DNA of 64,000 nucleotides, from contig JAHCJZ010000001.1 in assembly GCA_026126025.1 (NCBI GenBank), positions 333,937-397,936 on the forward strand, read 5' to 3'. Below the pieces are notes generated by a model. The model ran no database searches and was not told where the DNA came from. It was given only the letters and a program-made list of their open reading frames with translations. The position numbers and the translations under genes are program-made. Source of the stretch: Bauldia sp. GTDB taxonomy: Bacteria; Pseudomonadota; Alphaproteobacteria; Rhizobiales; Kaistiaceae. Numbering within the stretch: position 1 is the stretch's first letter; each line of letters starts with the position of its first letter. Positions 1 to 64,000 of this stretch are shown here, one piece after another.

Positions 1-114
1 GAGGAGCGCGGGAACCGTGATCAGCCCGCCGCCGCCCGCGATCGAATCGATGCCGCCGGCGACCAGCGCGGCAAGGGCGAGGAGGAGGACCGTCTCGGTC
101 GGAAGATCGAACAC
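1..114 (-). CDS. TSUP (TauE/SafE, YfcA-like) membrane transporter, N-terminal fragment running off the window
   Basis: Own minus-strand translation from GTG at 114 gives MFDLPTETVLLLALAALVAGGIDSIAGGGGLITVPALL. This is a hydrophobic helix followed by the GG-I-DS..GGGG..VP motif typical of TSUP permeases. It is absent from the ORF track because it has no stop in the window. Confidence 0.5.
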   Translation of the reverse strand, partial: MFDLPTETVLLLALAALVAGGIDSIAGGGGLITVPALL

Positions 115-167
115 CGCCCATCGTCCTGCGGGCAATTGCCGAGGTAAAGGGCACCGCACCCAACATC

Positions 168-247
168 CGCTCACTCCCGCGAAGGCGGGAGTCCATGCGG
201 CACGACCTGCATTTGCGGCTGGATTCCCGCCTGCGCGGGAATGAGCG
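168..247. repeat. Family B palindromic intergenic repeat, divergent copy
   Basis: cgctcactcccgcGAAGgcgggagtccat ... ctggattcccgcCTGCgcgggaatgagcg. It has the same two-arm hairpin architecture as the copies at 9160, 29458 and 39466, and it lies 3' of the NDUFA12-like gene. Confidence 0.55.
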
Positions 248-258
248 GTGATGTGGGC

Positions 259-639
259 CTACGGCACCCAGGGCTCGTAATCGCCGGTTACCTTGGGGCG
301 CTCGGCGGGGTTGAGGATCGAGCCCGGCGGACGGTAGGCGCGCGGCGTGCCGGTGAGGTTCGGCTGGTGCGGCTTCTCCCAGCTCCGGCGGCGGTAGTTG
401 CTGTCGGGCGGCGCGGTGTCGGTGGTGCGGTGCATCCACGCATGCCAGCCGGGCGGGATGGCGCTCGCCTCGGCGACGCCATTATAGATCACCCAGCGCC
501 GGTCGTTGCGCGGATCGCGATAATAGCGGTTGCCGGCCTCGTCGGTGCCAACGAGCTTGCCGCGGCGCCACGTATGGAACCGCGTGCCGAGCGTCTGCCC
601 GTTCCACCAAGTGAAGAACTGGAGAATGAACTGCTTCAT
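259..639 (-). CDS. NADH:ubiquinone oxidoreductase subunit NDUFA12-like protein
   Basis: 126 aa ORF: MKQFILQFFTWWNGQTLGTRFHTWRRGKLVGTDEAGNRYYRD...RRWVIYNG..EAS.IPP.WH.W.H. This is the characteristic NDUFA12 family pattern seen in alphaproteobacteria. Confidence 0.85.
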   Translation of the reverse strand: MKQFILQFFTWWNGQTLGTRFHTWRRGKLVGTDEAGNRYYRDPRNDRRWVIYNGVAEASAIPPGWHAWMHRTTDTAPPDSNYRRRSWEKPHQPNLTGTPRAYRPPGSILNPAERPKVTGDYEPWVP

Positions 640-694
640 CGCCTTCCCTCGGCAGGCTTATCGCCCGCCGAAGCGTCGCCGTAAAGCGGCAGGA

Positions 695-805
695 GGACGC
701 GGCTGGAGCATGATCCGAAAAAGTGGACGCCGGTTTTTCGAAGATCATGCTCCAACAAAGACATCGCGCTAGAGCGTGATTCGACCTGGTCGGATCACGC
801 TCTAG
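695..805. repeat. Family A double-hairpin intergenic repeat, copy 1
   Basis: ggagcatgatccgaaaaa-N11-tttttcgaagatcatgctcc followed by agagcgtgattcga-cctgg-tcggatcacgctct + ag. It is near-identical to 10610-10712, and its last bases (cta at 802-804) are the TAG stop of rne. Confidence 0.85.
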
Positions 806-3405
806 AAGAAGCCGCGCCGCTGCCACCAGCCGCCGCGCCGCGGCTTTGCCGGATCCTCGGCCTGCGGCGCAGGTGCGGGCGGCGGCGGCTCGGCCGGGCG
901 TTCTTCGACGATGGCCTCCGCCTCGCTATGGGAGACGGCTGGAATCGCGGGCTCGGCTTCCGCGGCCGGATCGGGCCGGAACGCCGGCTGCGTCGGCGCG
1001 CGGTCGGGAACGACCTCGTCCAGCACCGCCTCGATCTCCTGCGCGATGTCCTCGTGGCTCGGGATCTCGGTGGCCGCGGGCCGCTCCGGAAGCGCTGCAG
1101 CCTCGGCGCCGCGCCGCGAGCGACGCCCGCCGCGCCGTCCGCGACGGCGTCGGCGCGGATGGTCGCCGTTCTCGGCGGCGCCTTCGGCCTCCTCGGCGAC
1201 GCCCTCGGCGTCGTCCTCGCCCTCGTCGCCCTCGGCATCATCGGCCGTCTCGGCGCCTTCCTCGGGGCTGGTCATGGCCGGCGCGGCGACCCGTACCTCG
1301 CCATTGCCGCGGCCTTCGCCGCCGCGCCGCCGGCGGCGCCGGCGGCGGCCACGCCGCTCGCCTTCGCCGCCATCGGCATGCTCGGACGCGCGCTCGCCGT
1401 CGGCGATCTCCTCGTCCTCGACCACCTCGGCGTCTTCAAGCTCGTCCACGACGTCCTCGTCAGCGGGAAGCTCGGTCGGGATCACCGAGGTCGGACGGAT
1501 CGAGGCGGAGGCGGGGAGGCGGGTGCCGACCGGCTCGCCGCGCTCCAGCACGAAGTGCGCCGCCGTCGAGACGGTCTCGTCGGCCATGACGCTGATCGAG
1601 AGCCCGAAGCGCCGCTCGAGGTCCGAAAGGTGGGCGCGCTTCTGGTTGAGGACGTAGAGCGCGACCGCCGTGCGGGTGCGCACGATGAGGTCGTGGGTGA
1701 CGCCCTTGAGGAGGTGGTCCTCGATCGAGCGCAGCACGTGGAGCGCCACCGACGCGGCGGAACGCACCTGCCCCGTGCCGGCGCAATGCGGACAGACCTC
1801 GCTGGTCGACTCCAAGACGCCGGTGCGGATGCGCTGGCGCGACATTTCCATGAGGCCGAAATGCGAGATGCGGCCGACCTGGATGCGGGCGCGGTCGTTC
1901 CTGAGCGCGTCCTTCAGCCGGCGCTCGACGGAGCGGTTGTTGCGCCGCTCCTCCATGTCGATGAAGTCGATGACGATGAGGCCGGCAAGGTCGCGAAGCC
2001 GCAGCTGCCGCGCGATCTCGTCCGCCGCCTGGAGATTGGTCTGGTGCGCGGTGTCCTCGATATTGTGCTCGCGGGTCGAACGCCCGGAGTTCACGTCGAT
2101 CGAGACCAGCGCCTCGGTCTGGTTCATCACCAGATAGCCGCCCGAGGGCAGCGACACCTGCGGCGAGAACATCGCGTCGAGCTGGGCCTCGATGCCGTAG
2201 CGCCCGAAGATCGGCTGGACTTCCTTGTAGGGCTGGACGTTCTTGGCATGGCTCGGCATGAGCATGCGCATGAAGTCCTTGGCCTCGCGGTAGCCCTCGT
2301 CGCCGGCGACGAGGATCTCGTCGATGTCCTTGGTGTAGAGGTCGCGGATCGACCGCTTGATCAGGCTGCCTTCCTCGTAGACGAGGGTCGGCGCGGTGGA
2401 GCGCAGCGTCAGCTCGCGCACGCTCTCCCACAGCCGCAGCAGATACTCGAAATCGCGCCGCACCTCCGCCTTCGTCCGGCTCGCGCCGGCGGTGCGCAGG
2501 ATCACGCCCATGCCCTCGGGCACCTCCAGCTCGGTCGCGACTTCCTTCAGCCGCTTGCGGTCGACCGCATTGGTGATCTTCCGCGAGATGCCGCCGCCGC
2601 GCGCCGTGTTCGGCATCAGCACCGAGTAGCGGCCGGCGAGCGAGAGATAGGTGGTGAGGGCGGCGCCCTTGTTGCCGCGCTCTTCCTTGACGACCTGCAC
2701 CAGCAGGACCTGCCGGCGCCGGATCACCTCCTGGATCTTGTACTGCCGCACCCGCTGCTTGCGGCGCTCGGGGAGCTCTTCGAGCGCGTCGCCGCCGCCG
2801 ACGGATTCGACGACCTCTTCCTCTTCGACCTCGCCGTCATGGTGGTCGTCGTCCTCGGCGCCCGCTTCGGCCTCCGTAGCGGCCTCGCCGGCCGGCTCGG
2901 AGTCCTCCGCCGCTTCCGGATGCGGTTCGTCGCTCTCGGCGGCGTCCGCGACGGCATCCGCGACCAGCTCGGCCTGATCCGCGGCGTCGGGCGAGAGGGT
3001 CTCGGTCTCCGCCGTCTCGTCGACCGGCGCGCTGGAGACCGTCTCTTCCGCCGTGCGACGCTTCGGCGAGCGCCGGCGGCCGCGGCGCTCGGTTTCGGCG
3101 CGCTCTTCGTCGCGGGCCGCCTGTTCCTCGGCCTCGATCAGCGCCTGCCGGTCGGCGACCGGGATCTGGTAGTAGTCGGGGTGGATTTCCGAAAAGGCGA
3201 GGAAGCCGTGGCGGTTGCCGCCATAGTCCACGAAGGCCGCCTGGAGCGACGGCTCCACGCGGGTGACCTTCGCGAGATAGATGTTGCCGCGCAGCTGCTT
3301 GCGCGCGGCGGACTCGTAGTCAAAGTCCTCGATACGATTGGACCGCACCACCACGACCCGGGTCTCTTCCGGGTGGGAGGCGTCGATGAGCATCTTGTTG
3401 GCCAT
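802..3405 (-). CDS. rne: Ribonuclease E
   Basis: 867 aa ORF with N-terminus MANKMLIDASHPEETRVVVV..., an S1 region and KEERGNKGAALTTYLSLAGRY. It also has the DNase-I-like/Zn-link region CPHCAGTG and a long Arg/Glu/Pro-rich C-terminal tail. Confidence 0.95.
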   Translation of the reverse strand: MANKMLIDASHPEETRVVVVRSNRIEDFDYESAARKQLRGNIYLAKVTRVEPSLQAAFVDYGGNRHGFLAFSEIHPDYYQIPVADRQALIEAEEQAARDEERAETERRGRRRSPKRRTAEETVSSAPVDETAETETLSPDAADQAELVADAVADAAESDEPHPEAAEDSEPAGEAATEAEAGAEDDDHHDGEVEEEEVVESVGGGDALEELPERRKQRVRQYKIQEVIRRRQVLLVQVVKEERGNKGAALTTYLSLAGRYSVLMPNTARGGGISRKITNAVDRKRLKEVATELEVPEGMGVILRTAGASRTKAEVRRDFEYLLRLWESVRELTLRSTAPTLVYEEGSLIKRSIRDLYTKDIDEILVAGDEGYREAKDFMRMLMPSHAKNVQPYKEVQPIFGRYGIEAQLDAMFSPQVSLPSGGYLVMNQTEALVSIDVNSGRSTREHNIEDTAHQTNLQAADEIARQLRLRDLAGLIVIDFIDMEERRNNRSVERRLKDALRNDRARIQVGRISHFGLMEMSRQRIRTGVLESTSEVCPHCAGTGQVRSAASVALHVLRSIEDHLLKGVTHDLIVRTRTAVALYVLNQKRAHLSDLERRFGLSISVMADETVSTAAHFVLERGEPVGTRLPASASIRPTSVIPTELPADEDVVDELEDAEVVEDEEIADGERASEHADGGEGERRGRRRRRRRRGGEGRGNGEVRVAAPAMTSPEEGAETADDAEGDEGEDDAEGVAEEAEGAAENGDHPRRRRRGRRGGRRSRRGAEAAALPERPAATEIPSHEDIAQEIEAVLDEVVPDRAPTQPAFRPDPAAEAEPAIPAVSHSEAEAIVEERPAEPPPPAPAPQAEDPAKPRRGGWWQRRGFF

Positions 3406-3946
3406 GGGCTGTTCTTTCCGCGACCGGTCGCGGCGGGTCTGCGGCGGACGATGGTCCGCGCTTCCCTCGATTGGACCGGTCTGATGTTGGGTGTGAGAAG
3501 GGCTCGCCCGGGCCGCCGAACGTCGTGCCCCGGCGCCGGGTCGGCGCGGGTAGAGACGCTGCGGTCTGGATCGAGAATGACATGTGAGCCTTACGTCAAA
3601 GGCCGTTGGGGCCGCATCGGAGGCCGAAGCCTCGGGGTAGTTCCCGGGCAGGCAAGCCTTCAGCGGTCTTGTGCCCGGAAAATGGAGCGATCGCCGATCC
3701 GAAAGGGGGTGCGTTCCTCCATCAACCCTCTACGGCGCTGGCCCTGAAGGCCGCCTGCGCCAGAGCAGGGTTTTGGAGACTCGCCGCAACGCGGCTGGAA
3801 TCTCGCAGCGGCCCTTGTATGCGCCGCACCCGGCCTTGGCAAGGTTCCGCTGGCCACAATATGGGCATCAAGGCCCGGTTAACCAAGCGCGGGTTAACCA
3901 GACGGTAGACATCGTTTACGAGGGATTACCGTCCGCCATAGAGCGG

Positions 3947-5203
3947 GTGACTGGGGGAAGAGTGGGACGTCGAGGCGGCACCGGATTGGCGGTTTTCTGG
4001 GCGCTGGCGGCGCTCGCCGTCGCGGTTTTCGCCAACCCCGCGGCCGCCCAGTCCAACATTCCCGGCCTCAACGTCGTCACGGAAACCCGCCTCATCGGCG
4101 ACGCGACGCGGACCCGCTTCATCGCCGACCTCACCGACGAGATCGATCTCACCGTCTTTGCGCTGTCGGACCCCCACCGCATCGTCATCGATCTCCCCGA
4201 AGTGCATTTCCAGCTGGAGCAGGGGGTGGGCGACGAAGGCCGTGGACTCATCGAGGCTTATCGCTACGGGCTGATCTCGCGCGGCAAGTCCCGCATCGTC
4301 CTCGACCTGACCGGCCCGGTCCGGGTCGACGAGGCGTTTGTCCTTGCCCCGCTGGACGATCAGCCGGCGCGGCTGGTGGTGGACCTTGTCCCCGCCCCGC
4401 TCGACGAATTCCTGGCGGCCGCCGCCGAATATCGCGAGGCGATCGCGGCCGCGACCCCGGCGCGGGAGAATCCCTCGGTCGAGCTCTATGACAACTCCCG
4501 CGACGGGCGCGCGATGATCGTCATCGACCCGGGCCATGGCGGCATCGATGCCGGCGCGGTCGGCGCCGACGGCACGCTCGAAAAGGAGGTGGTGCTGGAG
4601 TTCGCCACGGTGCTGGCCGGGCAGCTGCGCGCCACCGGCCGCTACGAGGTGGCGATGACCCGCACCGGCGACACCTTCCCGAGCCTGACCGACCGCGTCG
4701 CCTTCGCCCGCGAGCGCCGCGCCGATCTCTTCCTGTCGATCCATGCCGACTGGCTGAACGACCGCTCGGTCCGCGGGACGGCCGTCTACACCGTGTCGGA
4801 GCGGGCGTCCGACGCGGTGACCGCCGCGCTCGCCAACAGCCAGAACCGCTCCGATCTTCTCGCCGGCGTCGAACTCGCCAACGCGCCGAACGAGGTCGCC
4901 GACATCCTCATCGACCTCGCGCGGCGCGAGACCAACAATTTCTCCATCCTGCTCGCCCGCGACCTCCTCGACAGCATCGACGACGTGACCACGCTGACCG
5001 GCAGCCCGCATCGCCAGGCGGGTTTCGTCGTGCTGACGGCGCCGGACGTTCCGTCCGCGTTGATCGAGCTCGGCTTCCTCTCCAACGCCGACGACGAGCG
5101 GAACCTCCTGTCGACCGAATGGCAGCGCCGCACGGCCGCCGCGATGGTGCAGGCGATTGACCGCTATTTCGCGACGCGGGTGGCGCGGCAGAGCGGCCCG
5201 TAG
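3947..5203 (+). CDS. amiC: N-acetylmuramoyl-L-alanine amidase (AmiC-like, AMIN domain + Amidase_3)
   Basis: Frame of ORF 3671-5203. GTG at 3947 precedes the signal peptide (GLAVFWALAALAVAVFANPAAAQ). It has an AMIN-like segment (RTRFIADLTDEIDLTVFALSDPHRIVIDLPEV) and an amidase_3 core (IVIDPGHGGIDAGAVG ... DLFLSIHAD ... ELGFLSN). The exact start is uncertain. Confidence 0.85.
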   Translation: MTGGRVGRRGGTGLAVFWALAALAVAVFANPAAAQSNIPGLNVVTETRLIGDATRTRFIADLTDEIDLTVFALSDPHRIVIDLPEVHFQLEQGVGDEGRGLIEAYRYGLISRGKSRIVLDLTGPVRVDEAFVLAPLDDQPARLVVDLVPAPLDEFLAAAAEYREAIAAATPARENPSVELYDNSRDGRAMIVIDPGHGGIDAGAVGADGTLEKEVVLEFATVLAGQLRATGRYEVAMTRTGDTFPSLTDRVAFARERRADLFLSIHADWLNDRSVRGTAVYTVSERASDAVTAALANSQNRSDLLAGVELANAPNEVADILIDLARRETNNFSILLARDLLDSIDDVTTLTGSPHRQAGFVVLTAPDVPSALIELGFLSNADDERNLLSTEWQRRTAAAMVQAIDRYFATRVARQSGP

Positions 5204-5407
5204 CTGTGACCCCGAGGGCACAAACGGTCGCCGCATTGAAAGCGCCTTGCCAGCGCCCCAGTTTTTTCACAAAACGGCGGGATCAGAAGCCCCTATGCCT
5301 GCGCGCGGCGAGGCTGGTGGGCCTCGCAGCCGGCCTTCGCGGCGATTTTTGACGCTGGTGGGAACATAGTAGGGAAGGCGGCGTAAGCTGCCTGGATTCG
5401 GGGCGCA

Positions 5408-7912
5408 ATGTTCCTTCGGCTGTTCGGCTATATCTTCGGGATCGGAGCCGTGCTCTTTCTGGCGATTGCAGCGGGTCTTGCCTGGTACATCTCCGACATC
5501 TCGGCCGATGTTCCTAGCTACGAGGTGCTGAACAACTACGAGCCGCCGGTGATGACGCGTTTTCACGCGTCGGACGGCCAGCTTATCGGCGAATATGCCC
5601 GGGAGCGCCGGCTCTATCTTCCGATAGAGGCGATCCCCGAGCGGCTGAAAGCCGCGTTTCTCTCGGCCGAGGACCGGAATTTCTATTCGCATGCCGGGCT
5701 TGACTATTACGGCATCGCCCGCGCCGCGTTCCAGAACGTCCAGGACCTCTTCACCGGCGGCGGGTCGACGCTGGTCGGCGCCTCGACGATCACCCAGCAG
5801 GTGGCGAAGAACTTCCTCCTCACCGCCGACCAGACCTGGGACCGCAAGGTGATGGAGGCGATCCTCGCCATCCGCATCGAGCAGGCCTTCACCAAGGACG
5901 AGATCCTCGAGCTCTACATGAACGAGAACAATCTCGGCATGGGGGCCTACGGCGTCGCGGCGGCGGCGCTGATCTACTTCAACAAGTCGGTGCAGGAGCT
6001 CACCATCGCGGAGTGCGCCTATATCGCCGCGCTCCTCAAAGGCCCCAACAACTACCACCCGTTCCGCAATACCGCGGCCGCGATCGAGCGCCGCAACTGG
6101 GTCATCGATCGCATGGTCGAGAACGGCTACGTCACCCCCGCCGAGGCCACCGCCGCCAAGGCCGAGCCGCTCGGCGTGGTGCCGCAGTCGGAGCGGCCGC
6201 GCGTCTTCGCCGCCGACTATTTCACCTCGCCCTACCAGTCCGTCATCGAGGGGCTCTACGCCGACACCATCGCCGAGATGGGCGGCGTGCCGGTCTCGAC
6301 CGCGGACTATTTCGTCGAGGAGGTGCGGCGCGAGCTGCTGGCGATGTATGGCGAGGACGAGCTCTATGGCGGCGGCCTGTCGGTCCGCACCTCGCTCGAC
6401 CCGCAGCTTCAGGTCGTCGCGCGCAACACGCTGATGGACGCCCTGGTCGCGTTCGACGAGCCGCGAGGCTGGCACGGCACGGTCGCCACGATCGAGATCG
6501 GCGACGACTGGGGCGTCGCGCTGGGCAACGTTACAAGGCTCTCCGACGTCTTCGAATGGCAGCTCGCGGTCATTCTCGAAATGACCGGCGAGGGCGCGCG
6601 GATCGGCCTTCAGCCCGCCCGCGCCCCCGCCGGCGGCTTCGTCGAGGAGCGCGTCACCGGCCTGATCCGTCCGGGCGACATGTCCTGGGCCGGCAGCGGC
6701 GCGGTCAGCGTCGGCGACGTGGTGTTCGTCGAGCCGTTGGGTGAGGGGAACTACCGCCTCCGCCAGACGCCGGCGCTCGAAGGTGGCCTCGTCGCGATGA
6801 ACCCACACACCGGCCGCGTCCTCGCAATGGTCGGCGGCTTCTCCTACTCGGCGAGCCAGTTCAACCGCGCCACCCAGGCGCAGCGCCAGCCGGGCTCGTC
6901 CTTCAAGCCGTTCGTCTATGCCGCAGCGCTCGACAATGGCTACACCCCGTCGTCAGTGGTCATGGACGCCCCGATCACGATTGCGCAGGGCGACGGCTCG
7001 TCCTGGACGCCGGAGAACTACTCGCAGCAATTCTACGGCCCCTCGACGCTGCGCACCGGCATCGAGCAGTCGCGGAACGTCATGACCGTCCGCCTCGCGC
7101 AGGACATGGGCATGCCGCTGGTCGCCGAATACGCCGAGCGCTTCGGCATCTATGACGACCTCCTGCCGGTGCTGGCGATGTCGCTCGGCTCCGGCGAGAC
7201 GACGCTGATGCGCATGGTGTCGGCCTATTCGGTGCTCGCCAATGGCGGACGCCGGGTGACGCCGACGCTGATCGACCGCGTCCAGGACCGCTACGGCAAC
7301 ACGATCTTCCAGCACGAGGAGCGGACCTGCGACGCGTGCCAGGCGGTGGCGTGGACCGGCCAGGACGAGCCCCTCATCGTCGACAACCGCGACCAGGTGC
7401 TCGACCCGATGACCGCCTACCAGATCACCTCGATGATGGAAGGCGTCGTCCAGCGCGGCACCGCCACGGTGGTGCGCGCGGTGAACCACCCGGTCGCCGG
7501 CAAGACCGGCACCACCAACGACTATCACGACGCCTGGTTCATCGGCTATTCGACCGACCTCGTGATCGGCGTCTATCTCGGCTACGACACCCCGCGCTCG
7601 CTCGGCTCCGGTAACACCGGCGGCACGCTCGCCGCGCCGATCTTCGCCGACGTGATGCGCGTCGCGCTTGCCGACGAGCCGCCGATGCCGTTCCCGGTGC
7701 CGCCCGGCATGTCGCTGATCCCGATCGACCGCACCACCGGCCTCCGGGTCGCCGGCGGCGAATCGGGCACCATCCTCGAGGCCTTCAAGCCCGGCACCAG
7801 CCCGCCCGACAACTACGCCATCATCGGCAATCTCGACGCGCTGGGGCAGCCCTTCGTCGTCGGGCCTGAAGCCGACCGCGCGGTGGTGCAGGGCCTCGGC
7901 GGCCTGTTCTAG
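5408..7912 (+). CDS. mrcA: Penicillin-binding protein 1A (bifunctional glycosyltransferase/transpeptidase)
   Basis: 834 aa with an N-terminal TM anchor. It has the GT51 motifs (EDRNFYSHAGLD, GASTITQQVAKN) and the transpeptidase motifs SSFKP, SRN and KTGTTND. Confidence 0.93.
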   Translation: MFLRLFGYIFGIGAVLFLAIAAGLAWYISDISADVPSYEVLNNYEPPVMTRFHASDGQLIGEYARERRLYLPIEAIPERLKAAFLSAEDRNFYSHAGLDYYGIARAAFQNVQDLFTGGGSTLVGASTITQQVAKNFLLTADQTWDRKVMEAILAIRIEQAFTKDEILELYMNENNLGMGAYGVAAAALIYFNKSVQELTIAECAYIAALLKGPNNYHPFRNTAAAIERRNWVIDRMVENGYVTPAEATAAKAEPLGVVPQSERPRVFAADYFTSPYQSVIEGLYADTIAEMGGVPVSTADYFVEEVRRELLAMYGEDELYGGGLSVRTSLDPQLQVVARNTLMDALVAFDEPRGWHGTVATIEIGDDWGVALGNVTRLSDVFEWQLAVILEMTGEGARIGLQPARAPAGGFVEERVTGLIRPGDMSWAGSGAVSVGDVVFVEPLGEGNYRLRQTPALEGGLVAMNPHTGRVLAMVGGFSYSASQFNRATQAQRQPGSSFKPFVYAAALDNGYTPSSVVMDAPITIAQGDGSSWTPENYSQQFYGPSTLRTGIEQSRNVMTVRLAQDMGMPLVAEYAERFGIYDDLLPVLAMSLGSGETTLMRMVSAYSVLANGGRRVTPTLIDRVQDRYGNTIFQHEERTCDACQAVAWTGQDEPLIVDNRDQVLDPMTAYQITSMMEGVVQRGTATVVRAVNHPVAGKTGTTNDYHDAWFIGYSTDLVIGVYLGYDTPRSLGSGNTGGTLAAPIFADVMRVALADEPPMPFPVPPGMSLIPIDRTTGLRVAGGESGTILEAFKPGTSPPDNYAIIGNLDALGQPFVVGPEADRAVVQGLGGLF

Positions 7913-8002
7913 CGCCCCGCGGGTCGCGACGGTTTACAGCGGCGGCCGCCGCCCCTATATCGCGCGCCTGCGCCGCGCTTCGCGGCGCCGTTCGGAGACG
8001 AC

Positions 8003-9134
8003 ATGCGCGCGGAAATCCAGGCGATCGCCGAAGAAATCCAGCAGGCCATGGGCCTGCTGAGGAGGCATCTTTGACTGGGATCGCGCCAAGGCCCGCCTCG
8101 CGGAGCTGAACGCCCGCGCCGAGGATCCGACGCTGTGGGACGATCCGCAGCGCGCGCAGAAGGTGATGCGCGAGCGGCAGCTTCTTGCCGACAATCTCGA
8201 AGCGGTCGAACGGCTCGATCGCGAGGTCGCCGACGCGCTCGGTCTGATCGAGCTCGGCGAGGCCGAGGACGATGCCGGCGTCGTCGCCGAGGCCGAAGCG
8301 TCCCTCCGCGCGCTCCTCGAGGAGGCGCAGCGCCGCCAGGTCGAGACGATGCTGTCCGGCGAAGCCGACGGCAACGACACCTATGTCGAGGTCCATGCCG
8401 GTGCCGGCGGCACCGAGAGCCAGGACTGGGCGGAGATGCTGCTGCGCATGTATGCCCGCTGGGCCGAGCAGCATCGCTTCAAGGTCGAGTATCTCGAAGA
8501 GGCGGCGGGCGAGGAAGCCGGGCTGAAGCGCGCCACCATCATGATCAAGGGCGCCAACGCCTATGGCTGGCTGAAGACCGAGTCCGGCGTCCACCGGCTG
8601 GTCCGCATTTCGCCCTTCGACAGCAACGCCCGCCGGCACACCTCCTTCGCCAGCGTCGGCGTCTTCCCGGTGGTCGACGATTCGATCGACATCGACATCA
8701 ACCCGGCCGACGTGCGCACCGACACCTATCGCGCGTCGGGCAAGGGCGGCCAGCACGTCAACACCACCGACTCCGCCGTGCGGCTGACCCACATCCCGAC
8801 CGGCATCGCGGTCGCGTGTCAGAGCGAGCGGTCGCAGCACAAGAACCGCGACACCGCGTGGAAGATGCTGAAGGCCCGCCTCTACGAGCTGGAGCTGGAA
8901 AAGCGCGAGGCGGTCGCCCAGGCCGAGAACTCGTCGAAGACCGCCATCGGCTGGGGTCACCAGATCCGGTCCTACGTGCTCCAGCCCTATCAGCTGGTGA
9001 AGGACCTGCGCACCGGCACCGAAAGCACCAGCCCGTCGAGCGTGTTGGACGGCGACATTGATTCGTTCCTCGAAGCCGCTTTGGCCCAGCGCGTCGGCGG
9101 CGGCGCCGTCGCGCCGATCGCCGATCTCGACTAG
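8003..9134 (+). CDS. prfB: Peptide chain release factor 2, requires programmed +1 frameshift at 8069-8075
   Basis: A short frame-0 ORF runs from ATG 8003 ([23 protein letters not shown]) and ends at CTT TGA C (8069-8075). The +1 frame continues [24 protein letters not shown]... into ORF 8163-9134. That ORF carries the SPF and GGQ ([16 protein letters not shown]) motifs. Confidence 0.93.
8060..8075 (+). promoter_or_regulatory. prfB autoregulatory +1 frameshift site (internal SD-like AGGAGG, 3-nt spacer, CUU UGA C)
   Basis: AGGAGG at 8060-8065, cat, CTT 8069-8071, TGA 8072-8074, C 8075. This matches the classical RF2 recoding signal. Confidence 0.9.
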
Positions 9135-9159
9135 GGCGCGGACACCACCCACCCAACCC

Positions 9160-9246
9160 TCGTCACCCCGGCGAAGGCCGGGGTCCAGCGCCACACGAAG
9201 GCCGGAGCGTGTGGCCCTGGATTCCGGCCTTCGCCGGGAATGACGA
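9160..9246. repeat. Family B palindromic intergenic repeat
   Basis: tcgtcaccccggcGAAGgccggggtccag - 28 nt - ctggattccggcCTTCgccgggaatgacga. The arms are reverse complements of each other and each arm is itself a hairpin. It lies between convergent prfB and the M23 peptidase gene. Confidence 0.8.
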
Positions 9247-9282
9247 AAGGGAGAAAAGGCGTGGTCGGCACCAGGCCGAGCG

Positions 9283-10509
9283 CTAGCGCAGGATCGAGCT
9301 GATCTGCTGCCCGGCGCGGACGAAGGGCAGGGGGTCGATCGCCTGGCCGTTGCGGCGGATCTCGTAGTGGAGATGCGGCCCGGTGCTGCGGCCGGTGCTG
9401 CCGGCGCGGCCGACCATCGTCCCGGTCTCGATCACGTCGCCGACGCGCACGGCGATCGACGACATGTGGGCATAGCGCGTGGTGAGCCCGTTGCCATGGT
9501 CAATCTCGACCATCCGGCCATAGCCGCCATTGGTGCCGGCCGAGACGACCCGGCCGGGCGCCGTCGCCCGGATGATGGTGCCGGTCACGGCGCCGAAATC
9601 GACGCCGGTATGGGTCGCGACCTGACCCAGGAACGGATCGCGGCGGCGCCCGAAATTGCTGGTGATCTGGAGATTGGCGAGCGGCTGCGCGAGCGGCAGG
9701 TCGCGCGCATAGGCCTGGAGGCTCGCGAAGGTTTCGAGTTCGCCCGCGACATAGGCGAGGTTGTCGTGGAACGCTTCGGCCGGATCGAGCGGCACGAACG
9801 GACCGCCGACATTGCTCGCCACGTCCGGGTCGTAGCCGATGGATTCCAGCGCGTTCGCGACGCGGCCATTATGTTCGGTGACGGCTTCGGCGAGCGTGGC
9901 CACGGCGGCTTCCTGGTCCGCCTCCAGCGCGGTCATCGCGGCCTCGATCGACGCGATCGTGGCGTCCACGTCGATGCTGCCGGGCGCGATGTCGATCGCG
10001 CCCGTGATCAGCGGATCGAGCACGCGGCCTTCCCCGTCGAGGCGCAGCGGATTGGCGGTCGGCGCCGGGACGAGGGCGGGGAGAACCTCGATCCCGACGC
10101 GGATCGCGTCGGTCGCGACGCCGGTGAGAAGCTGCTGCCGCTCGTTGAGGACGTTCTGCCGGGCGACGAGCTCGCTGATCTGCTGGTCCACCGAATGCTG
10201 CTCGACGAGGCTGCGGCTGACGACGCTGTCGAGCTGCCGGTGCAACTCCGCGATCTCCGCCTCGTAGGTGGCGCGGATTTCGCCTTGATGGGCGAGGGCG
10301 GTGTCGGACTGGCCCTGGAGGTAATAGTAGCCCGCGGCGCCCACCGACCCGACGGCGAGCACCAGTCCCAGCGCGCACAGCGTCAGGATCAGCTTCGGCC
10401 GGATCGTGTAGGACCGGATACGCTCACCACGGGCGATGATGAGGTGATGCGGTTCTTTCCTGGCAGCGGCCCTCGGGGGGCGATGGCCGTGGCCTTTGGC
10501 GCGACTCAT
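9283..10509 (-). CDS. M23 family metallopeptidase with N-terminal TM anchor and coiled-coil region
   Basis: Frame of ORF 9283-10671, with the probable start at the ATG at 10509 (MSRAKGHGH...). It has a TM segment (LILTLCALGLVLAVGSVGAAGYYY) and the LytM motifs HTGVDF and GPHLHYEIR. Confidence 0.85.
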   Translation of the reverse strand: MSRAKGHGHRPPRAAARKEPHHLIIARGERIRSYTIRPKLILTLCALGLVLAVGSVGAAGYYYLQGQSDTALAHQGEIRATYEAEIAELHRQLDSVVSRSLVEQHSVDQQISELVARQNVLNERQQLLTGVATDAIRVGIEVLPALVPAPTANPLRLDGEGRVLDPLITGAIDIAPGSIDVDATIASIEAAMTALEADQEAAVATLAEAVTEHNGRVANALESIGYDPDVASNVGGPFVPLDPAEAFHDNLAYVAGELETFASLQAYARDLPLAQPLANLQITSNFGRRRDPFLGQVATHTGVDFGAVTGTIIRATAPGRVVSAGTNGGYGRMVEIDHGNGLTTRYAHMSSIAVRVGDVIETGTMVGRAGSTGRSTGPHLHYEIRRNGQAIDPLPFVRAGQQISSILR

Positions 10510-10609
10510 TAACGGGCTCCGGAAAGCTCGGGGGTAAGGGGCCGGAACCCGCCTATTTGAGGTGGTTAAGGTTAATGATGTGTTGCGCTGCCGCGATTTT
10601 GCCGAAGTT

Positions 10610-10712
10610 GGAGCACGATCCGAAAAAGCGAATGCCGGTTTTTCGATAAGATCATGCTCCAACAAAGACATAGCGCTAGAGCGAGATTCGACTTGGTCGG
10701 ATCACGCTCTAG
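10610..10712. repeat. Family A double-hairpin intergenic repeat, copy 2
   Basis: ggagcacgatccgaaaaa...tttttcgataagatcatgctcc followed by agagcgagattcgacttggtcggatcacgctctag. It has the same orientation as copy 1, and its terminal cta (10709-10711) is the TAG stop of bcp. Confidence 0.85.
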
Positions 10713-11179
10713 CCTAGGGCGCGGGCGGCATCGAGCACGGCCTGGGCGTGCCCGTCGACCTTCACCTTGCGCCAGATGCGCGCGATCTTGCCGTCGCGGT
10801 CGATGAGGAAGGTGGAGCGATCCACCCCCATATATTCGCGGCCGTAATTGACTTTCTTTACCCAGACGCCGAAGTCGTTCACAAGGGCGCGCTCCTCGTC
10901 GGAGGCCAACGGCACCGTGAGGTTGCACTTCTCCCTGAATTTCGCATGCGAATCCGGTGAATCGGGCGAGACGCCGACCACGGTTGCATTGATCGCCGCG
11001 AAGTCCTTCAGGAGACCGGAGAAGGCGATTGCTTCGGCTGTGCAGCCGGGCGTGTCGTCCTTGGGGTAGAAATAGAGCGCGACGATGCGGCCTTTCATGT
11101 CCGACAGCCGCATGCGGCCGCCCTTGTCGTCCGGAAGGTCGAAATTGGGGGCGGGGGCGCCAACTGTGATCTCGCTCAA
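10709..11179 (-). CDS. bcp: Thioredoxin-dependent thiol peroxidase (peroxiredoxin Bcp)
   Basis: 156 aa: MSEITVGAPAPNFDLPDDKGG...IVALYFYPKDDTPGCTAEA. This is the typical Bcp/PrxQ active-site context. Confidence 0.9.
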   Translation of the reverse strand: MSEITVGAPAPNFDLPDDKGGRMRLSDMKGRIVALYFYPKDDTPGCTAEAIAFSGLLKDFAAINATVVGVSPDSPDSHAKFREKCNLTVPLASDEERALVNDFGVWVKKVNYGREYMGVDRSTFLIDRDGKIARIWRKVKVDGHAQAVLDAARALG

Positions 11180-11346
11180 CGGCCTTCCTTTCGGTAGTTT
11201 TCCTGGCTGAGGATTCTCGCGGTGCGCCGCGCGTTCGACGGGTGGCGACGAGCGGGGCGGTCGGGGACGCTGATCGCAACGAACCGGGTGCGGTCAGGTT
11301 TGGTCAGGATGACGCGATTGGCGGACCGCAGGCAAGACCCCGACGC

Positions 11347-14300
11347 ATGTTGAACGACCCCCGCCGCACGGGAACCGCAGTAGCGACGGTGCCGCCGGGC
11401 GTAGCCGCCCCGGGGGCCACGCCGGCGCGGCGCTCCCGGCTGCGTCTGGCGCTGCGCATCGGGCTCTTCGTCCTCCTCGCGCTGGTCATCCTCGTCGTCG
11501 CGGCCGTGGTCCTGATCCTCAGCGGTCCGGTCGAGCTCGGCTTCCTCCGTGGTCAGGTCGATTCCGCCATCGAACGCGCCCTCGGGCCCGGCTATGAGGC
11601 GACGGTGGAGGGGGCGGCCCTCGACATCGACCCGGTGCTGGGCCTTGTGCTGCGCCTCTCGGACATCTCGGTCGTCGCCGGCGGCGCCCGGCCGGTCGCC
11701 CGCGTCCCCTCGGCGCTGCTGGTCATCAACCCGGCCGGCATCTTCAACTCCGAAGCCGTCATCCGCGCGGTCGAGGTCGACGATCTCTATGTTTCCGTGG
11801 TGCGGGACGGCTCGCTCGTGGCGCTCGGCCGCGCCGCGCCCGTGCCCGCCATCGTGGCCGGGCAGCCCGGTCCCGTCGACGACATCGGACGGCTGATCGA
11901 CGGCGCGGGAGCGCCGGCATTGCCGCCTGTCGCGGCGCCGGTCGCGAATCCGAACCCGGCGGCCGCCGACGCGCCGCCGGCCGGCGCTTTCGATTCCCTC
12001 GCCGCGTCGGTGGAAGCTCTCGAGCAGAGCCTTGAGGAGGCGCTCCGCGTCGCCACCGAATCGGGGTTCGAGAGCTTCGCGGCCTATCGCGCGACCATCG
12101 AGGTCTGGAACGCCGGCAGCCCCGAGCCGCAGCGCTTCACCCGCACCGACGTGCGCCTCGACATCGACCCGGACGCCCGCGAGGTGACCGCGGTCCTGAC
12201 CACTTCCGGCTATTCCGGGCGCTGGACGGCGACGGCCGAGCGGATGGTCAATCCGACCACCGGCAGCCGGTCGCTGTCGGTCGTGTTCTCACAGCTGACC
12301 CTCACCGACATCTTCCCGACGCTCGGCGGCGGCGAGGCGATCATCACCGACATTCCCCTCTACGGGCGGATCTCGGCCCGTTTCGATCCGGAAGGCGCTC
12401 TCGAATCGGCGAGCGCCCGGCTCGACCTCGGCGCCGGCAATCTCGCCTTCGGCCGCGAGGCCGACCCGATGCTTCTCGACGAGGCGACGATCCGCCTCTC
12501 GTGGGACGTCGCCAATGACATGATCGCGGTCGGCCAGTCGCCGTTCTATTTCGGCCCCAGCCAGGCGACCTTCACCGGCTGGATCCGACCCCTCGGCGGT
12601 CGCGACAGCCAGCGCCTCGCCTTCGACCTCGTCGCGCGCGACGCGGTTCTTGCCCCCCGCGATTCCGATGCGCCGCCGCTCGCGGTGGATTCGATCCGCT
12701 TCGCCGGCGATATCGACCTGTCGCGGCGGCTTCTCACTTTCGATACGGCGGCGCTGTCGTCGCGCGAAGGGTCGCTCGTCGCGGCCGGCAGCATCGGGTT
12801 CGAGGACGCCGGCGCCTCCGTCGCGCTTTCCGCTTCGCTGACCGAGATGCCGATCACCGTCCTCAAGCAGATCTGGCCGGTGGGCCTTGCCGATGGCGGC
12901 CGCCGCTGGGCGCTCCGCGCGCTGCGGGGCGGGCGCGTCCTCGACGGCAGCATCAGCGTCGCCATTCCGGCCGGCACGATGAAGGTCGGCGTGCCCGCCG
13001 TGCTGACGCCGGACATGCTCCGCGTCCAGGTCGATCTCGCCGACACTTCGTTCATCGCCGTGGACGGCTTTCCCGAGGTGACCGGGGCCAACGGCGTGGC
13101 GGTGCTGTCGGGTTCGACCTTCGGCGTCGATCTCTCGTCGGGAACGATCACGACGCCGCTCGGCCAGACGGTTGAGATCACCGCGGCGGCGTTCGCCATT
13201 CCCGACACCAGCTCCGGCATTTCGCTCGCCCAGCTCGAGGCGACCGGAATCGGCAGCGCCAGCGCCTTTGCCGAGCTCGCCAATCTCGATCCGCTCAACG
13301 CGCTGGAGACCTACGGTATCCAGCCGGGCGACGTGGCCGGCGACGGCAATGCGCGTGTTTCCGCGCGCTGGCAGCTCGACGAGGCGGTCGACTTCGAGGG
13401 CGTCGACTGGCAGGTGACGCTGAACCTGTCGGACTTCGCCAGCACGGTCCCGATCGAGGGCCGCACGATCACGCAGGGGCAGCTCGTTCTCAGCATCGAC
13501 CCGACGATGTTCTCGATCGCCGGCCGCGGCCTCGTCGACGGCACCCCGGCGGATGTCGACCTGGCGTTCCCGCTCCTTGAAGGCGCGGGCGGGCGGCAGC
13601 AGATCAGGCTGGTCCTCGACGAGGAGTCGCGAAGCCGCCTCGGCTTCAACCTCGAAGGTTTCCTCGGCGGCACGGTGCTGGCGTCAATGAGCGACAGCGG
13701 CGACCCCGCGCGCGGCCAGCATTACGAGCTCGACCTTCGGCAGGCGCGGGTGATGCTGACGCCGCTGGGCTGGACCAAGGGCATCGGCGTCCCGGCCACC
13801 ATGGCGTTCGACCTGGTCACGACGCCGGACGGCTTCTGGGTGAAAGACATCGTCCTCACCGGCGACGGCTTCGGCTTTTCCGGCGAAGCGTGGATGGACG
13901 CCAATTACGGCGTGCTGGGTGCGCGGATCGAGGATTTCCACCTGCGGCGCGACGACAACATCTCGTTCACGCTTACCCGCGAGGGCGAGGGCTGGCGGAT
14001 CGACGCCGAGGGCGAAGCGCTCGACGTGCGCGGCGTGGTCGCCGAGATCGGGTCGAGCTTCACGGGCGCTGCCGGCGGCGGAACCGATCTTGTCATCGAG
14101 GGCGAGGTCGATCGCCTCATCGGCTTCAACGGCCAGACCATCGAGGACGCTTCGCTGTCGCTGGTGATCGACGACGGCACCATGCTCCACGCCGAGATCA
14201 CCGGCACCCTCAACGGAACCCCGCTGACCGCGGTCTACGGCGACCCGCCGAACGCCAACGCCATCATCAACGTCACCTCGACCGATGGCGGCGCGCTCCT

Positions 14301-14832
14301 CGCCTTCGTCAACCTCTACACCCGGGCCCATGGCGGCACGCTGTCGATCGTCGGCCGGTCGGCGGCGCCTGAAGCGCCGCTGCAGGGCCGGCTGGAGATG
14401 GTCAATTTCAGCATCGTCGACGAGCCGGCGCTGGTGCGGCTGATGGCGCCGTCGACACCTGCCGGCCAGGCGCCGCCCACCGACCTAGCCGTCGACACGT
14501 TCGACTTCGATTTCACCCAGCGCGGCTCGACCATCTTCGTCGAGGAGGGGCTCCTGCGCGGCGGCACCGCCGGCGCCACCTGGGCCGGCTCGCTCGACAT
14601 GGCGCTCGGCCAGCTCAACCTCACCGGCACCTACATCCCGGCCTACGAGCTCAACAACATGTTCGGCCGCATCCCCATCCTCGGCCTCGCCCTCGGCGGC
14701 GGCCAGGAGGGGGGCCTCTTCGGCATCACCTTCCGCGTCTCGGGGCCGCTCGATTCGGTTCAGCTGGAAGTGAACCCGCTTTCCGCGATCGCGCCGGGCA
14801 TCCTGCGCAAGATCTTCGAGTTCGCGCCGTGA
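11347..14832 (+). CDS. AsmA/YhdP-like giant envelope protein (DUF3971-type)
   Basis: Frame of ORF 11242-14832, with the ATG at 11347 (MLNDPRR...). It has a single N-terminal TM (LRIGLFVLLALVILVVAAVVLIL). The body is very long, Gly/Ala/Thr-rich and predicted to be beta-rich. The C-terminus (GLFGITFRVSGPLDSVQLEVNPLSAIAPGILRKIFEF) resembles the AsmA-like C-terminal region. Confidence 0.7.
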   Translation: MLNDPRRTGTAVATVPPGVAAPGATPARRSRLRLALRIGLFVLLALVILVVAAVVLILSGPVELGFLRGQVDSAIERALGPGYEATVEGAALDIDPVLGLVLRLSDISVVAGGARPVARVPSALLVINPAGIFNSEAVIRAVEVDDLYVSVVRDGSLVALGRAAPVPAIVAGQPGPVDDIGRLIDGAGAPALPPVAAPVANPNPAAADAPPAGAFDSLAASVEALEQSLEEALRVATESGFESFAAYRATIEVWNAGSPEPQRFTRTDVRLDIDPDAREVTAVLTTSGYSGRWTATAERMVNPTTGSRSLSVVFSQLTLTDIFPTLGGGEAIITDIPLYGRISARFDPEGALESASARLDLGAGNLAFGREADPMLLDEATIRLSWDVANDMIAVGQSPFYFGPSQATFTGWIRPLGGRDSQRLAFDLVARDAVLAPRDSDAPPLAVDSIRFAGDIDLSRRLLTFDTAALSSREGSLVAAGSIGFEDAGASVALSASLTEMPITVLKQIWPVGLADGGRRWALRALRGGRVLDGSISVAIPAGTMKVGVPAVLTPDMLRVQVDLADTSFIAVDGFPEVTGANGVAVLSGSTFGVDLSSGTITTPLGQTVEITAAAFAIPDTSSGISLAQLEATGIGSASAFAELANLDPLNALETYGIQPGDVAGDGNARVSARWQLDEAVDFEGVDWQVTLNLSDFASTVPIEGRTITQGQLVLSIDPTMFSIAGRGLVDGTPADVDLAFPLLEGAGGRQQIRLVLDEESRSRLGFNLEGFLGGTVLASMSDSGDPARGQHYELDLRQARVMLTPLGWTKGIGVPATMAFDLVTTPDGFWVKDIVLTGDGFGFSGEAWMDANYGVLGARIEDFHLRRDDNISFTLTREGEGWRIDAEGEALDVRGVVAEIGSSFTGAAGGGTDLVIEGEVDRLIGFNGQTIEDASLSLVIDDGTMLHAEITGTLNGTPLTAVYGDPPNANAIINVTSTDGGALLAFVNLYTRAHGGTLSIVGRSAAPEAPLQGRLEMVNFSIVDEPALVRLMAPSTPAGQAPPTDLAVDTFDFDFTQRGSTIFVEEGLLRGGTAGATWAGSLDMALGQLNLTGTYIPAYELNNMFGRIPILGLALGGGQEGGLFGITFRVSGPLDSVQLEVNPLSAIAPGILRKIFEFAP

Positions 14833-14980
14833 CATCCGGATGATCGCGATCGTCCAATACATCAGTTTAGAACGGCTAAAGTCTTGATATTTATGTTTGA
14901 CCGCCCTCGATCGGTCCGAAATAAAGCCTGAGGATTTTCACCGCGAGGCAAGCGAGCCGGCGCGACCCCGCCACGGACTG

Positions 14981-16075
14981 ATGTCATTGCTTGACGTTCC
15001 CCGCGCCACGGTCGATGGCCTCACCCAGCCGGCTCTGGTCGTCAGCGGCATCTCCCATCGCTTCCGTGGCCTTCAGGCCCTCGATGACGTCTCCTTCGCG
15101 ACGGCTCGCGGCGAGATCACGTGTCTGGTCGGCCAGTCCGGCTGCGGCAAGTCGACCTTGCTGCGCGTGATCGCGGGGATCGAACGTCCTGAGGCCGGCG
15201 ACGTGTTCATCGGCGGCCGGCCGGTGACCGCCTCGGACACGTTCGTCGAGCCCGAACATCGCGGCGTCGGTTTCATGTTCCAGGACTACGCGCTGTTCCC
15301 GCACCTCACCGGGCGCGCCAACATCGCTTTCGGATTGCGGCAGCTGGAACGAAGGGAGCGCCGCCGGCGCGTCGACGAGATCGTCGACCGAATGGGCATC
15401 GCCGACCTGGTCGATCGCTATCCGCACACGCTGTCCGGAGGCGAGCAGCAGCGGGTTGCTCTGGCGCGGGCCCTGGCGCCGCAGCCGGAAGTGCTGCTGA
15501 TGGACGAGCCGTTCTCCAATCTCGACCCCGTCCTGCGGGACGCGATCCGCGCCGACACCCTCGATCTGCTGCGGTCCCTCGGGATCACGGCGATCATGGT
15601 GACACACGACCCCGAAGAGGCCCTGTCGTCCGGCGATCGGGTTGTGCTCATGCGCGCCGGACGGATCGTCCAGAAGGGACGGTCGCAGGAGATCTACGAC
15701 GCGCCGGCCAGTGCGTACGCCGCCGGCTTCTTCTCCCGCTTCAATCGCATTCCTGCCCGCCGCGACGCCGGCGAGCTGATCTCGGTGTTCGGCCGGTTTG
15801 CCGTTCCCGAGGGAGCGCCGGCCGGCGCGGAGATGCTGCTCTTCGTCCGGCCGCAATCGATCCGCCTCACATCGGAAGGCGTCGGCGCGCGGGTTGCCGG
15901 ATTGGCGTTCATGGGCGAGCAGGAAGAGCTGCGTCTTGAGGTCGCGGGGCTCTCGCGCCCTGTCGTCCTTCGCGCCCGGGGACGGTCCGGCGTGTCGATC
16001 GGTGACGCGGTCAAGGTCGCCGTCGCGGCAGACGGGCACCTTGCCTTTGCTCTTGATGATACTGGTCTTTCGTAG
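14981..16075 (+). CDS. Fe(3+)/polyamine-type ABC transporter ATP-binding protein (FbpC-like)
   Basis: Walker A is GQSGCGKST, the signature is LSGGEQQRVALARAL and Walker B is LLMDEPFSNLD, with a C-terminal TOBE-like tail. The ATG at 14981 is preferred over the TTG at 14897. Confidence 0.85.
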   Translation: MSLLDVPRATVDGLTQPALVVSGISHRFRGLQALDDVSFATARGEITCLVGQSGCGKSTLLRVIAGIERPEAGDVFIGGRPVTASDTFVEPEHRGVGFMFQDYALFPHLTGRANIAFGLRQLERRERRRRVDEIVDRMGIADLVDRYPHTLSGGEQQRVALARALAPQPEVLLMDEPFSNLDPVLRDAIRADTLDLLRSLGITAIMVTHDPEEALSSGDRVVLMRAGRIVQKGRSQEIYDAPASAYAAGFFSRFNRIPARRDAGELISVFGRFAVPEGAPAGAEMLLFVRPQSIRLTSEGVGARVAGLAFMGEQEELRLEVAGLSRPVVLRARGRSGVSIGDAVKVAVAADGHLAFALDDTGLS

Positions 16076-16261
16076 CTGAATTGAACTGTTCCAGACAGAC
16101 GATCGGAGTCTATCCAACAGATTGGAATTGATCTAAGTAAGTGTAGGGAGGATTTCCCGGTTAGATATCCAAACTATAATCATTACAATATTCCCCGGAT
16201 ATCCTTTGACTGGAGCCATGGCGTCAGGAATCTCGGGCGAGCAACCAGGTTCGTCCAGAAA

Positions 16262-17296
16262 ATGAGGTACGCCATGAGGAAGAAGAGTTTCAAAGTTTGT
16301 TCCGGCCTTGCCGGTCTGTTCGCTTTGTCGGCGGCAGCCCCGGCCATGGCCGACGTGAACATCTACACGACGCGTGAGCCCGGCCTGATCCAGCCGCTGC
16401 TCGAGGCGTTCACCGCCTCTACGGGCGTCGCCGTCAACACGGTGTTTCTGCAGGATGGCATCGCCGAGCGCGTGCGCGCGGAGGGCGAAAGCTCGCCGGC
16501 CGACATCCTGATGACCGTCGATTTCGGCGCCCTGATCGATCTGACGACGCAAGGCCTGACCCAGCCGGTCGAATCCGAGATTCTGGAAGCCGTCATACCG
16601 CCGGCCTTGCGGGGCGAGGACGGCAGCTGGTTCGCATTGTCGCTTCGCGCGCGCGTACTCTACGTCAATCCCGAGCTGGGCCTGACGGAGTTCACATACG
16701 AGCAGCTCGACGACGAGGAATGGCGCGACCGCCTCTGCATCCGTTCGGGCCAGCATCCGTACAATACGGCGATGATCGCCTCCTACATCGCGCATTATGG
16801 CGAGGAAGCAGCCGAAGCCTGGCTGGCGGGCGTCAAGGACAATCAGGCCCGCCCCGCGACCGGCGGCGACCGCGACGGTGCGCGTGACATCGCGGCCGGC
16901 ATCTGCGACATCGCCGTCGCCAACTCGTACTATGTCGGCCTCATGCGCAGCGGCGCCGGCGGGCCGGATCAGCAGACCTGGGGAGACGCGATCGACGTGA
17001 TCCTCCCGACCTTCGAGGGCGGCGGGACCATCGTCAACATCACCGGGGCCAGCGTTGCTCGCCACTCGCCGAACCGCGACGAGGCGATCCAGCTTCTGGA
17101 GTATCTTGTCTCCGATGAAGCGCAGCGCATCTACGCCGAGGCCAACTACGAATATCCGGTCGCGGCCACCGCAGTTGTGCATCCGATCATCGCCGAACTC
17201 GGCGATCTGCAGCCCGACGAGATGTCGCTCGACGAGATCCTGCCGTTCCGCACGCTGGCGAGCGAGCTGGTCGACCGGGTCGGCTTCGACAACTAG
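16262..17296 (+). CDS. Fe(3+) ABC transporter periplasmic substrate-binding protein (FbpA/AfuA-like)
   Basis: 344 aa with signal peptide ...LFALSAAAPAMA. The mature start DVNIYTTREPGLIQPLLEAFT and the later ANSYYVG are typical of ferric-binding proteins. Confidence 0.85.
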   Translation: MRYAMRKKSFKVCSGLAGLFALSAAAPAMADVNIYTTREPGLIQPLLEAFTASTGVAVNTVFLQDGIAERVRAEGESSPADILMTVDFGALIDLTTQGLTQPVESEILEAVIPPALRGEDGSWFALSLRARVLYVNPELGLTEFTYEQLDDEEWRDRLCIRSGQHPYNTAMIASYIAHYGEEAAEAWLAGVKDNQARPATGGDRDGARDIAAGICDIAVANSYYVGLMRSGAGGPDQQTWGDAIDVILPTFEGGGTIVNITGASVARHSPNRDEAIQLLEYLVSDEAQRIYAEANYEYPVAATAVVHPIIAELGDLQPDEMSLDEILPFRTLASELVDRVGFDN

Positions 17297-17340
17297 CCGA
17301 CGGATGGCTGGCGCCCATCCTGCGCCAGCCATCACCTGCA

Positions 17341-19005
17341 ATGACTAGCATCTCGACCAGAACCGGGCGCAGGCTGCGCGCCCCCGGTCGTGGGTGGCTG
17401 GCCGTATCGATCGCGATCGCCGCGTTGGCTCTCCTGCCGATTGCGGCGATCGCCGTCACCGCGGTCGAAGACACCGGCGGGTTGTGGTCCCATATCATCG
17501 CCAATGTTCTGCCGGAGGCGACGCGCAACACGCTCGTCCTTCTCGTCGGCACCGGCGTCATCGCGACCGCGATCGGCGTGGCGGCGGCCTGGCTGGTGAC
17601 CGCCTACGATTTCCCGGGCCGGCGCGTGCTCGAATGGGCGCTGCTGCTGCCGCTCGCCGTGCCGACCTACATCATGGCCTACGCCTATCTCGATATCATG
17701 CACCCGCTCGGACCGGTGCAGGGTGTCCTCCGGGATATCCTCGGATACTCCAGCCCGCGCGAGTTTCGCCTGCCCGACATCCGCGCGATGTGGGGCTGCA
17801 TCCTCGTCTTCGGCTTCGCGCTCTATCCGTATGTCTACCTGACGACGCGGGCGATGTTCCTGACGCAGGCCGCAAACCTCGTCGAGGTGTCCCGCACGCT
17901 GGGCGTGTCGCGCCGCGCGATGCTGTGGCGGATCGGCGTGCCCCTCGCGCGGCCCGCGATAGCCGTGGGCGTGACCCTCGCTCTCATGGAGGCGCTCAAC
18001 GATGTGGGCGCCGCCCAGTTCCTTGGCGTGCGCACGCTAACGGCGTCGGTCTATTCAACCTGGATCGTGCGATCCGATCTTGCTGGCGCGGCGCAGATCG
18101 CGGTCGCCATGCTGGTCTTCGTCATTGCCCTCGTCCTCGTGGAGCGGTGGGCGCGCGGCAATCGGCGCTATGCCCATAACGGCCAGCGGCCGCGGCCGAT
18201 GCAGCCGCATCGACTGAAGCGGGCGCGAGGGATCGGTGCGCTCGTCCTGGGGACGCTGCCGATCGCCATCGGCTTCCTCGGCCCCGCGCTCTATCTCCTG
18301 ACCGAGGCGATCGAGCGGATCGACTATGCCGGCCTGTCGCCCCAACTCGTCCGCGCTGCGCTCAACACCGTCACCATGGCGGCCGTCGCGACCCTTGTGG
18401 TGCTCGCGGCCGGCTTTGCGGTCGCCTACGCCGCCCGGCTCCGACCCGGCCATGTCAGCGGCACTTCGGCCAGGATCGCCGCCTTGGGCTACGCGGTCCC
18501 GGGAACGGTGCTGGCAATCGGCATCCTCATCCCGGTCGCCGCCTTCGATCGCTTCATCGACGGGGCCATGCGCGACCTCTTCGGCACCTCGATCGGCCTC
18601 CTGATGCTCGGCTCCGGTGCGGCGCTGGTCTATGCCTATGCGGCGCGCTTTCTCGCGATCGCCTCCGGCTCCATCGAGGCCGGCCTCAGCCGTATTCCGT
18701 TGTCCTACGATCACGCCGCACGCACGCTCGGCCGGTCGTCGACCGGTGCGCTCGTTGCCGTCCACCTGCCGCTGGCGCGAACGGCCGCGATCGCCGCCGG
18801 CCTGCTGGTGTTCGTCGACTGTATGAAGGAGCTCCCGGCGACGCTGCTGCTGCGCCCGCTCAACTTCGAGAGCCTGTCCACGCTCCTCTACGGCGAAGCC
18901 GCGAGAGGCACCTATGAGGACGCCTCGCTCGCGGCGCTGCTCATCATGGTCATCGGCATACTGCCCGTGATCGTGCTCGCCAGGACGGGCGCGCCGCGGC
19001 CCTGA
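17341..19005 (+). CDS. Iron ABC transporter permease (fused double permease, FbpB-like)
   Basis: 554 aa polytopic membrane protein with two repeated permease halves, directly downstream of the SBP gene. Confidence 0.85.
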   Translation: MTSISTRTGRRLRAPGRGWLAVSIAIAALALLPIAAIAVTAVEDTGGLWSHIIANVLPEATRNTLVLLVGTGVIATAIGVAAAWLVTAYDFPGRRVLEWALLLPLAVPTYIMAYAYLDIMHPLGPVQGVLRDILGYSSPREFRLPDIRAMWGCILVFGFALYPYVYLTTRAMFLTQAANLVEVSRTLGVSRRAMLWRIGVPLARPAIAVGVTLALMEALNDVGAAQFLGVRTLTASVYSTWIVRSDLAGAAQIAVAMLVFVIALVLVERWARGNRRYAHNGQRPRPMQPHRLKRARGIGALVLGTLPIAIGFLGPALYLLTEAIERIDYAGLSPQLVRAALNTVTMAAVATLVVLAAGFAVAYAARLRPGHVSGTSARIAALGYAVPGTVLAIGILIPVAAFDRFIDGAMRDLFGTSIGLLMLGSGAALVYAYAARFLAIASGSIEAGLSRIPLSYDHAARTLGRSSTGALVAVHLPLARTAAIAAGLLVFVDCMKELPATLLLRPLNFESLSTLLYGEAARGTYEDASLAALLIMVIGILPVIVLARTGAPRP

Positions 19006-19021
19006 CGCGTCCCCCGGAGGC

Positions 19022-20272
19022 TCAGCCCACGCGCACCAGCACGTGCTTCTTCCGCCCGAGCGACAGCTTGATCGTCCCGTCGACGAGGTCGGCGGCGGAG
19101 ACCGTCGCCTTCTCGTCGGCGAGGGGTGTGTCGTTCACCCGCAGGCCGCCGCCGCGCACCTGGCGGCGCGCCTCGCTGTTCGAGGCGACGAGGCCGGCCT
19201 CGACGAAGAGGCCGAGGACACCCACCCCCGCGTCGAGCGCGGCCAGCGATATAGCGATCGTCGGCAGCGCGTCGCCAAGGGTGCCTTCCTCGAACGTGCG
19301 GCGCGCGGTTTCGGCGGCGTCATCCGCCGCCGTGCGGCCGTGGAGGAGGGCGGTCGCCTCGGTCGCGAGGATCTTCTTCGCCTCGTTGATCTCGGCGCCG
19401 CCGAGGCCGGCGAGCCGTTCCACCTCCGGCATCGGCAGCTCGGTGAAGAGCGCAAGGAAGCGCCGGACGTCGGCGTCTTCGGTGTTCCGCCAGAACTGCC
19501 AGTATTCGTAGGCCGATTTCATCTCCGCATTGAGCCAGACCGCGCCCTGCGCCGTCTTGCCCATCTTGGCGCCGGACGCGGTCGTGATCAGCGGCGTCGT
19601 CACGGCGTAGAGCTGCGCCGTCCCCATGCGGCGGCCGAGGTCGATGCCGTTGACGATGTTACCCCACTGGTCCGAGCCGCCCATCTGCAGCACGCATCCG
19701 GTGCGGCGATGGAGCTCCACGAAGTCGTAGGCCTGGAGAACCATGTAGTTGAACTCCAGGAACGACAGCTCATGGTCGCGGTCGAGCCGGAGTTTCACCG
19801 AGTCCATCGCCAGCATCCGGTTGACCGAGAAATGCCGGCCGACATCGCGCAGGAAGTCGATGTAGTTGAGCGACCCGAGCCAGTCGGCATTGTCGATCAT
19901 CAGCGCGCCGGTCGGCCCGGAATCATAGACGAGGAACTTCGCGAAGACGCTGCGAAGGCTGAGCTTGTTGGCCTCGATCTGCTCGTAGCTGAGGAGCTGG
20001 CGGCTCTCGTCCTTGCCCGACGGATCGCCGACGCGCGTCGTGCCGCCGCCCATCAGCGTGATCGGGCGGTGGCCGGTCTTCTGCAGCCAGCGCAGCGTCA
20101 TGATCTGCACCAGGCTGCCGACGTGAAGGCTGGGCGCCGTGCAGTCGAAGCCGATATAGGCGGTGACCGGGCCATTGGCGGCGAGATCGTCGAGGCCCGC
20201 GGCGTCCGAGGCCTGGTGGATGAAGCCGCGCTCGCTGAGCACCTGCATCAGATCGGACTTGAACCCGCTCAT
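19022..20272 (-). CDS. tyrS: Tyrosine--tRNA ligase
   Basis: 416 aa with a HIGH-type motif (PSLHVGS), KMSKS-type KMGKT and a C-terminal S4-like domain. Confidence 0.95.
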
Positions 20273-20353
20273 CGCGGCCGGCTCCCTGGCGTTCCGGAAA
20301 GGCCGGGGTTCTAGCAGGCCTTCGCCGCGATTTCACGTCCGATAGGGACGTGC

Positions 20354-21007
20354 TCAGGCAGCCGTCTGCGCCGCGAGGCGCTGGTCGACATAGTTGCCGC
20401 AGATGTCGATCAGGTCCTCGACCTGGCCGTCGAAGAAGTGGTTGGCGCCCTTCATGATGGTCTGGTCGATCTTGATGCCGCGCTGGGTCTTCAGCTTGTC
20501 GACGAGGGTCTGCACGTCCTTCGGCGGGACGACCTTGTCCTGGTCGCCATGGATGATGAGCCCGGACGACGGGCAGGGCGCGAGGAAGGTGAAGTCATGG
20601 AGGTTCGCCGGCGGCGCGACTGAGATGAAGCCCTCGATCTCCGGCCGCCGCATCAGGAGCTGCATCCCGATCCACGCGCCGAAGGAGAAGCCCGCGACCC
20701 AGCAGCCGCTGGCGTCGGGGTGGATCGACTGCGCCCAGTCGAGCGCCGCGGCGGCATCTGAGAGCTCGCCCGCGCCGTGGTCGAACACGCCCTGGCTGCG
20801 CCCGGCGCCGCGGAAATTGAAGCGGAGCGCCGCGAAGCCGCGCTTCGCGAACATGTAGAACAGCTGGTAGACGATCTGGTGGTTCATCGTCCCGCCGAAT
20901 TGCGGGTGGGGATGAAGGACGATCGCGATCGGCGCGTTGCGCTTCTTGGCCGGCTGGAAACGGCCCTCGAGGCGTCCGGCGGGTCCGGTGAAGACGACTT
21001 CAGGCAT
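20354..21007 (-). CDS. Alpha/beta hydrolase
   Basis: 217 aa with the nucleophile elbow GFSFG, plus HGDQD and NHFF motifs consistent with a small serine hydrolase fold. Confidence 0.75.
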   Translation of the reverse strand: MPEVVFTGPAGRLEGRFQPAKKRNAPIAIVLHPHPQFGGTMNHQIVYQLFYMFAKRGFAALRFNFRGAGRSQGVFDHGAGELSDAAAALDWAQSIHPDASGCWVAGFSFGAWIGMQLLMRRPEIEGFISVAPPANLHDFTFLAPCPSSGLIIHGDQDKVVPPKDVQTLVDKLKTQRGIKIDQTIMKGANHFFDGQVEDLIDICGNYVDQRLAAQTAA

Positions 21008-21193
21008 TCGTGAGTGGACTCCTGGCGGGCCGCTCGTAACTGATCCCTCGCGGCGCGCCTTGACAGGGGCGCTGATCGGCTACCAACGTCGATTTCTTCG
21101 AAGAGAGCTGCAGCCCTTCGCTGCGCCCGAGGAATATCACGACGCAGGGGTCAGGTTTCAAGCTTTCCGTGTGCTGCGTCGCTGGAGCGCGTT

Positions 21194-22357
21194 GTGACGG
21201 CTCGTCGCATCTATCTCGACTACAATGCCGGGGCGCCGCTCCGGCCGGAGGCGCGCGCCGCGATGGTCGCGGCGCTCGGCGCGGTCGGCAACGCGTCCTC
21301 GGTCCATGCTGAAGGCCGCCGCGCCCGCCAGCTGATCGAATCGGCGCGCGCCGAGGTCGCGGCGCTGGCCGGGGCCGACCCGCGCCGCGTGACCTTCACC
21401 TCCGGCGGCACCGAAGCGAACGTTACGGTGCTCGCGCCCGAAGCGATGATCGGCGGCGGCCGCGAGCCCGTGCACCGCCTCCTCTACGCCGCGACCGAGC
21501 ATCCGTCGGTGACGGCGGGCGGCCGCTTTGCGCCGGACTGCATCGAGCCCATCCCGGTCGATGCCGACGGGGTCGTCGATCTTTCGGCCCTCGCGACGCG
21601 CCTCGCCGCCGTCGCTGCCGCCGGTGAGCGCGCGCTGGTCTCGGTGATGCTGGCCAACAACGAGACCGGCGCGATCCAGCCGGTCGCCGAGGTCGCCCGG
21701 ATCGCGCGCGAGCACGGCGCGCTGAGCCACACCGACGCCGTCCAGGCCGCAGGCCGCATCCCGGTCGCCATCGGTGCGCTCGGCATCGATTTCCTCACAC
21801 TGTCGGCGCACAAGATCGGCGGCCCGCAGGGCGCCGGCGCCATCGTCGCCCGGTCGCAGAATGTCGAGGCTCTCCCGCTGCTTCGCGGCGGCGGCCAGGA
21901 GAGCGGCCGCCGCGCCGGCACCGAGAACGTCGCCGCGATCGCCGGCTTCGGCGCCGCCGCCCGCGCCGCGCTCGGCGACCTCTCCGCCGCGGACCGCTGG
22001 CTCGCCTGGCGTGAGCGGCTGATCGCCGCTGCCCGGTCGGTCGGGCCGGTGGTCGTTTTCGCCGAAGGCGCCGACCGCCTGCCGCAGACGGTATGCCTCG
22101 GCCTCGCCGGCGCCGCCGCGGAAACCGCGGTGATCGGCCTCGATCTGGCCGGCGTCGCCGTGTCCTCGGGGGCGGCCTGTTCATCGGGCAAGGTCGGCCC
22201 CAGCCACGTCCTGGCGGCGATGGGAATTGCCCCGGAACTGGCGCGGAGCGCCGTGCGGATCAGCTATGGTTGGGAAACCGGCGAAAACGAACTAGATATG
22301 TTCCAAACCGCGTGGCAGCACGTGGTCGGCCGCATCCTCAAGGGTAAGGCCGCTTGA
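21194..22357 (+). CDS. Cysteine desulfurase (NifS/IscS-like, class V aminotransferase)
   Basis: 387 aa. It has the PLP lysine context LSAHKIGGPQGAGA and the catalytic loop SSGAACSSG. It is the first gene of the suf cluster. Confidence 0.88.
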   Translation: MTARRIYLDYNAGAPLRPEARAAMVAALGAVGNASSVHAEGRRARQLIESARAEVAALAGADPRRVTFTSGGTEANVTVLAPEAMIGGGREPVHRLLYAATEHPSVTAGGRFAPDCIEPIPVDADGVVDLSALATRLAAVAAAGERALVSVMLANNETGAIQPVAEVARIAREHGALSHTDAVQAAGRIPVAIGALGIDFLTLSAHKIGGPQGAGAIVARSQNVEALPLLRGGGQESGRRAGTENVAAIAGFGAAARAALGDLSAADRWLAWRERLIAAARSVGPVVVFAEGADRLPQTVCLGLAGAAAETAVIGLDLAGVAVSSGAACSSGKVGPSHVLAAMGIAPELARSAVRISYGWETGENELDMFQTAWQHVVGRILKGKAA

Positions 22358-22407
22358 GAACACCGCTCGACCCGCGGTCCTTGAAACCGCGGTGGATGGA
22401 GTAGGCA

Positions 22408-23892
22408 ATGCCGGCAGTCCGCGAGACCGTCGATACGGTGCGCCGTATCGACGTCGACCAGTACAAATATGGCTTCGTCACCGACATCGAGTCGGAGAAG
22501 GCCCCGAAGGGCCTTAACGAAGACATCGTCCGCTACATCTCTGCCAAGAAGGGCGAGCCCGACTGGATGCTGGAATGGCGGCTCTCCGCCTACCGGCGCT
22601 GGGTGACGCTGACCGAGCCGACCTGGGCGCGCGTCCACTACCCGAAGATCGATTTCCAGGACATCCACTACTACGCCGCCCCCAAGGCCGGCGGCTCGTA
22701 CAAGAGCATCGACGACGTCCCACCCGAGATTCTGGAGACCTACGAGAAGCTCGGCATCCCGCTGCGCGAGCGCGAGATCCTGCTCGGCGTCGAGCCCGGC
22801 GGCGCGGTGCCTGCCAAGGTCGCGGTCGACGCCGTCTTCGACAGCGTCTCGGTCGCCACCACCTTCCGCGAGGAGCTGAAGCGCGCCGGCGTCATCTTCA
22901 TGTCGATGTCGGAGGCGATCCGCGAGCACCCGGAGATCGTGCGGAAATATCTCGGCTCGGTCGTCCCGGTGACCGACAATTTCTACGCCACGCTCAATTC
23001 GGCGGTGTTCTCCGACGGCTCGTTCGTCTTCGTGCCCGAGGGCGTCCGCTGCCCGATGGAGCTCTCGACCTATTTCCGCATCAACGAGCGCAACACCGGC
23101 CAGTTCGAGCGTACGCTGATCATCGCCGAGAAGGGGGCCTACGTCTCCTATCTCGAAGGCTGCACCGCGCCGATGCGCGACGAGAACCAGCTCCACGCCG
23201 CAGTGGTCGAGCTCGTCGCCCTCGACGACGCCGAGATCAAATATTCGACGGTCCAGAACTGGTACCCCGGCGACAAGGAAGGCCGTGGCGGCGTCTATAA
23301 TTTCGTCACCAAGCGCGGCGACTGCCGCGGCGCGCGGTCGAAGATCTCGTGGACCCAGGTCGAGACTGGCTCGGCGATCACCTGGAAATATCCGAGCTGC
23401 ATCCTGCGCGGCGACGAATCGGTCGGCGAGTTCTTCTCGATCGCGGTGTCGAACGGTCACCAGCAGGTCGATTCCGGCACCAAGATGACCCATCTCGGCA
23501 AGAACACCCGCAGCCGCATCATCTCTAAGGGTATCGCGGCGGGCGTGTCGTCCAACACCTATCGCGGTCTTGTCTCGGCGCACCGCAAGGCGACCGGCGC
23601 GCGCAACCATACCGTCTGCGACTCGCTCCTCATCGGCGACAGATGCGGCGCCCACACCATCCCCTATATCGAGGCCAAGAACGCCAGCGCCGTCTTCGAG
23701 CACGAGGCGACGACCTCGAAGATCGCCGACGACCAGCTCTTCTACTGCCGCCAGCGCGGCCTCGGCGAGGAGGAGGCGGTGGCGCTCATCGTCAACGGCT
23801 TCGTGCGCGAGGTCATCCAGCAGTTGCCGATGGAGTTCGCCGTCGAGGCGCAGAAGCTGATCGGCGTCAGCCTGGAGGGCAGCGTCGGATGA
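22408..23892 (+). CDS. sufB: Fe-S cluster assembly scaffold protein SufB
   Basis: 494 aa: [45 protein letters not shown]..., highly characteristic of SufB. Confidence 0.95.
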
Positions 23893-24386
23893 GCGATTTC
23901 CAGCCGGTCGTCACGCTCTCGGCGCTCAAGCTCGACGCCTGGTCGAAGGGCAGCCTCTACCAGGGCGACGACATCTCGTTCGGCGCCATGCTCGGCCTCA
24001 GGAATCTCGGCGCGAGCTACAATGTCGTGCCGCCGGGGAAGTCGAGTTGCCCGTTCCACGTCCACCATGTCGAGGACGAGATGTTCGTCATCCTCGAAGG
24101 GGAGGCCGACTACCGCTTCGGCGACGCCACCTACAAAGTGAAGGCGGGGGACGTGCTCGGCGCGCCCGCCGGCGACGCCTCCTTCGCCCATCAGCTGATC
24201 AACACCGGCACCGGGCCGCTCCGCTATCTCGGCATCTCGACCAACTCGCCGGTCGAGGTCGTGGAGTATCCCGATTCCGGCAAGTTCCTCGTCACCAGCC
24301 GTCGCCCGGGCGACAAGGGCAGGCTCCGCTTCATCGGCCGCGCCGAGACGACGCGCGACTATTGGGAAGGGGAGCCCGGCGCATGA
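23889..24386 (+). CDS. Cupin domain protein (paralogue 1) embedded in suf operon
   Basis: The ATG at 23889 overlaps the sufB stop (ATGA). Cupin motifs are present: [24 protein letters not shown] ... AHQLINTG. It is a clear paralogue of 24682-25173. Confidence 0.75.
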
Positions 24387-24685
24387 CCGAATACTGGTTC
24401 GCCCGCCGCTTCCCGGTCGGCCATCCGCGCAGCGCCATGGCGCCGGTCACGCGGGAAGGCCGCATGGCCTTCGTCTGGTTCCTCGGCGCCATGCTCGCGG
24501 GCGCGGTGATCTGGGCGATCCTGGTGCTCACCGCCAAGGCCACCGGCGCCATCATCGGTGGCATCGTCTTCATCGTGGCGACCGCTTTCGCGATGTGGCG
24601 GCTCCTCTCCGCGGTGGTGCGTCATGGCGACCGGAACCACACCGTGGAGGACTATCGCGCCGGCCGCCTGGGAGGCCGCCGATGA
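24383..24685 (+). CDS. Small two-TM membrane protein, function unknown
   Basis: The ATG at 24383 overlaps the cupin-1 stop (ATGA). The 100 aa product has two hydrophobic helices (MAFVWFLGAMLAGAVIWAILVL and AIIGGIVFIVATAFAMWRLL). I recognise no motif. Confidence 0.55.
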   Translation: MTEYWFARRFPVGHPRSAMAPVTREGRMAFVWFLGAMLAGAVIWAILVLTAKATGAIIGGIVFIVATAFAMWRLLSAVVRHGDRNHTVEDYRAGRLGGRR

Positions 24686-25173
24686 GCGACGTCCGCCCGG
24701 TGGTCAACATCGCCGACGTGCCGATGACCGAGCACGCCCATGGCGACAGGTTCGCCGCCAAGACCGCCATGATCGGCGCGGCGCTGGGCGGTACCGGCGT
24801 CGGCTGCCGCTATTACGAAGTGCCGCCGGGTAAGCGCGCCTTTCCCTTCCATGCCCATCGCGTCATCCACGAGCTGTTCGTGATCCTGGAAGGGACGGGG
24901 CTCTACCGCTTCGGTCCGGACAGCTACCCGCTGCGGGCGGGCGATGTCTGCGCCGCGCCGCCGGGCGGCCCGGAGGTGGCGCATCAGATCATCAACACCG
25001 GCGAAGCCACGCTCCGCTATTTCGGCTTCTCGACCAGGCCGGAGGTCGCCGAGGTGGTGGAATACCCGGATTCGGGGAAGTTCGGCGTGACGGCGCGCAA
25101 CGCCGACGGGTCGATCGGCTTTCGCTATCTCGGCCGGCCGGACGGCGGGATCGACTATTGGGACGGCGAGTAG
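24682..25173 (+). CDS. Cupin domain protein (paralogue 2) embedded in suf operon
   Basis: The ATG at 24682 overlaps the preceding stop (ATGA). Motifs: PPGKRAFPFHAHRVIHELFVILEG ... AHQIINTG ... [10 protein letters not shown] ... DYWDGE. Confidence 0.75.
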   Translation: MSDVRPVVNIADVPMTEHAHGDRFAAKTAMIGAALGGTGVGCRYYEVPPGKRAFPFHAHRVIHELFVILEGTGLYRFGPDSYPLRAGDVCAAPPGGPEVAHQIINTGEATLRYFGFSTRPEVAEVVEYPDSGKFGVTARNADGSIGFRYLGRPDGGIDYWDGE

Positions 25174-25181
25174 GAACGGAC

Positions 25182-25946
25182 ATGACTGCGCTGCTTGAGA
25201 TCAAGGGCCTCAGAGTGAAGATCGAGGACGAGGACCGCGAAATCCTCCGCGGCCTCGACCTCGTCATCAACGCCGGCGAAGTCCACGCGCTGATGGGCCC
25301 GAACGGCTCCGGCAAGTCGACGCTCGCCTATGTGCTGGCCGGCAAGGAGGGCTACGAGGTCACCGACGGCGAGATCCTGTTCGAGGGCGAAAGCCTCCTC
25401 GACATGGAGCCGGAGGAGCGCGCGGTGAAGGGCGTGTTCCTCGCTTTCCAGTACCCGATCGAGATCGCCGGCGTCGCCGGGATGACTTTCCTCAAGACCG
25501 CCCTCAACGCCCACCGCAAGACCCGCGGCGAGGCGGAGCTGACGACGCCGGACTTCATGCGCCGCGTCAAGGAAGCCTCGGACCGCCTTCAGATGACTCA
25601 GGATATGCTGCGCCGCCCGGTCAACACCGGCTTTTCAGGCGGCGAAAAGAAGCGGAACGAGATCCTGCAGATGACCCTGCTGGAGCCGAAGCTCGCGATC
25701 CTCGACGAGACCGATTCCGGCCTCGACATCGATGCGCTGCGCATCGTCTCCGACGGCGTCAACGCGCTGCGCGCGCCCGGCCGCTCGATGCTGGTCATCA
25801 CCCACTACCAGCGCCTCCTCAACCACATCGTGCCGGATTTCGTCCACGTGATGTCCGCCGGCCGCGTCGTGCGCTCCGGCGGCAAGGAACTGGCGCTCGA
25901 ACTCGAAGCGCACGGCTACGCCGAATACGGCGCCGACGCCGCGTGA
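25182..25946 (+). CDS. sufC: Fe-S cluster assembly ATPase SufC
   Basis: MTALLEIKGLRV..., Walker A GPNGSGKST, signature FSGGEKKRNEILQ, Walker B ILDETDSGLD. Confidence 0.95.
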   Translation: MTALLEIKGLRVKIEDEDREILRGLDLVINAGEVHALMGPNGSGKSTLAYVLAGKEGYEVTDGEILFEGESLLDMEPEERAVKGVFLAFQYPIEIAGVAGMTFLKTALNAHRKTRGEAELTTPDFMRRVKEASDRLQMTQDMLRRPVNTGFSGGEKKRNEILQMTLLEPKLAILDETDSGLDIDALRIVSDGVNALRAPGRSMLVITHYQRLLNHIVPDFVHVMSAGRVVRSGGKELALELEAHGYAEYGADAA

Positions 25947-25955
25947 GGGCAGGAT

Positions 25956-27314
25956 ATGTCCGCTGAACCGCGGGTGATGAAGACCGAGGCCGAGCAGGCG
26001 ATCGCGGCGCAGTATCGCGATGCGCGGGCGGCGCTGCCGGGGACGGCGGCGGCGCTGGCGAAGCGCGATGATGCGATGGCGCTGTTCGAGCGCGCGGGGC
26101 TGCCGCATCGGCGCATCGAGGCGTGGAAATACACCGACCTTCGCGCGCAGATGCGCCGCGCGGCCCCGCTGGCGGAGGCGCCGGCGCTGGCCGACGCGGC
26201 GAAGGCTGCGGCGGCCGATCGCCTGGCGGGGCTCGACCGCTACCGCCTCGTGATCGTCGACGGCCGCTACCAGGAGGATCTGTCGCAGCGCATGGCGCTC
26301 CTCGCCGAGGGCGTGGAGGTTGCGACCTTCGCCGAGTTCGTCGGCTTCGATTTCCCGGCCGCCGCGGCGATCCTCGAGCCGCCGGCCGCTGCTGCCGATG
26401 ATGCGATGCTCGCGCTCAACGCCGCGCTGGCGACCGACGGCGTGGTCGTGCTGGTCGCGGAGAATGCGCGCCCGTCTAAGCCGATCGAGATCGCGCATGT
26501 GACCACCGGCGCCGTGCCGGCGTCGTGGCATGCGCGAAGCGCCGTCACAATCGGCAAAGGCGCCGAGGCGCGCCTGATCGTCTCCCATTCCGGGCCCGAC
26601 GCCATCGCCTACCAGGCCACGACGTCGACTGCGCTCACCGTCGCCGACGGTGCGCGGGCGAAGTTGGCGGTCGTCCAGACCGAGGGCGACGCCGCGCAAC
26701 TCGTCGCGACGCTGTCGGCGCGGATCGGCGTTGATGCGGCGTTTGACCTCCTCGCCGTGAACGCCGGCGCGAAGCTGTCGCGGCTACAGGGTTTCCTTTC
26801 GATCGCGGGCGAGGGTGCGCGCGTCGGCATCGCGGCGGCGACGATGCTCGCCGACGGCGCGCATGGCGATGTCGCGGTCACCATCGATCACGAGGTGCCG
26901 GCCGCGACCAGCCGCGTCCTCGTCAAGAACGCCGTCGGCACGGATGCGACCGGGGCGTTGCAGGGCAAGATCATCGTGCGGCCCGACGCGCAGAAGACCG
27001 ACGGCCGGATGATGATCCGTAGCCTGCTGCTGGCGGAGACAGCTGAGTTCGCGGCGAAGCCCGAGCTCGAAATCTACGCCGACGACGTGCAGTGCGGCCA
27101 CGGCGCCACCTCCGGCCAGATCGACGAGGACATGCTGTTCTATCTCCTGGCGCGCGGCATTCCGCGCGCGGAGGCGGAGGGCCTGCTCCTGACCGCGTTC
27201 CTGTCCGAAGCGGTCGAGGCGCTGGGCGACGAGGAGATCGCCGCGGCGATCGAGCCGCTCGTCGCCGGCTGGCTCGGCAAGCGCGGCGCGCGCATCGCAA
27301 GGAGCGCGGCATGA
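25956..27314 (+). CDS. sufD: Fe-S cluster assembly protein SufD
   Basis: 452 aa, in the position after sufC, with the C-terminal conserved block ADDVQCGHGATSGQIDEDMLFYLLARGI. Confidence 0.9.
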   Translation: MSAEPRVMKTEAEQAIAAQYRDARAALPGTAAALAKRDDAMALFERAGLPHRRIEAWKYTDLRAQMRRAAPLAEAPALADAAKAAAADRLAGLDRYRLVIVDGRYQEDLSQRMALLAEGVEVATFAEFVGFDFPAAAAILEPPAAAADDAMLALNAALATDGVVVLVAENARPSKPIEIAHVTTGAVPASWHARSAVTIGKGAEARLIVSHSGPDAIAYQATTSTALTVADGARAKLAVVQTEGDAAQLVATLSARIGVDAAFDLLAVNAGAKLSRLQGFLSIAGEGARVGIAAATMLADGAHGDVAVTIDHEVPAATSRVLVKNAVGTDATGALQGKIIVRPDAQKTDGRMMIRSLLLAETAEFAAKPELEIYADDVQCGHGATSGQIDEDMLFYLLARGIPRAEAEGLLLTAFLSEAVEALGDEEIAAAIEPLVAGWLGKRGARIARSAA

Positions 27315-28558
27315 ACGCGGTCGCAGCAACGAAGCCGGTCACCTATGACGTCGCCGCGATCCGCCGCGACTTCCCGATCCTTGCGCGGACCGTCAACGGC
27401 AAGCCGCTGACCTATCTCGACAATGGCGCTTCGGCGCAGAAGCCGAAGGCGGTGCTCGACCGCATGATGCGCGCCTATGGCGAGGACTACGCCAACGTCC
27501 ATCGCGGCCTGCACTATCTCTCCACCGTGTCGACCGAGGCCTATGAGGCCGCGCGCGAGACCGTGCGGCGCTTCCTCAACGCGGCGTCGGCCGACGAGAT
27601 CATCTTCACCCGGTCCTCGACCGAAGGGCTCAACCTCGTCGCGTCGTCGCTCGGCGCCGCGCTGCTCCAGCCCGGCGACGAGATCGTCCTCACCGTGATG
27701 GAGCATCACTCCAACATCGTGCCGTGGCATTTCCACCGCGAGCGCAGCGGGGCGGTGCTGAAATGGGTGCCGGTCGAGCCCGACGGCGCGTTCTCGCTCG
27801 ACGCCTTCGAGCAGGCGCTCACGCCGCGCACGAAGATCGTCGCCATCACGCACATGTCGAACGTGCTGGGCACGGTGGTCCCGATCCGCGAGGTCTGCCG
27901 CATCGCGCATGCCCGCGGCATCCCGGTGGTGGTCGACGGCAGCCAGGCCGCGGTGCACCTGCCGGTCGACGTGCGCGAGCTCGGCTGCGATTTCTACGTT
28001 CTCACTGGCCACAAGCTCTACGGCCCGACCGGCATCGGCGTCCTCTATGGCAAGCGCGAATGGCTGGAAACGCTGCGGCCCTACCAGGGCGGCGGCGAGA
28101 TGATCCGGGAAGTGACCGAGGCCGAGGTGACCTATGCGGGACCGCCGCACCGCTTCGAGGCCGGCACGCCGCCGATCGTCGAGGCGATCGGCCTCGGCGC
28201 CGCGATCGACTATGTCGAGAGCATCGGCCGCGACCGCATCGCGGCGCACGAGGCCGCGCTGGCGCGCCATGCGCACGACCGCCTGTCGGCGCTGAACAGC
28301 GTCACCCTCTATGGCGCGGCGAAAGGGAAGGGGGCGATCGTCGCCTTCAACCTCGCCGGCGCCCATCCGCACGACGTGGCCATGATCCTCGACCGCGAGG
28401 GCATTGCCGTCCGCGCCGGGACGCATTGCGCGCAGCCGCTTCTGGCGCGCTACGGCGTCACCGCGACCTGCCGCGCCTCGTTCGCGCTCTACAACACGCT
28501 CGAAGAGGTGAACCGGCTGGCGGAGGCGCTCGTCAAGGCGCAGAGGCTGTTCGCATGA
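27311..28558 (+). CDS. sufS: Cysteine desulfurase SufS (group II)
   Basis: The ATG at 27311 overlaps the sufD stop. Motifs: YLDNGASAQKP, HKLYGPTGIGVLYG, RAGTHCAQP. Confidence 0.93.
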   Translation: MNAVAATKPVTYDVAAIRRDFPILARTVNGKPLTYLDNGASAQKPKAVLDRMMRAYGEDYANVHRGLHYLSTVSTEAYEAARETVRRFLNAASADEIIFTRSSTEGLNLVASSLGAALLQPGDEIVLTVMEHHSNIVPWHFHRERSGAVLKWVPVEPDGAFSLDAFEQALTPRTKIVAITHMSNVLGTVVPIREVCRIAHARGIPVVVDGSQAAVHLPVDVRELGCDFYVLTGHKLYGPTGIGVLYGKREWLETLRPYQGGGEMIREVTEAEVTYAGPPHRFEAGTPPIVEAIGLGAAIDYVESIGRDRIAAHEAALARHAHDRLSALNSVTLYGAAKGKGAIVAFNLAGAHPHDVAMILDREGIAVRAGTHCAQPLLARYGVTATCRASFALYNTLEEVNRLAEALVKAQRLFA

Positions 28559-28610
28559 CGCGATCCGGCGCCGGTACCAAAGGCTAACGAGGCTACCCTA
28601 TATACATCCC

Positions 28611-29024
28611 ATGGAAGACCGACCCGAAGCCCACGCCACCGAAGACGCCGCCGCGCTGAGCCCGGCCGCGGCGAGCCCGGTCACGCCGATCGAGGCGGGC
28701 GAGCTGCCGCCCGAGGAGCTGGAGCGGCTCTCCGGCGACATCATCGCGGCGCTGAAGACCGTCTTCGACCCGGAGATCCCGGCGGACATCTACGAGCTCG
28801 GCCTCATCTACCGGATCGACGTCGACGAGGACCGCAACGTGGCAATCGACATGACGCTGACCGCGCCGGGCTGCCCGGTGGCCGGCGAGATGCCGGGCTG
28901 GGTGCAGAACGCGGTGAGCGCTATTCCCGGGGTCGGCCAGGTCGATGTTAAGATGGTGTTCGACCCGCCCTGGACGACCGACCGCATGTCCGACGAGGCG
29001 CGGGTCGCGCTGAACTGGTATTAG
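28611..29024 (+). CDS. sufT: SUF system Fe-S assembly protein, DUF59/SufT-like
   Basis: 137 aa: VFDPEIPADIYELGLIY...TLTAPGCPVAGEM, the typical MIP18/DUF59 motif. Confidence 0.8.
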   Translation: MEDRPEAHATEDAAALSPAAASPVTPIEAGELPPEELERLSGDIIAALKTVFDPEIPADIYELGLIYRIDVDEDRNVAIDMTLTAPGCPVAGEMPGWVQNAVSAIPGVGQVDVKMVFDPPWTTDRMSDEARVALNWY

Positions 29025-29025
29025 G

Positions 29026-29406
29026 ATGACTGCCATGAGTGTCCGGCCGAAGTTCCAGGTTCTGTCGCTGACCGACGCCGCCGCCGACAAGGTGCGGCAG
29101 ATCGTCGAGCGCTCGCCGACGCCGATAATCGGCGTGAAGGTCGGCGTCCGCAACGCCGGCTGCGCCGGCATGGCCTACACCCTCGACCCGGTCGCGACCC
29201 CCGAGCCCGGCGACGACGTCGTGGAGGACAAGGGCGTCACCGTCTTCATCGACCGCAAGGCGACGCTGTTCCTGATCGGCAGCGTCATGGACCATCGCAC
29301 CACCGCGCTCTCCTCGGGCTTCGTCTTCGACAACCCGAACCAGGTCTCTGCCTGCGGCTGCGGCGAATCGGTGCAGCTGAAGCCAGCCGAACGCGCCCCC
29401 GCCTAG
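29026..29406 (+). CDS. sufA: A-type Fe-S cluster carrier (SufA/IscA/ErpA family)
   Basis: It has GVRNAGCAGMAY and the C-terminal CGCGES cysteine ligands. The start could instead be the ATG at 29035. Confidence 0.85.
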   Translation: MTAMSVRPKFQVLSLTDAAADKVRQIVERSPTPIIGVKVGVRNAGCAGMAYTLDPVATPEPGDDVVEDKGVTVFIDRKATLFLIGSVMDHRTTALSSGFVFDNPNQVSACGCGESVQLKPAERAPA

Positions 29407-29457
29407 ACACTCGTCGGCCCAAGGCGCGGCCTCAACGCCTTCCCCAATGTTTTCCCC

Positions 29458-29543
29458 TCGTCACCCCGGCGAAGGCCGGGGTCCAGCGCCCCACGACGGC
29501 CTGAGCAAGTGACTCTGGATTCCGGCCTTCGCCGGAATGACGA
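29458..29543. repeat. Family B palindromic intergenic repeat
   Basis: tcgtcaccccggcGAAGgccggggtccag ... ctggattccggcCTTCgccggaatgacga, between convergent sufA and the GGDEF gene. Confidence 0.8.
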
Positions 29544-29576
29544 AAAGAGTGAGGGGTCTCGCAATCGAATCCGGAC

Positions 29577-30317
29577 TCAGGCCACGTCACGCTTCGGCGC
29601 GCCGGGAATATCGGTGACGATCTGGTTCCGTCCGGCCGCCTTGGCGCGGTAGAGGAACCCGTCGGCCCGCCCGACCAGCGCCTGCAGATCGTCCCCCGCC
29701 GCCAGCGCGGCGACGCCCATCGACACCGTCACGCGGCCGAGATGTTCGCCGGTCGCGCGGCGGATGAGGTCGCGGCCGGCGATGGCGTGGCGCACCCGGT
29801 CGGCGAGGAGGAGGGCGTCGGCCAGCGATGTCTGTGGCGCGATGATCGCGAATTCCTCGCCGCCATAGCGGCAGGCGATGTCCTGCGGGCGGAGGCAGCC
29901 CTTGAGGGTGCGCGCCACGAGGCGCAGCACCTGGTCGCCGGTCTGGTGCCCATAGGTGTCGTTGAACTGCTTGAAGTGATCGATGTCGGCGAGGAGGAGC
30001 GCCAGCTCCGTCCCGGACGACCGCGCCTCGAGGATGGCGTGGTCGAGCGCGATGTCGAAGAGCTTCCGGTTGCCGAGGCTGGTGAGCGTGTCGGTCAGCG
30101 ATTCGTGGCGGATCGCCTCGATGCTGGAATAGAGCGCGATCATCTCCAGCCGGGCCGAGGCGAGCTGCTGGCGGAGCGTTTCGCCCCGCCGCTCGACCTC
30201 GCCGGTCGAGGCGGCGAGACGCTGCACGATCTGGCGGATGGTTCCGGCGTCGAGGTCGATCGCGAGCTCGTCCGCCGCTTCGCGAAGGGCGCGGCCATAG
30301 CCGGTGGTGGCCGTCAA
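29577..30317 (-). CDS. GGDEF-domain diguanylate cyclase (C-terminal part; N-terminal part appears frameshifted, see findings)
   Basis: It has the GGEEF active site (CRYGGEEFAII) and the RxxD-type context. The same frame stays open and protein-like upstream of 30317 (PRNFEVWFNYARGVSRALDEA...) but has no start codon there. Confidence 0.85.
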   Translation of the reverse strand: MTATTGYGRALREAADELAIDLDAGTIRQIVQRLAASTGEVERRGETLRQQLASARLEMIALYSSIEAIRHESLTDTLTSLGNRKLFDIALDHAILEARSSGTELALLLADIDHFKQFNDTYGHQTGDQVLRLVARTLKGCLRPQDIACRYGGEEFAIIAPQTSLADALLLADRVRHAIAGRDLIRRATGEHLGRVTVSMGVAALAAGDDLQALVGRADGFLYRAKAAGRNQIVTDIPGAPKRDVA

Positions 30318-30793
30318 CGCCTCGCTGATGACCCGCTCGACATCGTCGATCTCGCCCGCGACGCGGTTGCCGACCTGGCGGAGCCGGGCGGTGCTCGGCG
30401 CCGGCGTTTCCGCTTCATCGATCAGTCCGCGGCCGAGGACCGCGTCGAGTGCGACCGGGCGCTCCGCGTCGCCGACGGCCTCGTCGAGCGCGCGGCTGAC
30501 GCCGCGGGCATAGTTGAACCAGACCTCGAAATTGCGCGGCGTCGGCGCGGTTGCGCCGCAGATGGGCCAGCGCCGCTTCGGCGAACACCATCGTCCGCTC
30601 GAACTCGGAATCGTCCTCGTCCATCCACCCCCCGCAGGCCCGGCGCGTAATCCTTTTCGCCGACAGTAGGGCCGTGTCGATTAACCTGAAGTTAAATGGT
30701 GAGGCGGCGAATTAACCCGGCGTTTCGCTAAGCGCCGCGGTCCACGCATCAAATTCGATTGAATATTGCCGACAACTATACTTGGCGGACTGC

Positions 30794-32191
<1,398 letters not shown>

Positions 32192-32436
32192 ATCTGAGAT
32201 AGGCACCACTGCGGGTAATGGGGGCTCGAAAGCATCCGCGGTGTCGCGGCCCCGGGGAGAAAGTGTGCCTCGCGGCGCAACATAGGTGTGACGGTCTGTG
32301 AGTCAACATGAAACAAAGTCAATGGTTACGCGGCATAACCGCCCAGCATGCAGCGCAGCACGAGGCCATCCTTCCGGTCCCGTCGTCCGGTTGGTAGTAT
32401 GGGGCCGCGGCCGGAGCCGCTGAGTGGGGGTGTTCG

Positions 32437-33042
32437 ATGAGGAAATACGCGGCCGCCATCGTTGCGTCTGTCGGTCTGAGCGGCATCGCGGTCGCGGCGG
32501 ATACGCCTCCGCCGCTGGCGCCCCCGGCTCCGCCGCCGGTCTATGTCGAGCCGCCCGCGGTCATCGACTGGACCGGTCCCTATGCGGGCATGGTCGCGGG
32601 GTGGGGCTGGGGCTCGTTCGCCGACGGCATCACCGCTCCGCTCAGCGGCGCGGTCGCCGGCGCCTTCACCGGCTACAATTTCCAGCGCGGCCGGTTCGTG
32701 CTCGGCACCGAGTTCGATTTCATGTGGTCGAACCGGACCGATGGCGGCACCAACGCCGTGAACTGGTCCGGCAATGGCCGCGGCCGGCTCGGCTACCTCG
32801 TCACCGACAGCATCCTGGTCTACGGCACCGGCGGCGTGGCCGTCGGCGGGTCGTTCACGGCGGTCTCGTCCTACACCACCGAGATCGGCTGGACCGCCGG
32901 CGGCGGCATCGAGATCGGCAACAGCATCGTCTTCGGCCGTCTCGAATATCTCTACGCCAATTACGGCTCCGTCACCGGCGCCGGGGCGACGACGCTGTCG
33001 ACCCAGGAGGTTCGCGCGGGCGTCGGGATTCGGTTCTGGTAG
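32437..33042 (+). CDS. Small outer-membrane beta-barrel protein (Omp25/Omp31/OmpW-like, paralogue 1)
   Basis: Signal peptide ...GLSGIAVAA, then a Pro-rich linker (DTPPPLAPPAPPPVYVEPP). Alternating beta-strand pattern with a terminal aromatic (...EVRAGVGIRFW). Confidence 0.8.
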   Translation: MRKYAAAIVASVGLSGIAVAADTPPPLAPPAPPPVYVEPPAVIDWTGPYAGMVAGWGWGSFADGITAPLSGAVAGAFTGYNFQRGRFVLGTEFDFMWSNRTDGGTNAVNWSGNGRGRLGYLVTDSILVYGTGGVAVGGSFTAVSSYTTEIGWTAGGGIEIGNSIVFGRLEYLYANYGSVTGAGATTLSTQEVRAGVGIRFW

Positions 33043-33358
33043 AATTCGAATCGCTCGCGACGGGGAGGCAACTATCGGTTGCCTGTCGGTCGGCCATGGG
33101 CACGCTGGGTTCCCGGTCCGTGCGCCTTATGCAACAGCCGCCTAAAAACCGGCCCTGACGGCGCCTGCGCCTCGACATCGGCCGGATTCGGGTGAATTGT
33201 CGGCGGCGGCGCAGGGATCGGCTGGACCGCCGGCGCTGAAACTGTATCGTTCGCGGGCTGCCGGCGACGGCGTGGGCTTGCCGATGCGATGCTGACCGTG
33301 CAGGAACAGCGCGGTCGAGGTCGGCATTGGTTTGAGACGAGCGACGAGGGGTTGGGGT

Positions 33359-33898
33359 TTGCGCATTAAGGGAGTTGCTGCAGCAGTTGCTCTGGCGGCG
33401 ATGACAGGTTCGGCCTTCGCCGCCGACATCTATGTCCCGCCGCCTGCGCCGCCCGTGGCTCCGCCGGCGCCGCTCTTCTCCTGGGCGGGCTCGTATGCCG
33501 GCGCGTATGGCGGGGTCTATTTCCCGTTCGCGTGGCAGGCCGGCGTGACGCTGGGCCACAATTTCGTGCGCGGATCGCTCATCTACGGCCTGGAGATCCA
33601 GGCGGGCCTTGTGCGCAACCCGATGGGGAGCGCCTTCACCGTGGACCTCAATGCGCGCGCCGGCGTCGCCGTAGGAACGACCGACCGCGTGCTGCTCTAC
33701 ACCGAGGCCGGCATCGGCGCGATCGTCTCGTCCGGCGGGCCCTATGTCAGCTTCGGCGCCGGCGCGGAAATCGCCGTCACCGATTCTCTTTCGCTTTTCG
33801 CGGAGGCGAAGGCTCTCGCGGGCCTTCCCGGTCCTCCGGGTTTGATCGACGCCTTCCAGTTCCAGGCGGGCGTCAACTGGCACTTCGGTCGAGATTAG
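33359..33898 (+). CDS. Small outer-membrane beta-barrel protein (paralogue 2)
   Basis: Frame of ORF 33332-33898. TTG at 33359 gives MRIKGVAAAVALAAMTGSAFA, then ADIYVPPPAPPVAPPAP. The C-terminus is FQFQAGVNWHFGRD. The start is uncertain (33332 is the alternative). Confidence 0.72.
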   Translation: MRIKGVAAAVALAAMTGSAFAADIYVPPPAPPVAPPAPLFSWAGSYAGAYGGVYFPFAWQAGVTLGHNFVRGSLIYGLEIQAGLVRNPMGSAFTVDLNARAGVAVGTTDRVLLYTEAGIGAIVSSGGPYVSFGAGAEIAVTDSLSLFAEAKALAGLPGPPGLIDAFQFQAGVNWHFGRD

Positions 33899-33994
33899 AC
33901 CAAGCGTAGCCGCGGCGGGTCCGCGGAGTGAGTAGGCCCGATGCGGCCGGTGTGTGGAATGCCTTACGGGGCGTCAAAAAGAAGGACGGGTACC

Positions 33995-34495
33995 ATGAAG
34001 AAGATTGCAGTCGCGGCCGTTGCTCTGGCCGCCATGACGGGTTCGGCGCTCGCCGCCGACATCTACGTTCCGCCGGTTGCGCCGCCGGCCCCGCCGCCGG
34101 TGGCTCCCGCATTCTCCTGGGCAGGTTCCTATGCTGGCCCCTATGCCGGCTACTGGTTCGGCCCGAACGTGTGGTTGGCCGGGGTGACCATCGGCCACAA
34201 TTTCGTCAGCGGCTCGCTGGTCTATGGCGTTTCAGGCCGTCTCGGCTGGATCGCCACCTCCGGCTTCGATGTCGGCCTCGACGCCCGCGCCGGCGTGGCG
34301 CTCGGCTCGACGGGTCGGGCGCTGCTCTACGCCGAGGCTGGCGTGGCGTTCAGCCCGGGACCGGGCCTCTACATCCCGGTCGGTGCCGGCCTCGAATTCG
34401 CCGTGACCAACTCGCTCTCGCTCTTCGCGGAGGCCAAGGTTCCGCTGCTCGCCGGCGGCGTGCAGGTCACTGCCGGCCTGAACTGGCACTTCTAG
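33995..34495 (+). CDS. Small outer-membrane beta-barrel protein (paralogue 3)
   Basis: ATG at 33995 gives MKKIAVAAVALAAMTGSALA, then ADIYVPPVAPPAPPPVAP. The C-terminus is VQVTAGLNWHF. Confidence 0.8.
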   Translation: MKKIAVAAVALAAMTGSALAADIYVPPVAPPAPPPVAPAFSWAGSYAGPYAGYWFGPNVWLAGVTIGHNFVSGSLVYGVSGRLGWIATSGFDVGLDARAGVALGSTGRALLYAEAGVAFSPGPGLYIPVGAGLEFAVTNSLSLFAEAKVPLLAGGVQVTAGLNWHF

Positions 34496-34533
34496 TCCAG
34501 TCAGGCCGACCCGACCCAGGTCGGAATGAAATT

Positions 34534-34564
34534 GGCCGGTGCGGATATCAAGTCCGCGCCGGCC
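34534..34564. terminator. Bidirectional hairpin between convergent OMP paralogue 3 and parE
   Basis: ggccggtgcgga-tatcaag-tccgcgccggcc forms a 12-bp stem with one G-U pair. There is no clear U tract. Confidence 0.45.
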
Positions 34565-34649
34565 TTCGCTCGCACGTGATCGGATCGACGCGGCTCGCCC
34601 CTGGCTACAAAGGGGAGGTTAGCCAGCCCGATGAACCAGCGTCATATCG

Positions 34650-36665
<2,016 letters not shown>

Positions 36666-36867
36666 GGGGCCTCGGCGGAATCGGTCGCGCGAATCGCACG
36701 GCCGCGTCGGGCATAGCAGCGCAGTCTGCTGCCGCAAACACGACAGAACTGTGGAGCGAGCCTCACGCATTGCGCATGGCGGCTTTGCCGACACGCCGTT
36801 TGTGCAGCGCAGCAACTCACCCGATTCTAAGGGCAATCCGCTTCGCGCCGGATCACGCGAGGACACC

Positions 36868-37578
36868 ATGACCGCACGGCAGACCGCACCGATCGAACTC
36901 TACTACTGGCCGACGCCCGACGGCGTGAAGGCCGCCATCATGCTGGAGGAGCTCGGCGTTCCCTACGGCATCCGCTTCGTCGACATCGGCCGCGGCGATC
37001 ACCACGCCGCCGACTTCATGGCGGTGTCGCCCGGCGGCGAGCTTCCCGCGATCGTCGATCCCGAAGGGCCCGACCGCAAGTCGATCTCCGTCGCCGGGTC
37101 CGGACCGGTTCTGCGCTATCTCGCCCGGAAGTTCGACCGCTTCTATCCGGCCGAGGAGCGGGCGCGGACGGTCGTCGACGAATGGCTGGCCTGGCAGGTC
37201 GGCTCGCTCGGCCCGATGCTCGCGCAATATGGCCACTTCACCCGCTTCGCCGCCCAGCATCTTCCCTATGCCGTGAAGCGCTATGCCGTGGAAGCGCACC
37301 GCCTCTACGACGTCCTCAACCGGCGTCTGGAAGGCCGCGCCTATGTCGCCGGCGACTACTCGATCGCCGACATCGCGATCTTCGCCTGGGCGCGCCGCCT
37401 CGACGCGCAGGACATCGACCGCGACGAGTTCCCCAATGTCGCGCGCTGGATCGACCGCATCGCGGCCCGTCCCGCCGTGCAGCACGCGCTCGCCATCGAG
37501 GCGCCGCGGCCCGGTGGAGCCGATCGCCAGGCCCGGGCGTTTCTCCTCGGACAGCGCGCCGCCGCCGGCGGGCGATAG
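36868..37578 (+). CDS. Glutathione S-transferase (Nu-class, YfcG/YghU-like)
   Basis: ATG at 36868: MTARQTAPIELYYWPTPDGVKAAIMLEELGVPY... The PTPNG-like motif and C-terminal GST helices are present (YSIADIAIFAW). Confidence 0.85.
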   Translation: MTARQTAPIELYYWPTPDGVKAAIMLEELGVPYGIRFVDIGRGDHHAADFMAVSPGGELPAIVDPEGPDRKSISVAGSGPVLRYLARKFDRFYPAEERARTVVDEWLAWQVGSLGPMLAQYGHFTRFAAQHLPYAVKRYAVEAHRLYDVLNRRLEGRAYVAGDYSIADIAIFAWARRLDAQDIDRDEFPNVARWIDRIAARPAVQHALAIEAPRPGGADRQARAFLLGQRAAAGGR

Positions 37579-37841
37579 CCGGAACCGGGATCCCGGTCCC
37601 GTGGTTATCCGTTGGTTGCCGCGACCGCGCAGCGACTACGGATTCCTCGCGAATTGCCGATGCTTGGCAATGGGCGGGGAACGGCGATCCGGACCGGTTG
37701 AGGCAGGTTCGAATAAAATTAAGCGAAACGCTTAAGCCTGCGTTCAGGTGGGTTTGGACAGGATCGCACTCATGGGAGCGCTGGCTCCCGACCGGGCGGG
37801 AAAAGAGCCAGGCGGGCCAGCCGACAACGGAGTGACGGACT

Positions 37842-38105
37842 ATGGCTCGCATTGATCTCAGCGGCGCCTCCGAGATGGCGCAGACCACCACGATCGACGA
37901 GACGCTGTTTCAGCTCGGCATCGACGCCTCGACCGGCCGCGACGGCGACCCGGACCTGATCTCGGCGCACAAATGGTTCAACCTCGCGGCGCTCCGCGGC
38001 AACCCGGACGCGGCCCAGTATCGCCAGGAAGTGGCGGCCGAGCTCAGCACCGCGCAGATCGCCGAAGCCCAGCGCGCTGCCCGCGAGTGGATTCGCACCC
38101 ACTAG
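37842..38105 (+). CDS. Small Sel1-repeat protein
   Basis: 87 aa. AHKWFNLAALRGNPDAAQYRQEVAAELSTAQIAEAQRAAREW is a single Sel1/TPR-like repeat. Confidence 0.6.
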   Translation: MARIDLSGASEMAQTTTIDETLFQLGIDASTGRDGDPDLISAHKWFNLAALRGNPDAAQYRQEVAAELSTAQIAEAQRAAREWIRTH

Positions 38106-38296
38106 CCGGAGCGATGATCGGTCCTCGTCGGGACCTCGAGGCCCCGGCGCTCGATCTCCGCCATCACCGACGGCGGAATCTCCCGGCATCCGCAGGCCTT
38201 GGCGTGAGCGATGTGCCACGCCACCCGCTGGTCGAGCGTGGCGTTTTTCGGCATCGGGTTCGCCTCGTGCCAAGCCGCATTGATCGGCATCTGCAT
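38102..38296 (-). CDS. Small conserved-looking hypothetical protein
   Basis: C-terminal part of ORF 38102-38509: MQMPINAAWHEANPMPKNATLDQRVAWHIAHAKACGCREIPPSVMAEIERRG. It has non-random composition with a Cys/His cluster. The start is uncertain. Confidence 0.4.
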   Translation of the reverse strand: MQMPINAAWHEANPMPKNATLDQRVAWHIAHAKACGCREIPPSVMAEIERRGLEVPTRTDHRSG

Positions 38297-38378
38297 CTCC
38301 ACCATTGGTAACGGTCTACCCATCCGCCGCCTGCGCTGCGTGGTATCCAAGGACCACACGGCCGCGGACGGAGGGACG

Positions 38379-38792
38379 ATGATGAGCGTAGCAGGCAACG
38401 GAACGCGCGAATCGCCCTGGCAGCTGAAGACGCCGGGCGGAAAGGCCGACTTCGAGGCGTTCCGCGATCCCGCGCTCGATCCGCCTGCGCTCGTGGTGCG
38501 CGCCGGCAAGACCGAGCTCCGCTATCACCTCCGCGCCATCGACGATCTTCACGCGATGCTGAAGGGGGCGGGCGACTGGGTGCCGCTCGGCGGCGCGGAC
38601 GAGCAGAAGCCGGTTGTGGACGGAACTGTGGAGGCCTGGGCGCGGAGCGCGGCCAATCCGGTGAAGGGCTGGTACGGTCTGAAGAAGGGACTTCGCGGCC
38701 GGTTCGCGGTCTACGTTCCGCCCGTGCTCGCGGTTCTCGGCCTCGCCGAGGTCGAAGACAACCCGCGCAACAACCGGATGCGCGCCCGATAG
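38379..38792 (+). CDS. Hypothetical protein (DUF-type, function unknown)
   Basis: ATG at 38379 is preceded by GGAGGGA. The 137 aa product starts MMSVAGNGTRESPWQLKTPGG... and contains GWYGLKKGLRGRFAVYVPP. I recognise no catalytic motif. Confidence 0.55.
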   Translation: MMSVAGNGTRESPWQLKTPGGKADFEAFRDPALDPPALVVRAGKTELRYHLRAIDDLHAMLKGAGDWVPLGGADEQKPVVDGTVEAWARSAANPVKGWYGLKKGLRGRFAVYVPPVLAVLGLAEVEDNPRNNRMRAR

Positions 38793-38800
38793 GACACGCG

Positions 38801-39379
38801 ATGGCGGAGAAGCCGGACTATCCCACCCGGCGATTTGCCACCGCGACGGCCTTCGAGACCTGGCTCGCGAAGAACCACGCCACGGCCGAAGGCGTTTGGC
38901 TTCAACTCGCCAAGAAGGCCTCCGGCAAGGCGACCGTCTCCTATGCCGAGGCGGTCGAGGTGGCGCTCTGCTACGGCTGGATCGACGGCCACGTGAAGCC
39001 GGTCGACGAGGCGAGCTGGAAACAGAAATTCACCCCGCGCCGCGCCCGCAGCAAATGGTCCGCCATCAATGTCGGGCGCGCCGAGCGCCTGATCGCGGAA
39101 GGGCGGATGCAGCCGGCCGGACTTGCCGCGATCGAGGCGGCCAAGGCCGACGGCCGCTGGGCCGCCGCCTATGCCAGCCCCAAATCGATCACCGTTCCGG
39201 ACGATCTTCGGGCTGCGCTCGGTGCCAACCTCGCCGCCGGCACAGCGTTCGCCGCGCTGACCGGCACCAACCGCTACGCGATCCTCTACCGCGTCCACGA
39301 CGCGAAGAAGCCGGAAACCCGCGCCAGACGCATCGCCCAATATGTCGCGATGCTGGCCCGCGGCGAGACCCTCAGATAG
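38801..39379 (+). CDS. YdeI/OmpD-associated family protein
   Basis: 192 aa: FETWLAKNHATAEGVWLQLAKK...EAVEVALCYGWIDG...FTPRRARSKWS..N, characteristic of the YdeI family. Confidence 0.78.
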   Translation: MAEKPDYPTRRFATATAFETWLAKNHATAEGVWLQLAKKASGKATVSYAEAVEVALCYGWIDGHVKPVDEASWKQKFTPRRARSKWSAINVGRAERLIAEGRMQPAGLAAIEAAKADGRWAAAYASPKSITVPDDLRAALGANLAAGTAFAALTGTNRYAILYRVHDAKKPETRARRIAQYVAMLARGETLR

Positions 39380-39465
39380 GGAACCCAGCCCAGCGGTTTG
39401 GTTTCCTTCGCCAGGGTGACTCGCGAAAACCAGCGTCGGTGCTCGACCACGAAGCAACCCCTCTT

Positions 39466-39551
39466 TCGTCATTCCGGCGAAGGCCGGAATCCAGCGCCAC
39501 ACGCTCCGGCCTTCGTGTGATTCTGGACCCCGGCCTTCGCCGGGGTGACGA
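39466..39551. repeat. Family B palindromic intergenic repeat (arms swapped relative to other copies)
   Basis: tcgtcattccggcGAAGgccggaatccag ... ctggaccccggcCTTCgccggggtgacga, between convergent ydeI-like and nadE-like genes. Confidence 0.8.
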
Positions 39552-39601
39552 GGATTTGGGTCGCGAAAGAGGGGGCGTGAAGGGAGCGGGGTGCGTCCCG
39601 C

Positions 39602-40648
39602 CTAGGCGTCGACCATGGCGGCGGCCAGGACCGGCTCCACCAGCAATGGTCGCTCGTGGAGATAGGCGGTCGCCTTGCGCTTGGCCGCGATGTCGTCCCA
39701 GACATGGCGGACCTGCTCGGCGGTGAGGCCCGCCGCGGCGCCCACGACCTGGAGCGGGAGGTTGTGGTTGAGGCCGAAGAGGCAGAGGTCCATGCGGTCC
39801 CAGGGCAGGGAGAAGTAGAACTCGTCCTGGCCCTGCGCGAGGGACCAGGTGTCGGTGGTCGGCGGCCGGACGCGGATCTCCTCGGGTACGCCGAGCGCCT
39901 CGGCGAGTTGGTAGACCTGCGTCTTGTAAAGATGCGCGATCGGCTTGAAGTCGGCCGCGCCGTCGCCGTTCTTCACGAAGAAGCCCTGATCGTATTCGAG
40001 GCGGTTTGGCGTGCCGGCGACCGCGTAGTTGAGCCGGTCGGCATGGGTGTATTCCAGGAGCTTCCGCGTTCGCTGCTTCATATTGGTCGCCGCGATGACC
40101 GCGAGATAGACCGAGAGCGGCATTCGCTCGGTGCGCTGGTTGCCCGCCGGGTCCTGCACCACCAGCGACGTGATGTTGAAGCCCTTGCCTTCGAGCGCGT
40201 TGCGGATGACGACCTTGCAGCCCCAGCCCTCGCCGAATTCCGGCACGATCTCGCGGATCGCGGCGTCGCGGCGCTGGTAGCAGCCGCCGGCCGCCAGCAT
40301 TGGCGCGATGTCCTCCACCACGGTCTCGATGCCGAACCGGTCGGCGACGAGCTTGCCGAGGCGAAGGCTCTCCGGGTCGGAGTCCTTCTCCGGCATCAGC
40401 ACGCCGAGCACGCGTTTCGGGCCGACGGCCTCCGCGGCAAGACCGGCGGTGACGCTGGAATCGATGCCGCCCGACAGCCCGAGGACGACGCCGCGCCGCC
40501 GGAAGCGTTTGAGGACGCTCTCCCGGATCGAGCCGGAGATCTTCTTGATCTCCGCTGCGGCGTCCATTCTGAGGGCGGCGGCGGAGAAGACGAACGCCTC
40601 GATCTCTGCGAGGGCGGATGTGGCGAACTCGACGGCCGTGGTCAGCAT
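39602..40648 (-). CDS. NAD(+) synthase-like N-type ATP pyrophosphatase (no glutaminase domain)
   Basis: 348 aa with the PP-loop GLSGGIDSS and NadE-like C-terminal motifs (FKPIAHLYKTQVYQLA, PPTTDTW...QDEF). ATG at 40648 has GAGGA 7 nt upstream, overlapping the ligase stop. Confidence 0.78.
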   Translation of the reverse strand: MLTTAVEFATSALAEIEAFVFSAAALRMDAAAEIKKISGSIRESVLKRFRRRGVVLGLSGGIDSSVTAGLAAEAVGPKRVLGVLMPEKDSDPESLRLGKLVADRFGIETVVEDIAPMLAAGGCYQRRDAAIREIVPEFGEGWGCKVVIRNALEGKGFNITSLVVQDPAGNQRTERMPLSVYLAVIAATNMKQRTRKLLEYTHADRLNYAVAGTPNRLEYDQGFFVKNGDGAADFKPIAHLYKTQVYQLAEALGVPEEIRVRPPTTDTWSLAQGQDEFYFSLPWDRMDLCLFGLNHNLPLQVVGAAAGLTAEQVRHVWDDIAAKRKATAYLHERPLLVEPVLAAAMVDA

Positions 40649-40658
40649 CGTTCGGTCC

Positions 40659-42227
40659 TCAGGCCGCCACGACGGGCGGCATTTCGTCTTCGGCGACCAG
40701 CCGGCGGCTGATCTTGCCGGAATCGGTCTTCGGCAGTTCGGCGCGGAAGGCGATGTGCTTCGGCACCATGTAGTCCTCCAGGTGCCGCGCGCAGTGCTGG
40801 ACGATGTCGCGCTCGGTCAACGGCGAGCCCGGCTCCAGCGCCACCACCGCCTTGATCGCGGCGCCGAGGATGGGGTCGGGCACGCCGATCACCGCCGCCT
40901 CGCGGATGCCGGGAAGGGCGTAGAGCACCGCCTCGACCTCTTTCGGCGAAACCTTCTCGCCGCGGCTCTTGATGATGTCGTCCTTGCGGCCGACGAAATA
41001 GAGGAAGCCCTCGTCGTCGGTGCGGAAGAGGTCGCCGGTATGGAGCACCTTCTCCCACGGGAACGGCCCCGGCTTCAGCGCGCGGTCGGTGGCTTCGGGG
41101 TTCTCCCAGTAGCCCTTCATCACATGCGGGCCGCGGATGACCAGCTCGCCGATAACGCCCGGCGCGACCCGGACGCCGCTCTCGTCCACGACATAGGCCT
41201 CGGTCCCGGGGATCGCGATGCCCACCGAACCCGGACGCCGCGCCAGCTCCGCCGGCGGCAGATACGTGCAGCGCTTGCACTCGGTGAGGCCGTACATCGA
41301 ATAGAGCCGCGTCGTCGGGAAGAGCGCCTGGAGGCGCTGGATGTGCGCCGGCGGCAGCGCGGCGGCGGTGTTGGTGATGTAGCGAAGGTCCGGGAAGTCG
41401 CCGGGTCTTATGTCCTTCATCTGGAGGATGATCGCCGCCATGGTCGGGACCAGCGGCAGGCCGGTCACCTTCTCGGCCTTCGCCTTCTCCAGGATCGCGG
41501 CGGGGAAGGCGAAGGACTTCTCCAGCACCAGCGTCGCGCCGACCTTCGCCGCCATCAGCACCTGGTAGAGGCCGTAGTCGAACGACAGCGGCAGCACCGC
41601 GAGGATGACGTCGTCCGCCGTGTTCTCGACATAGGTGGTGATCGCGGTCGCGGCGGCGATGACGTTGTCATGCGTCATCATCACGCCCTTGGGCTGGCCG
41701 GTGGAGCCGGAGGTGTAGACCAGCATCGCGAGGTCGATGGAGATGCCGGCGAAGGGGAGAAGCGCCTCCGCGCCCTCCGCCAGCGCCTCGACCAGCCGGA
41801 GATTGCCGGGAAGGTCGGTCTCGCCCGCACCGCCCGCGACGACGGCGAGCTTCACCGACGGCGCGGAGGCGATCGCGGCGGCGGCGACCGGGATCAGCCT
41901 GTCCTGCGTCACGATCGCGGCGGCGCGGCAATTGTTGAGGACATAGGCGAGCTTGTCGGCCTTGGTGGTCGGGTTGATCGGGCTGAACGCGCAGCCCGCC
42001 TTCAGCGCCGCGAAGAAGCCGACAACGGCCTCCCAGCAATTGTCCATGAAGACGACGACGCGGTCGCCGCGCGCGATCCCGCGCGCCGCCAGCGTCGCCG
42101 CAAGCCGGTCGGAGGCGAGGTCGAGGTCGGCATAACTCAGCCGGTTCGGGCCGGCGACGAGGGCGGTCTTGTCCGGGTGGCGCCGGGCGCTGTCCTTGAG
42201 GAAGTCTTCAACGCGCATCTCGTGCAC
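40659..42227 (-). CDS. AMP-dependent synthetase/ligase (acyl-CoA or acyl-ACP ligase family)
   Basis: 522 aa with the AMP-binding core motifs YTSGSTGQPKGV, YGLTE, TGDL and SGKISRR. Confidence 0.88.
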   Translation of the reverse strand: MHEMRVEDFLKDSARRHPDKTALVAGPNRLSYADLDLASDRLAATLAARGIARGDRVVVFMDNCWEAVVGFFAALKAGCAFSPINPTTKADKLAYVLNNCRAAAIVTQDRLIPVAAAAIASAPSVKLAVVAGGAGETDLPGNLRLVEALAEGAEALLPFAGISIDLAMLVYTSGSTGQPKGVMMTHDNVIAAATAITTYVENTADDVILAVLPLSFDYGLYQVLMAAKVGATLVLEKSFAFPAAILEKAKAEKVTGLPLVPTMAAIILQMKDIRPGDFPDLRYITNTAAALPPAHIQRLQALFPTTRLYSMYGLTECKRCTYLPPAELARRPGSVGIAIPGTEAYVVDESGVRVAPGVIGELVIRGPHVMKGYWENPEATDRALKPGPFPWEKVLHTGDLFRTDDEGFLYFVGRKDDIIKSRGEKVSPKEVEAVLYALPGIREAAVIGVPDPILGAAIKAVVALEPGSPLTERDIVQHCARHLEDYMVPKHIAFRAELPKTDSGKISRRLVAEDEMPPVVAA

Positions 42228-42245
42228 CCGAAGTCAGTCCGCGGC

Positions 42246-42509
42246 TCAGGCAGCCGCCGCCGAAGCGCCGCCCGCGCGGTCGACATAGCGTGCGATGGCA
42301 TCGATCGAATCGAGGTTCTCGGGGACGATGTCGGCGTCCGCCATCGCCACGCCGAACGTGCCTTCGAGGAAGGCGACGAGCTCCAGGACGCCGGTGGAGT
42401 CGATGAGCCCGGCATCGAGCAGCGACTCGTCGTCGGCGACCGTTTCGCGGTCGTCGCGGTAGAGGAAATTGTCGGCGATGAAGGCTCGGATCTGGGCCTT
42501 GATGTCCAT
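42246..42509 (-). CDS. Acyl carrier protein (free-standing)
   Basis: 87 aa from ATG 42509: MDIKAQIRAFIADNF...LLDAGLIDSTGVLELVAFLE. The DS motif is the phosphopantetheine attachment site. GGGAG lies 8 nt upstream. Confidence 0.85.
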   Translation of the reverse strand: MDIKAQIRAFIADNFLYRDDRETVADDESLLDAGLIDSTGVLELVAFLEGTFGVAMADADIVPENLDSIDAIARYVDRAGGASAAAA

Positions 42510-42526
42510 GTGTCGTGCTCCCGTGG

Positions 42527-44485
42527 TCAGGCCGCCGCGCTTCCGAGGCCGGCCGCGCCGGCGCTCGTGAAAGCGCTCTGCCAAAGCTGGGTGGTGAGGA
42601 TGCCGAGGAACGCCATGTTGTCGCGGAAGCCGACCTCGCCCTGGCGCCGGCATTTGGCGACGAGGCGTTCGGTGGCGCGGGGGTCGAACACACCGCCGGC
42701 CGCGATCGCCGCCGGCGCGAGCTGCTCGGCGACATAGGCCGGCGCGGTCGCGCCGACGAAGGGCACTGTCTCCGGCGCGCGATAGGGCTGCTTCACCCGG
42801 TTGCCGATCGCGGGCGGCAGGATGTCCTTCACCGCTTCGCGGAGGATGTGCTTCTCGCGCAGCCCGCGGAGCTTGAGCCGCGGCGGGATGCGGGACGCGA
42901 ACTCGACCACCCGGTGGTCGAGGAACGGGAAGCGGCCCTCGACGGCATGCGCCATCGACACCCGGTCGCCCTGCGAGGACAGGATGTAGCCGGGGAGGAG
43001 ATGCGCGGTTTCGAGATACTGCGCCTGCGCCAGCGGATGCCAGCGCGCGAAGCGCTCCGGCAGTTGGTTGCGGAAATCCTCCAGCGCGTCGTAGCCCGCG
43101 AGCCGGCCGCGCAGCGCCTCGCCGAAGAACACCTTCGCCCCCGCCGTCGTGCGGAAGCGCGGCAGGTGCGAGTAGAGCGGGTCGGCAAGATCGTTCGCGC
43201 CGCCGCCGAAGAAGGACTGGAGATAGGCCGGCGACTGGCTCTGCAGCCGCGGCAGATAGGGATAGAGCCGCTGCAGCAGGAGATGCCGCCACGCCGAGCC
43301 GGGCTGCCGCGCGTTGAAGCGGCGGACCTTCGCTTCCTTGAAGATGTCGTAGCCGGCGAACACCTCGTCGGCGCCTTCGCCGGTGAGGACAACCTTGTAG
43401 CCGCTCGCCCTCACATGCCCGGACAGCGCGAACAGCGGCACCGGCGAGGTGCGCAGGATCGGCCGCTCGGTGGCGCGGATCACGTCGGGGAGGGCGGCGC
43501 CGATCGCGGCGGTGGTGGCGCAGAGCGACGTGTGGTCGGTGCCGAGTGCGCGGACCATCTCCTGCTGCGGTCCGGTCTCGTCATATTCGGGCGACTCGAA
43601 CGTCACCGAGAAGGTGCGGAGCCGGTCCGCGACCTCGTTCTTCGCCATCGCCGCGACGATCGAGGAATCGAGGCCGCCGCTGAGATAGGAGCCGACGGGA
43701 ACGTCGGCGCGGAGGCGGATGCGGCACGCATCATCGAGAAGCGAGCGGAGCTCCGCCGCGATCTCCGTCTCGTCGCGCCGGTCATAGGCGTCCGCGTCGC
43801 TGGCATCGGGATAGTCGAGCTGCCAGTAGCGGCGAATGCTCGTCGCGCCGTTCTCGACCACCATGAGATGGCCGGGGAGCAGTTCCTCGATGCCCGCGAA
43901 GGGCGTTCGCGGCGCGAGCGGGAACCAGAAGGTGAAGATCTGATCGAGCGCAACCGGGTCGAGCGCAGCCGGCATGCCGGGCACGGCCAGCAGCGCCTTG
44001 ATCTCCGACGCGAAATAGAGACAGCCGCGATGGCTCGTGTGGAAGAGGGGGCGCACGCCCATCCGGTCGCGCGCGATCAGGAGCCGCTGCTCGCGCGAGT
44101 CCCACAGGGCGAAGGCGAAGTCACCGTTGAGCCGGGTGACGCAGTCCGGCCCCATCGCGCGATAGAGCTCGAGAATGACCTCGGTGTCGGAGCGGCTGTG
44201 GAAGACGTGGCCGCGCGCGACGAGCTCGTCGCGGATCTCGACATAGTTGAAGATCTCGCCGTTGAAGGTGATGGTCAGCCGGCCGTCATGGCTCGCCATC
44301 GGCTGCGCGCCGCCGGCGACGTCGATGATGCTGAGGCGGGCATGCGCGAGACCGACCTGGCCGTCGACGAACACGCCGCTGCCGTCCGGCCCGCGATGGC
44401 GGACTGCGCCGATCATGTCCTGGAGAAGCCGCCCGGGCGGGGTCGCCGGCACTGACGGGCCGAAGAACCCTGCAATGCCGCACAT
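42527..44485 (-). CDS. Asparagine synthase-family glutamine amidotransferase (AsnB-like)
   Basis: 652 aa. It has the MCGIAG N-terminal nucleophile Cys2, a GATase-2 domain and the PP-loop SYLSGGLDSS. Confidence 0.92.
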   Translation of the reverse strand: MCGIAGFFGPSVPATPPGRLLQDMIGAVRHRGPDGSGVFVDGQVGLAHARLSIIDVAGGAQPMASHDGRLTITFNGEIFNYVEIRDELVARGHVFHSRSDTEVILELYRAMGPDCVTRLNGDFAFALWDSREQRLLIARDRMGVRPLFHTSHRGCLYFASEIKALLAVPGMPAALDPVALDQIFTFWFPLAPRTPFAGIEELLPGHLMVVENGATSIRRYWQLDYPDASDADAYDRRDETEIAAELRSLLDDACRIRLRADVPVGSYLSGGLDSSIVAAMAKNEVADRLRTFSVTFESPEYDETGPQQEMVRALGTDHTSLCATTAAIGAALPDVIRATERPILRTSPVPLFALSGHVRASGYKVVLTGEGADEVFAGYDIFKEAKVRRFNARQPGSAWRHLLLQRLYPYLPRLQSQSPAYLQSFFGGGANDLADPLYSHLPRFRTTAGAKVFFGEALRGRLAGYDALEDFRNQLPERFARWHPLAQAQYLETAHLLPGYILSSQGDRVSMAHAVEGRFPFLDHRVVEFASRIPPRLKLRGLREKHILREAVKDILPPAIGNRVKQPYRAPETVPFVGATAPAYVAEQLAPAAIAAGGVFDPRATERLVAKCRRQGEVGFRDNMAFLGILTTQLWQSAFTSAGAAGLGSAAA

Positions 44486-44633
44486 TTATGATTAACTCCG
44501 CCTCATCATCCCGCGTGCCCAGCAGGACAGGCGAACTCTTACGCCGCGCAATTTTCCCGGCAACGACAGATCGAAATCAAAGTAAACTTCTGGACTAATT
44601 CGCGGTTTTAACGATTGCCGAAGTGCTTTTGAT

Positions 44634-45728
44634 TCAATTGAATGCGCCGCCGATCAGCCGGCTCCACGACTCACCCGCAAGCCCCGTGACCACCGCGTCG
44701 GGGCGCGACAGCGCGGCGACCAGCGCCGGGTCGCGCGCCGCCGCGGTCATCGCCGCGCGGCGGTAGAGGATCGCGTGCCGGCGCAGCAGCGCCTCGAGAA
44801 AGGCGGGCTGCGTCCGTCCGCGGACCGCGGCATAGCCTTCCGCATAAGCGTGCGCGAAGAGGTCCTCGACGACGCGCTCGGCTTCGCCCGGGCGCGCGAT
44901 CATCTGCATCACCCAGGCGATTCCGCGCGGTTCGGCATAGTAGAGAACGCAGCCCGCGAGCTCTCCCTTGCGACCCGGAACCAGCCGGCGATGCAGCGTG
45001 CCGCGATGCTCCTTCAGCCGGGCCTGGCCGAGGAACCAGCGCAGCACGTCGGGCTCCCAGCCCGGGTGGAGGCTCAGGCTGTCGGCGAGCGCGATCAGCT
45101 GCGGCACCAACTCCTCCTCGCTGACCTCGTGACCCGGATGCTTCGGCGCGGGCTCCTCGGGGACGAGCGCGCCGCGCGCGACGGCACGGGCGAGGCGGTC
45201 GATGCCCCAGGCGAACGGCCGGAGCGCGACGGCGGCCCTGGTTCTGCCTTCCGCAAGCGCCGAAGCGAGGCGGCCGGGCCGGAAGACGCGCATCCAGTCC
45301 ATGCTGAGCGCGGCGATGGTGGTGCCGCCCATCTTGTCCCACATGCGCTGCGACAGCGGGTTCGACGTCTCGGAGAGCGAAATGTCCTGCGGCCCCGTGA
45401 GGAAGGCGCGCAGGAGCCGCGCGCCCGCGAGCGGATCTTCGCGCGGCGCGTCGACCATCAGCGATCCCGCAATGCCCGCCTTCAGCGGACGTCCGTCGAG
45501 AACGAGCCGGAGCGGCATCACGCCGATGAACCCGTTCACCGCGCCGGTCGGCGCGACATGGACGTGGGACGCGATTCCTTCCTCCTGCCACGGGTGGCGG
45601 AGGAACACCGTCTCCAGATGCTCGGCCAGCGAAGCCGGCGCAGCCCGGCGGCCGTCGCCGAACGTCTTCTCGAAGAGCGCGGCGACCGCCGGAACGTCAC
45701 CGGCGGCGAAGGGGCGTACTGAAGTCAT
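44634..45728 (-). CDS. Probable GNAT-family acyltransferase, large two-domain form
   Basis: ATG at 45728: MTSVRPFAAGDVPAVAALFEKTF..., a typical GNAT N-terminus. At 364 aa it resembles the Eis-like extended GNATs. This assignment rests on weak motif recognition only. Confidence 0.55.
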   Translation of the reverse strand: MTSVRPFAAGDVPAVAALFEKTFGDGRRAAPASLAEHLETVFLRHPWQEEGIASHVHVAPTGAVNGFIGVMPLRLVLDGRPLKAGIAGSLMVDAPREDPLAGARLLRAFLTGPQDISLSETSNPLSQRMWDKMGGTTIAALSMDWMRVFRPGRLASALAEGRTRAAVALRPFAWGIDRLARAVARGALVPEEPAPKHPGHEVSEEELVPQLIALADSLSLHPGWEPDVLRWFLGQARLKEHRGTLHRRLVPGRKGELAGCVLYYAEPRGIAWVMQMIARPGEAERVVEDLFAHAYAEGYAAVRGRTQPAFLEALLRRHAILYRRAAMTAAARDPALVAALSRPDAVVTGLAGESWSRLIGGAFN

Positions 45729-45958
45729 GCGGAATTCGCGGTTGGGCGAAGTCAGCTTCGCGCGGCCACCATGCACCGCCGCTGGTTACAGAATCGGAAT
45801 CTTGATCGTAGAAAGTGCGGTCGCGGGCGTCCCACCTCTCGCGCACAGGGCGCCGGCCGACTCAGCACCCCCAGAATCACCCGGACTTGCAGCACGTCCG
45901 CTTGGCCAGCGAAGTCTTAGACTTCGCAACTTGTCCACAGGGCCGCCGGTTTCCGGGA

Positions 45959-46051
45959 TGGCGGAGAGGAAGGGATTCGAACCCTCGATACAGCTTTTGA
46001 CCGTATACTCGCTTAGCAGGCGAGCGCCTTCGACCACTCGGCCACCTCTCC
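45959..46051 (-). tRNA. tRNA-Ser (anticodon GCU), CCA encoded
   Basis: The reverse complement folds as a cloverleaf. Acceptor GGAGAGG/CCTCTCC, anticodon stem CTCGC/GCGAG with loop CU-GCU-AA, a long variable arm, T-loop GGTTCGAATCC and a 3' GCCA. Confidence 0.93.
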
Positions 46052-46513
46052 CTCGGCGGGACTTAGCTTCCGGTGCCCGTTCGATCAAGGCCGGCGGGAG
46101 ATTGCCGCGGTTTCCGGGGGCGTCGGGGCGAAGAAAAAGTCCATCGAAGCCGCCTCATCTCCCGCTTTGGTAACGGAATGGAAAGGATCGCGCCGGGCCG
46201 TCCAGCGACATCGGCGGGTCCGCTTCGCGGCCAGTGATATTAGTGCAACAACGTCCGGCAATTGCTGTGATGCTGGGCAAAACCGGGCGTTTCGTCGTTG
46301 CGCGCAACCCACGCTCGGCTATCTTCCGGAGTGCAAATCGCGGGGCGACCTGCGCTTCGTGTTCGGCGGTTCGGATCACCCGGGGGTGGGGATCGTAATC
46401 CGGCGAATGGGTAGGGGACTGGGATACCTTCACAGGCGCTCTGATTACCGGATCCGTCCGGGAGCTTTGAGAAGACAAATCTGCCCCTGAATTGAACCTT
46501 TGGAGGTCAGGCA

Positions 46514-47719
46514 ATGAGACTTACGAAGCTTCTTCTCGGCTCTGCGGCGATCATGTTCGCCAGCGGGGCAGCTTATGCCGCCGATCCGGGCGCACCTGGC
46601 GTAGTCGTTCCGACGACCAGCTATGTCCCGCAGTGCGGCACCAACAACTCCGGCTGGCTGAAGGTCGGTGGTGCTCTCGAATGGTGCCTCACCTTCTCGG
46701 GCGGCGCCAGCTTCAGCTCGTCGTTCGGCATGGACATCGACTACGACGACGTTCCGACCGACGCGGTTTCGGTTCCGATCGGCACCGGCGGCTGGAGCGG
46801 GTTCAACCTTTCGAACTCGGTTCGCCTGGTGGCGTTCACGATGACCCCGGCCGGTCCGATGATCATCTCGATCCCGATCGACGGCAGCGGTGTTGAGTTC
46901 CTCACCATCGGCAGCTTCACCTTCACCGACAGCTACGTTTCGATGTGGCGGGCGGTTGGCTCGTTCTTCGTCGGCTTCAACGTCGTCGAGCCGGGTGACA
47001 CGTCGAACTTCTTCCTGCGTCCGGTCTTCGGTGCGCCGAGCATCGGCGGCGGGCTCCACACCACCTTCGCCGACGATGGCGCGATCAGCTACCTGCAGAA
47101 CGATGTTCCGCGGCTGCCGGATCTCGAAATCGTCTTCGGCATGGGCGGTACCCCGGCTGCGGGCGCTCCGATGGTTCGTGGCGGCTTCTACGTCGGCCAG
47201 CGTGAACTCGCTGCTACCGACTTCCTGATCTACGGCGCGCTGATCGACACCGGCTTCGTCGTCGGCCCGGCCACGGTCACCTTCGCGGCTCGTGTTGACC
47301 ACACGGTCATCGATCCGCTCGGTATCGCCAGCGGCCTCGCTCCGGTCATCGGCAACGCCTTCGGCGTCGGCGGTGGCGTGAGCTTCGCGGTCGGCGATCG
47401 CGCCAGCGTGTATGTCAACGCTGCCTTCGGTCGTAACAGTGGCGCCTACACCGGCTACCACCACGACGATCAGCCGGCCGGCAACTACCTGAACGTCGGC
47501 GGCGGCTTCGAGGTCGACATCACTGAGCAGTGGGCGTTCGGCTTCGACGCCAGCTTCGATCGCGGCCCGGTCGCGAACGACGGTGTCATCGAGCTCGGCG
47601 CTGGGCTGACCTTCAACCCCTTCGGCAACCTCGAGGTTACCCTTGGGGCCGATTGGAGCCGCACGCAGACCGGCGTGTCTGCCGCGAGCGCCGACTTCGG
47701 CGTCAGCGTCGGCTTCTAG
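46514..47719 (+). CDS. Porin (alphaproteobacterial Porin_2 / RopA-Omp2 type)
   Basis: Signal peptide MRLTKLLLGSAAIMFASGAAYA. It has the N-terminal Cys pair context (YVPQCG...WCLTFSGG) and ends with ...FGVSVGF. Confidence 0.82.
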   Translation: MRLTKLLLGSAAIMFASGAAYAADPGAPGVVVPTTSYVPQCGTNNSGWLKVGGALEWCLTFSGGASFSSSFGMDIDYDDVPTDAVSVPIGTGGWSGFNLSNSVRLVAFTMTPAGPMIISIPIDGSGVEFLTIGSFTFTDSYVSMWRAVGSFFVGFNVVEPGDTSNFFLRPVFGAPSIGGGLHTTFADDGAISYLQNDVPRLPDLEIVFGMGGTPAAGAPMVRGGFYVGQRELAATDFLIYGALIDTGFVVGPATVTFAARVDHTVIDPLGIASGLAPVIGNAFGVGGGVSFAVGDRASVYVNAAFGRNSGAYTGYHHDDQPAGNYLNVGGGFEVDITEQWAFGFDASFDRGPVANDGVIELGAGLTFNPFGNLEVTLGADWSRTQTGVSAASADFGVSVGF

Positions 47720-47744
47720 TCCGACCTTCACTGCAAGAGACAGA

Positions 47745-47773
47745 GGCCCGGCGGGTATCCCGCCGGGCCTTTT
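47745..47773 (+). terminator. Rho-independent terminator of the porin gene
   Basis: ggcccggcggg-tat-cccgccgggcc followed by tttt, 26 nt after the stop codon. Confidence 0.85.
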
Positions 47774-47894
47774 CATTTGGGTCGGCTTGCCACAGGCGCC
47801 GGCCTCCTTCCGCTCGACAGGACCGGCCGGGGGTCCTATTCCCAAGCCTTGCGGCGCGTCGCGCCGCGTGTGATGGCGCGTAATCGGACACCGG

Positions 47895-50072
47895 ATGTCG
47901 GACGGTGCGGAGCAGGGGGAAGACGAGGCCACCGGGTTCTTTCCGGGCCTGGTGCGACTCATCCGCGGCTGGCTGCTGCCGGCGGCGGTCGCTTCCACCC
48001 TCCTTGCCGGGGGCGCGGTGGCGCTGCGGCTCTCTGATGTCGAAGCCGACCTTGCCGAACGCGTCATGGCCCGCCTCGATCAGGGCGGCTACTCCTGGCT
48101 CACCGTGGAAGTCGACGGCCGCGCGATCGTGCTGAGCGGCACGGCGCCGTCGCTGGTCGAGCAGAGCGACGTCCGCGACGCAGTCGCCGCCGTCTGGGGC
48201 GTCGGCGCCATCGACGACCGCACCGACCTCATTCCCCTGGTCAACCCGTTCGACTGGGCCGCAGCCCGCGCCGGCAACACGATCACCCTGTCCGGCCACG
48301 TGCCGTCCGAGAGCGTGCGGGCCGCCCTTCACGCGCTCGTGGCGGCAAACCAGCCGCAGGGCCTTGTCGAGGACCGCACGACGCTGGCGCGCGGCGCACC
48401 GCCCGACTTCCAGCAGGCGGCGGAGTTTGGGCTGAGGCTGCTGGCGAACCTCGTCGACGGCACCGTTGCGCTGCTGGGCACCGAGCTTTCGGCGGAAGGC
48501 CTGTCGATCGACACCCCGCGCTACGAGAACGTGCTCGAGCTGGCCGAATCGGCGCGGCCTGCCGGCTACGCGCTGGCGCGGAACGCCATCCTGCCGCCGC
48601 GCGCCGACCCCTATGTGTGGTCGCTGACCTTCTTCGGCGACCGCGTCGTGATCCGCGGCGCGGTACCGAGTAACCTGCTGGCGACCTCGCTCGCCGCCGC
48701 CGTGTCGGTCGCAGTTCCGGACAAGCCCGTGGTCGACGAATCGCAGCTCGCCTCGGGGGCGCCCGAGCGGTTCGAGGCGGTGGCGCGCCATGCCCTGGCG
48801 CTCGCCGCCCACCTCGTCGATGGCGAGGTGACGCTGACCGGCACCCAGATCGGCATCTACGGCCGCGCCCGGACGCCCGAAAGCTACGAGACCCTCCTTG
48901 CGGTGCTGGCGGAACCGTCTCCCGAGGGGATGTCGATCACCTTCGACATCGTCCCGGCGCTGGCGCCCGCTTACGTGTTCGAGGCCGTCCGCGACGGCAT
49001 CGGCGTTCAGGTCATGGGGTTCATGCCGTCCGAGCAGGCGCGCGCCGACGTTCTCGCCGAGGCCAATGCCCTGTTCGGCGGCGCGGTCACCGACAACCTC
49101 CAGATCGCCGACGGTGCCCCGCGGATGGACTGGATCGGCGCCGCCAAATTCGCGCTCGGCCAGGTCTCGCGCCTCGGCGTCGGATCGGCGCGGATCGCCG
49201 ATCACCGCTATTTCGTCACCGGCTCGGCGGCGACCTCGGAGGGATACGAGACCATCACCAACCAGCTCGCCGCCGTGCTTCCCGCCAGCCTGGAGCTCGA
49301 TGAATCGCTGGTGCTGGCGCCGCTTGCCCAACCCTACCGGTTCACCGCCGCCGTCGGGCCCGACGCGGTGACGCTCGGCGGCAATGCGCCGACGGCCCGG
49401 ATCCGCGAGGCTTTCGTGGCGGCGGCGGCGATCCGTTTCGATCCGCTGCCGGTCAACGGCACGATCAGCCTCGCCAGCGGCGCGCCGGCCGGCTTCGACG
49501 CCGCGGTGCTCGCCGGCCTCCAGGCGATCAGCCGACTGGGGGCGGGACGGCTCGAGATCGTCGACACGAGGGTCTCGGTCGATGGGCTCGCACCCCATGA
49601 AGCGGCGGTGGATCGCATCGAGCAGCAGCTCGCGACGGCTCTCCCGGCTGGCTTCACGCGCGAGGCCGCGCTGACCGTGCAGCCGCCCGAAAGCCGCGTC
49701 ACGCCGGCGGAGTGCCAGTCGCTGCTCGACCAGGAACTCGGCGCCGGCACCGTCAAGTTCGCCGAGGGCGCCGCGACGATCGCGCCGGAAAGCCAAGGCC
49801 GCCTTGATCGCCTCGTCGCCATCATCCAGCGCTGCCCCGACGCCGAGGTCGAGATCGGCGGCCACACCGATGCGGGCGGCTCCAACGCCGTGAACCTGAC
49901 GCTCAGCCAGGCGCGCGCGGAGGCGGTCGTCGAGTATCTCGTCCAGGCCGGGGTTCAGGGTGACCGGCTTTCGGCCGTGGGCTATGGTGAGACAAGCCCT
50001 GTCGCCAGCAACGACACCGCAGAGGGGCGCGCACGCAACCGGCGGATTGAATTCACGATTCAGGAGCCCTGA
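47895..50072 (+). CDS. OmpA-family peptidoglycan-binding protein with N-terminal TM, BON-like domain and four internal ~120-aa repeats
   Basis: The C-terminus is an OmpA_C domain (VKFAEGAATI...GHTDAGGSNAVNLTLSQARAEAV..YL...GYGE..P.A.N......NRRIEF). The N-terminus has a BON-like segment (VEVDGRAIVLSGTAPS...VRDAV). Confidence 0.85.
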   Translation: MSDGAEQGEDEATGFFPGLVRLIRGWLLPAAVASTLLAGGAVALRLSDVEADLAERVMARLDQGGYSWLTVEVDGRAIVLSGTAPSLVEQSDVRDAVAAVWGVGAIDDRTDLIPLVNPFDWAAARAGNTITLSGHVPSESVRAALHALVAANQPQGLVEDRTTLARGAPPDFQQAAEFGLRLLANLVDGTVALLGTELSAEGLSIDTPRYENVLELAESARPAGYALARNAILPPRADPYVWSLTFFGDRVVIRGAVPSNLLATSLAAAVSVAVPDKPVVDESQLASGAPERFEAVARHALALAAHLVDGEVTLTGTQIGIYGRARTPESYETLLAVLAEPSPEGMSITFDIVPALAPAYVFEAVRDGIGVQVMGFMPSEQARADVLAEANALFGGAVTDNLQIADGAPRMDWIGAAKFALGQVSRLGVGSARIADHRYFVTGSAATSEGYETITNQLAAVLPASLELDESLVLAPLAQPYRFTAAVGPDAVTLGGNAPTARIREAFVAAAAIRFDPLPVNGTISLASGAPAGFDAAVLAGLQAISRLGAGRLEIVDTRVSVDGLAPHEAAVDRIEQQLATALPAGFTREAALTVQPPESRVTPAECQSLLDQELGAGTVKFAEGAATIAPESQGRLDRLVAIIQRCPDAEVEIGGHTDAGGSNAVNLTLSQARAEAVVEYLVQAGVQGDRLSAVGYGETSPVASNDTAEGRARNRRIEFTIQEP

Positions 50073-50079
50073 GGCAAAG

Positions 50080-50217
50080 GTGCTCTTCGTCCTGACCCAG
50101 TACTGGCCCTTCCTGATCGGGGCCGCGCTCATAGGCCTTCTGCTGGGCTGGTGGTTTGCGTCGCCCTTCGCGGCAGCGCCGCGCCGCAGCCGGCGGGGCG
50201 GGGGAGACGCCGCGTGA
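50080..50217 (+). CDS. Possible 45-aa single-TM peptide
   Basis: GTG at 50080: VLFVLTQYWPFLIGAALIGLLLGWWFASPF.... Its stop overlaps the GTG start of the next gene (GTGA). Coding status is uncertain. Confidence 0.35.
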   Translation: MLFVLTQYWPFLIGAALIGLLLGWWFASPFAAAPRRSRRGGGDAA

Positions 50218-51623
50218 CCCGGCATCTCCTCGAAGTCTGGGTGACGGTCTTCGGCGTCTTCGCGCTCGGCAGCCTTCTCGGCTGGCTCGTCTATCGCTGG
50301 ATCGAGCGCACCGACTACGCCTACGACCAGCATGAGCTCGCCCGGCGCGTCGCGCGGCTCCTCGGCCGGGTCGATCGCCTCGCCGGCGAGGAGGCGGTCG
50401 AGCCCGGCGAGGCGCTGCTCGCCGCCGGCGGCGAACGCATCCGCCGCCGCTACCGCCGCCGTGGCGCCCCCGACGGCGCGGCTGTGCTGCGCGAACGGGT
50501 CCAGACCAGCAGCCTTGCGGCCGCCTGGCGGCAGCGTCGCCATGGCGAGCCGGTCGAGACGCGAACCGAGCCGGTCATCACCAGGCCGATCGCACCGATC
50601 GAAGGCGAGATTCTGCCGAAGCAGCCAGCCGCCGCCGCGAACGGCGCCACGCCGCCGCGTCCCGCGCCGCCCGCTGCCGCCGCGCCTCCGCCGCCGCCCG
50701 CGGCGGTCGCGCCGGAGCCCGAACTCGACGATGGCGCCGACGACGCGACCTGGGAGCCGGTGGCGCCGGTCACGTGGCCCGGCATTCGGTCCTGGCCGCA
50801 GATTCCCGGCCGCCCCATTGTGCTGCTGCCGCCGCCCGGCTCGCCGCCGTCCTTTGCCGCGGCGGTCCCGCCCCGCCCCGAGGACATCTGGGGCGAGGAG
50901 CTGGAGGAGGCGTTCGAGGCCGCGGTGGACTTGCCCGAGCCGGTCGTGGAGATGGCGCCCGCGCCGATCGAGATCCCGCCGCCGGTCGACCTCCCGGTGC
51001 CGGAGGAGGCCGAAGCGCCCGAGCCACTGCCCACCTTCCTCGACGACGACGAGACCTTCTTCATCGAGGCCGTCGCCGTCGCCCCCGATGTCATCGCGCC
51101 AATTCCTGAGCCGCGGCCGGAGCCGCGCCGTCCGCGCGCCCCCGAGCCGCCCCGCGGCCCGACGCCGATGCCCCCGCCGCGCGCCACGTCGAAGCGCCCG
51201 GCGAGCGGCCCGACCGTGCGGATCAGGCCGCCGTCACAGCCGCCGCCATTGCCCGCGGCCGCGAAGCCGCCGACCCGACCGCCCGGCGAGGGGGTGACGC
51301 GGCCGAAATCCGCCACCGCCTTGCCGCCGTCCTCGCCAGCCAACGGCCAGCGGCCGCCGGGCCTTCTGTCGCCGCCCGCGCGCCCCGACGCGCTGCGGCG
51401 CATCAAGGGCATCGGCCCGGGCTTCGAGACCCGGCTCCACGAGCTCGGCATCTACCGCTACGCGCAGATCGCGAGCTGGACGCCCGAGCAGCAGCGCTGG
51501 ATCGGCACCGCGCTCGGCGCCAGCGGCCGCATCGAGCGCGACCACTGGGTCACCCAGGCGACCGAGCTGATGAAGCCGAAGGCCGCCCCGCGCCCCGCGC
51601 CTTTGCCGCCGGCGGAGGGGTAG
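50214..51623 (+). CDS. Membrane-anchored proline-rich protein with C-terminal helix-hairpin-helix-like domain
   Basis: GTG at 50214 with a TM segment (VWVTVFGVFALGSLLGWLVY). A long Pro/Ala-rich spacer follows. The C-terminus LRRIKGIGPGFETRLHELGIYRYAQIASW resembles the GIGP..E..L...GI..F.QIA.W module found on several alphaproteobacterial proteins. Confidence 0.6.
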   Translation: MTRHLLEVWVTVFGVFALGSLLGWLVYRWIERTDYAYDQHELARRVARLLGRVDRLAGEEAVEPGEALLAAGGERIRRRYRRRGAPDGAAVLRERVQTSSLAAAWRQRRHGEPVETRTEPVITRPIAPIEGEILPKQPAAAANGATPPRPAPPAAAAPPPPPAAVAPEPELDDGADDATWEPVAPVTWPGIRSWPQIPGRPIVLLPPPGSPPSFAAAVPPRPEDIWGEELEEAFEAAVDLPEPVVEMAPAPIEIPPPVDLPVPEEAEAPEPLPTFLDDDETFFIEAVAVAPDVIAPIPEPRPEPRRPRAPEPPRGPTPMPPPRATSKRPASGPTVRIRPPSQPPPLPAAAKPPTRPPGEGVTRPKSATALPPSSPANGQRPPGLLSPPARPDALRRIKGIGPGFETRLHELGIYRYAQIASWTPEQQRWIGTALGASGRIERDHWVTQATELMKPKAAPRPAPLPPAEG

Positions 51624-51678
51624 GCCCGGCGTTGTTCACGCCGCTGCCACGATGCACCGTTCGGCCGGCGGTCGTCGG

Positions 51679-53199
51679 TCAGCGAACCACACTGCCATCC
51701 GGCATCGTGGCGCCCGTCAAAAGCGCATCCGTCAAATCCGCGCCGCGCATTCGGGCGCGCGTGAGGCGTGCATCGCTCAGATCCGCGCCGGTCAGCCGCG
51801 CATCCGTGAGATCGGCCTCGAGGAAGTCGGCATTGACGGCGAGAGCGCCGCTTAGATCGGCGGCGATGAGGCGCGTCCCGAAGAAGGACGCGTCGGTCAG
51901 GGTGGCTCGCGTGAGGATCGCGCGTTGCATGTCGCCATCCCCGAAGAAGGTGCCCGACAAGTCGGCGTTTGTCAGGTTCGCTCCGGCCGCGTTGACGCCT
52001 GTCGCATCGGAGTTGCGCCAGATCGCTCCCGTCATCGTGGCCTGGGTGAAGCGCGCATCGCGCGCGCGTGTGCCATCGAGTTCCGAACCGCTGAGGTCGG
52101 CCCCGCCGAAATCAGCGAGAAAAAGATAGGCCCCGGACAGTTTCGCGCCGGGAAGGCTTGCCCGGCGGAAGTCGGCAAGATTGAGATTCGCCGCCGTGAG
52201 GTTCGCGTCTGCAAGGTCGGCGCCCGCCAGAACCGCCCGGTGCAGCGAAGCTCCGGTGAGATCGGCGCCGGAAAGGTCCGCGCCGCTGAGATTGCGGCGC
52301 TTCAGGCTAACCCCCTGAAGGTCGCAGCCCGGACAATCGATCGACGCGCCGGCGAGGAACGCGGCGCGAGCATCGTCCAATGCGTCGTCGGCAAGCTGTG
52401 CCTCGGCAGGAGACGCGTCGGGATCGGAAAGGACCAGTTCGCCGTCGCCATTGATCTCATAGACCTCGACCCGCGCCGTGCTCTCGAACAGTCCGTCGCG
52501 CAGCTGCCCGTTCCTCGGATCGACCAGCAACTGGCCCGGCCGGCGCAGCAGGCGGGATTGGGTGAATACGCCGAGGCCGTCCGCGGTCCTCTCGCAATCC
52601 TGCTTCACCAGGAGATTGCCGACCGGCTCCTCGCCGGCGCCGACCGGGAGATCGACGCATATCCAGCCATCCTCGCCGTAGATCGTGCGGACGAACGCCA
52701 CCATCGAATAGGCCAGCTGGCGCGCGCCGGATGAGACCCGGTCGTCCGTCGTTATCCGCAGCCCGCGCAGGATGCCCGCGGCATCGAACAGCCCGGCCAC
52801 CAGCACGTCGAAATTGCCGAAGCGGGTGCCCGCGAAAAAGTCCGCGCGCGCGAGGTCGTTGCGCGCCAGGGCCAGATGGTAGCGCTCGTCATCGTAGCGG
52901 AACTGGACCTCGTGAAGGCCGGTCTCCTCGGCTGCACAAGTCGCGAAGTCATGAAAGCCGGCGAGGCGGGTCGAGGGCGGGCCGCCATTGGTGCCGCAGG
53001 CAAACTCCTGGAAGTCGACCGGTTGCGCCGTCCACGGCTCGCCGAGGCGAAGATCGAAGACCGTCGGTCGCCCGCCGGAAGCTTCCGCCATCTGGGCGCG
53101 AGCGGGCGGCGACGCGGCCAGAGCCGATAGAACGGACAAGGCAACCGCCAGCGCCGCAAGGCGGGGGGCGAAGGCCGATACCCTGGATTGTCTGCTCAC
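51679..53199 (-). CDS. Secreted pentapeptide-repeat protein with unique N-terminal domain
   Basis: The C-terminal half is continuous A(D/N)LxG-type pentapeptide repeats ([33 protein letters not shown]...). The signal peptide is [25 protein letters not shown] at 53199 is preferred over TTG at 53250. Confidence 0.8.
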
Positions 53200-53286
53200 A
53201 ACTCGATCCTGGACAGCGACGGCCCGCCAGGCATCCGTCGGGGGACGCAAAATGGCCGGCGCGGAGAACCGCGCCGGCCATGCTCC

Positions 53287-54981
53287 TCAGAGCGAGAAGA
53301 AATACAGCATCGATGCCCGCTGCATATTGGCCAGCGAGGCGGCATTCGGGTCGTCGCCGCGCGCCGGGTAGTTGCTGAAGTTCATCGACACCGAGCCCGC
53401 GCCGGCGGCAACCGCAATATATTGCTTGCCGTTGATCGCGAAGCTGATCGGGCCGGCCTCGATCGGGGTTCCGATGTTGATGTTCCACAGGATGTCGAGC
53501 GTCTCGTCATCCATGGCGAAGAAGTCGCCATTGATGGTATTGCCGAACACCAGGCCGCCCGCCGTCGACACGTTGCCGCCATAGGCGACGAACGGCAGGC
53601 TGTGCTTCTCGACGACCTCGCCGGTGGTGATGTCGACCGCGATCACCGATCCGGTCTGCAGGTTGGCCCGCGGGTCAGGTCCGCCGGCCGCGTTGCAGCC
53701 TTCGATCGCCGACGCATAGACCAGCGAGGTGCGCTCGCTGTAGGTCGTCGGGAACATGTTGGTGCCGCCCTGGATGTTCGGGCAGATCAGCGTCGGGTTG
53801 TCAGTGGCATAGGGGTCGATGGCGTATTGCTGAACGCCGCCCGAGCGAAGGTCGGGGTTGTACTCGACCGGCATGCCGGTCTTCGGGTCGATGCCGGCCG
53901 TCCAGGTCACCTGATCGACATATTGCGCGCCGTTCAAGTAGGTGCCGTCGGTCGCATTCAGGTTGTAGTAGAAGCCGTTGCGCGCGAAGTGGCCGATGAC
54001 CGTCTCGCCGTCGATCGTATAGATCTGGTTGACGCCGACCTCGTCATAATCCCACTGCTCGTTCGGCGTGTACTGGAAGTACCATTTGAGCGCGCCCGTC
54101 TCCGCGTCGAGGGCGACGGTCGCCGACGAATAGAGGTTGTCGCCGGGGCGCAGCGTCGGGTCGCCGAACGGCGACGGGTTGCCGGTGCCATAGAACAGCG
54201 TGTTGGTGGCCGGGTCGTAGGAGCCCGTGACCCACAGCCCGACGCCGCCGGTCTCCCAGCCGTCGCCCCAGGTCTCGTTGCCGGGCTCGCCTTCCCCGGG
54301 GATCGTCCAGAACGTCCACAGCAGCGACCCGTCGTCGGGGCTGCGTGCTTCGATGCGGCCGCGCATCGGGCCGTCGCCGCCGGCCGGGCCCATGATGAGC
54401 CGGTCTTCGAGCGCCAGCGGCGCCATGGTGAAATACTCGACCGGATTCTGCTCGGTGGCGACCTGCCACACGACTTCGCCGGTCGCCGCCTCGGTCGAGA
54501 CGAAGAAGCCGTCGCGGGTCACCGAATAGACGTTGTCGCCGAAGAGGGCGACGCCGCGGTTGTTCTGGATGCCGTCGACTTCCGGATCGGTTTCGGGATC
54601 CATGATCCAGTTGATGAAGCCGCGATCGCCCGCGGTCAGGTCGATGCGATAGACGCGGCCGACGCTGTCGACCATGTACATGATCCCGTTGTCGACGACC
54701 GGCGTGCCCTGCAGGCCGCCGCCGAGGAAGACCTCCTGCGAGGGAGCGAGCGCGACGGCAAACGCGATCTTGAGGTCGCCGGCATTCCCGGTGTTGATCT
54801 CGTCGAGCGGCGAGTAGCGGTTCGAGTCGAAGGTGCGGTGATTCATGAGCCAGTTTTCCGGCTCGGGATTGAGCAGGCGCTCATAGGTCACCTCCGCCGA
54901 AGCGAGCGACGTGCCCGCCAGCAGCGTTGCTGCGACGACGCCAAGGCGCGTCCAGCGGCGCGAAATCAGTGTGTGAGACAT
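53287..54981 (-). CDS. PQQ-dependent dehydrogenase, methanol/ethanol-family-like 8-bladed beta-propeller (divergent)
   Basis: ATG at 54981 has GGAGGA 8 nt upstream, and the signal peptide is LGVVAATLLAGTSLASA. Typical quinoprotein motifs are present (NWLMNHRTFDSNRYSPL, TPVVDNGIMY, D..TG...W repeats, QWDYDE). Confidence 0.85.
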   Translation of the reverse strand: MSHTLISRRWTRLGVVAATLLAGTSLASAEVTYERLLNPEPENWLMNHRTFDSNRYSPLDEINTGNAGDLKIAFAVALAPSQEVFLGGGLQGTPVVDNGIMYMVDSVGRVYRIDLTAGDRGFINWIMDPETDPEVDGIQNNRGVALFGDNVYSVTRDGFFVSTEAATGEVVWQVATEQNPVEYFTMAPLALEDRLIMGPAGGDGPMRGRIEARSPDDGSLLWTFWTIPGEGEPGNETWGDGWETGGVGLWVTGSYDPATNTLFYGTGNPSPFGDPTLRPGDNLYSSATVALDAETGALKWYFQYTPNEQWDYDEVGVNQIYTIDGETVIGHFARNGFYYNLNATDGTYLNGAQYVDQVTWTAGIDPKTGMPVEYNPDLRSGGVQQYAIDPYATDNPTLICPNIQGGTNMFPTTYSERTSLVYASAIEGCNAAGGPDPRANLQTGSVIAVDITTGEVVEKHSLPFVAYGGNVSTAGGLVFGNTINGDFFAMDDETLDILWNINIGTPIEAGPISFAINGKQYIAVAAGAGSVSMNFSNYPARGDDPNAASLANMQRASMLYFFSL

Positions 54982-55200
54982 GTGTCGTTTCCTCCGATGC
55001 TTTTGGCCCCGGCCGTGATCGGTCATCGATGCGGCAGCCCAAAAGGCACCGGAGCTAGGGCATATCCGGCAAGACCACTCCCTACCCGAATGAGTAGAGG
55101 GCGCCGCGAAGCGACGACGCCGGCATTGCGGGCAAAACGCTAGTCCCCAACTGGGGAAGGGGGCGCCGCCTCTTCCACGATCCTCATTCCAGCGTGGGAC

Positions 55201-57279
55201 TTAGCGGGCGCCGATCGCGCCCGGCAGCCACAGCGTCGGGTCGCCGAGGAGCGCGCGGTAGACCTGGAGGTTCTCCAGCACGCGCTGCACATAGTTGCGC
55301 GTCTCGTCGAACGGGATGCGCTCGATCCAGTCGATGGTGTCGACCGATGGATCGCGCGGATCGCCATAGGTCGCGATCCAGGCGTCGGCCCGGGTGAAGC
55401 CGGCATTGTAGGCGGCCAGCGCGAGAACGATGCTGCCGCGATACTGGCTGATCAGCCGGCCGAGATAGGCCGAGCCGAGCGTCGCGTTGTAGATCGGATC
55501 GCTGGCGAGCCGCGCTTCGGAGAAGGGGAGGCCGACCGCGCGCGCCATCTCCTCCGCCGTGCTCGGCAGAAGCTGCAGCATGCCGACGGCGCCGGCGGAA
55601 CTGACCGCGTCGCTGTTGAACGAGCTCTCCTGCCGCGCCACGGCGTAGACCAGCGGCACGTCGATATGGGCGCCGAGCGCGGTCGCCGGAATCGCGGCCA
55701 TCGGGAAGGCGATGGCATCGACCGGGAGGTCGCGATTGGCCGCGAGCTTCCCGACCTGGACCGCGAGCTGGTGCTCGCCCTCCGCCTCGAGCGTCGCCGC
55801 GAGGAGCGCGATGCTCGCCGCGTCGGGCAGGGTGTCTGCGAGGAAGCGGGCGAAGAGCGCCGCGTCGCTGCCTTCGTCGAAGGCGTCGAGCCACACCATC
55901 GCCTTGAACGGGCCGCTGTCGAGCAGCGCCGTGGCGGCCGCCTCGTCGATGGCCGGCGCCGGCGCGATGTCGAGCGTGGTCCGCCCAAGCCGCCCCGCCG
56001 CCAGCTGGCCGTAGAAGGTGGTCGCGTAGTGGGCAGCGCGCTCGTAGGCCGCGGTCGCGTCCGCGATCTGGCCCAGCGCCTCGTTGGACCGGCCGAGCCA
56101 GTAGGCCGAGCGCGACTGGCTGAGCGGCAGCGACGACGCGTCGCCGAGAGCGGCGAAATGCGCGACGGCAAGGTCGGGCCGGTCGAGCTGGGTCAGCGCA
56201 ACCCAGCCGGCCTGGAACGCGACCTCGACCACTTCGAGCCGGTCTACCGCGGAATGGCCGGCGAGCACCTCGTAGGCGGCCTGCGGGTTGCCGCGATCGA
56301 CCAGCGATCGCGCCAGCGTGCGCCGCTGCTGCGACCACGCGTCGGGATCGACCAGCACGAGGGGATCGCGCGGGGCGCCCGCAAGGAGGGTCACCGCGGC
56401 GCTTCGCTCGCCGGCGCGCATCAGCATCCGGAGGCGTGCATAGAGGTAGCCCGGGTCGTTGCGCAGCGTCTCCGGCACCGCCGCCATCAGGCTCGCCGCG
56501 TTCCCCGAATTGCGGTTCACCGCGACCCACGCCGCCGCAAGGGCCTGGGTCTCGCTGCTCAGCTGCTCCGCGGTGCGCAGCGCCTCGTCGTTGAAGCCGT
56601 CATAAAGAAGCCGCTGCATCCGGAAGCGGTGATCCTCCGTCGTCAGCAGGTCGCCGAAGGATTCGAGGATCCTGTCCTCCGTGGAGCGCGCGAGGTTGCC
56701 GTCGCGCCACAGCGGTCGAATGAGCTCGGCGGCCTCGCCGTCGCGTCCGCCGGCCCGCAGCGCTGCGGCGAGGGCGAGCTTAGTGACGTCGAGCACCGGC
56801 TGGCGGCCCTCCATCGCCGCGATCACCGTGGCGTGGTCCGGCTCGCCGCGCAGCAGCGCCTGCTCGTAGCGGAGCTGCATCAGCACCTGCCCCGGCCAGG
56901 TGGCGACATTGACCATCGCCTCGGCGATACGGGCATAGTCGGCGCGCGCGAGCCCCTCGCTGGCGATCAGCCAGTCGATCAGCATGCCCCCGGTTTTGTC
57001 CGGCATCGACCGCGCGATCCGCGTTGCCGTCGCAACCTCGCCGGCGCGCAGCTGGCGGTAGGCCGAGCGGAGGAGGAGGTCGGGCTCGGGCAGCGCGTCA
57101 AGGAACGCCTGCACCGCGGGATCGAGCGGCGGGCCGGCGGCCTCGACGGCCGCCGCGGCATGGAGGTCGCGGAGCGGATTGGGGATGGGGACCGGCGCGT
57201 CCTGCGCCAGCGCCGCCGGCATCGCCAGCGACAGTCCCGAGGCGAACGCCAATGTCGCCCGGAACGGCGGTCTGTGCAT
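55201..57279 (-). CDS. slt: Soluble lytic murein transglycosylase (Slt70-like)
   Basis: It has a superhelical N-terminal region and the C-terminal SLT catalytic motifs (ARQESSFNSDAVSSAGAVGMLQL, AYNAG). The start is taken at MHRPPFRATLAF.... Confidence 0.88.
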   Translation of the reverse strand: MHRPPFRATLAFASGLSLAMPAALAQDAPVPIPNPLRDLHAAAAVEAAGPPLDPAVQAFLDALPEPDLLLRSAYRQLRAGEVATATRIARSMPDKTGGMLIDWLIASEGLARADYARIAEAMVNVATWPGQVLMQLRYEQALLRGEPDHATVIAAMEGRQPVLDVTKLALAAALRAGGRDGEAAELIRPLWRDGNLARSTEDRILESFGDLLTTEDHRFRMQRLLYDGFNDEALRTAEQLSSETQALAAAWVAVNRNSGNAASLMAAVPETLRNDPGYLYARLRMLMRAGERSAAVTLLAGAPRDPLVLVDPDAWSQQRRTLARSLVDRGNPQAAYEVLAGHSAVDRLEVVEVAFQAGWVALTQLDRPDLAVAHFAALGDASSLPLSQSRSAYWLGRSNEALGQIADATAAYERAAHYATTFYGQLAAGRLGRTTLDIAPAPAIDEAAATALLDSGPFKAMVWLDAFDEGSDAALFARFLADTLPDAASIALLAATLEAEGEHQLAVQVGKLAANRDLPVDAIAFPMAAIPATALGAHIDVPLVYAVARQESSFNSDAVSSAGAVGMLQLLPSTAEEMARAVGLPFSEARLASDPIYNATLGSAYLGRLISQYRGSIVLALAAYNAGFTRADAWIATYGDPRDPSVDTIDWIERIPFDETRNYVQRVLENLQVYRALLGDPTLWLPGAIGAR

Positions 57280-57437
57280 CCCACTCACCCGATCGCGGTC
57301 CTTCCTGCGCCCGGAGGGCATAAACGGTCCCCCACAGGGGTCAACGCCGCACGCGGTCGCGTGTTGCCGCGACTCCGGCCGGGGACTATGTTCAACCCCT
57401 TCAGAATCCCCGGTTAATCCGGCGACAGCGACGGCTG

Positions 57438-58313
57438 ATGTTCAAGGGCTCTTACACTGCCTTGGTGACCCCGATGCGAAACGGGGCCATCGACGAGGCG
57501 GCTTTTCGCGACTTCGTGGAGTGGCAGATCGCCGAGGGAACGCACGGCCTGGTGCCGGCGGGCACCACCGGCGAGAGCCCGACGCTGAGCCATGCCGAGC
57601 ATCGGCGGGTGATCGAGCTCACCGTCGAGGTCGCGCGCGGGCGGGTGCCGGTGATCGCCGGCGCCGGCTCGAACAACACGACCGAGGCGATCGACCTCGC
57701 CCGCTTCGCCGAGAAGGCCGGCGCCGACGGGCTTCTCGTCGTCGTCCCCTACTACAACAAGCCCAGCCAGAGCGGCCTCTACCAGCACTACAAGGCGATC
57801 AACGACGCGGTCTCGATCCCGATCCTGATCTACAACATCCCGCCGCGCTCGGTGGTCGACATGTCGGTCGAGACGATGGCCGAGCTCTACCGGCTCGACA
57901 ACATCGCCGGCGTCAAGGACGCCACCGCCAAGCTCGACCGGGTCAGCTTGCAGCGCATGGCAATGGGGCCGGACTTCATCCAGCTCTCCGGCGAGGACGC
58001 GACCGCGCTCGGCTTCATGGCGCAGGGCGGCCATGGCTGCATCTCGGTGACCTCGAACGTCGCGCCCCGCATGGTGGCGCAGTTCCAGGAAGCCTGCCTC
58101 GCGGGGGACTATGCCGCCGCGCTGTCGTTCCAGGACCGCCTGATGCCGCTCCATCGCGCGCTCTTCCTTGAGCCCAATCCCGGAGGCCCGAAATATGCGC
58201 TCTCCGTGCTCGGCCGGATGGCCGAGGACCTCAGGCTGCCGCTGCTACCGCCGGGCGAGGGGACGCGCGCCGAGATCCGCGACGCCATGCGTCATGCGGG
58301 CCTCATCAACTGA
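57438..58313 (+). CDS. dapA: 4-hydroxy-tetrahydrodipicolinate synthase
   Basis: 291 aa: [13 protein letters not shown]... [10 protein letters not shown] ... YYNKP ... the active-site Lys context is present. Confidence 0.95.
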
Positions 58314-58325
58314 CGGACGATTGCC

Positions 58326-58802
58326 GTGGCTGCCAAGAAGAAGGAGCCGCAGCGCGGCCCGGCGGCCGTCAACCGCCGGGCGCGGTTCGACTACGAGCTC
58401 GGACAGACCTTCGAGGCCGGCATCGCGCTGACCGGCACCGAGGTGAAGTCGTTGCGCGGCGGCAAGAGCAGCCTCGGCGATTCCTACGCCGCCGAGCATG
58501 ACGGCGCGATCTGGCTCTACAACGCGCACATTCCGGAATACCTCCAGGCCAACCGCTTCCAGCACGAGACGCGGCGGCCGCGGAAGCTCCTCCTCCACAA
58601 GCGCGAGATCGCCCGCCTCGCCAACGCCGTGTCGCGCGAGGGCATGACCATCGTCCCGCTCAAGGTCTATTTCAACGACAAGGGCATCGCGAAGGTCGAG
58701 ATCGCGCTCGCCCGCGGCAAGAAGCTCCACGACAAGCGCGAGACCGAGAAGGAGCGGAGCTGGAACCGCGAACGGGCGCGGCTCCTCCGCGACAAGGGCT
58801 GA
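58326..58802 (+). CDS. smpB: SsrA-binding protein
   Basis: 158 aa: [10 protein letters not shown]...[14 protein letters not shown], with the basic C-terminal tail typical of SmpB. Confidence 0.95.
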
Positions 58803-58808
58803 TGCGGG

Positions 58809-59066
58809 CTAGCCGACCGGCGCCGGCGCGCCGCGCAGAAGGCCCTCGGTCGAAAGATCCTCGTCGATGTCCGGCCAGTGGATGCCATAGCCCGCGCCGG
58901 CGATTTCGAAATGCTGCCTTTGCTCGGGCGTCGCGGCGGCAAGCCGGGGATACCAGGCGATCGGCACGGCGATGGTGCGACCGTCCAGCAGGTCGACCGA
59001 GACGGTATCGGACGTGACCGTGATCGCCTTCACTCGGATATCAGCGATGGGTGCCAAAAAAGCCAT
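58809..59066 (-). CDS. DUF2442 domain protein (putative antitoxin-like partner)
   Basis: ...IADIRVKAITVTSDTVSVDLLDGRTIAVPIAWYPRLAAATPEQRQHFEIAGAGYGIHWPDIDEDLSTEGLL, the classic DUF2442 pattern. The start is uncertain (59078 or 59066). Confidence 0.7.
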   Translation of the reverse strand: MAFLAPIADIRVKAITVTSDTVSVDLLDGRTIAVPIAWYPRLAAATPEQRQHFEIAGAGYGIHWPDIDEDLSTEGLLRGAPAPVG

Positions 59067-59283
59067 GCCAAGCCTCAAGAAAATGTGCCTGCCGGTCTCG
59101 CACCAGTCGATGCAACCGGTTTAGTTCCTCTGCCGACAAGCCGCCGCTCCGCGAAAGCGAAACAGGCGTGAGCCAGAACTTTGCCGTTCCTCCGCCCATG
59201 TCAACATGGATATGCGGCGGTTCGTTGGGCTCATGGCTGTAGAAATAGAAGCGATAACCGGCAAGGCGCAAGACCGTGGGCAT
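59041..59283 (-). CDS. DUF4160 domain protein (putative toxin-like partner)
   Basis: MPTVLRLAGYRFYFYSHEPNEPPHIHV..., the hallmark DUF4160 N-terminus. The ATG at 59283 overlaps the udg stop (TGATG). Confidence 0.75.
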   Translation of the reverse strand: MPTVLRLAGYRFYFYSHEPNEPPHIHVDMGGGTAKFWLTPVSLSRSGGLSAEELNRLHRLVRDRQAHFLEAWHGFFGTHR

Positions 59284-59939
59284 CACGCCGCATCCATCCG
59301 GTGCCGGATCGCGCCGACGACGTCGCGGAACATCGCTTCGGTCAGCCGGCCGGTGTTCGTGTTGAGTCGGGAGCAGTGGTAGCTGTCGAACACCGTCACC
59401 AGCGGCCCGGGCTGGTGCTGCGCGCCATGGGCGAAGCGGAACGCGGACCGTGGCGCGTTGAGCGCGGCCATCACGCTATCATGGGCGATCGACCCGAGCG
59501 CGAGGATGGCGACGAGGTGCGGCATCGCGTCGACGGTTGCGGCAAGGAAGCGCCGGCAGGTTGCGACCTCGCCTGGGGTCGGGCGGTTCTCCGGTGGCAC
59601 GCAGCGCGCGGCATTGGTGATCGCGCAGTCGACGAGCTCCAGCCCGTCGTCCGGCCGCGCTTCGTAGGTGCCGCGGGCGAAGCCGAAGGACAGGAGCGTG
59701 CTGTAGAGCAGCTGCCCGGCATAGTCGCCGGTGAACGGGCGCCCGGTGCGGTTGGCGCCGCGCAGTCCGGGTGCGAGCCCGACGACGAGAAGCCGGGCGG
59801 AGAGCGCGCCGAAGGTCGGCACCGGCGCATTGTACCAGGCCGGCTCGGCCGCCCGCCACTCGTGGCGGAACGCGGCGAGACGCGGACAGAGCGGGCAGTC
59901 GCGATCCGGTTCGGCGCTGTTGAGCGAAGGCTCGGTCAT
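59283..59939 (-). CDS. Uracil-DNA glycosylase superfamily protein (family 4/5-like, Fe-S type)
   Basis: It has an N-terminal Cys cluster (CPLCPRL) and GLAPGLRGANRTGRPFTGD, with a C-terminal HCS motif. ATG at 59939 has GAGGAG 7 nt upstream. Confidence 0.8.
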   Translation of the reverse strand: MTEPSLNSAEPDRDCPLCPRLAAFRHEWRAAEPAWYNAPVPTFGALSARLLVVGLAPGLRGANRTGRPFTGDYAGQLLYSTLLSFGFARGTYEARPDDGLELVDCAITNAARCVPPENRPTPGEVATCRRFLAATVDAMPHLVAILALGSIAHDSVMAALNAPRSAFRFAHGAQHQPGPLVTVFDSYHCSRLNTNTGRLTEAMFRDVVGAIRHRMDAA

Positions 59940-59950
59940 CGCCGGTCTCC

Positions 59951-60592
59951 TCACATCCCCTCTTCGTACTCCTCCTCGGACAGATGGTGCGGGCCGCGCT
60001 GCGGGGGAGGGGGCGGAGGCGGCGCCACCGCGGCGCGCTCGGCCTGACGCGCCGCGCGCTCGGCCGGGTCGCGGCCGATCGCGCTTTGCAGCGACACCAG
60101 ATCGACGAAGTGGTCCGCCTGGCGGCGCAGCTCGTCGGCGATCATCGGCGGCTGGGTCGCGAGCGTCGAAATCACGCTGACCTTGCGCCCCCGGCGCTGC
60201 ACCGCCTCGACCAGCGACCGGAAGTCGCCATCGCCGGAAAAGATCACGATGTGGTCGACCGTTGCGGACATCTCCATCACGTCGATCGCGAGCTCGATGT
60301 CCATGTTGCCCTTGATCTTCCGGCGCCCTGCCTGGTCGACGAACTCCTTGGTCGGCTTGGTGACGACGGTGAACCCGTTATAGTCAAGCCAGTCGATCAG
60401 CGGCCGGATCGACGAATATTCCTGATCCTCGGCGAGCGCCGTGTAGTAATAGGCACGGAGCAGATAACCGTGCTCCTGGAAGTATTTCAGAAGCCGCTTG
60501 TAGTCGATGTCGAATCCGAGCGTCTTTGATGTCGCATACAGGTTGGCGCCATCGATGAACAAGGCGATCTTTTCGCGGGGGTCGAACATCAT
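59951..60592 (-). CDS. NYN (LabA/DUF88) domain protein with Pro-rich acidic tail
   Basis: MMFDPREKIALFIDGANLYATSKTLGFDIDYKRLL... GNMDIELAIDVM ... IFSGDGDF. The NYN ribonuclease-like acidic residues are present. Confidence 0.85.
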   Translation of the reverse strand: MMFDPREKIALFIDGANLYATSKTLGFDIDYKRLLKYFQEHGYLLRAYYYTALAEDQEYSSIRPLIDWLDYNGFTVVTKPTKEFVDQAGRRKIKGNMDIELAIDVMEMSATVDHIVIFSGDGDFRSLVEAVQRRGRKVSVISTLATQPPMIADELRRQADHFVDLVSLQSAIGRDPAERAARQAERAAVAPPPPPPPQRGPHHLSEEEYEEGM

Positions 60593-60842
60593 ACGCAACG
60601 GTTCCTCTGAAATAGCTGTACGATTGAAATGGGTCCCGGTGGGTGCAGTTCCTGGCCGGGCGGCAATTGGGGCATCGGCCCGCCGGCGAGTATCGGCGCC
60701 GGCCCTTGCAAGTTGGTGAAAGGTCTGCCGGCATTGTTGCTGAAATATGGCTTCCGCCGTGCGGTGCGGCGTCGTCTGCCTTGCAATCGCCGGCATCCAC
60801 ACCTATTCATCCGGGCAACCCTTCCATGTCAGGAGACTGCCG

Positions 60843-61244
60843 ATGGCGCGCGTCACCGTTGAGGACTGCGTCGACAAGGTCGAGAATCGCTTTGATCTGG
60901 TGCTGCTCGCCAGCCACCGTGCGCGCATGATCGCCTCCGGCCAGCCGGCGACGGTGGCCCGCGACAACGACAAGAACCCGGTGGTCGCGCTCCGCGAGAT
61001 CGCCGACGAGACCGTTTCGCCGGACGATCTGCGCGAGGATTTGATCCACTCGCTGCAGAAGCATGTCGAGGTCGACGAGCCCGAGGTCGAGCCGGTCCCG
61101 CTGCTCGCCTCCGGCGACGGCGATGCCGCCCGGCCGGCGGCGCTGGACGACGACGCCAACCTCTCCTTCGGCAGCATGTCGGAGGAGGAGCTCCGCCGCG
61201 GCCTCGAGAGCATGGTCCCGCCCGACCGCACGGAAGAGTTCTAG
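60843..61244 (+). CDS. rpoZ: DNA-directed RNA polymerase subunit omega
   Basis: [28 protein letters not shown], the canonical RpoZ N-terminus. Confidence 0.93.
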
Positions 61245-61343
61245 GATCTCCGGCGCGTTAGTGCCGGATCAATAGCGGCTGTACTAATATCCTGGACGTG
61301 ACCCGGCGGCTCGGATCGCCGGGTCGGTGCCGGGTGCTCTCCG

Positions 61344-63542
61344 ATGATGCGTCAGTATGAGCTCCTCGAGCGGATCACCCGGTACAATCCGGCGGCCGAT
61401 GAGGGGCTTCTCAACAAGGCCTATGTCTATGCCATGCAGAAGCATGGCACGCAGCTCCGCGCCAATGGCGATCCGTTCTTCTCGCATCCGCTGGAGGTCG
61501 CCGCGATCCTGACGGATCTCCGGCTCGACGACGCCACCATCGCGGTGGCGCTCCTTCACGACACGATCGAGGACACCGACGCCACCCGCGGCGAGATCGA
61601 CGCGCTGTTCGGCGAGGATATCGGCAGGCTGGTCGAGGGCCTCACCAAGATCAAGAAGCTCGACCTCGTCTCCAAGAAGGCGGCGCAGGCCGAGAATCTC
61701 CGCAAGCTCCTCCTCGCCATTTCCGCCGACGTCCGCGTCCTCCTGGTCAAGCTCGCGGACCGCCTCCACAACATGCGCACGCTGGCGCATATGCCGCCCG
61801 AGCGCCGCGTCCCGATCGCCGAGGAGACGCTGGAGATCTATGCGCCGCTCGCCGGCCGCATGGGCATGCAGGACATGCGAGAGGAGCTCGAGGAGCTCGC
61901 CTTCAAGGTCGTGAACCCGCAGGCGCATGGGACGATCTCGCGCCGCCTCGCCAGTATCAGCGAGAAGAACCGCGACCTCATCCGCGAGATCGAGGCCGAC
62001 CTTGCCGCGCGCTTCGCCGAACGCGGCATCACCGCCCGGGTGCTCGGTCGTCAGAAGCGCGCCTACGCCATCTTCCGCAAGATGGAGCGGAAGGCCGTCA
62101 GCTTCGAGCAGCTCTCCGACATTTTCGGCTTCCGCGTCGTCGTCGCGACCGTGCCGGACTGCTACGCCGCGCTCGGCGTCATCCATTCGACCTGGCCGAG
62201 CGTTCCGGGCCGCTTCAAGGACTACATCTCGACGCCCAAGCAGAACGACTACCGCTCGATCCACACCACCGTCGTCGGGCCGCAGCACCAGCGTGTCGAG
62301 CTCCAGATCCGCACCGAGGCGATGCACCGCGTCGCCGAATACGGCATCGCCGCGCACGCCCTCTACAAGGACGGCGTCGGGCCGCTCGCGGGCGCTGCAA
62401 ATGGCGGCGGCAACGGCAAGCTCAGCGGCTTCGCCGCCGAGGCGCGGGCCTATGAATGGCTGCGCCGCACCATCGAGATGCTGGCAGAGGGCGACACGCC
62501 GGAGGAATTCCTCGAGCACACCAAGCTCGAGCTGTTCCAGGACCAGGTGTTCTGCTTCACGCCGAAGGGCCGCCTGATCGCGCTGCCGCGGGGCGCGACG
62601 CCGCTCGACTTCGCCTATGCGGTCCACACCGACATCGGCAATTCCACGGTCGGCGCAAGGGTCAACGGCCGCCCGGTGCCGCTCACAACCGAGCTCCAGA
62701 ACGGCGACGAGGTCGAGATCGTCCGCGCCACCGGCCAGGTGCCGCAGGCGGCGTGGGAGCATGTCGCGATCACCGGCAAGGCGCGCTCGGCGATCCGCCG
62801 CGCCAGCCGCGTCGCGGCGCGGAAGCAATATGCCGGCCTCGGCCGCCAGATCCTGGAACGCGCCTTCGAGCGCGTCGGCCTCGCCTTCAGCGAGGAGCAG
62901 CTGAAGACCTCGCTCCATCGCCTCGCGCAGCAGGATCTGGAGGATACGCTGGCCGCGGTCGGCCGCGGCGAGATCCCCTCGGCCAACGTGCTGCGCGCCG
63001 TCCACCCCGAGCACCGCGAGGAGGTGAAAAACGCGCCGCGCCGCCGGCTTGGCCTCGGGCGCCGCAATACGGGCCGCACGACCGCGCGGAAGGCAATCCC
63101 GATCCGCGGCCTCGCCCAGAACGTGGCGATCCGCTACGCGCCGGACGGCGGCGCGGTGCCGGGCGACCGCATCATCGGCATCATGACGCCGGGGGAGGGC
63201 GTCACGATCTACCCGATCCAGTCGCCGGCGCTGAAGGAGTTCGACGAGGAGACCGAGCGCTGGATCGACGTGCGCTGGGAGGTCGACCTCGATTCGACGC
63301 AGCGCTTCCCGGCGCGGATCGCGCTCACCGCGATCAACGAGCCGGGCACGCTGGCGCAGATCACGCAGGTGATCGCCACCGCCGACGCCAACATCTCCAA
63401 CCTTCACATCAAGCGGAACGAGCAGGACTTCTCCGAGATCATCATCGACGTCGAGGTGATGAACCTGAAGCACCTGACGCAGGTGATCGCCGGCCTCCGC
63501 GCGCAGCGCGTCGTCTCGTCCGCGCACCGGGTGAACGGATGA
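61344..63542 (+). CDS. spoT: Bifunctional (p)ppGpp synthetase/hydrolase (RelA/SpoT homologue)
   Basis: 732 aa with an HD domain (HPLEVAAIL...LHDTIEDT) and a synthetase domain (DYRSIHTTV), followed by TGS and C-terminal ACT regions. Confidence 0.95.
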   Translation: MMRQYELLERITRYNPAADEGLLNKAYVYAMQKHGTQLRANGDPFFSHPLEVAAILTDLRLDDATIAVALLHDTIEDTDATRGEIDALFGEDIGRLVEGLTKIKKLDLVSKKAAQAENLRKLLLAISADVRVLLVKLADRLHNMRTLAHMPPERRVPIAEETLEIYAPLAGRMGMQDMREELEELAFKVVNPQAHGTISRRLASISEKNRDLIREIEADLAARFAERGITARVLGRQKRAYAIFRKMERKAVSFEQLSDIFGFRVVVATVPDCYAALGVIHSTWPSVPGRFKDYISTPKQNDYRSIHTTVVGPQHQRVELQIRTEAMHRVAEYGIAAHALYKDGVGPLAGAANGGGNGKLSGFAAEARAYEWLRRTIEMLAEGDTPEEFLEHTKLELFQDQVFCFTPKGRLIALPRGATPLDFAYAVHTDIGNSTVGARVNGRPVPLTTELQNGDEVEIVRATGQVPQAAWEHVAITGKARSAIRRASRVAARKQYAGLGRQILERAFERVGLAFSEEQLKTSLHRLAQQDLEDTLAAVGRGEIPSANVLRAVHPEHREEVKNAPRRRLGLGRRNTGRTTARKAIPIRGLAQNVAIRYAPDGGAVPGDRIIGIMTPGEGVTIYPIQSPALKEFDEETERWIDVRWEVDLDSTQRFPARIALTAINEPGTLAQITQVIATADANISNLHIKRNEQDFSEIIIDVEVMNLKHLTQVIAGLRAQRVVSSAHRVNG

Positions 63543-63573
63543 CGGACAGCGCCCGGCCGGCTATGCAACCGGG

Positions 63574-64000
63574 ATGACCGAAGCCGAAGCTCTCGACGTC
63601 TTCCGCCGCTCCGGAGCCATTCTGGAGGGGCACTTCATCCTGTCGTCGGGCCTCCGCAGCCCTGTCTTCATCCAGAAGGCGCGGGTCTTCCAGTATCCCG
63701 ACCGCACGGAGCAGCTCTGCAAGGCGCTCGCCGAGAAGGTCCGCGCCGCCGGCCTGACACCGCTCGACGTCGTCGTTTCCCCGGCGCTCGGCGGCCTCGT
63801 GCCCGGCTACGAGACCGCGCGGCAGCTCGGCGTTCAGGCGATGTGGGTCGAGCGCGAGGAGGGCGCCATGCGGCTTCGCCGCTTCGAGCTCCCGGCCAAT
63901 GCGCGCGTCCTGATCGTGGAGGACATCGTCACCACCGGGCTGTCGAGCCGCGAGACCGTCGAGGCCGTTCGCGCCGCCGGCGGCGACGTCGTCGGCTGCG
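63574..64000 (+). CDS. pyrE: Orotate phosphoribosyltransferase, N-terminal part (runs off window)
   Basis: Own translation from ATG 63574: MTEAEALDVFRRSGAILEGHFILSSGLRSPVFIQKARVF... with the PRPP loop VLIVEDIVTTGLS. Confidence 0.82.
   Translation, partial: MTEAEALDVFRRSGAILEGHFILSSGLRSPVFIQKARVFQYPDRTEQLCKALAEKVRAAGLTPLDVVVSPALGGLVPGYETARQLGVQAMWVEREEGAMRLRRFELPANARVLIVEDIVTTGLSSRETVEAVRAAGGDVVGC

Follow-up and report, generated by a model that had tools for sequence, protein, structure and literature searches.

What is made by a compact cassette of five genes, encoding an adenylating ligase, a carrier protein, two amidating enzymes and an acyltransferase, that lies between an inverted repeat and a tRNA gene in a Bauldia sp. 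MAG? We examined this question in a 64-kb stretch of that genome (the window) and in related loci. The features concerned are:

39466..39551, no strand: REP/MITE-like inverted repeat, the 3' boundary of the cassette
39602..40648, minus strand: NadE paralogue, a single-domain PP-loop ATP pyrophosphatase (PF02540, 1.2e-48)
40659..42227, minus strand: stand-alone adenylating enzyme (ligase) of the ANL superfamily (PF00501 and PF13193)
42246..42509, minus strand: free-standing acyl/aminoacyl carrier protein (ACP), 87 aa (PF00550, 27.5 bits; cut-off 20.8)
42527..44485, minus strand: AsnB-family class-II glutamine amidotransferase, 652 aa (PF00733, 2.8e-93; PF13537, 2.5e-47)
44486..44633, minus strand: AT-rich spacer of 148 nt between the GNAT-like gene and asnB
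44634..45728, minus strand: tandem double-GNAT acyltransferase, 364 aa (predicted structure and weak Pfam matches in relatives)
45959..46051, minus strand: tRNA-Ser(GCU), the upstream boundary (ARAGORN and Rfam)

The five minus-strand genes, the tRNA, the repeat and the tight spacing lie where the earlier note had them, and profile searches with Pfam and NCBIfam upheld its family assignments for AsnB, the ACP, the ligase and the NadE-like protein. The gaps running from asnB through the ACP and ligase genes to the nadE-like gene are 17, 18 and 10 nt, and the ligase stop sits within cTGAGGAccgaacgATG and so overlaps the Shine–Dalgarno sequence of the nadE-like gene, as had been proposed. The true ligase start is more likely the ATG at 42218, giving a 27-nt gap, since N-terminal conservation in the family sets in at its Met-Arg. 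The 148-nt gap between the GNAT-like gene and asnB has a GC content of 48.6% as compared to 69.1% for the cassette, so that the unit looks like one plus four genes and not like a single operon of five. This spacer, in which we found neither an Rfam family nor a match to the sigma-70 consensus, probably provides asnB-acp-lig-nadE with a promoter or regulatory region of its own. The GNAT gene sits on the opposite strand in other genomes.

At the 3' boundary, the two 38-nt arms of the inverted repeat (39466-39503 and 39514-39551) are 82% complementary, and an identical 30-nt second copy occurs at 29515-29544, where the chance expectation is 0. The repeat stands where Hoeflea and Nitratireductor relatives have a polysaccharide deacetylase gene. 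The tRNA-Ser(GCU) is a boundary marker and no functional part of the cassette; one Bauldia and one Bosea locus also have it at a distance of 2-3 kb, and most of the 23 other loci checked have no tRNA close to the cassette.

The cassette had been presented as an undescribed orphan, a description that has to be given up. Its four-gene core is orthologous to asnB-smb20651(ACP)-smb20650(ligase)-nadE1 of Sinorhizobium meliloti pSymB, with 55-69% identity and the same gene order, and the ACP and ligase of this operon have already been studied. SMb20651, which shares 55% identity with the Bauldia ACP, is referred to in the literature as an acyl carrier protein. The smb20650 and ACP genes are cotranscribed, and co-expression of smb20650 in E. 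coli leads to acylated SMb20651 (PMC7232532). Biochemical work on this cassette family covers modification of the ACP.

Conservation was assessed in 80 Hyphomicrobiales genome loci retrieved with the GNAT-like protein, counting partners within 10 kb. The ligase was found in 70 loci, the NadE-like protein in 68, the ACP in 66 and AsnB in 33, the last never being missing where the ligase is of type A. The tandem double-GNAT gene as the usual companion of the core (66-70 of the 80 loci) is a new observation, as is the absence of AsnB from the cassettes of a large, Neorhizobium-type clade. The five genes are thus no obligate association: AsnB is missing from the Neorhizobium-type cassettes, and the GNAT gene is in places convergent or divergent, or lies some 10 kb off.

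Such co-location bears on a housekeeping reading, in which the NadE-like protein would be a plain ammonia-dependent NAD+ synthetase, AsnB would make asparagine, and both would stand beside an unrelated ligase/ACP pair by chance or through nitrogen-related co-regulation. The NadE-like protein passes NadE models (NF002048, 510 bits with a cut-off of 313; TIGR00552, 153 with a cut-off of 64), has an SGGIDS motif (LSGGIDSS in the translation) without a glutaminase domain and retains the central catalytic motifs of NadE (E218, GFFVKNGDG). The best Foldseek matches of its AF2 model (pLDDT 84) are NH3-dependent NadE structures, with target-normalised TM of 0.83-0.86, and AsnB passes TIGR01536 (513; cut-off 267). 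We nevertheless regard a housekeeping role as very improbable. The NadE-like gene adjoins the ligase gene in 68 of the 80 loci, although these differ widely in their flanks and show four gene orders, and the stop of one gene often overlaps, or nearly overlaps, the start of the next. Three of three close homologues sampled from metagenomes were inside the same cassette; these results speak against a stray housekeeping gene. The protein carries an invariant insertion that is peculiar to the family and some 65 residues long (about 119-187), and its conservation is very strong (at least 67% identity among relatives). Furthermore, pSymB is wholly removable after moving engA and tRNA-Arg (PMC4207669), so another NAD synthetase must serve the S. 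meliloti cell.

The nature of the carried acid can be approached through the ligase, which is no generic acyl-CoA ligase but has an aspartate pocket of the VinN type. Among PDB entries it matches NRPS A domains best (LgrA, 5e-90; VinN, 2.5e-82), and for the pocket segment (residues 195-350) VinN scores 99 bits and the next match 52. The alignment is ungapped through all five contacts (WDFGLY/FDYGLY, TNSAAALP/TNTAAALP and MYGQTECKR/MYGLTECKR in the two enzymes), and a constant offset of 16 maps these motifs to VinN D230, F231, S299, K330 and R331. The pocket of the ligase has D217, Y218, T287, K318 and R319, so that every position with which VinN holds aspartate is kept. The VinN residues are reported to grip 3-MeAsp/L-Asp by its beta-amino group and carboxylate, and a shortened b13-b14 loop goes with the pocket (PMC11253843). 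The VinN-type pocket points to an Asp-type acid, rather than a fatty acid, as the probable substrate, loaded via its side-chain carboxyl. Two pocket signatures track the presence of AsnB: all 27 ligases with D217/T287/K318 adjoin AsnB, and AsnB is absent beside the 34 with G217/A287/(L/I/M)318, locus L025 excepted.

The acyltransferase is less readily classified. The 'GNAT-like' label finds no backing in sequence searches, with zero Pfam, NCBIfam or PDB matches for this protein, and is sustained by the fold of a confident AlphaFold (AF2) model (pLDDT 90.6) and by weak matches to PF13527 in 27 of 50 relatives. The family, for which neither Pfam nor NCBIfam has a model, comprises 2,244 representative clusters among 1.84 billion proteins. 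The model resembles tandem-GNAT N-myristoyltransferases (NMTs; Foldseek E 1e-14, TM about 0.5), a modest match that fits fatty-acyl transfer equally well. Its predicted role is to hand the acyl or aminoacyl load of the carrier protein over to an amine. A link between ACP and GNAT genes is seen in locus L091, where an ACP gene stands 10 nt upstream of a GNAT-ATP-grasp fusion.

These matches raise the alternative that the ligase is a fatty acyl-ACP synthetase and that the double-GNAT enzyme attaches a long-chain fatty acid to the nitrogen of an amino acid, amino sugar or lipid head group, while carboxylates of the head group are amidated by AsnB and the NadE paralogue; the product, an amidated lipoamino acid or glycolipid, would be exported by MMPL/RND or flippase proteins. 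Myristoyl-CoA transferases are the top Foldseek matches of the GNAT-like model, although the tandem-GNAT entries of the PDB consist largely of NMTs and the matches are therefore not specific. The ligase retains acyl-CoA-synthetase-style A7/A8 motifs (HTGD, GRKDDIIKSRGEKV) and has acyl-CoA ligase models as its best NCBIfam matches, both counter-signs to an aspartate substrate, yet its pocket is small and charged (D217, K318, R319), with no hydrophobic fatty-acid tunnel. No NCBIfam ACP model reached its cut-off for the 87-aa ACP, the best sub-threshold match being an ornithine-lipid ACP, and in Bauldia and Nitratireductor the cassette has MMPL plus MarR, or RND pumps, at its flanks. Ramos-Vega et al. 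(2009) reportedly detected C12:0 and C18:0 acyl forms of SMb20651 in E. coli, which would favour a fatty-acyl substrate. The acylation of SMb20651 upon SMb20650 co-expression likewise fits such a substrate, but E. coli host enzymes could acylate a foreign ACP. With long-chain fatty acids, whether oleate or endogenous, SMb20650 is unable to take over from FadD (PMC7232532). On balance, we consider a lipid product unlikely.

The phosphopantetheine Ser of the ACP lies within LIDST (LIDSTGV in the translation), and the DS motif is kept across 42 sequences; AsnB has MCGIAG (Cys2) and the PP-loop YLSGGLDSS, both features being kept across 33 sequences. As had been surmised, the ligase, ACP, two PP-loop amidating enzymes and acyltransferase form a self-contained carrier-protein pathway with no PKS/NRPS module, and the resemblance to exosortase-A loci is a likeness only, with scores below cut-off for the ligase (TIGR03098, 475; cut-off 592) and AsnB (TIGR03108, 422; cut-off 817). 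AsnB is predicted to turn a free carboxylate of the acid into an amide, either on the carrier or after transfer. For the NadE paralogue the prediction is an ATP-driven amidation of a carboxylate, with ammonia or an amine as the nitrogen donor. Only 4 type-specific residues occur in the NadE paralogue and 17 in the ligase; the small number in the former suggests that its target is probably not the part of the acid that varies. Two amidating enzymes exceed the need of aspartate's single free carboxylate, a point against an aspartate-type unit.

Evidence on the acceptor comes from relatives. The earlier statement that sugar genes are missing is correct for the Bauldia window, in which a Pfam scan of the flanking genes found no sugar gene and homologues of the relatives' partner genes (including deacetylase, flippase and methyltransferase) were absent throughout the 64 kb, and does not extend to related loci. 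Wzx/MurJ-like flippases recur beside the cassette, flippase genes of three kinds adjoining the GNAT gene in 17 loci and one overlapping its start. A polysaccharide deacetylase lacking a signal peptide and TM segment lies directly 3' of nadE in 7 of the 80 loci, GT2, HEAT and YaiO barrel genes lie upstream of the cassette on a Mesorhizobium plasmid, and GT9 occurs among the neighbours. In 15 loci a HemK/PrmC-family methyltransferase (NPPY motif) is translationally coupled to the GNAT gene. The flippases, deacetylase, GT2/outer-membrane-barrel set and PrmC-type methyltransferase point to an envelope glycan as the likely acceptor.

Alternatively, the GNAT enzyme might join the acid on the carrier to a free amine or amino acid. 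The product would be a small, diffusible, amidated aminoacyl compound comparable to NAGGN or to amides of the dapdiamide type, for instance an osmolyte, signal or antimetabolite, and MOP, MMPL or RND neighbours would export it. The cassette stands without glycan genes in the Bauldia window and many other loci, the RND, MMPL and MarR neighbours would be in keeping with export, and some adjacent MOP proteins match MATE as well as Polysacc_synt/MurJ; such MATE-scoring 'flippases' would suit a secreted small molecule. The GNAT-ATP-grasp fusion of locus L091 recalls Ngg, the GNAT plus ATP-grasp dipeptide-amide synthase that partners the AsnB-type AsnO, and TIGR03104 is a sub-threshold match for the cassette AsnB. 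Against a soluble product, the flippases of Phyllobacterium and Sinorhizobium, in or beside the GNAT operon, are clearly of the Wzx/PST type (Polysacc_synt_3, 2.8e-35; annotated 'lipopolysaccharide biosynthesis protein'), and the deacetylase, GT9 and GT2/outer-membrane-barrel neighbours suggest glycans. We consider this possibility unlikely as well.

Our tentative preference, with a probability of roughly 45%, is for a carrier-protein-dependent aminoacyl-amide transfer pathway in which an Asp-type acid is loaded onto the ACP, amidated and transferred to an amine of an envelope glycan. Judging from its pocket residues, the ligase would adenylate an Asp-type amino-dicarboxylic acid at the side-chain (beta) carboxyl, and the acid would then be thioesterified onto the holo-ACP, much as VinN loads VinL. 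A PP-loop amidating enzyme would convert the free alpha-carboxylate to a carboxamide, yielding an isoasparaginyl-type unit; AsnB would draw its nitrogen from glutamine, and the NadE paralogue may use ammonia or act on a second carboxylate, although we infer both the product and the assignment of each enzyme to a given carboxylate. A chemical precedent for a beta-linked, alpha-amidated Asp unit exists in peptidoglycan, to which D-Asp is joined via its beta-carboxyl before the alpha-carboxyl is amidated by the AsnB-type AsnH (PMC4155827). The cytoplasmic double-GNAT enzyme would finally take the unit off the ACP and attach it to an amine, most likely that of an amino sugar in a lipid- or nucleotide-linked envelope glycan precursor that is flipped outward later. 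In relatives, the cytoplasmic polysaccharide deacetylase would free the acceptor amine and the PrmC-type N-methyltransferase could methylate the new carboxamide. As only the five core genes are clustered in the Bauldia genome, the acceptor pathway must be encoded elsewhere. The cassette itself is confirmed as real and widely conserved in soil and root bacteria, where it may serve to place amidated aminoacyl units on envelope glycans.

The five minus-strand open reading frames announced in the earlier note were all present as described, in a window of 68.6% GC and on the same strand as a tRNA gene:

39602-40648, minus strand: NadE-like protein (NadE paralogue), 348 aa
40659-42227, minus strand: AMP-forming ligase, 522 aa
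42246-42509, minus strand: acyl carrier protein (ACP), 87 aa
42527-44485, minus strand: AsnB-type amidotransferase, 652 aa
44634-45728, minus strand: 'GNAT-like' protein, 364 aa
45959-46051, minus strand: tRNA-Ser(GCU)

The junction sequences bore out the gaps of 17, 18 and 10 nt claimed for the last four genes, and also the overlap between the ligase stop codon and the Shine-Dalgarno sequence of the nadE-like gene, which falls within cTGAGGAccgaacgATG. The ATG at 42218 is the likelier start of the ligase, because the conserved N-terminus of the family begins at its Met-Arg, and the gap to the ACP gene would then be 27 nt. A 148-nt spacer (44486-44633) of 48.6% GC, against 69% for the cassette, separates the GNAT-like gene from asnB, and with this spacer the unit resembles a single gene followed by an operon of four. 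The spacer may hold a promoter or operator. It matched no Rfam family, and a search for riboswitches or known RNA elements 5' of the genes (Rfam, E<=1) returned none, with matches confined to the tRNA and to chance miRNA-like hits on the repeat. No sigma-70 promoters were matched, terminator-like sites were not commoner than in shuffled sequences, and alignment of relatives 5' of asnB gave just a loose TTAC(G)...TTT pattern that is unconvincing as a conserved regulatory motif.

The 'REP-like' element proposed earlier is an inverted repeat with 38-nt arms at 39466-39551, and a 30-nt sequence of this REP/MITE-like palindromic element, TTCGTCATTCCGGCGAAGGCCGGAATCCAG, occurs in two identical copies (29515-29544 and 39465-39494; 0 expected by chance). 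The hairpin is bracketed by an outer 11-nt inverted repeat (39458-39468 / 39564-39574). In another Bauldia and in a Bosea locus, the cassette also has a tRNA-Ser(GCU) gene upstream, at 2-3 kb (L008 6685-6778 and L079 7503-7593 among the related loci used for comparison), and phage-type integrase genes occur near the cassette in two other loci (L003 2750-4090; L004 5506-6765). The tRNA-Ser and integrase genes hint at an insertion hot-spot or at mobility of the cassette, which is also plasmid-borne in Sinorhizobium, Mesorhizobium and Shinella. A functional partnership with the tRNA-Ser, through tRNA-dependent Fem-like transfer, was rejected since most related loci have no tRNA and the link to the ACP is consistent. 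A Pfam scan of the flanks returned ParE/GyrB, GST, DUF6855, YdeI-like, porin-like, OmpA/BON and other unrelated functions. A 401-aa reading frame (46514-47719, plus strand) has no Pfam match, a signal-peptide-like N-terminus (MRLTKLLLGSAAIMFASGAAYAADP) and a C-terminal Phe, and its product looks like an outer-membrane beta-barrel or porin; a gene for an OmpA/BON protein follows at 47895-50072. A 540-aa reading frame (46445-48067, minus strand) was dismissed as an upstream partner because it is spurious, having a translation of implausible, Ala/Arg/Asp-rich composition and lying antisense to the real plus-strand gene, and it is a typical high-GC artefact.

Pfam and NCBIfam upheld four of the five family assignments made in the earlier note, the exception being the 'GNAT-like' protein, which had no Pfam, NCBIfam or PDB sequence match. 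AsnB begins MCGIAG (Cys2), contains SGGLDS and matched PF13537 (2.5e-47), PF00733 (2.8e-93) and TIGR01536 (513 against a cut-off of 267); with Cys2, GATase_7 and an Asn_synthase domain bearing SGGxDS, it belongs to the class-II glutamine amidotransferases, and Cys2 and the PP-loop are kept across 33 sequences. The ACP scored above the cut-off of PF00550 and below that of every specific NCBIfam ACP model, DltC being a weak match. Its best match suggested a link to the ornithine-lipid proteins OlsH/OlsI, which was discarded on a score of 52 against a cut-off of 130 and the absence here of the GH3-like enzyme of that pathway. None of the five cassette proteins has predicted TM segments suggesting a non-cytoplasmic location.

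For the GNAT-like protein, an AlphaFold model from a 50-sequence alignment reached a pLDDT of 90.6 and a pTM of 0.87. The best structural matches in Foldseek were N-myristoyltransferases (E ~1e-14, probability 1.00, TM just ~0.5), and because of these matches the model, which has two GNAT-fold halves in one chain, indicates a tandem double-GNAT. The window protein was not recognized by sequence models of the Pfam GNAT families, FemAB or Acetyltransf_6, and PF13527 was matched weakly by 27 of the 50 relatives (best E 1e-5); kinship with the FemAB-like Acetyltransf_6 family was ruled out by an hhalign probability of 0.3%. A profile search of 1.84 billion representatives recovered 2,244 clusters at E<=1e-3 and 1,182 at E<=1e-30. 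With some 2,200 clusters counted at 50% identity, this is, on sequence searches, a sizeable family without a model.

Judged by orthology, the window cassette is a member only of the operon type represented by SMb20651, an ACP of Sinorhizobium meliloti whose ligase is SMb20650. The pSymB operon has asnB, ACP, ligase and single-domain nadE in identical order, on one strand and tightly spaced, and tblastn identities, each nearly full length, were 60% for AsnB, 55% for the ACP, 66.5% for the ligase and 69% for NadE, so that the window agrees with this type both in order and spacing and in orthology-level identity of each protein. The S. meliloti ligase also carries the type-A pocket signature described below (YLSNTAA, YGLTECKR). 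In contrast, the S. meliloti double-GNAT lies about 10 kb away with a PrmC-type methyltransferase, whereas that of the window is directly upstream. Searches of plasmids with tblastn located the cassette in Sinorhizobium on 76 pSymB records, among them that of strain 1021 (NC_003078.1, 1451592-1453130), and on plasmids of Mesorhizobium, Shinella and Ensifer; in one annotated pSymB, asnB lies upstream of consecutive ACP, ligase and nadE genes. About 10 kb from the operon, a methyltransferase-GNAT operon is divergent from two genes, one Wzx-like (annotated 'lipopolysaccharide biosynthesis protein') and the other for a second GNAT paralogue. This second paralogue is itself divergent (29-31% identity to the window protein; L094 32052-34507 and L092 8572-9642) and sits directly downstream of the Wzx-like gene, and an L,D-transpeptidase gene and minCDE lie between its region and the asnB operon. 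On pSymB of S. meliloti ml46 (L094 14742-16647), asnB is in two pieces in different frames (1-273, 274-640) with no CDS listed; it is apparently a frameshifted pseudogene in that strain, with ACP, ligase and nadE intact.

The 2009 study of Ramos-Vega et al. reportedly described the operon as asnB-smb20651-smb20650-nadE1, and C12:0 and C18:0 acyl forms are said to have been seen in E. coli. A later paper cites SMb20651 as an acyl carrier protein, describes smb20650 as cotranscribed with smb20651 and, citing Ramos-Vega et al. 2009, states that SMb20650 yields acylated ACP in an E. coli strain forming holo-SMb20651 and is needed there for ACP acylation (PMC7232532). The same paper records that smb20650 did not complement fadD mutants and, therefore, that SMb20650 is no efficient maker of long-chain acyl-CoA (PMC7232532). 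We found no paper assigning a function to this operon, and literature searches for PRK00876 and for the four enzyme names together gave no match.

In all six GNAT-like relatives on long contigs, the order GNAT-AsnB-ACP-ligase-NadE was kept although the flanks were unrelated, and the close NadE-like homologues in metagenomes (>70% identity) were in the same cassette in three of three cases. A one-genome-per-species scan with the GNAT-like protein gave 104 relatives, for which 80 loci were kept, nearly all from Hyphomicrobiales (Bauldia, Xanthobacteraceae, Variibacter, Hoeflea, Nitratireductor and Neorhizobium, including N. galegae, as well as Pseudorhizobium, Phyllobacterium, Bosea and Rhodopseudomonas). 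Of these 80 loci, 70 had a ligase within 10 kb of the GNAT gene, 68 an NadE-like gene, 66 an ACP, 33 AsnB and 7 a polysaccharide deacetylase. Gene order varied from co-directional in the window type to GNAT convergent with NadE-ligase-ACP(-AsnB) in Bosea and Neorhizobium, divergent in Rhodopseudomonas, and GNAT alone with other partners in Phyllobacterium. In the Neorhizobium-type cassette AsnB is missing from the 10 kb around the GNAT gene, as inspection of reading frames and Pfam matches in N. galegae bore out. Thus, the conserved core is the GNAT with ACP, ligase and NadE-like protein, and AsnB is a lineage-specific addition.

The substrate of the pathway was approached through the ligase. 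This protein has AMP-binding domains and fell below the cut-off of all specific models, the best being the exosortase-A ligase model TIGR03098 (474.7 against 592.35). The XrtA-associated ligase family is described as encoded together with exosortase A and PEP-CTERM proteins, with a PLP decarboxylase gene next to the ligase. The cassette resembles these EPS loci in its ligase, ACP and amidotransferase families, with TIGR03098 and TIGR03108 being the best or second-best specific NCBIfam matches, but the amidotransferase also scored below cut-off (TIGR03108, 421.7 against 816.9), and the NadE paralogue and double-GNAT are extra. Pfam detected no exosortase A, PEP-CTERM or PLP decarboxylase gene among the window neighbours, and the gene tables of 12 related loci held none. 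The resemblance to an exosortase-A trio, without the exosortase or its substrate, had been pointed out in the earlier note; on both curated cut-offs and context, the cassette falls outside the exosortase-A families.

Against the PDB, the whole ligase matched NRPS adenylation domains best (LgrA 5e-90, VinN 2.5e-82), ahead of FadD5 and of oxalate and malonate ligases. VinN, an adenylating enzyme that works with a stand-alone ACP, was by far the closest solved structure for the pocket segment (residues 195-350; 99 bits, E 2.7e-27, against 52 bits for the next match). No gap interrupts the alignment across three motifs, in which WDFGLY, TNSAAALP and MYGQTECKR of VinN correspond to FDYGLY, TNTAAALP and MYGLTECKR of the window ligase. 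After conversion of chain index to published numbering (a constant offset of 16), ligase residues D217, Y218, T287, K318 and R319 align to D230, F231, S299, K330 and R331 of VinN. The ligase has, like VinN, an Asp at the amino-binding position followed by a bulky residue, a Ser/Thr at 299 and a Lys-Arg pair in a shortened b13-b14 loop, so the five substrate-contact residues and the short loop are common to both. As described in PMC11253843, D230 binds the beta-amino group of the VinN substrate, K330 and R331 lie in the shortened b13-b14 loop with F231 and S299 opposite, and these residues let 3-methylaspartate and L-aspartate be activated as beta-amino acids through the side-chain carboxyl. 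VinN then loads VinL, a stand-alone ACP (PMC11284099). The cassette shares the pairing of a stand-alone adenylating enzyme with a stand-alone ACP. Unlike the VinN/VinL (VinO) system of an actinomycete, it comes from an alphaproteobacterium, contains two amidating enzymes and a double-GNAT, and lacks the PLP decarboxylase (VinO), second aminoacylating enzyme, VinK-type acyltransferase and PKS; the ACP partner is present, and neither PLP decarboxylase nor PKS hand-over was found in the cassette or its relatives.

Alignment of 61 cassette ligases revealed two pocket signatures, in both of which R319 is invariant. Type A has D217, Y221, T287 and K318 (27 sequences, including those of the window and S. 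meliloti), and type B has G217, T221, A287 and L, I or M at 318 (34 sequences of the Neorhizobium type). AsnB adjoins every type-A ligase, and type-B ligases lack it with one exception, L025 (3597-9508, from the MAG 'Proteobacteria bacterium OH_SBlB_87'), which is the sole locus with a type-B pocket (G217, A287, L318) and an adjacent AsnB. From these signatures we infer that type-A ligases would load an amino-dicarboxylic acid of the aspartate type and type-B ligases a related acid without an amino group, AsnB being tied to the type-A substrate. To a carrier-protein pathway with an aspartate-type, non-fatty substrate we give a probability of about 0.6-0.7. A fatty-acyl or lipid product, for which the acyl forms reported in E. 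coli could speak, is improbable given the VinN-identical pocket and the failure of the S. meliloti ligase to replace FadD.

The NadE-like protein belongs to the NadE family on HMM scores (NF002048, 510 against 313; TIGR00552, 153 against 63.65), on its PP-loop SGGxDS and on its predicted fold (TM normalised to target 0.83-0.86 against single-domain NadE structures); it scored below the cut-offs of the equivalog models NF010587 and NF001979. It contains a family-specific insertion of ~65 residues (about 119-187), modelled as two helices and a three-stranded sheet, in which G122, C123, Y124, R126, W142 and K145 are invariant and R127 and D128 nearly so. Cys289 is also invariant. The invariant residues might bind substrate or ACP, form a thiol intermediate or hold a metal. 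Cys123 and Cys289 also prompted the idea of an Fe-S or thiolation role, which was not adopted, as Cys144 is only partly conserved. Because the PP-loop, E218 and GFFVKNGDG are retained, the paralogue is very probably an ATP-dependent carboxylate-adenylating amidating enzyme. Its conservation among relatives (at least 67% identity) is far above that of its neighbours, and only 4 of its residues distinguish type-A from type-B cassettes, compared with 17 in the ligase, which suggests that it probably acts on a feature common to both types. Candidates are the carboxylate that the invariant Arg319 holds and a carboxylate of the acceptor.

Family membership would also be compatible with true housekeeping roles for NadE and AsnB. 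The NadE-like gene is, however, cassette-linked in 68 of 80 loci, and because it travels with the cassette we regard it as no stray housekeeping gene. pSymB, the home of the S. meliloti nadE1 orthologue, can be fully deleted once engA and a tRNA-Arg gene have been relocated (PMC4207669). This dispensability, the cassette linkage and the family-specific insertion argue against a housekeeping role in converting NaAD to NAD, and we consider the housekeeping explanation highly improbable.

Genes that recur beside the cassette in relatives bear on the acceptor. In 17 loci the GNAT gene directly adjoins a MOP-superfamily flippase, of which there are three kinds. The Variibacter flippase gene overlaps the start of the GNAT gene, and the first gene of a flippase-methyltransferase-GNAT operon in Phyllobacterium, beside a GINT1_N-like protein, encodes a clear Wzx/PST protein (Polysacc_synt_3, 2.8e-35). 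In 15 loci the GNAT gene is translationally coupled to the gene of a HemK/PrmC-family methyltransferase that has the NPPY motif; enzymes of this family N-methylate the carboxamide of glutamine. Cassettes of Hoeflea and Nitratireductor end in a PF01522 polysaccharide deacetylase without signal peptide or TM segment, and some deacetylase-bearing cassettes have a divergent FAD/BBE oxidase (4 loci) or a GT9 glycosyltransferase (3 loci). One metagenomic locus has an additional FemAB-like Acetyltransf_6 protein. A Mesorhizobium ciceri plasmid combines a methyltransferase-GNAT pair with a convergent asnB-acp-lig-nadE operon, preceded by genes for a GT2, a HEAT-repeat protein, a YaiO outer-membrane barrel and a two-component system. 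One GNAT-like relative, protein P0376 (L091 586-2991), continues at its C-terminus into a fused ATP-grasp domain (PF15632), and an ACP gene ends 10 nt before its own gene, which suggests an alternative way of activating the carboxylate. Two further genes recur near the cassette, one for an M24 (creatinase/Xaa-Pro peptidase) protein or fragment in differing contexts (L088 1-891, L089 11350-12525, L090 10851-12026, L093 16154-16552), and one for a cobalamin-independent Met-synthase-like protein (Meth_synt_2; L073, L089, L090). By tblastn, no deacetylase, BBE oxidase, GT9, methyltransferase, flippase or FemAB-like partner is encoded in the 64-kb window.

These observations can be combined into a three-step chain, to which we give slightly less than an even chance as a whole. 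In the first step, the ligase would adenylate an Asp-type acid at its side-chain carboxyl and load it on the ACP, as the VinN-like pocket suggests. In the second, the free alpha-carboxylate would be amidated to give an isoasparaginyl-type thioester. AsnB is the natural candidate for this step by analogy with AsnH, whose target in the peptidoglycan bridge of lactococci is the alpha-carboxyl of beta-linked D-Asp (PMC4155827); the NadE paralogue would perform the amidation in AsnB-less cassettes or amidate another, constant carboxylate. In the third, the double-GNAT would transfer the unit to an amine, for which an amino sugar of an envelope glycan precursor is the best candidate because flippase, cytoplasmic deacetylase, glycosyltransferase and carboxamide-methyltransferase partners recur. 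The window itself encodes none of the partners sought, which would fit a secreted small amide; set against their recurrence in relatives, this product is also unlikely.

The proposed chemistry has counterparts in known systems. In the D-Asp / D-iso-Asn bridge of Lactococcus and Enterococcus (AslA/Aslfm with AsnH), the beta-carboxyl is likewise joined to an amine and the alpha-carboxyl amidated by an AsnB-family enzyme, but these Gram-positive bacteria use an ATP-grasp ligase via a beta-aspartyl phosphate, with neither carrier protein nor GNAT. In DltABCD (D-alanyl teichoic acid) and in Vibrio AlmEFG (glycyl lipid A), a dedicated adenylating ligase charges a small carrier protein with an amino acid destined for a polymer of the cell envelope. 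The cassette shares such a ligase and carrier, whereas the Dlt and Alm transferases are ester-forming membrane proteins (the MBOAT DltB and the LPLAT-type AlmG). The cassette instead has a soluble double-GNAT of another fold family, with no TM segment, that would presumably form an amide, and it has extra amidation steps. In Nod-factor synthesis, the NodB deacetylase, NodA acyltransferase and NodF ACP install a fatty acid. In the Hoeflea and Nitratireductor versions of the cassette, the cytoplasmic PF01522 deacetylase would similarly free a sugar amine that is N-acylated from a dedicated ACP; NodA, however, is of an unrelated family and transfers a fatty acyl group, and the window has no deacetylase. 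By analogy, the cassette would combine loading as in VinN/VinL, amidation as by AsnH, and delivery to an envelope polymer in the manner of Dlt/Alm or Nod.

A more far-reaching proposal, which we hold only tentatively and consider doubtful, is that many Hyphomicrobiales place an isoasparaginyl group (beta-linked aspartate alpha-amide) on a Wzx-flipped envelope glycan, whether LPS, capsule, EPS or the precursor of peptidoglycan. A VinN-like ligase would assemble the group on a dedicated carrier protein, AsnB and a repurposed NAD-synthetase paralogue would amidate it, and the double-GNAT would install it; some lineages would N-methylate it, and a sister version of the Neorhizobium type would use a non-amino diacid. 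If true, it would amount to a new class of glycan aminoacylation dependent on a carrier protein.

The cassette is not categorically new, being of a kind that is known but functionally unsolved. In the literature available to the analysis, we found no precedent for the VinN-type pocket, the two substrate types tracking AsnB, the unmodelled double-GNAT partner family, or the flippase, deacetylase and PrmC-methyltransferase associations. The asnB-acp-ligase-nadE operon, on record in S. meliloti since 2009, is now given a testable chemistry, in which the proposed Asp-type ligase substrate would replace the assumed fatty acid. It also gains a parts list that adds a partner transferase from a family without a model, and an accessory flippase, deacetylase and carboxamide methyltransferase that point to an envelope glycan. 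The genes occur in the genetically tractable S. meliloti 1021, N. galegae and M. ciceri. If the proposal is right, it suggests the first non-NAD role for a NadE paralogue, and it would describe a new surface modification in rhizobia and their relatives with a bearing on symbiosis and on phage and antimicrobial-peptide resistance.
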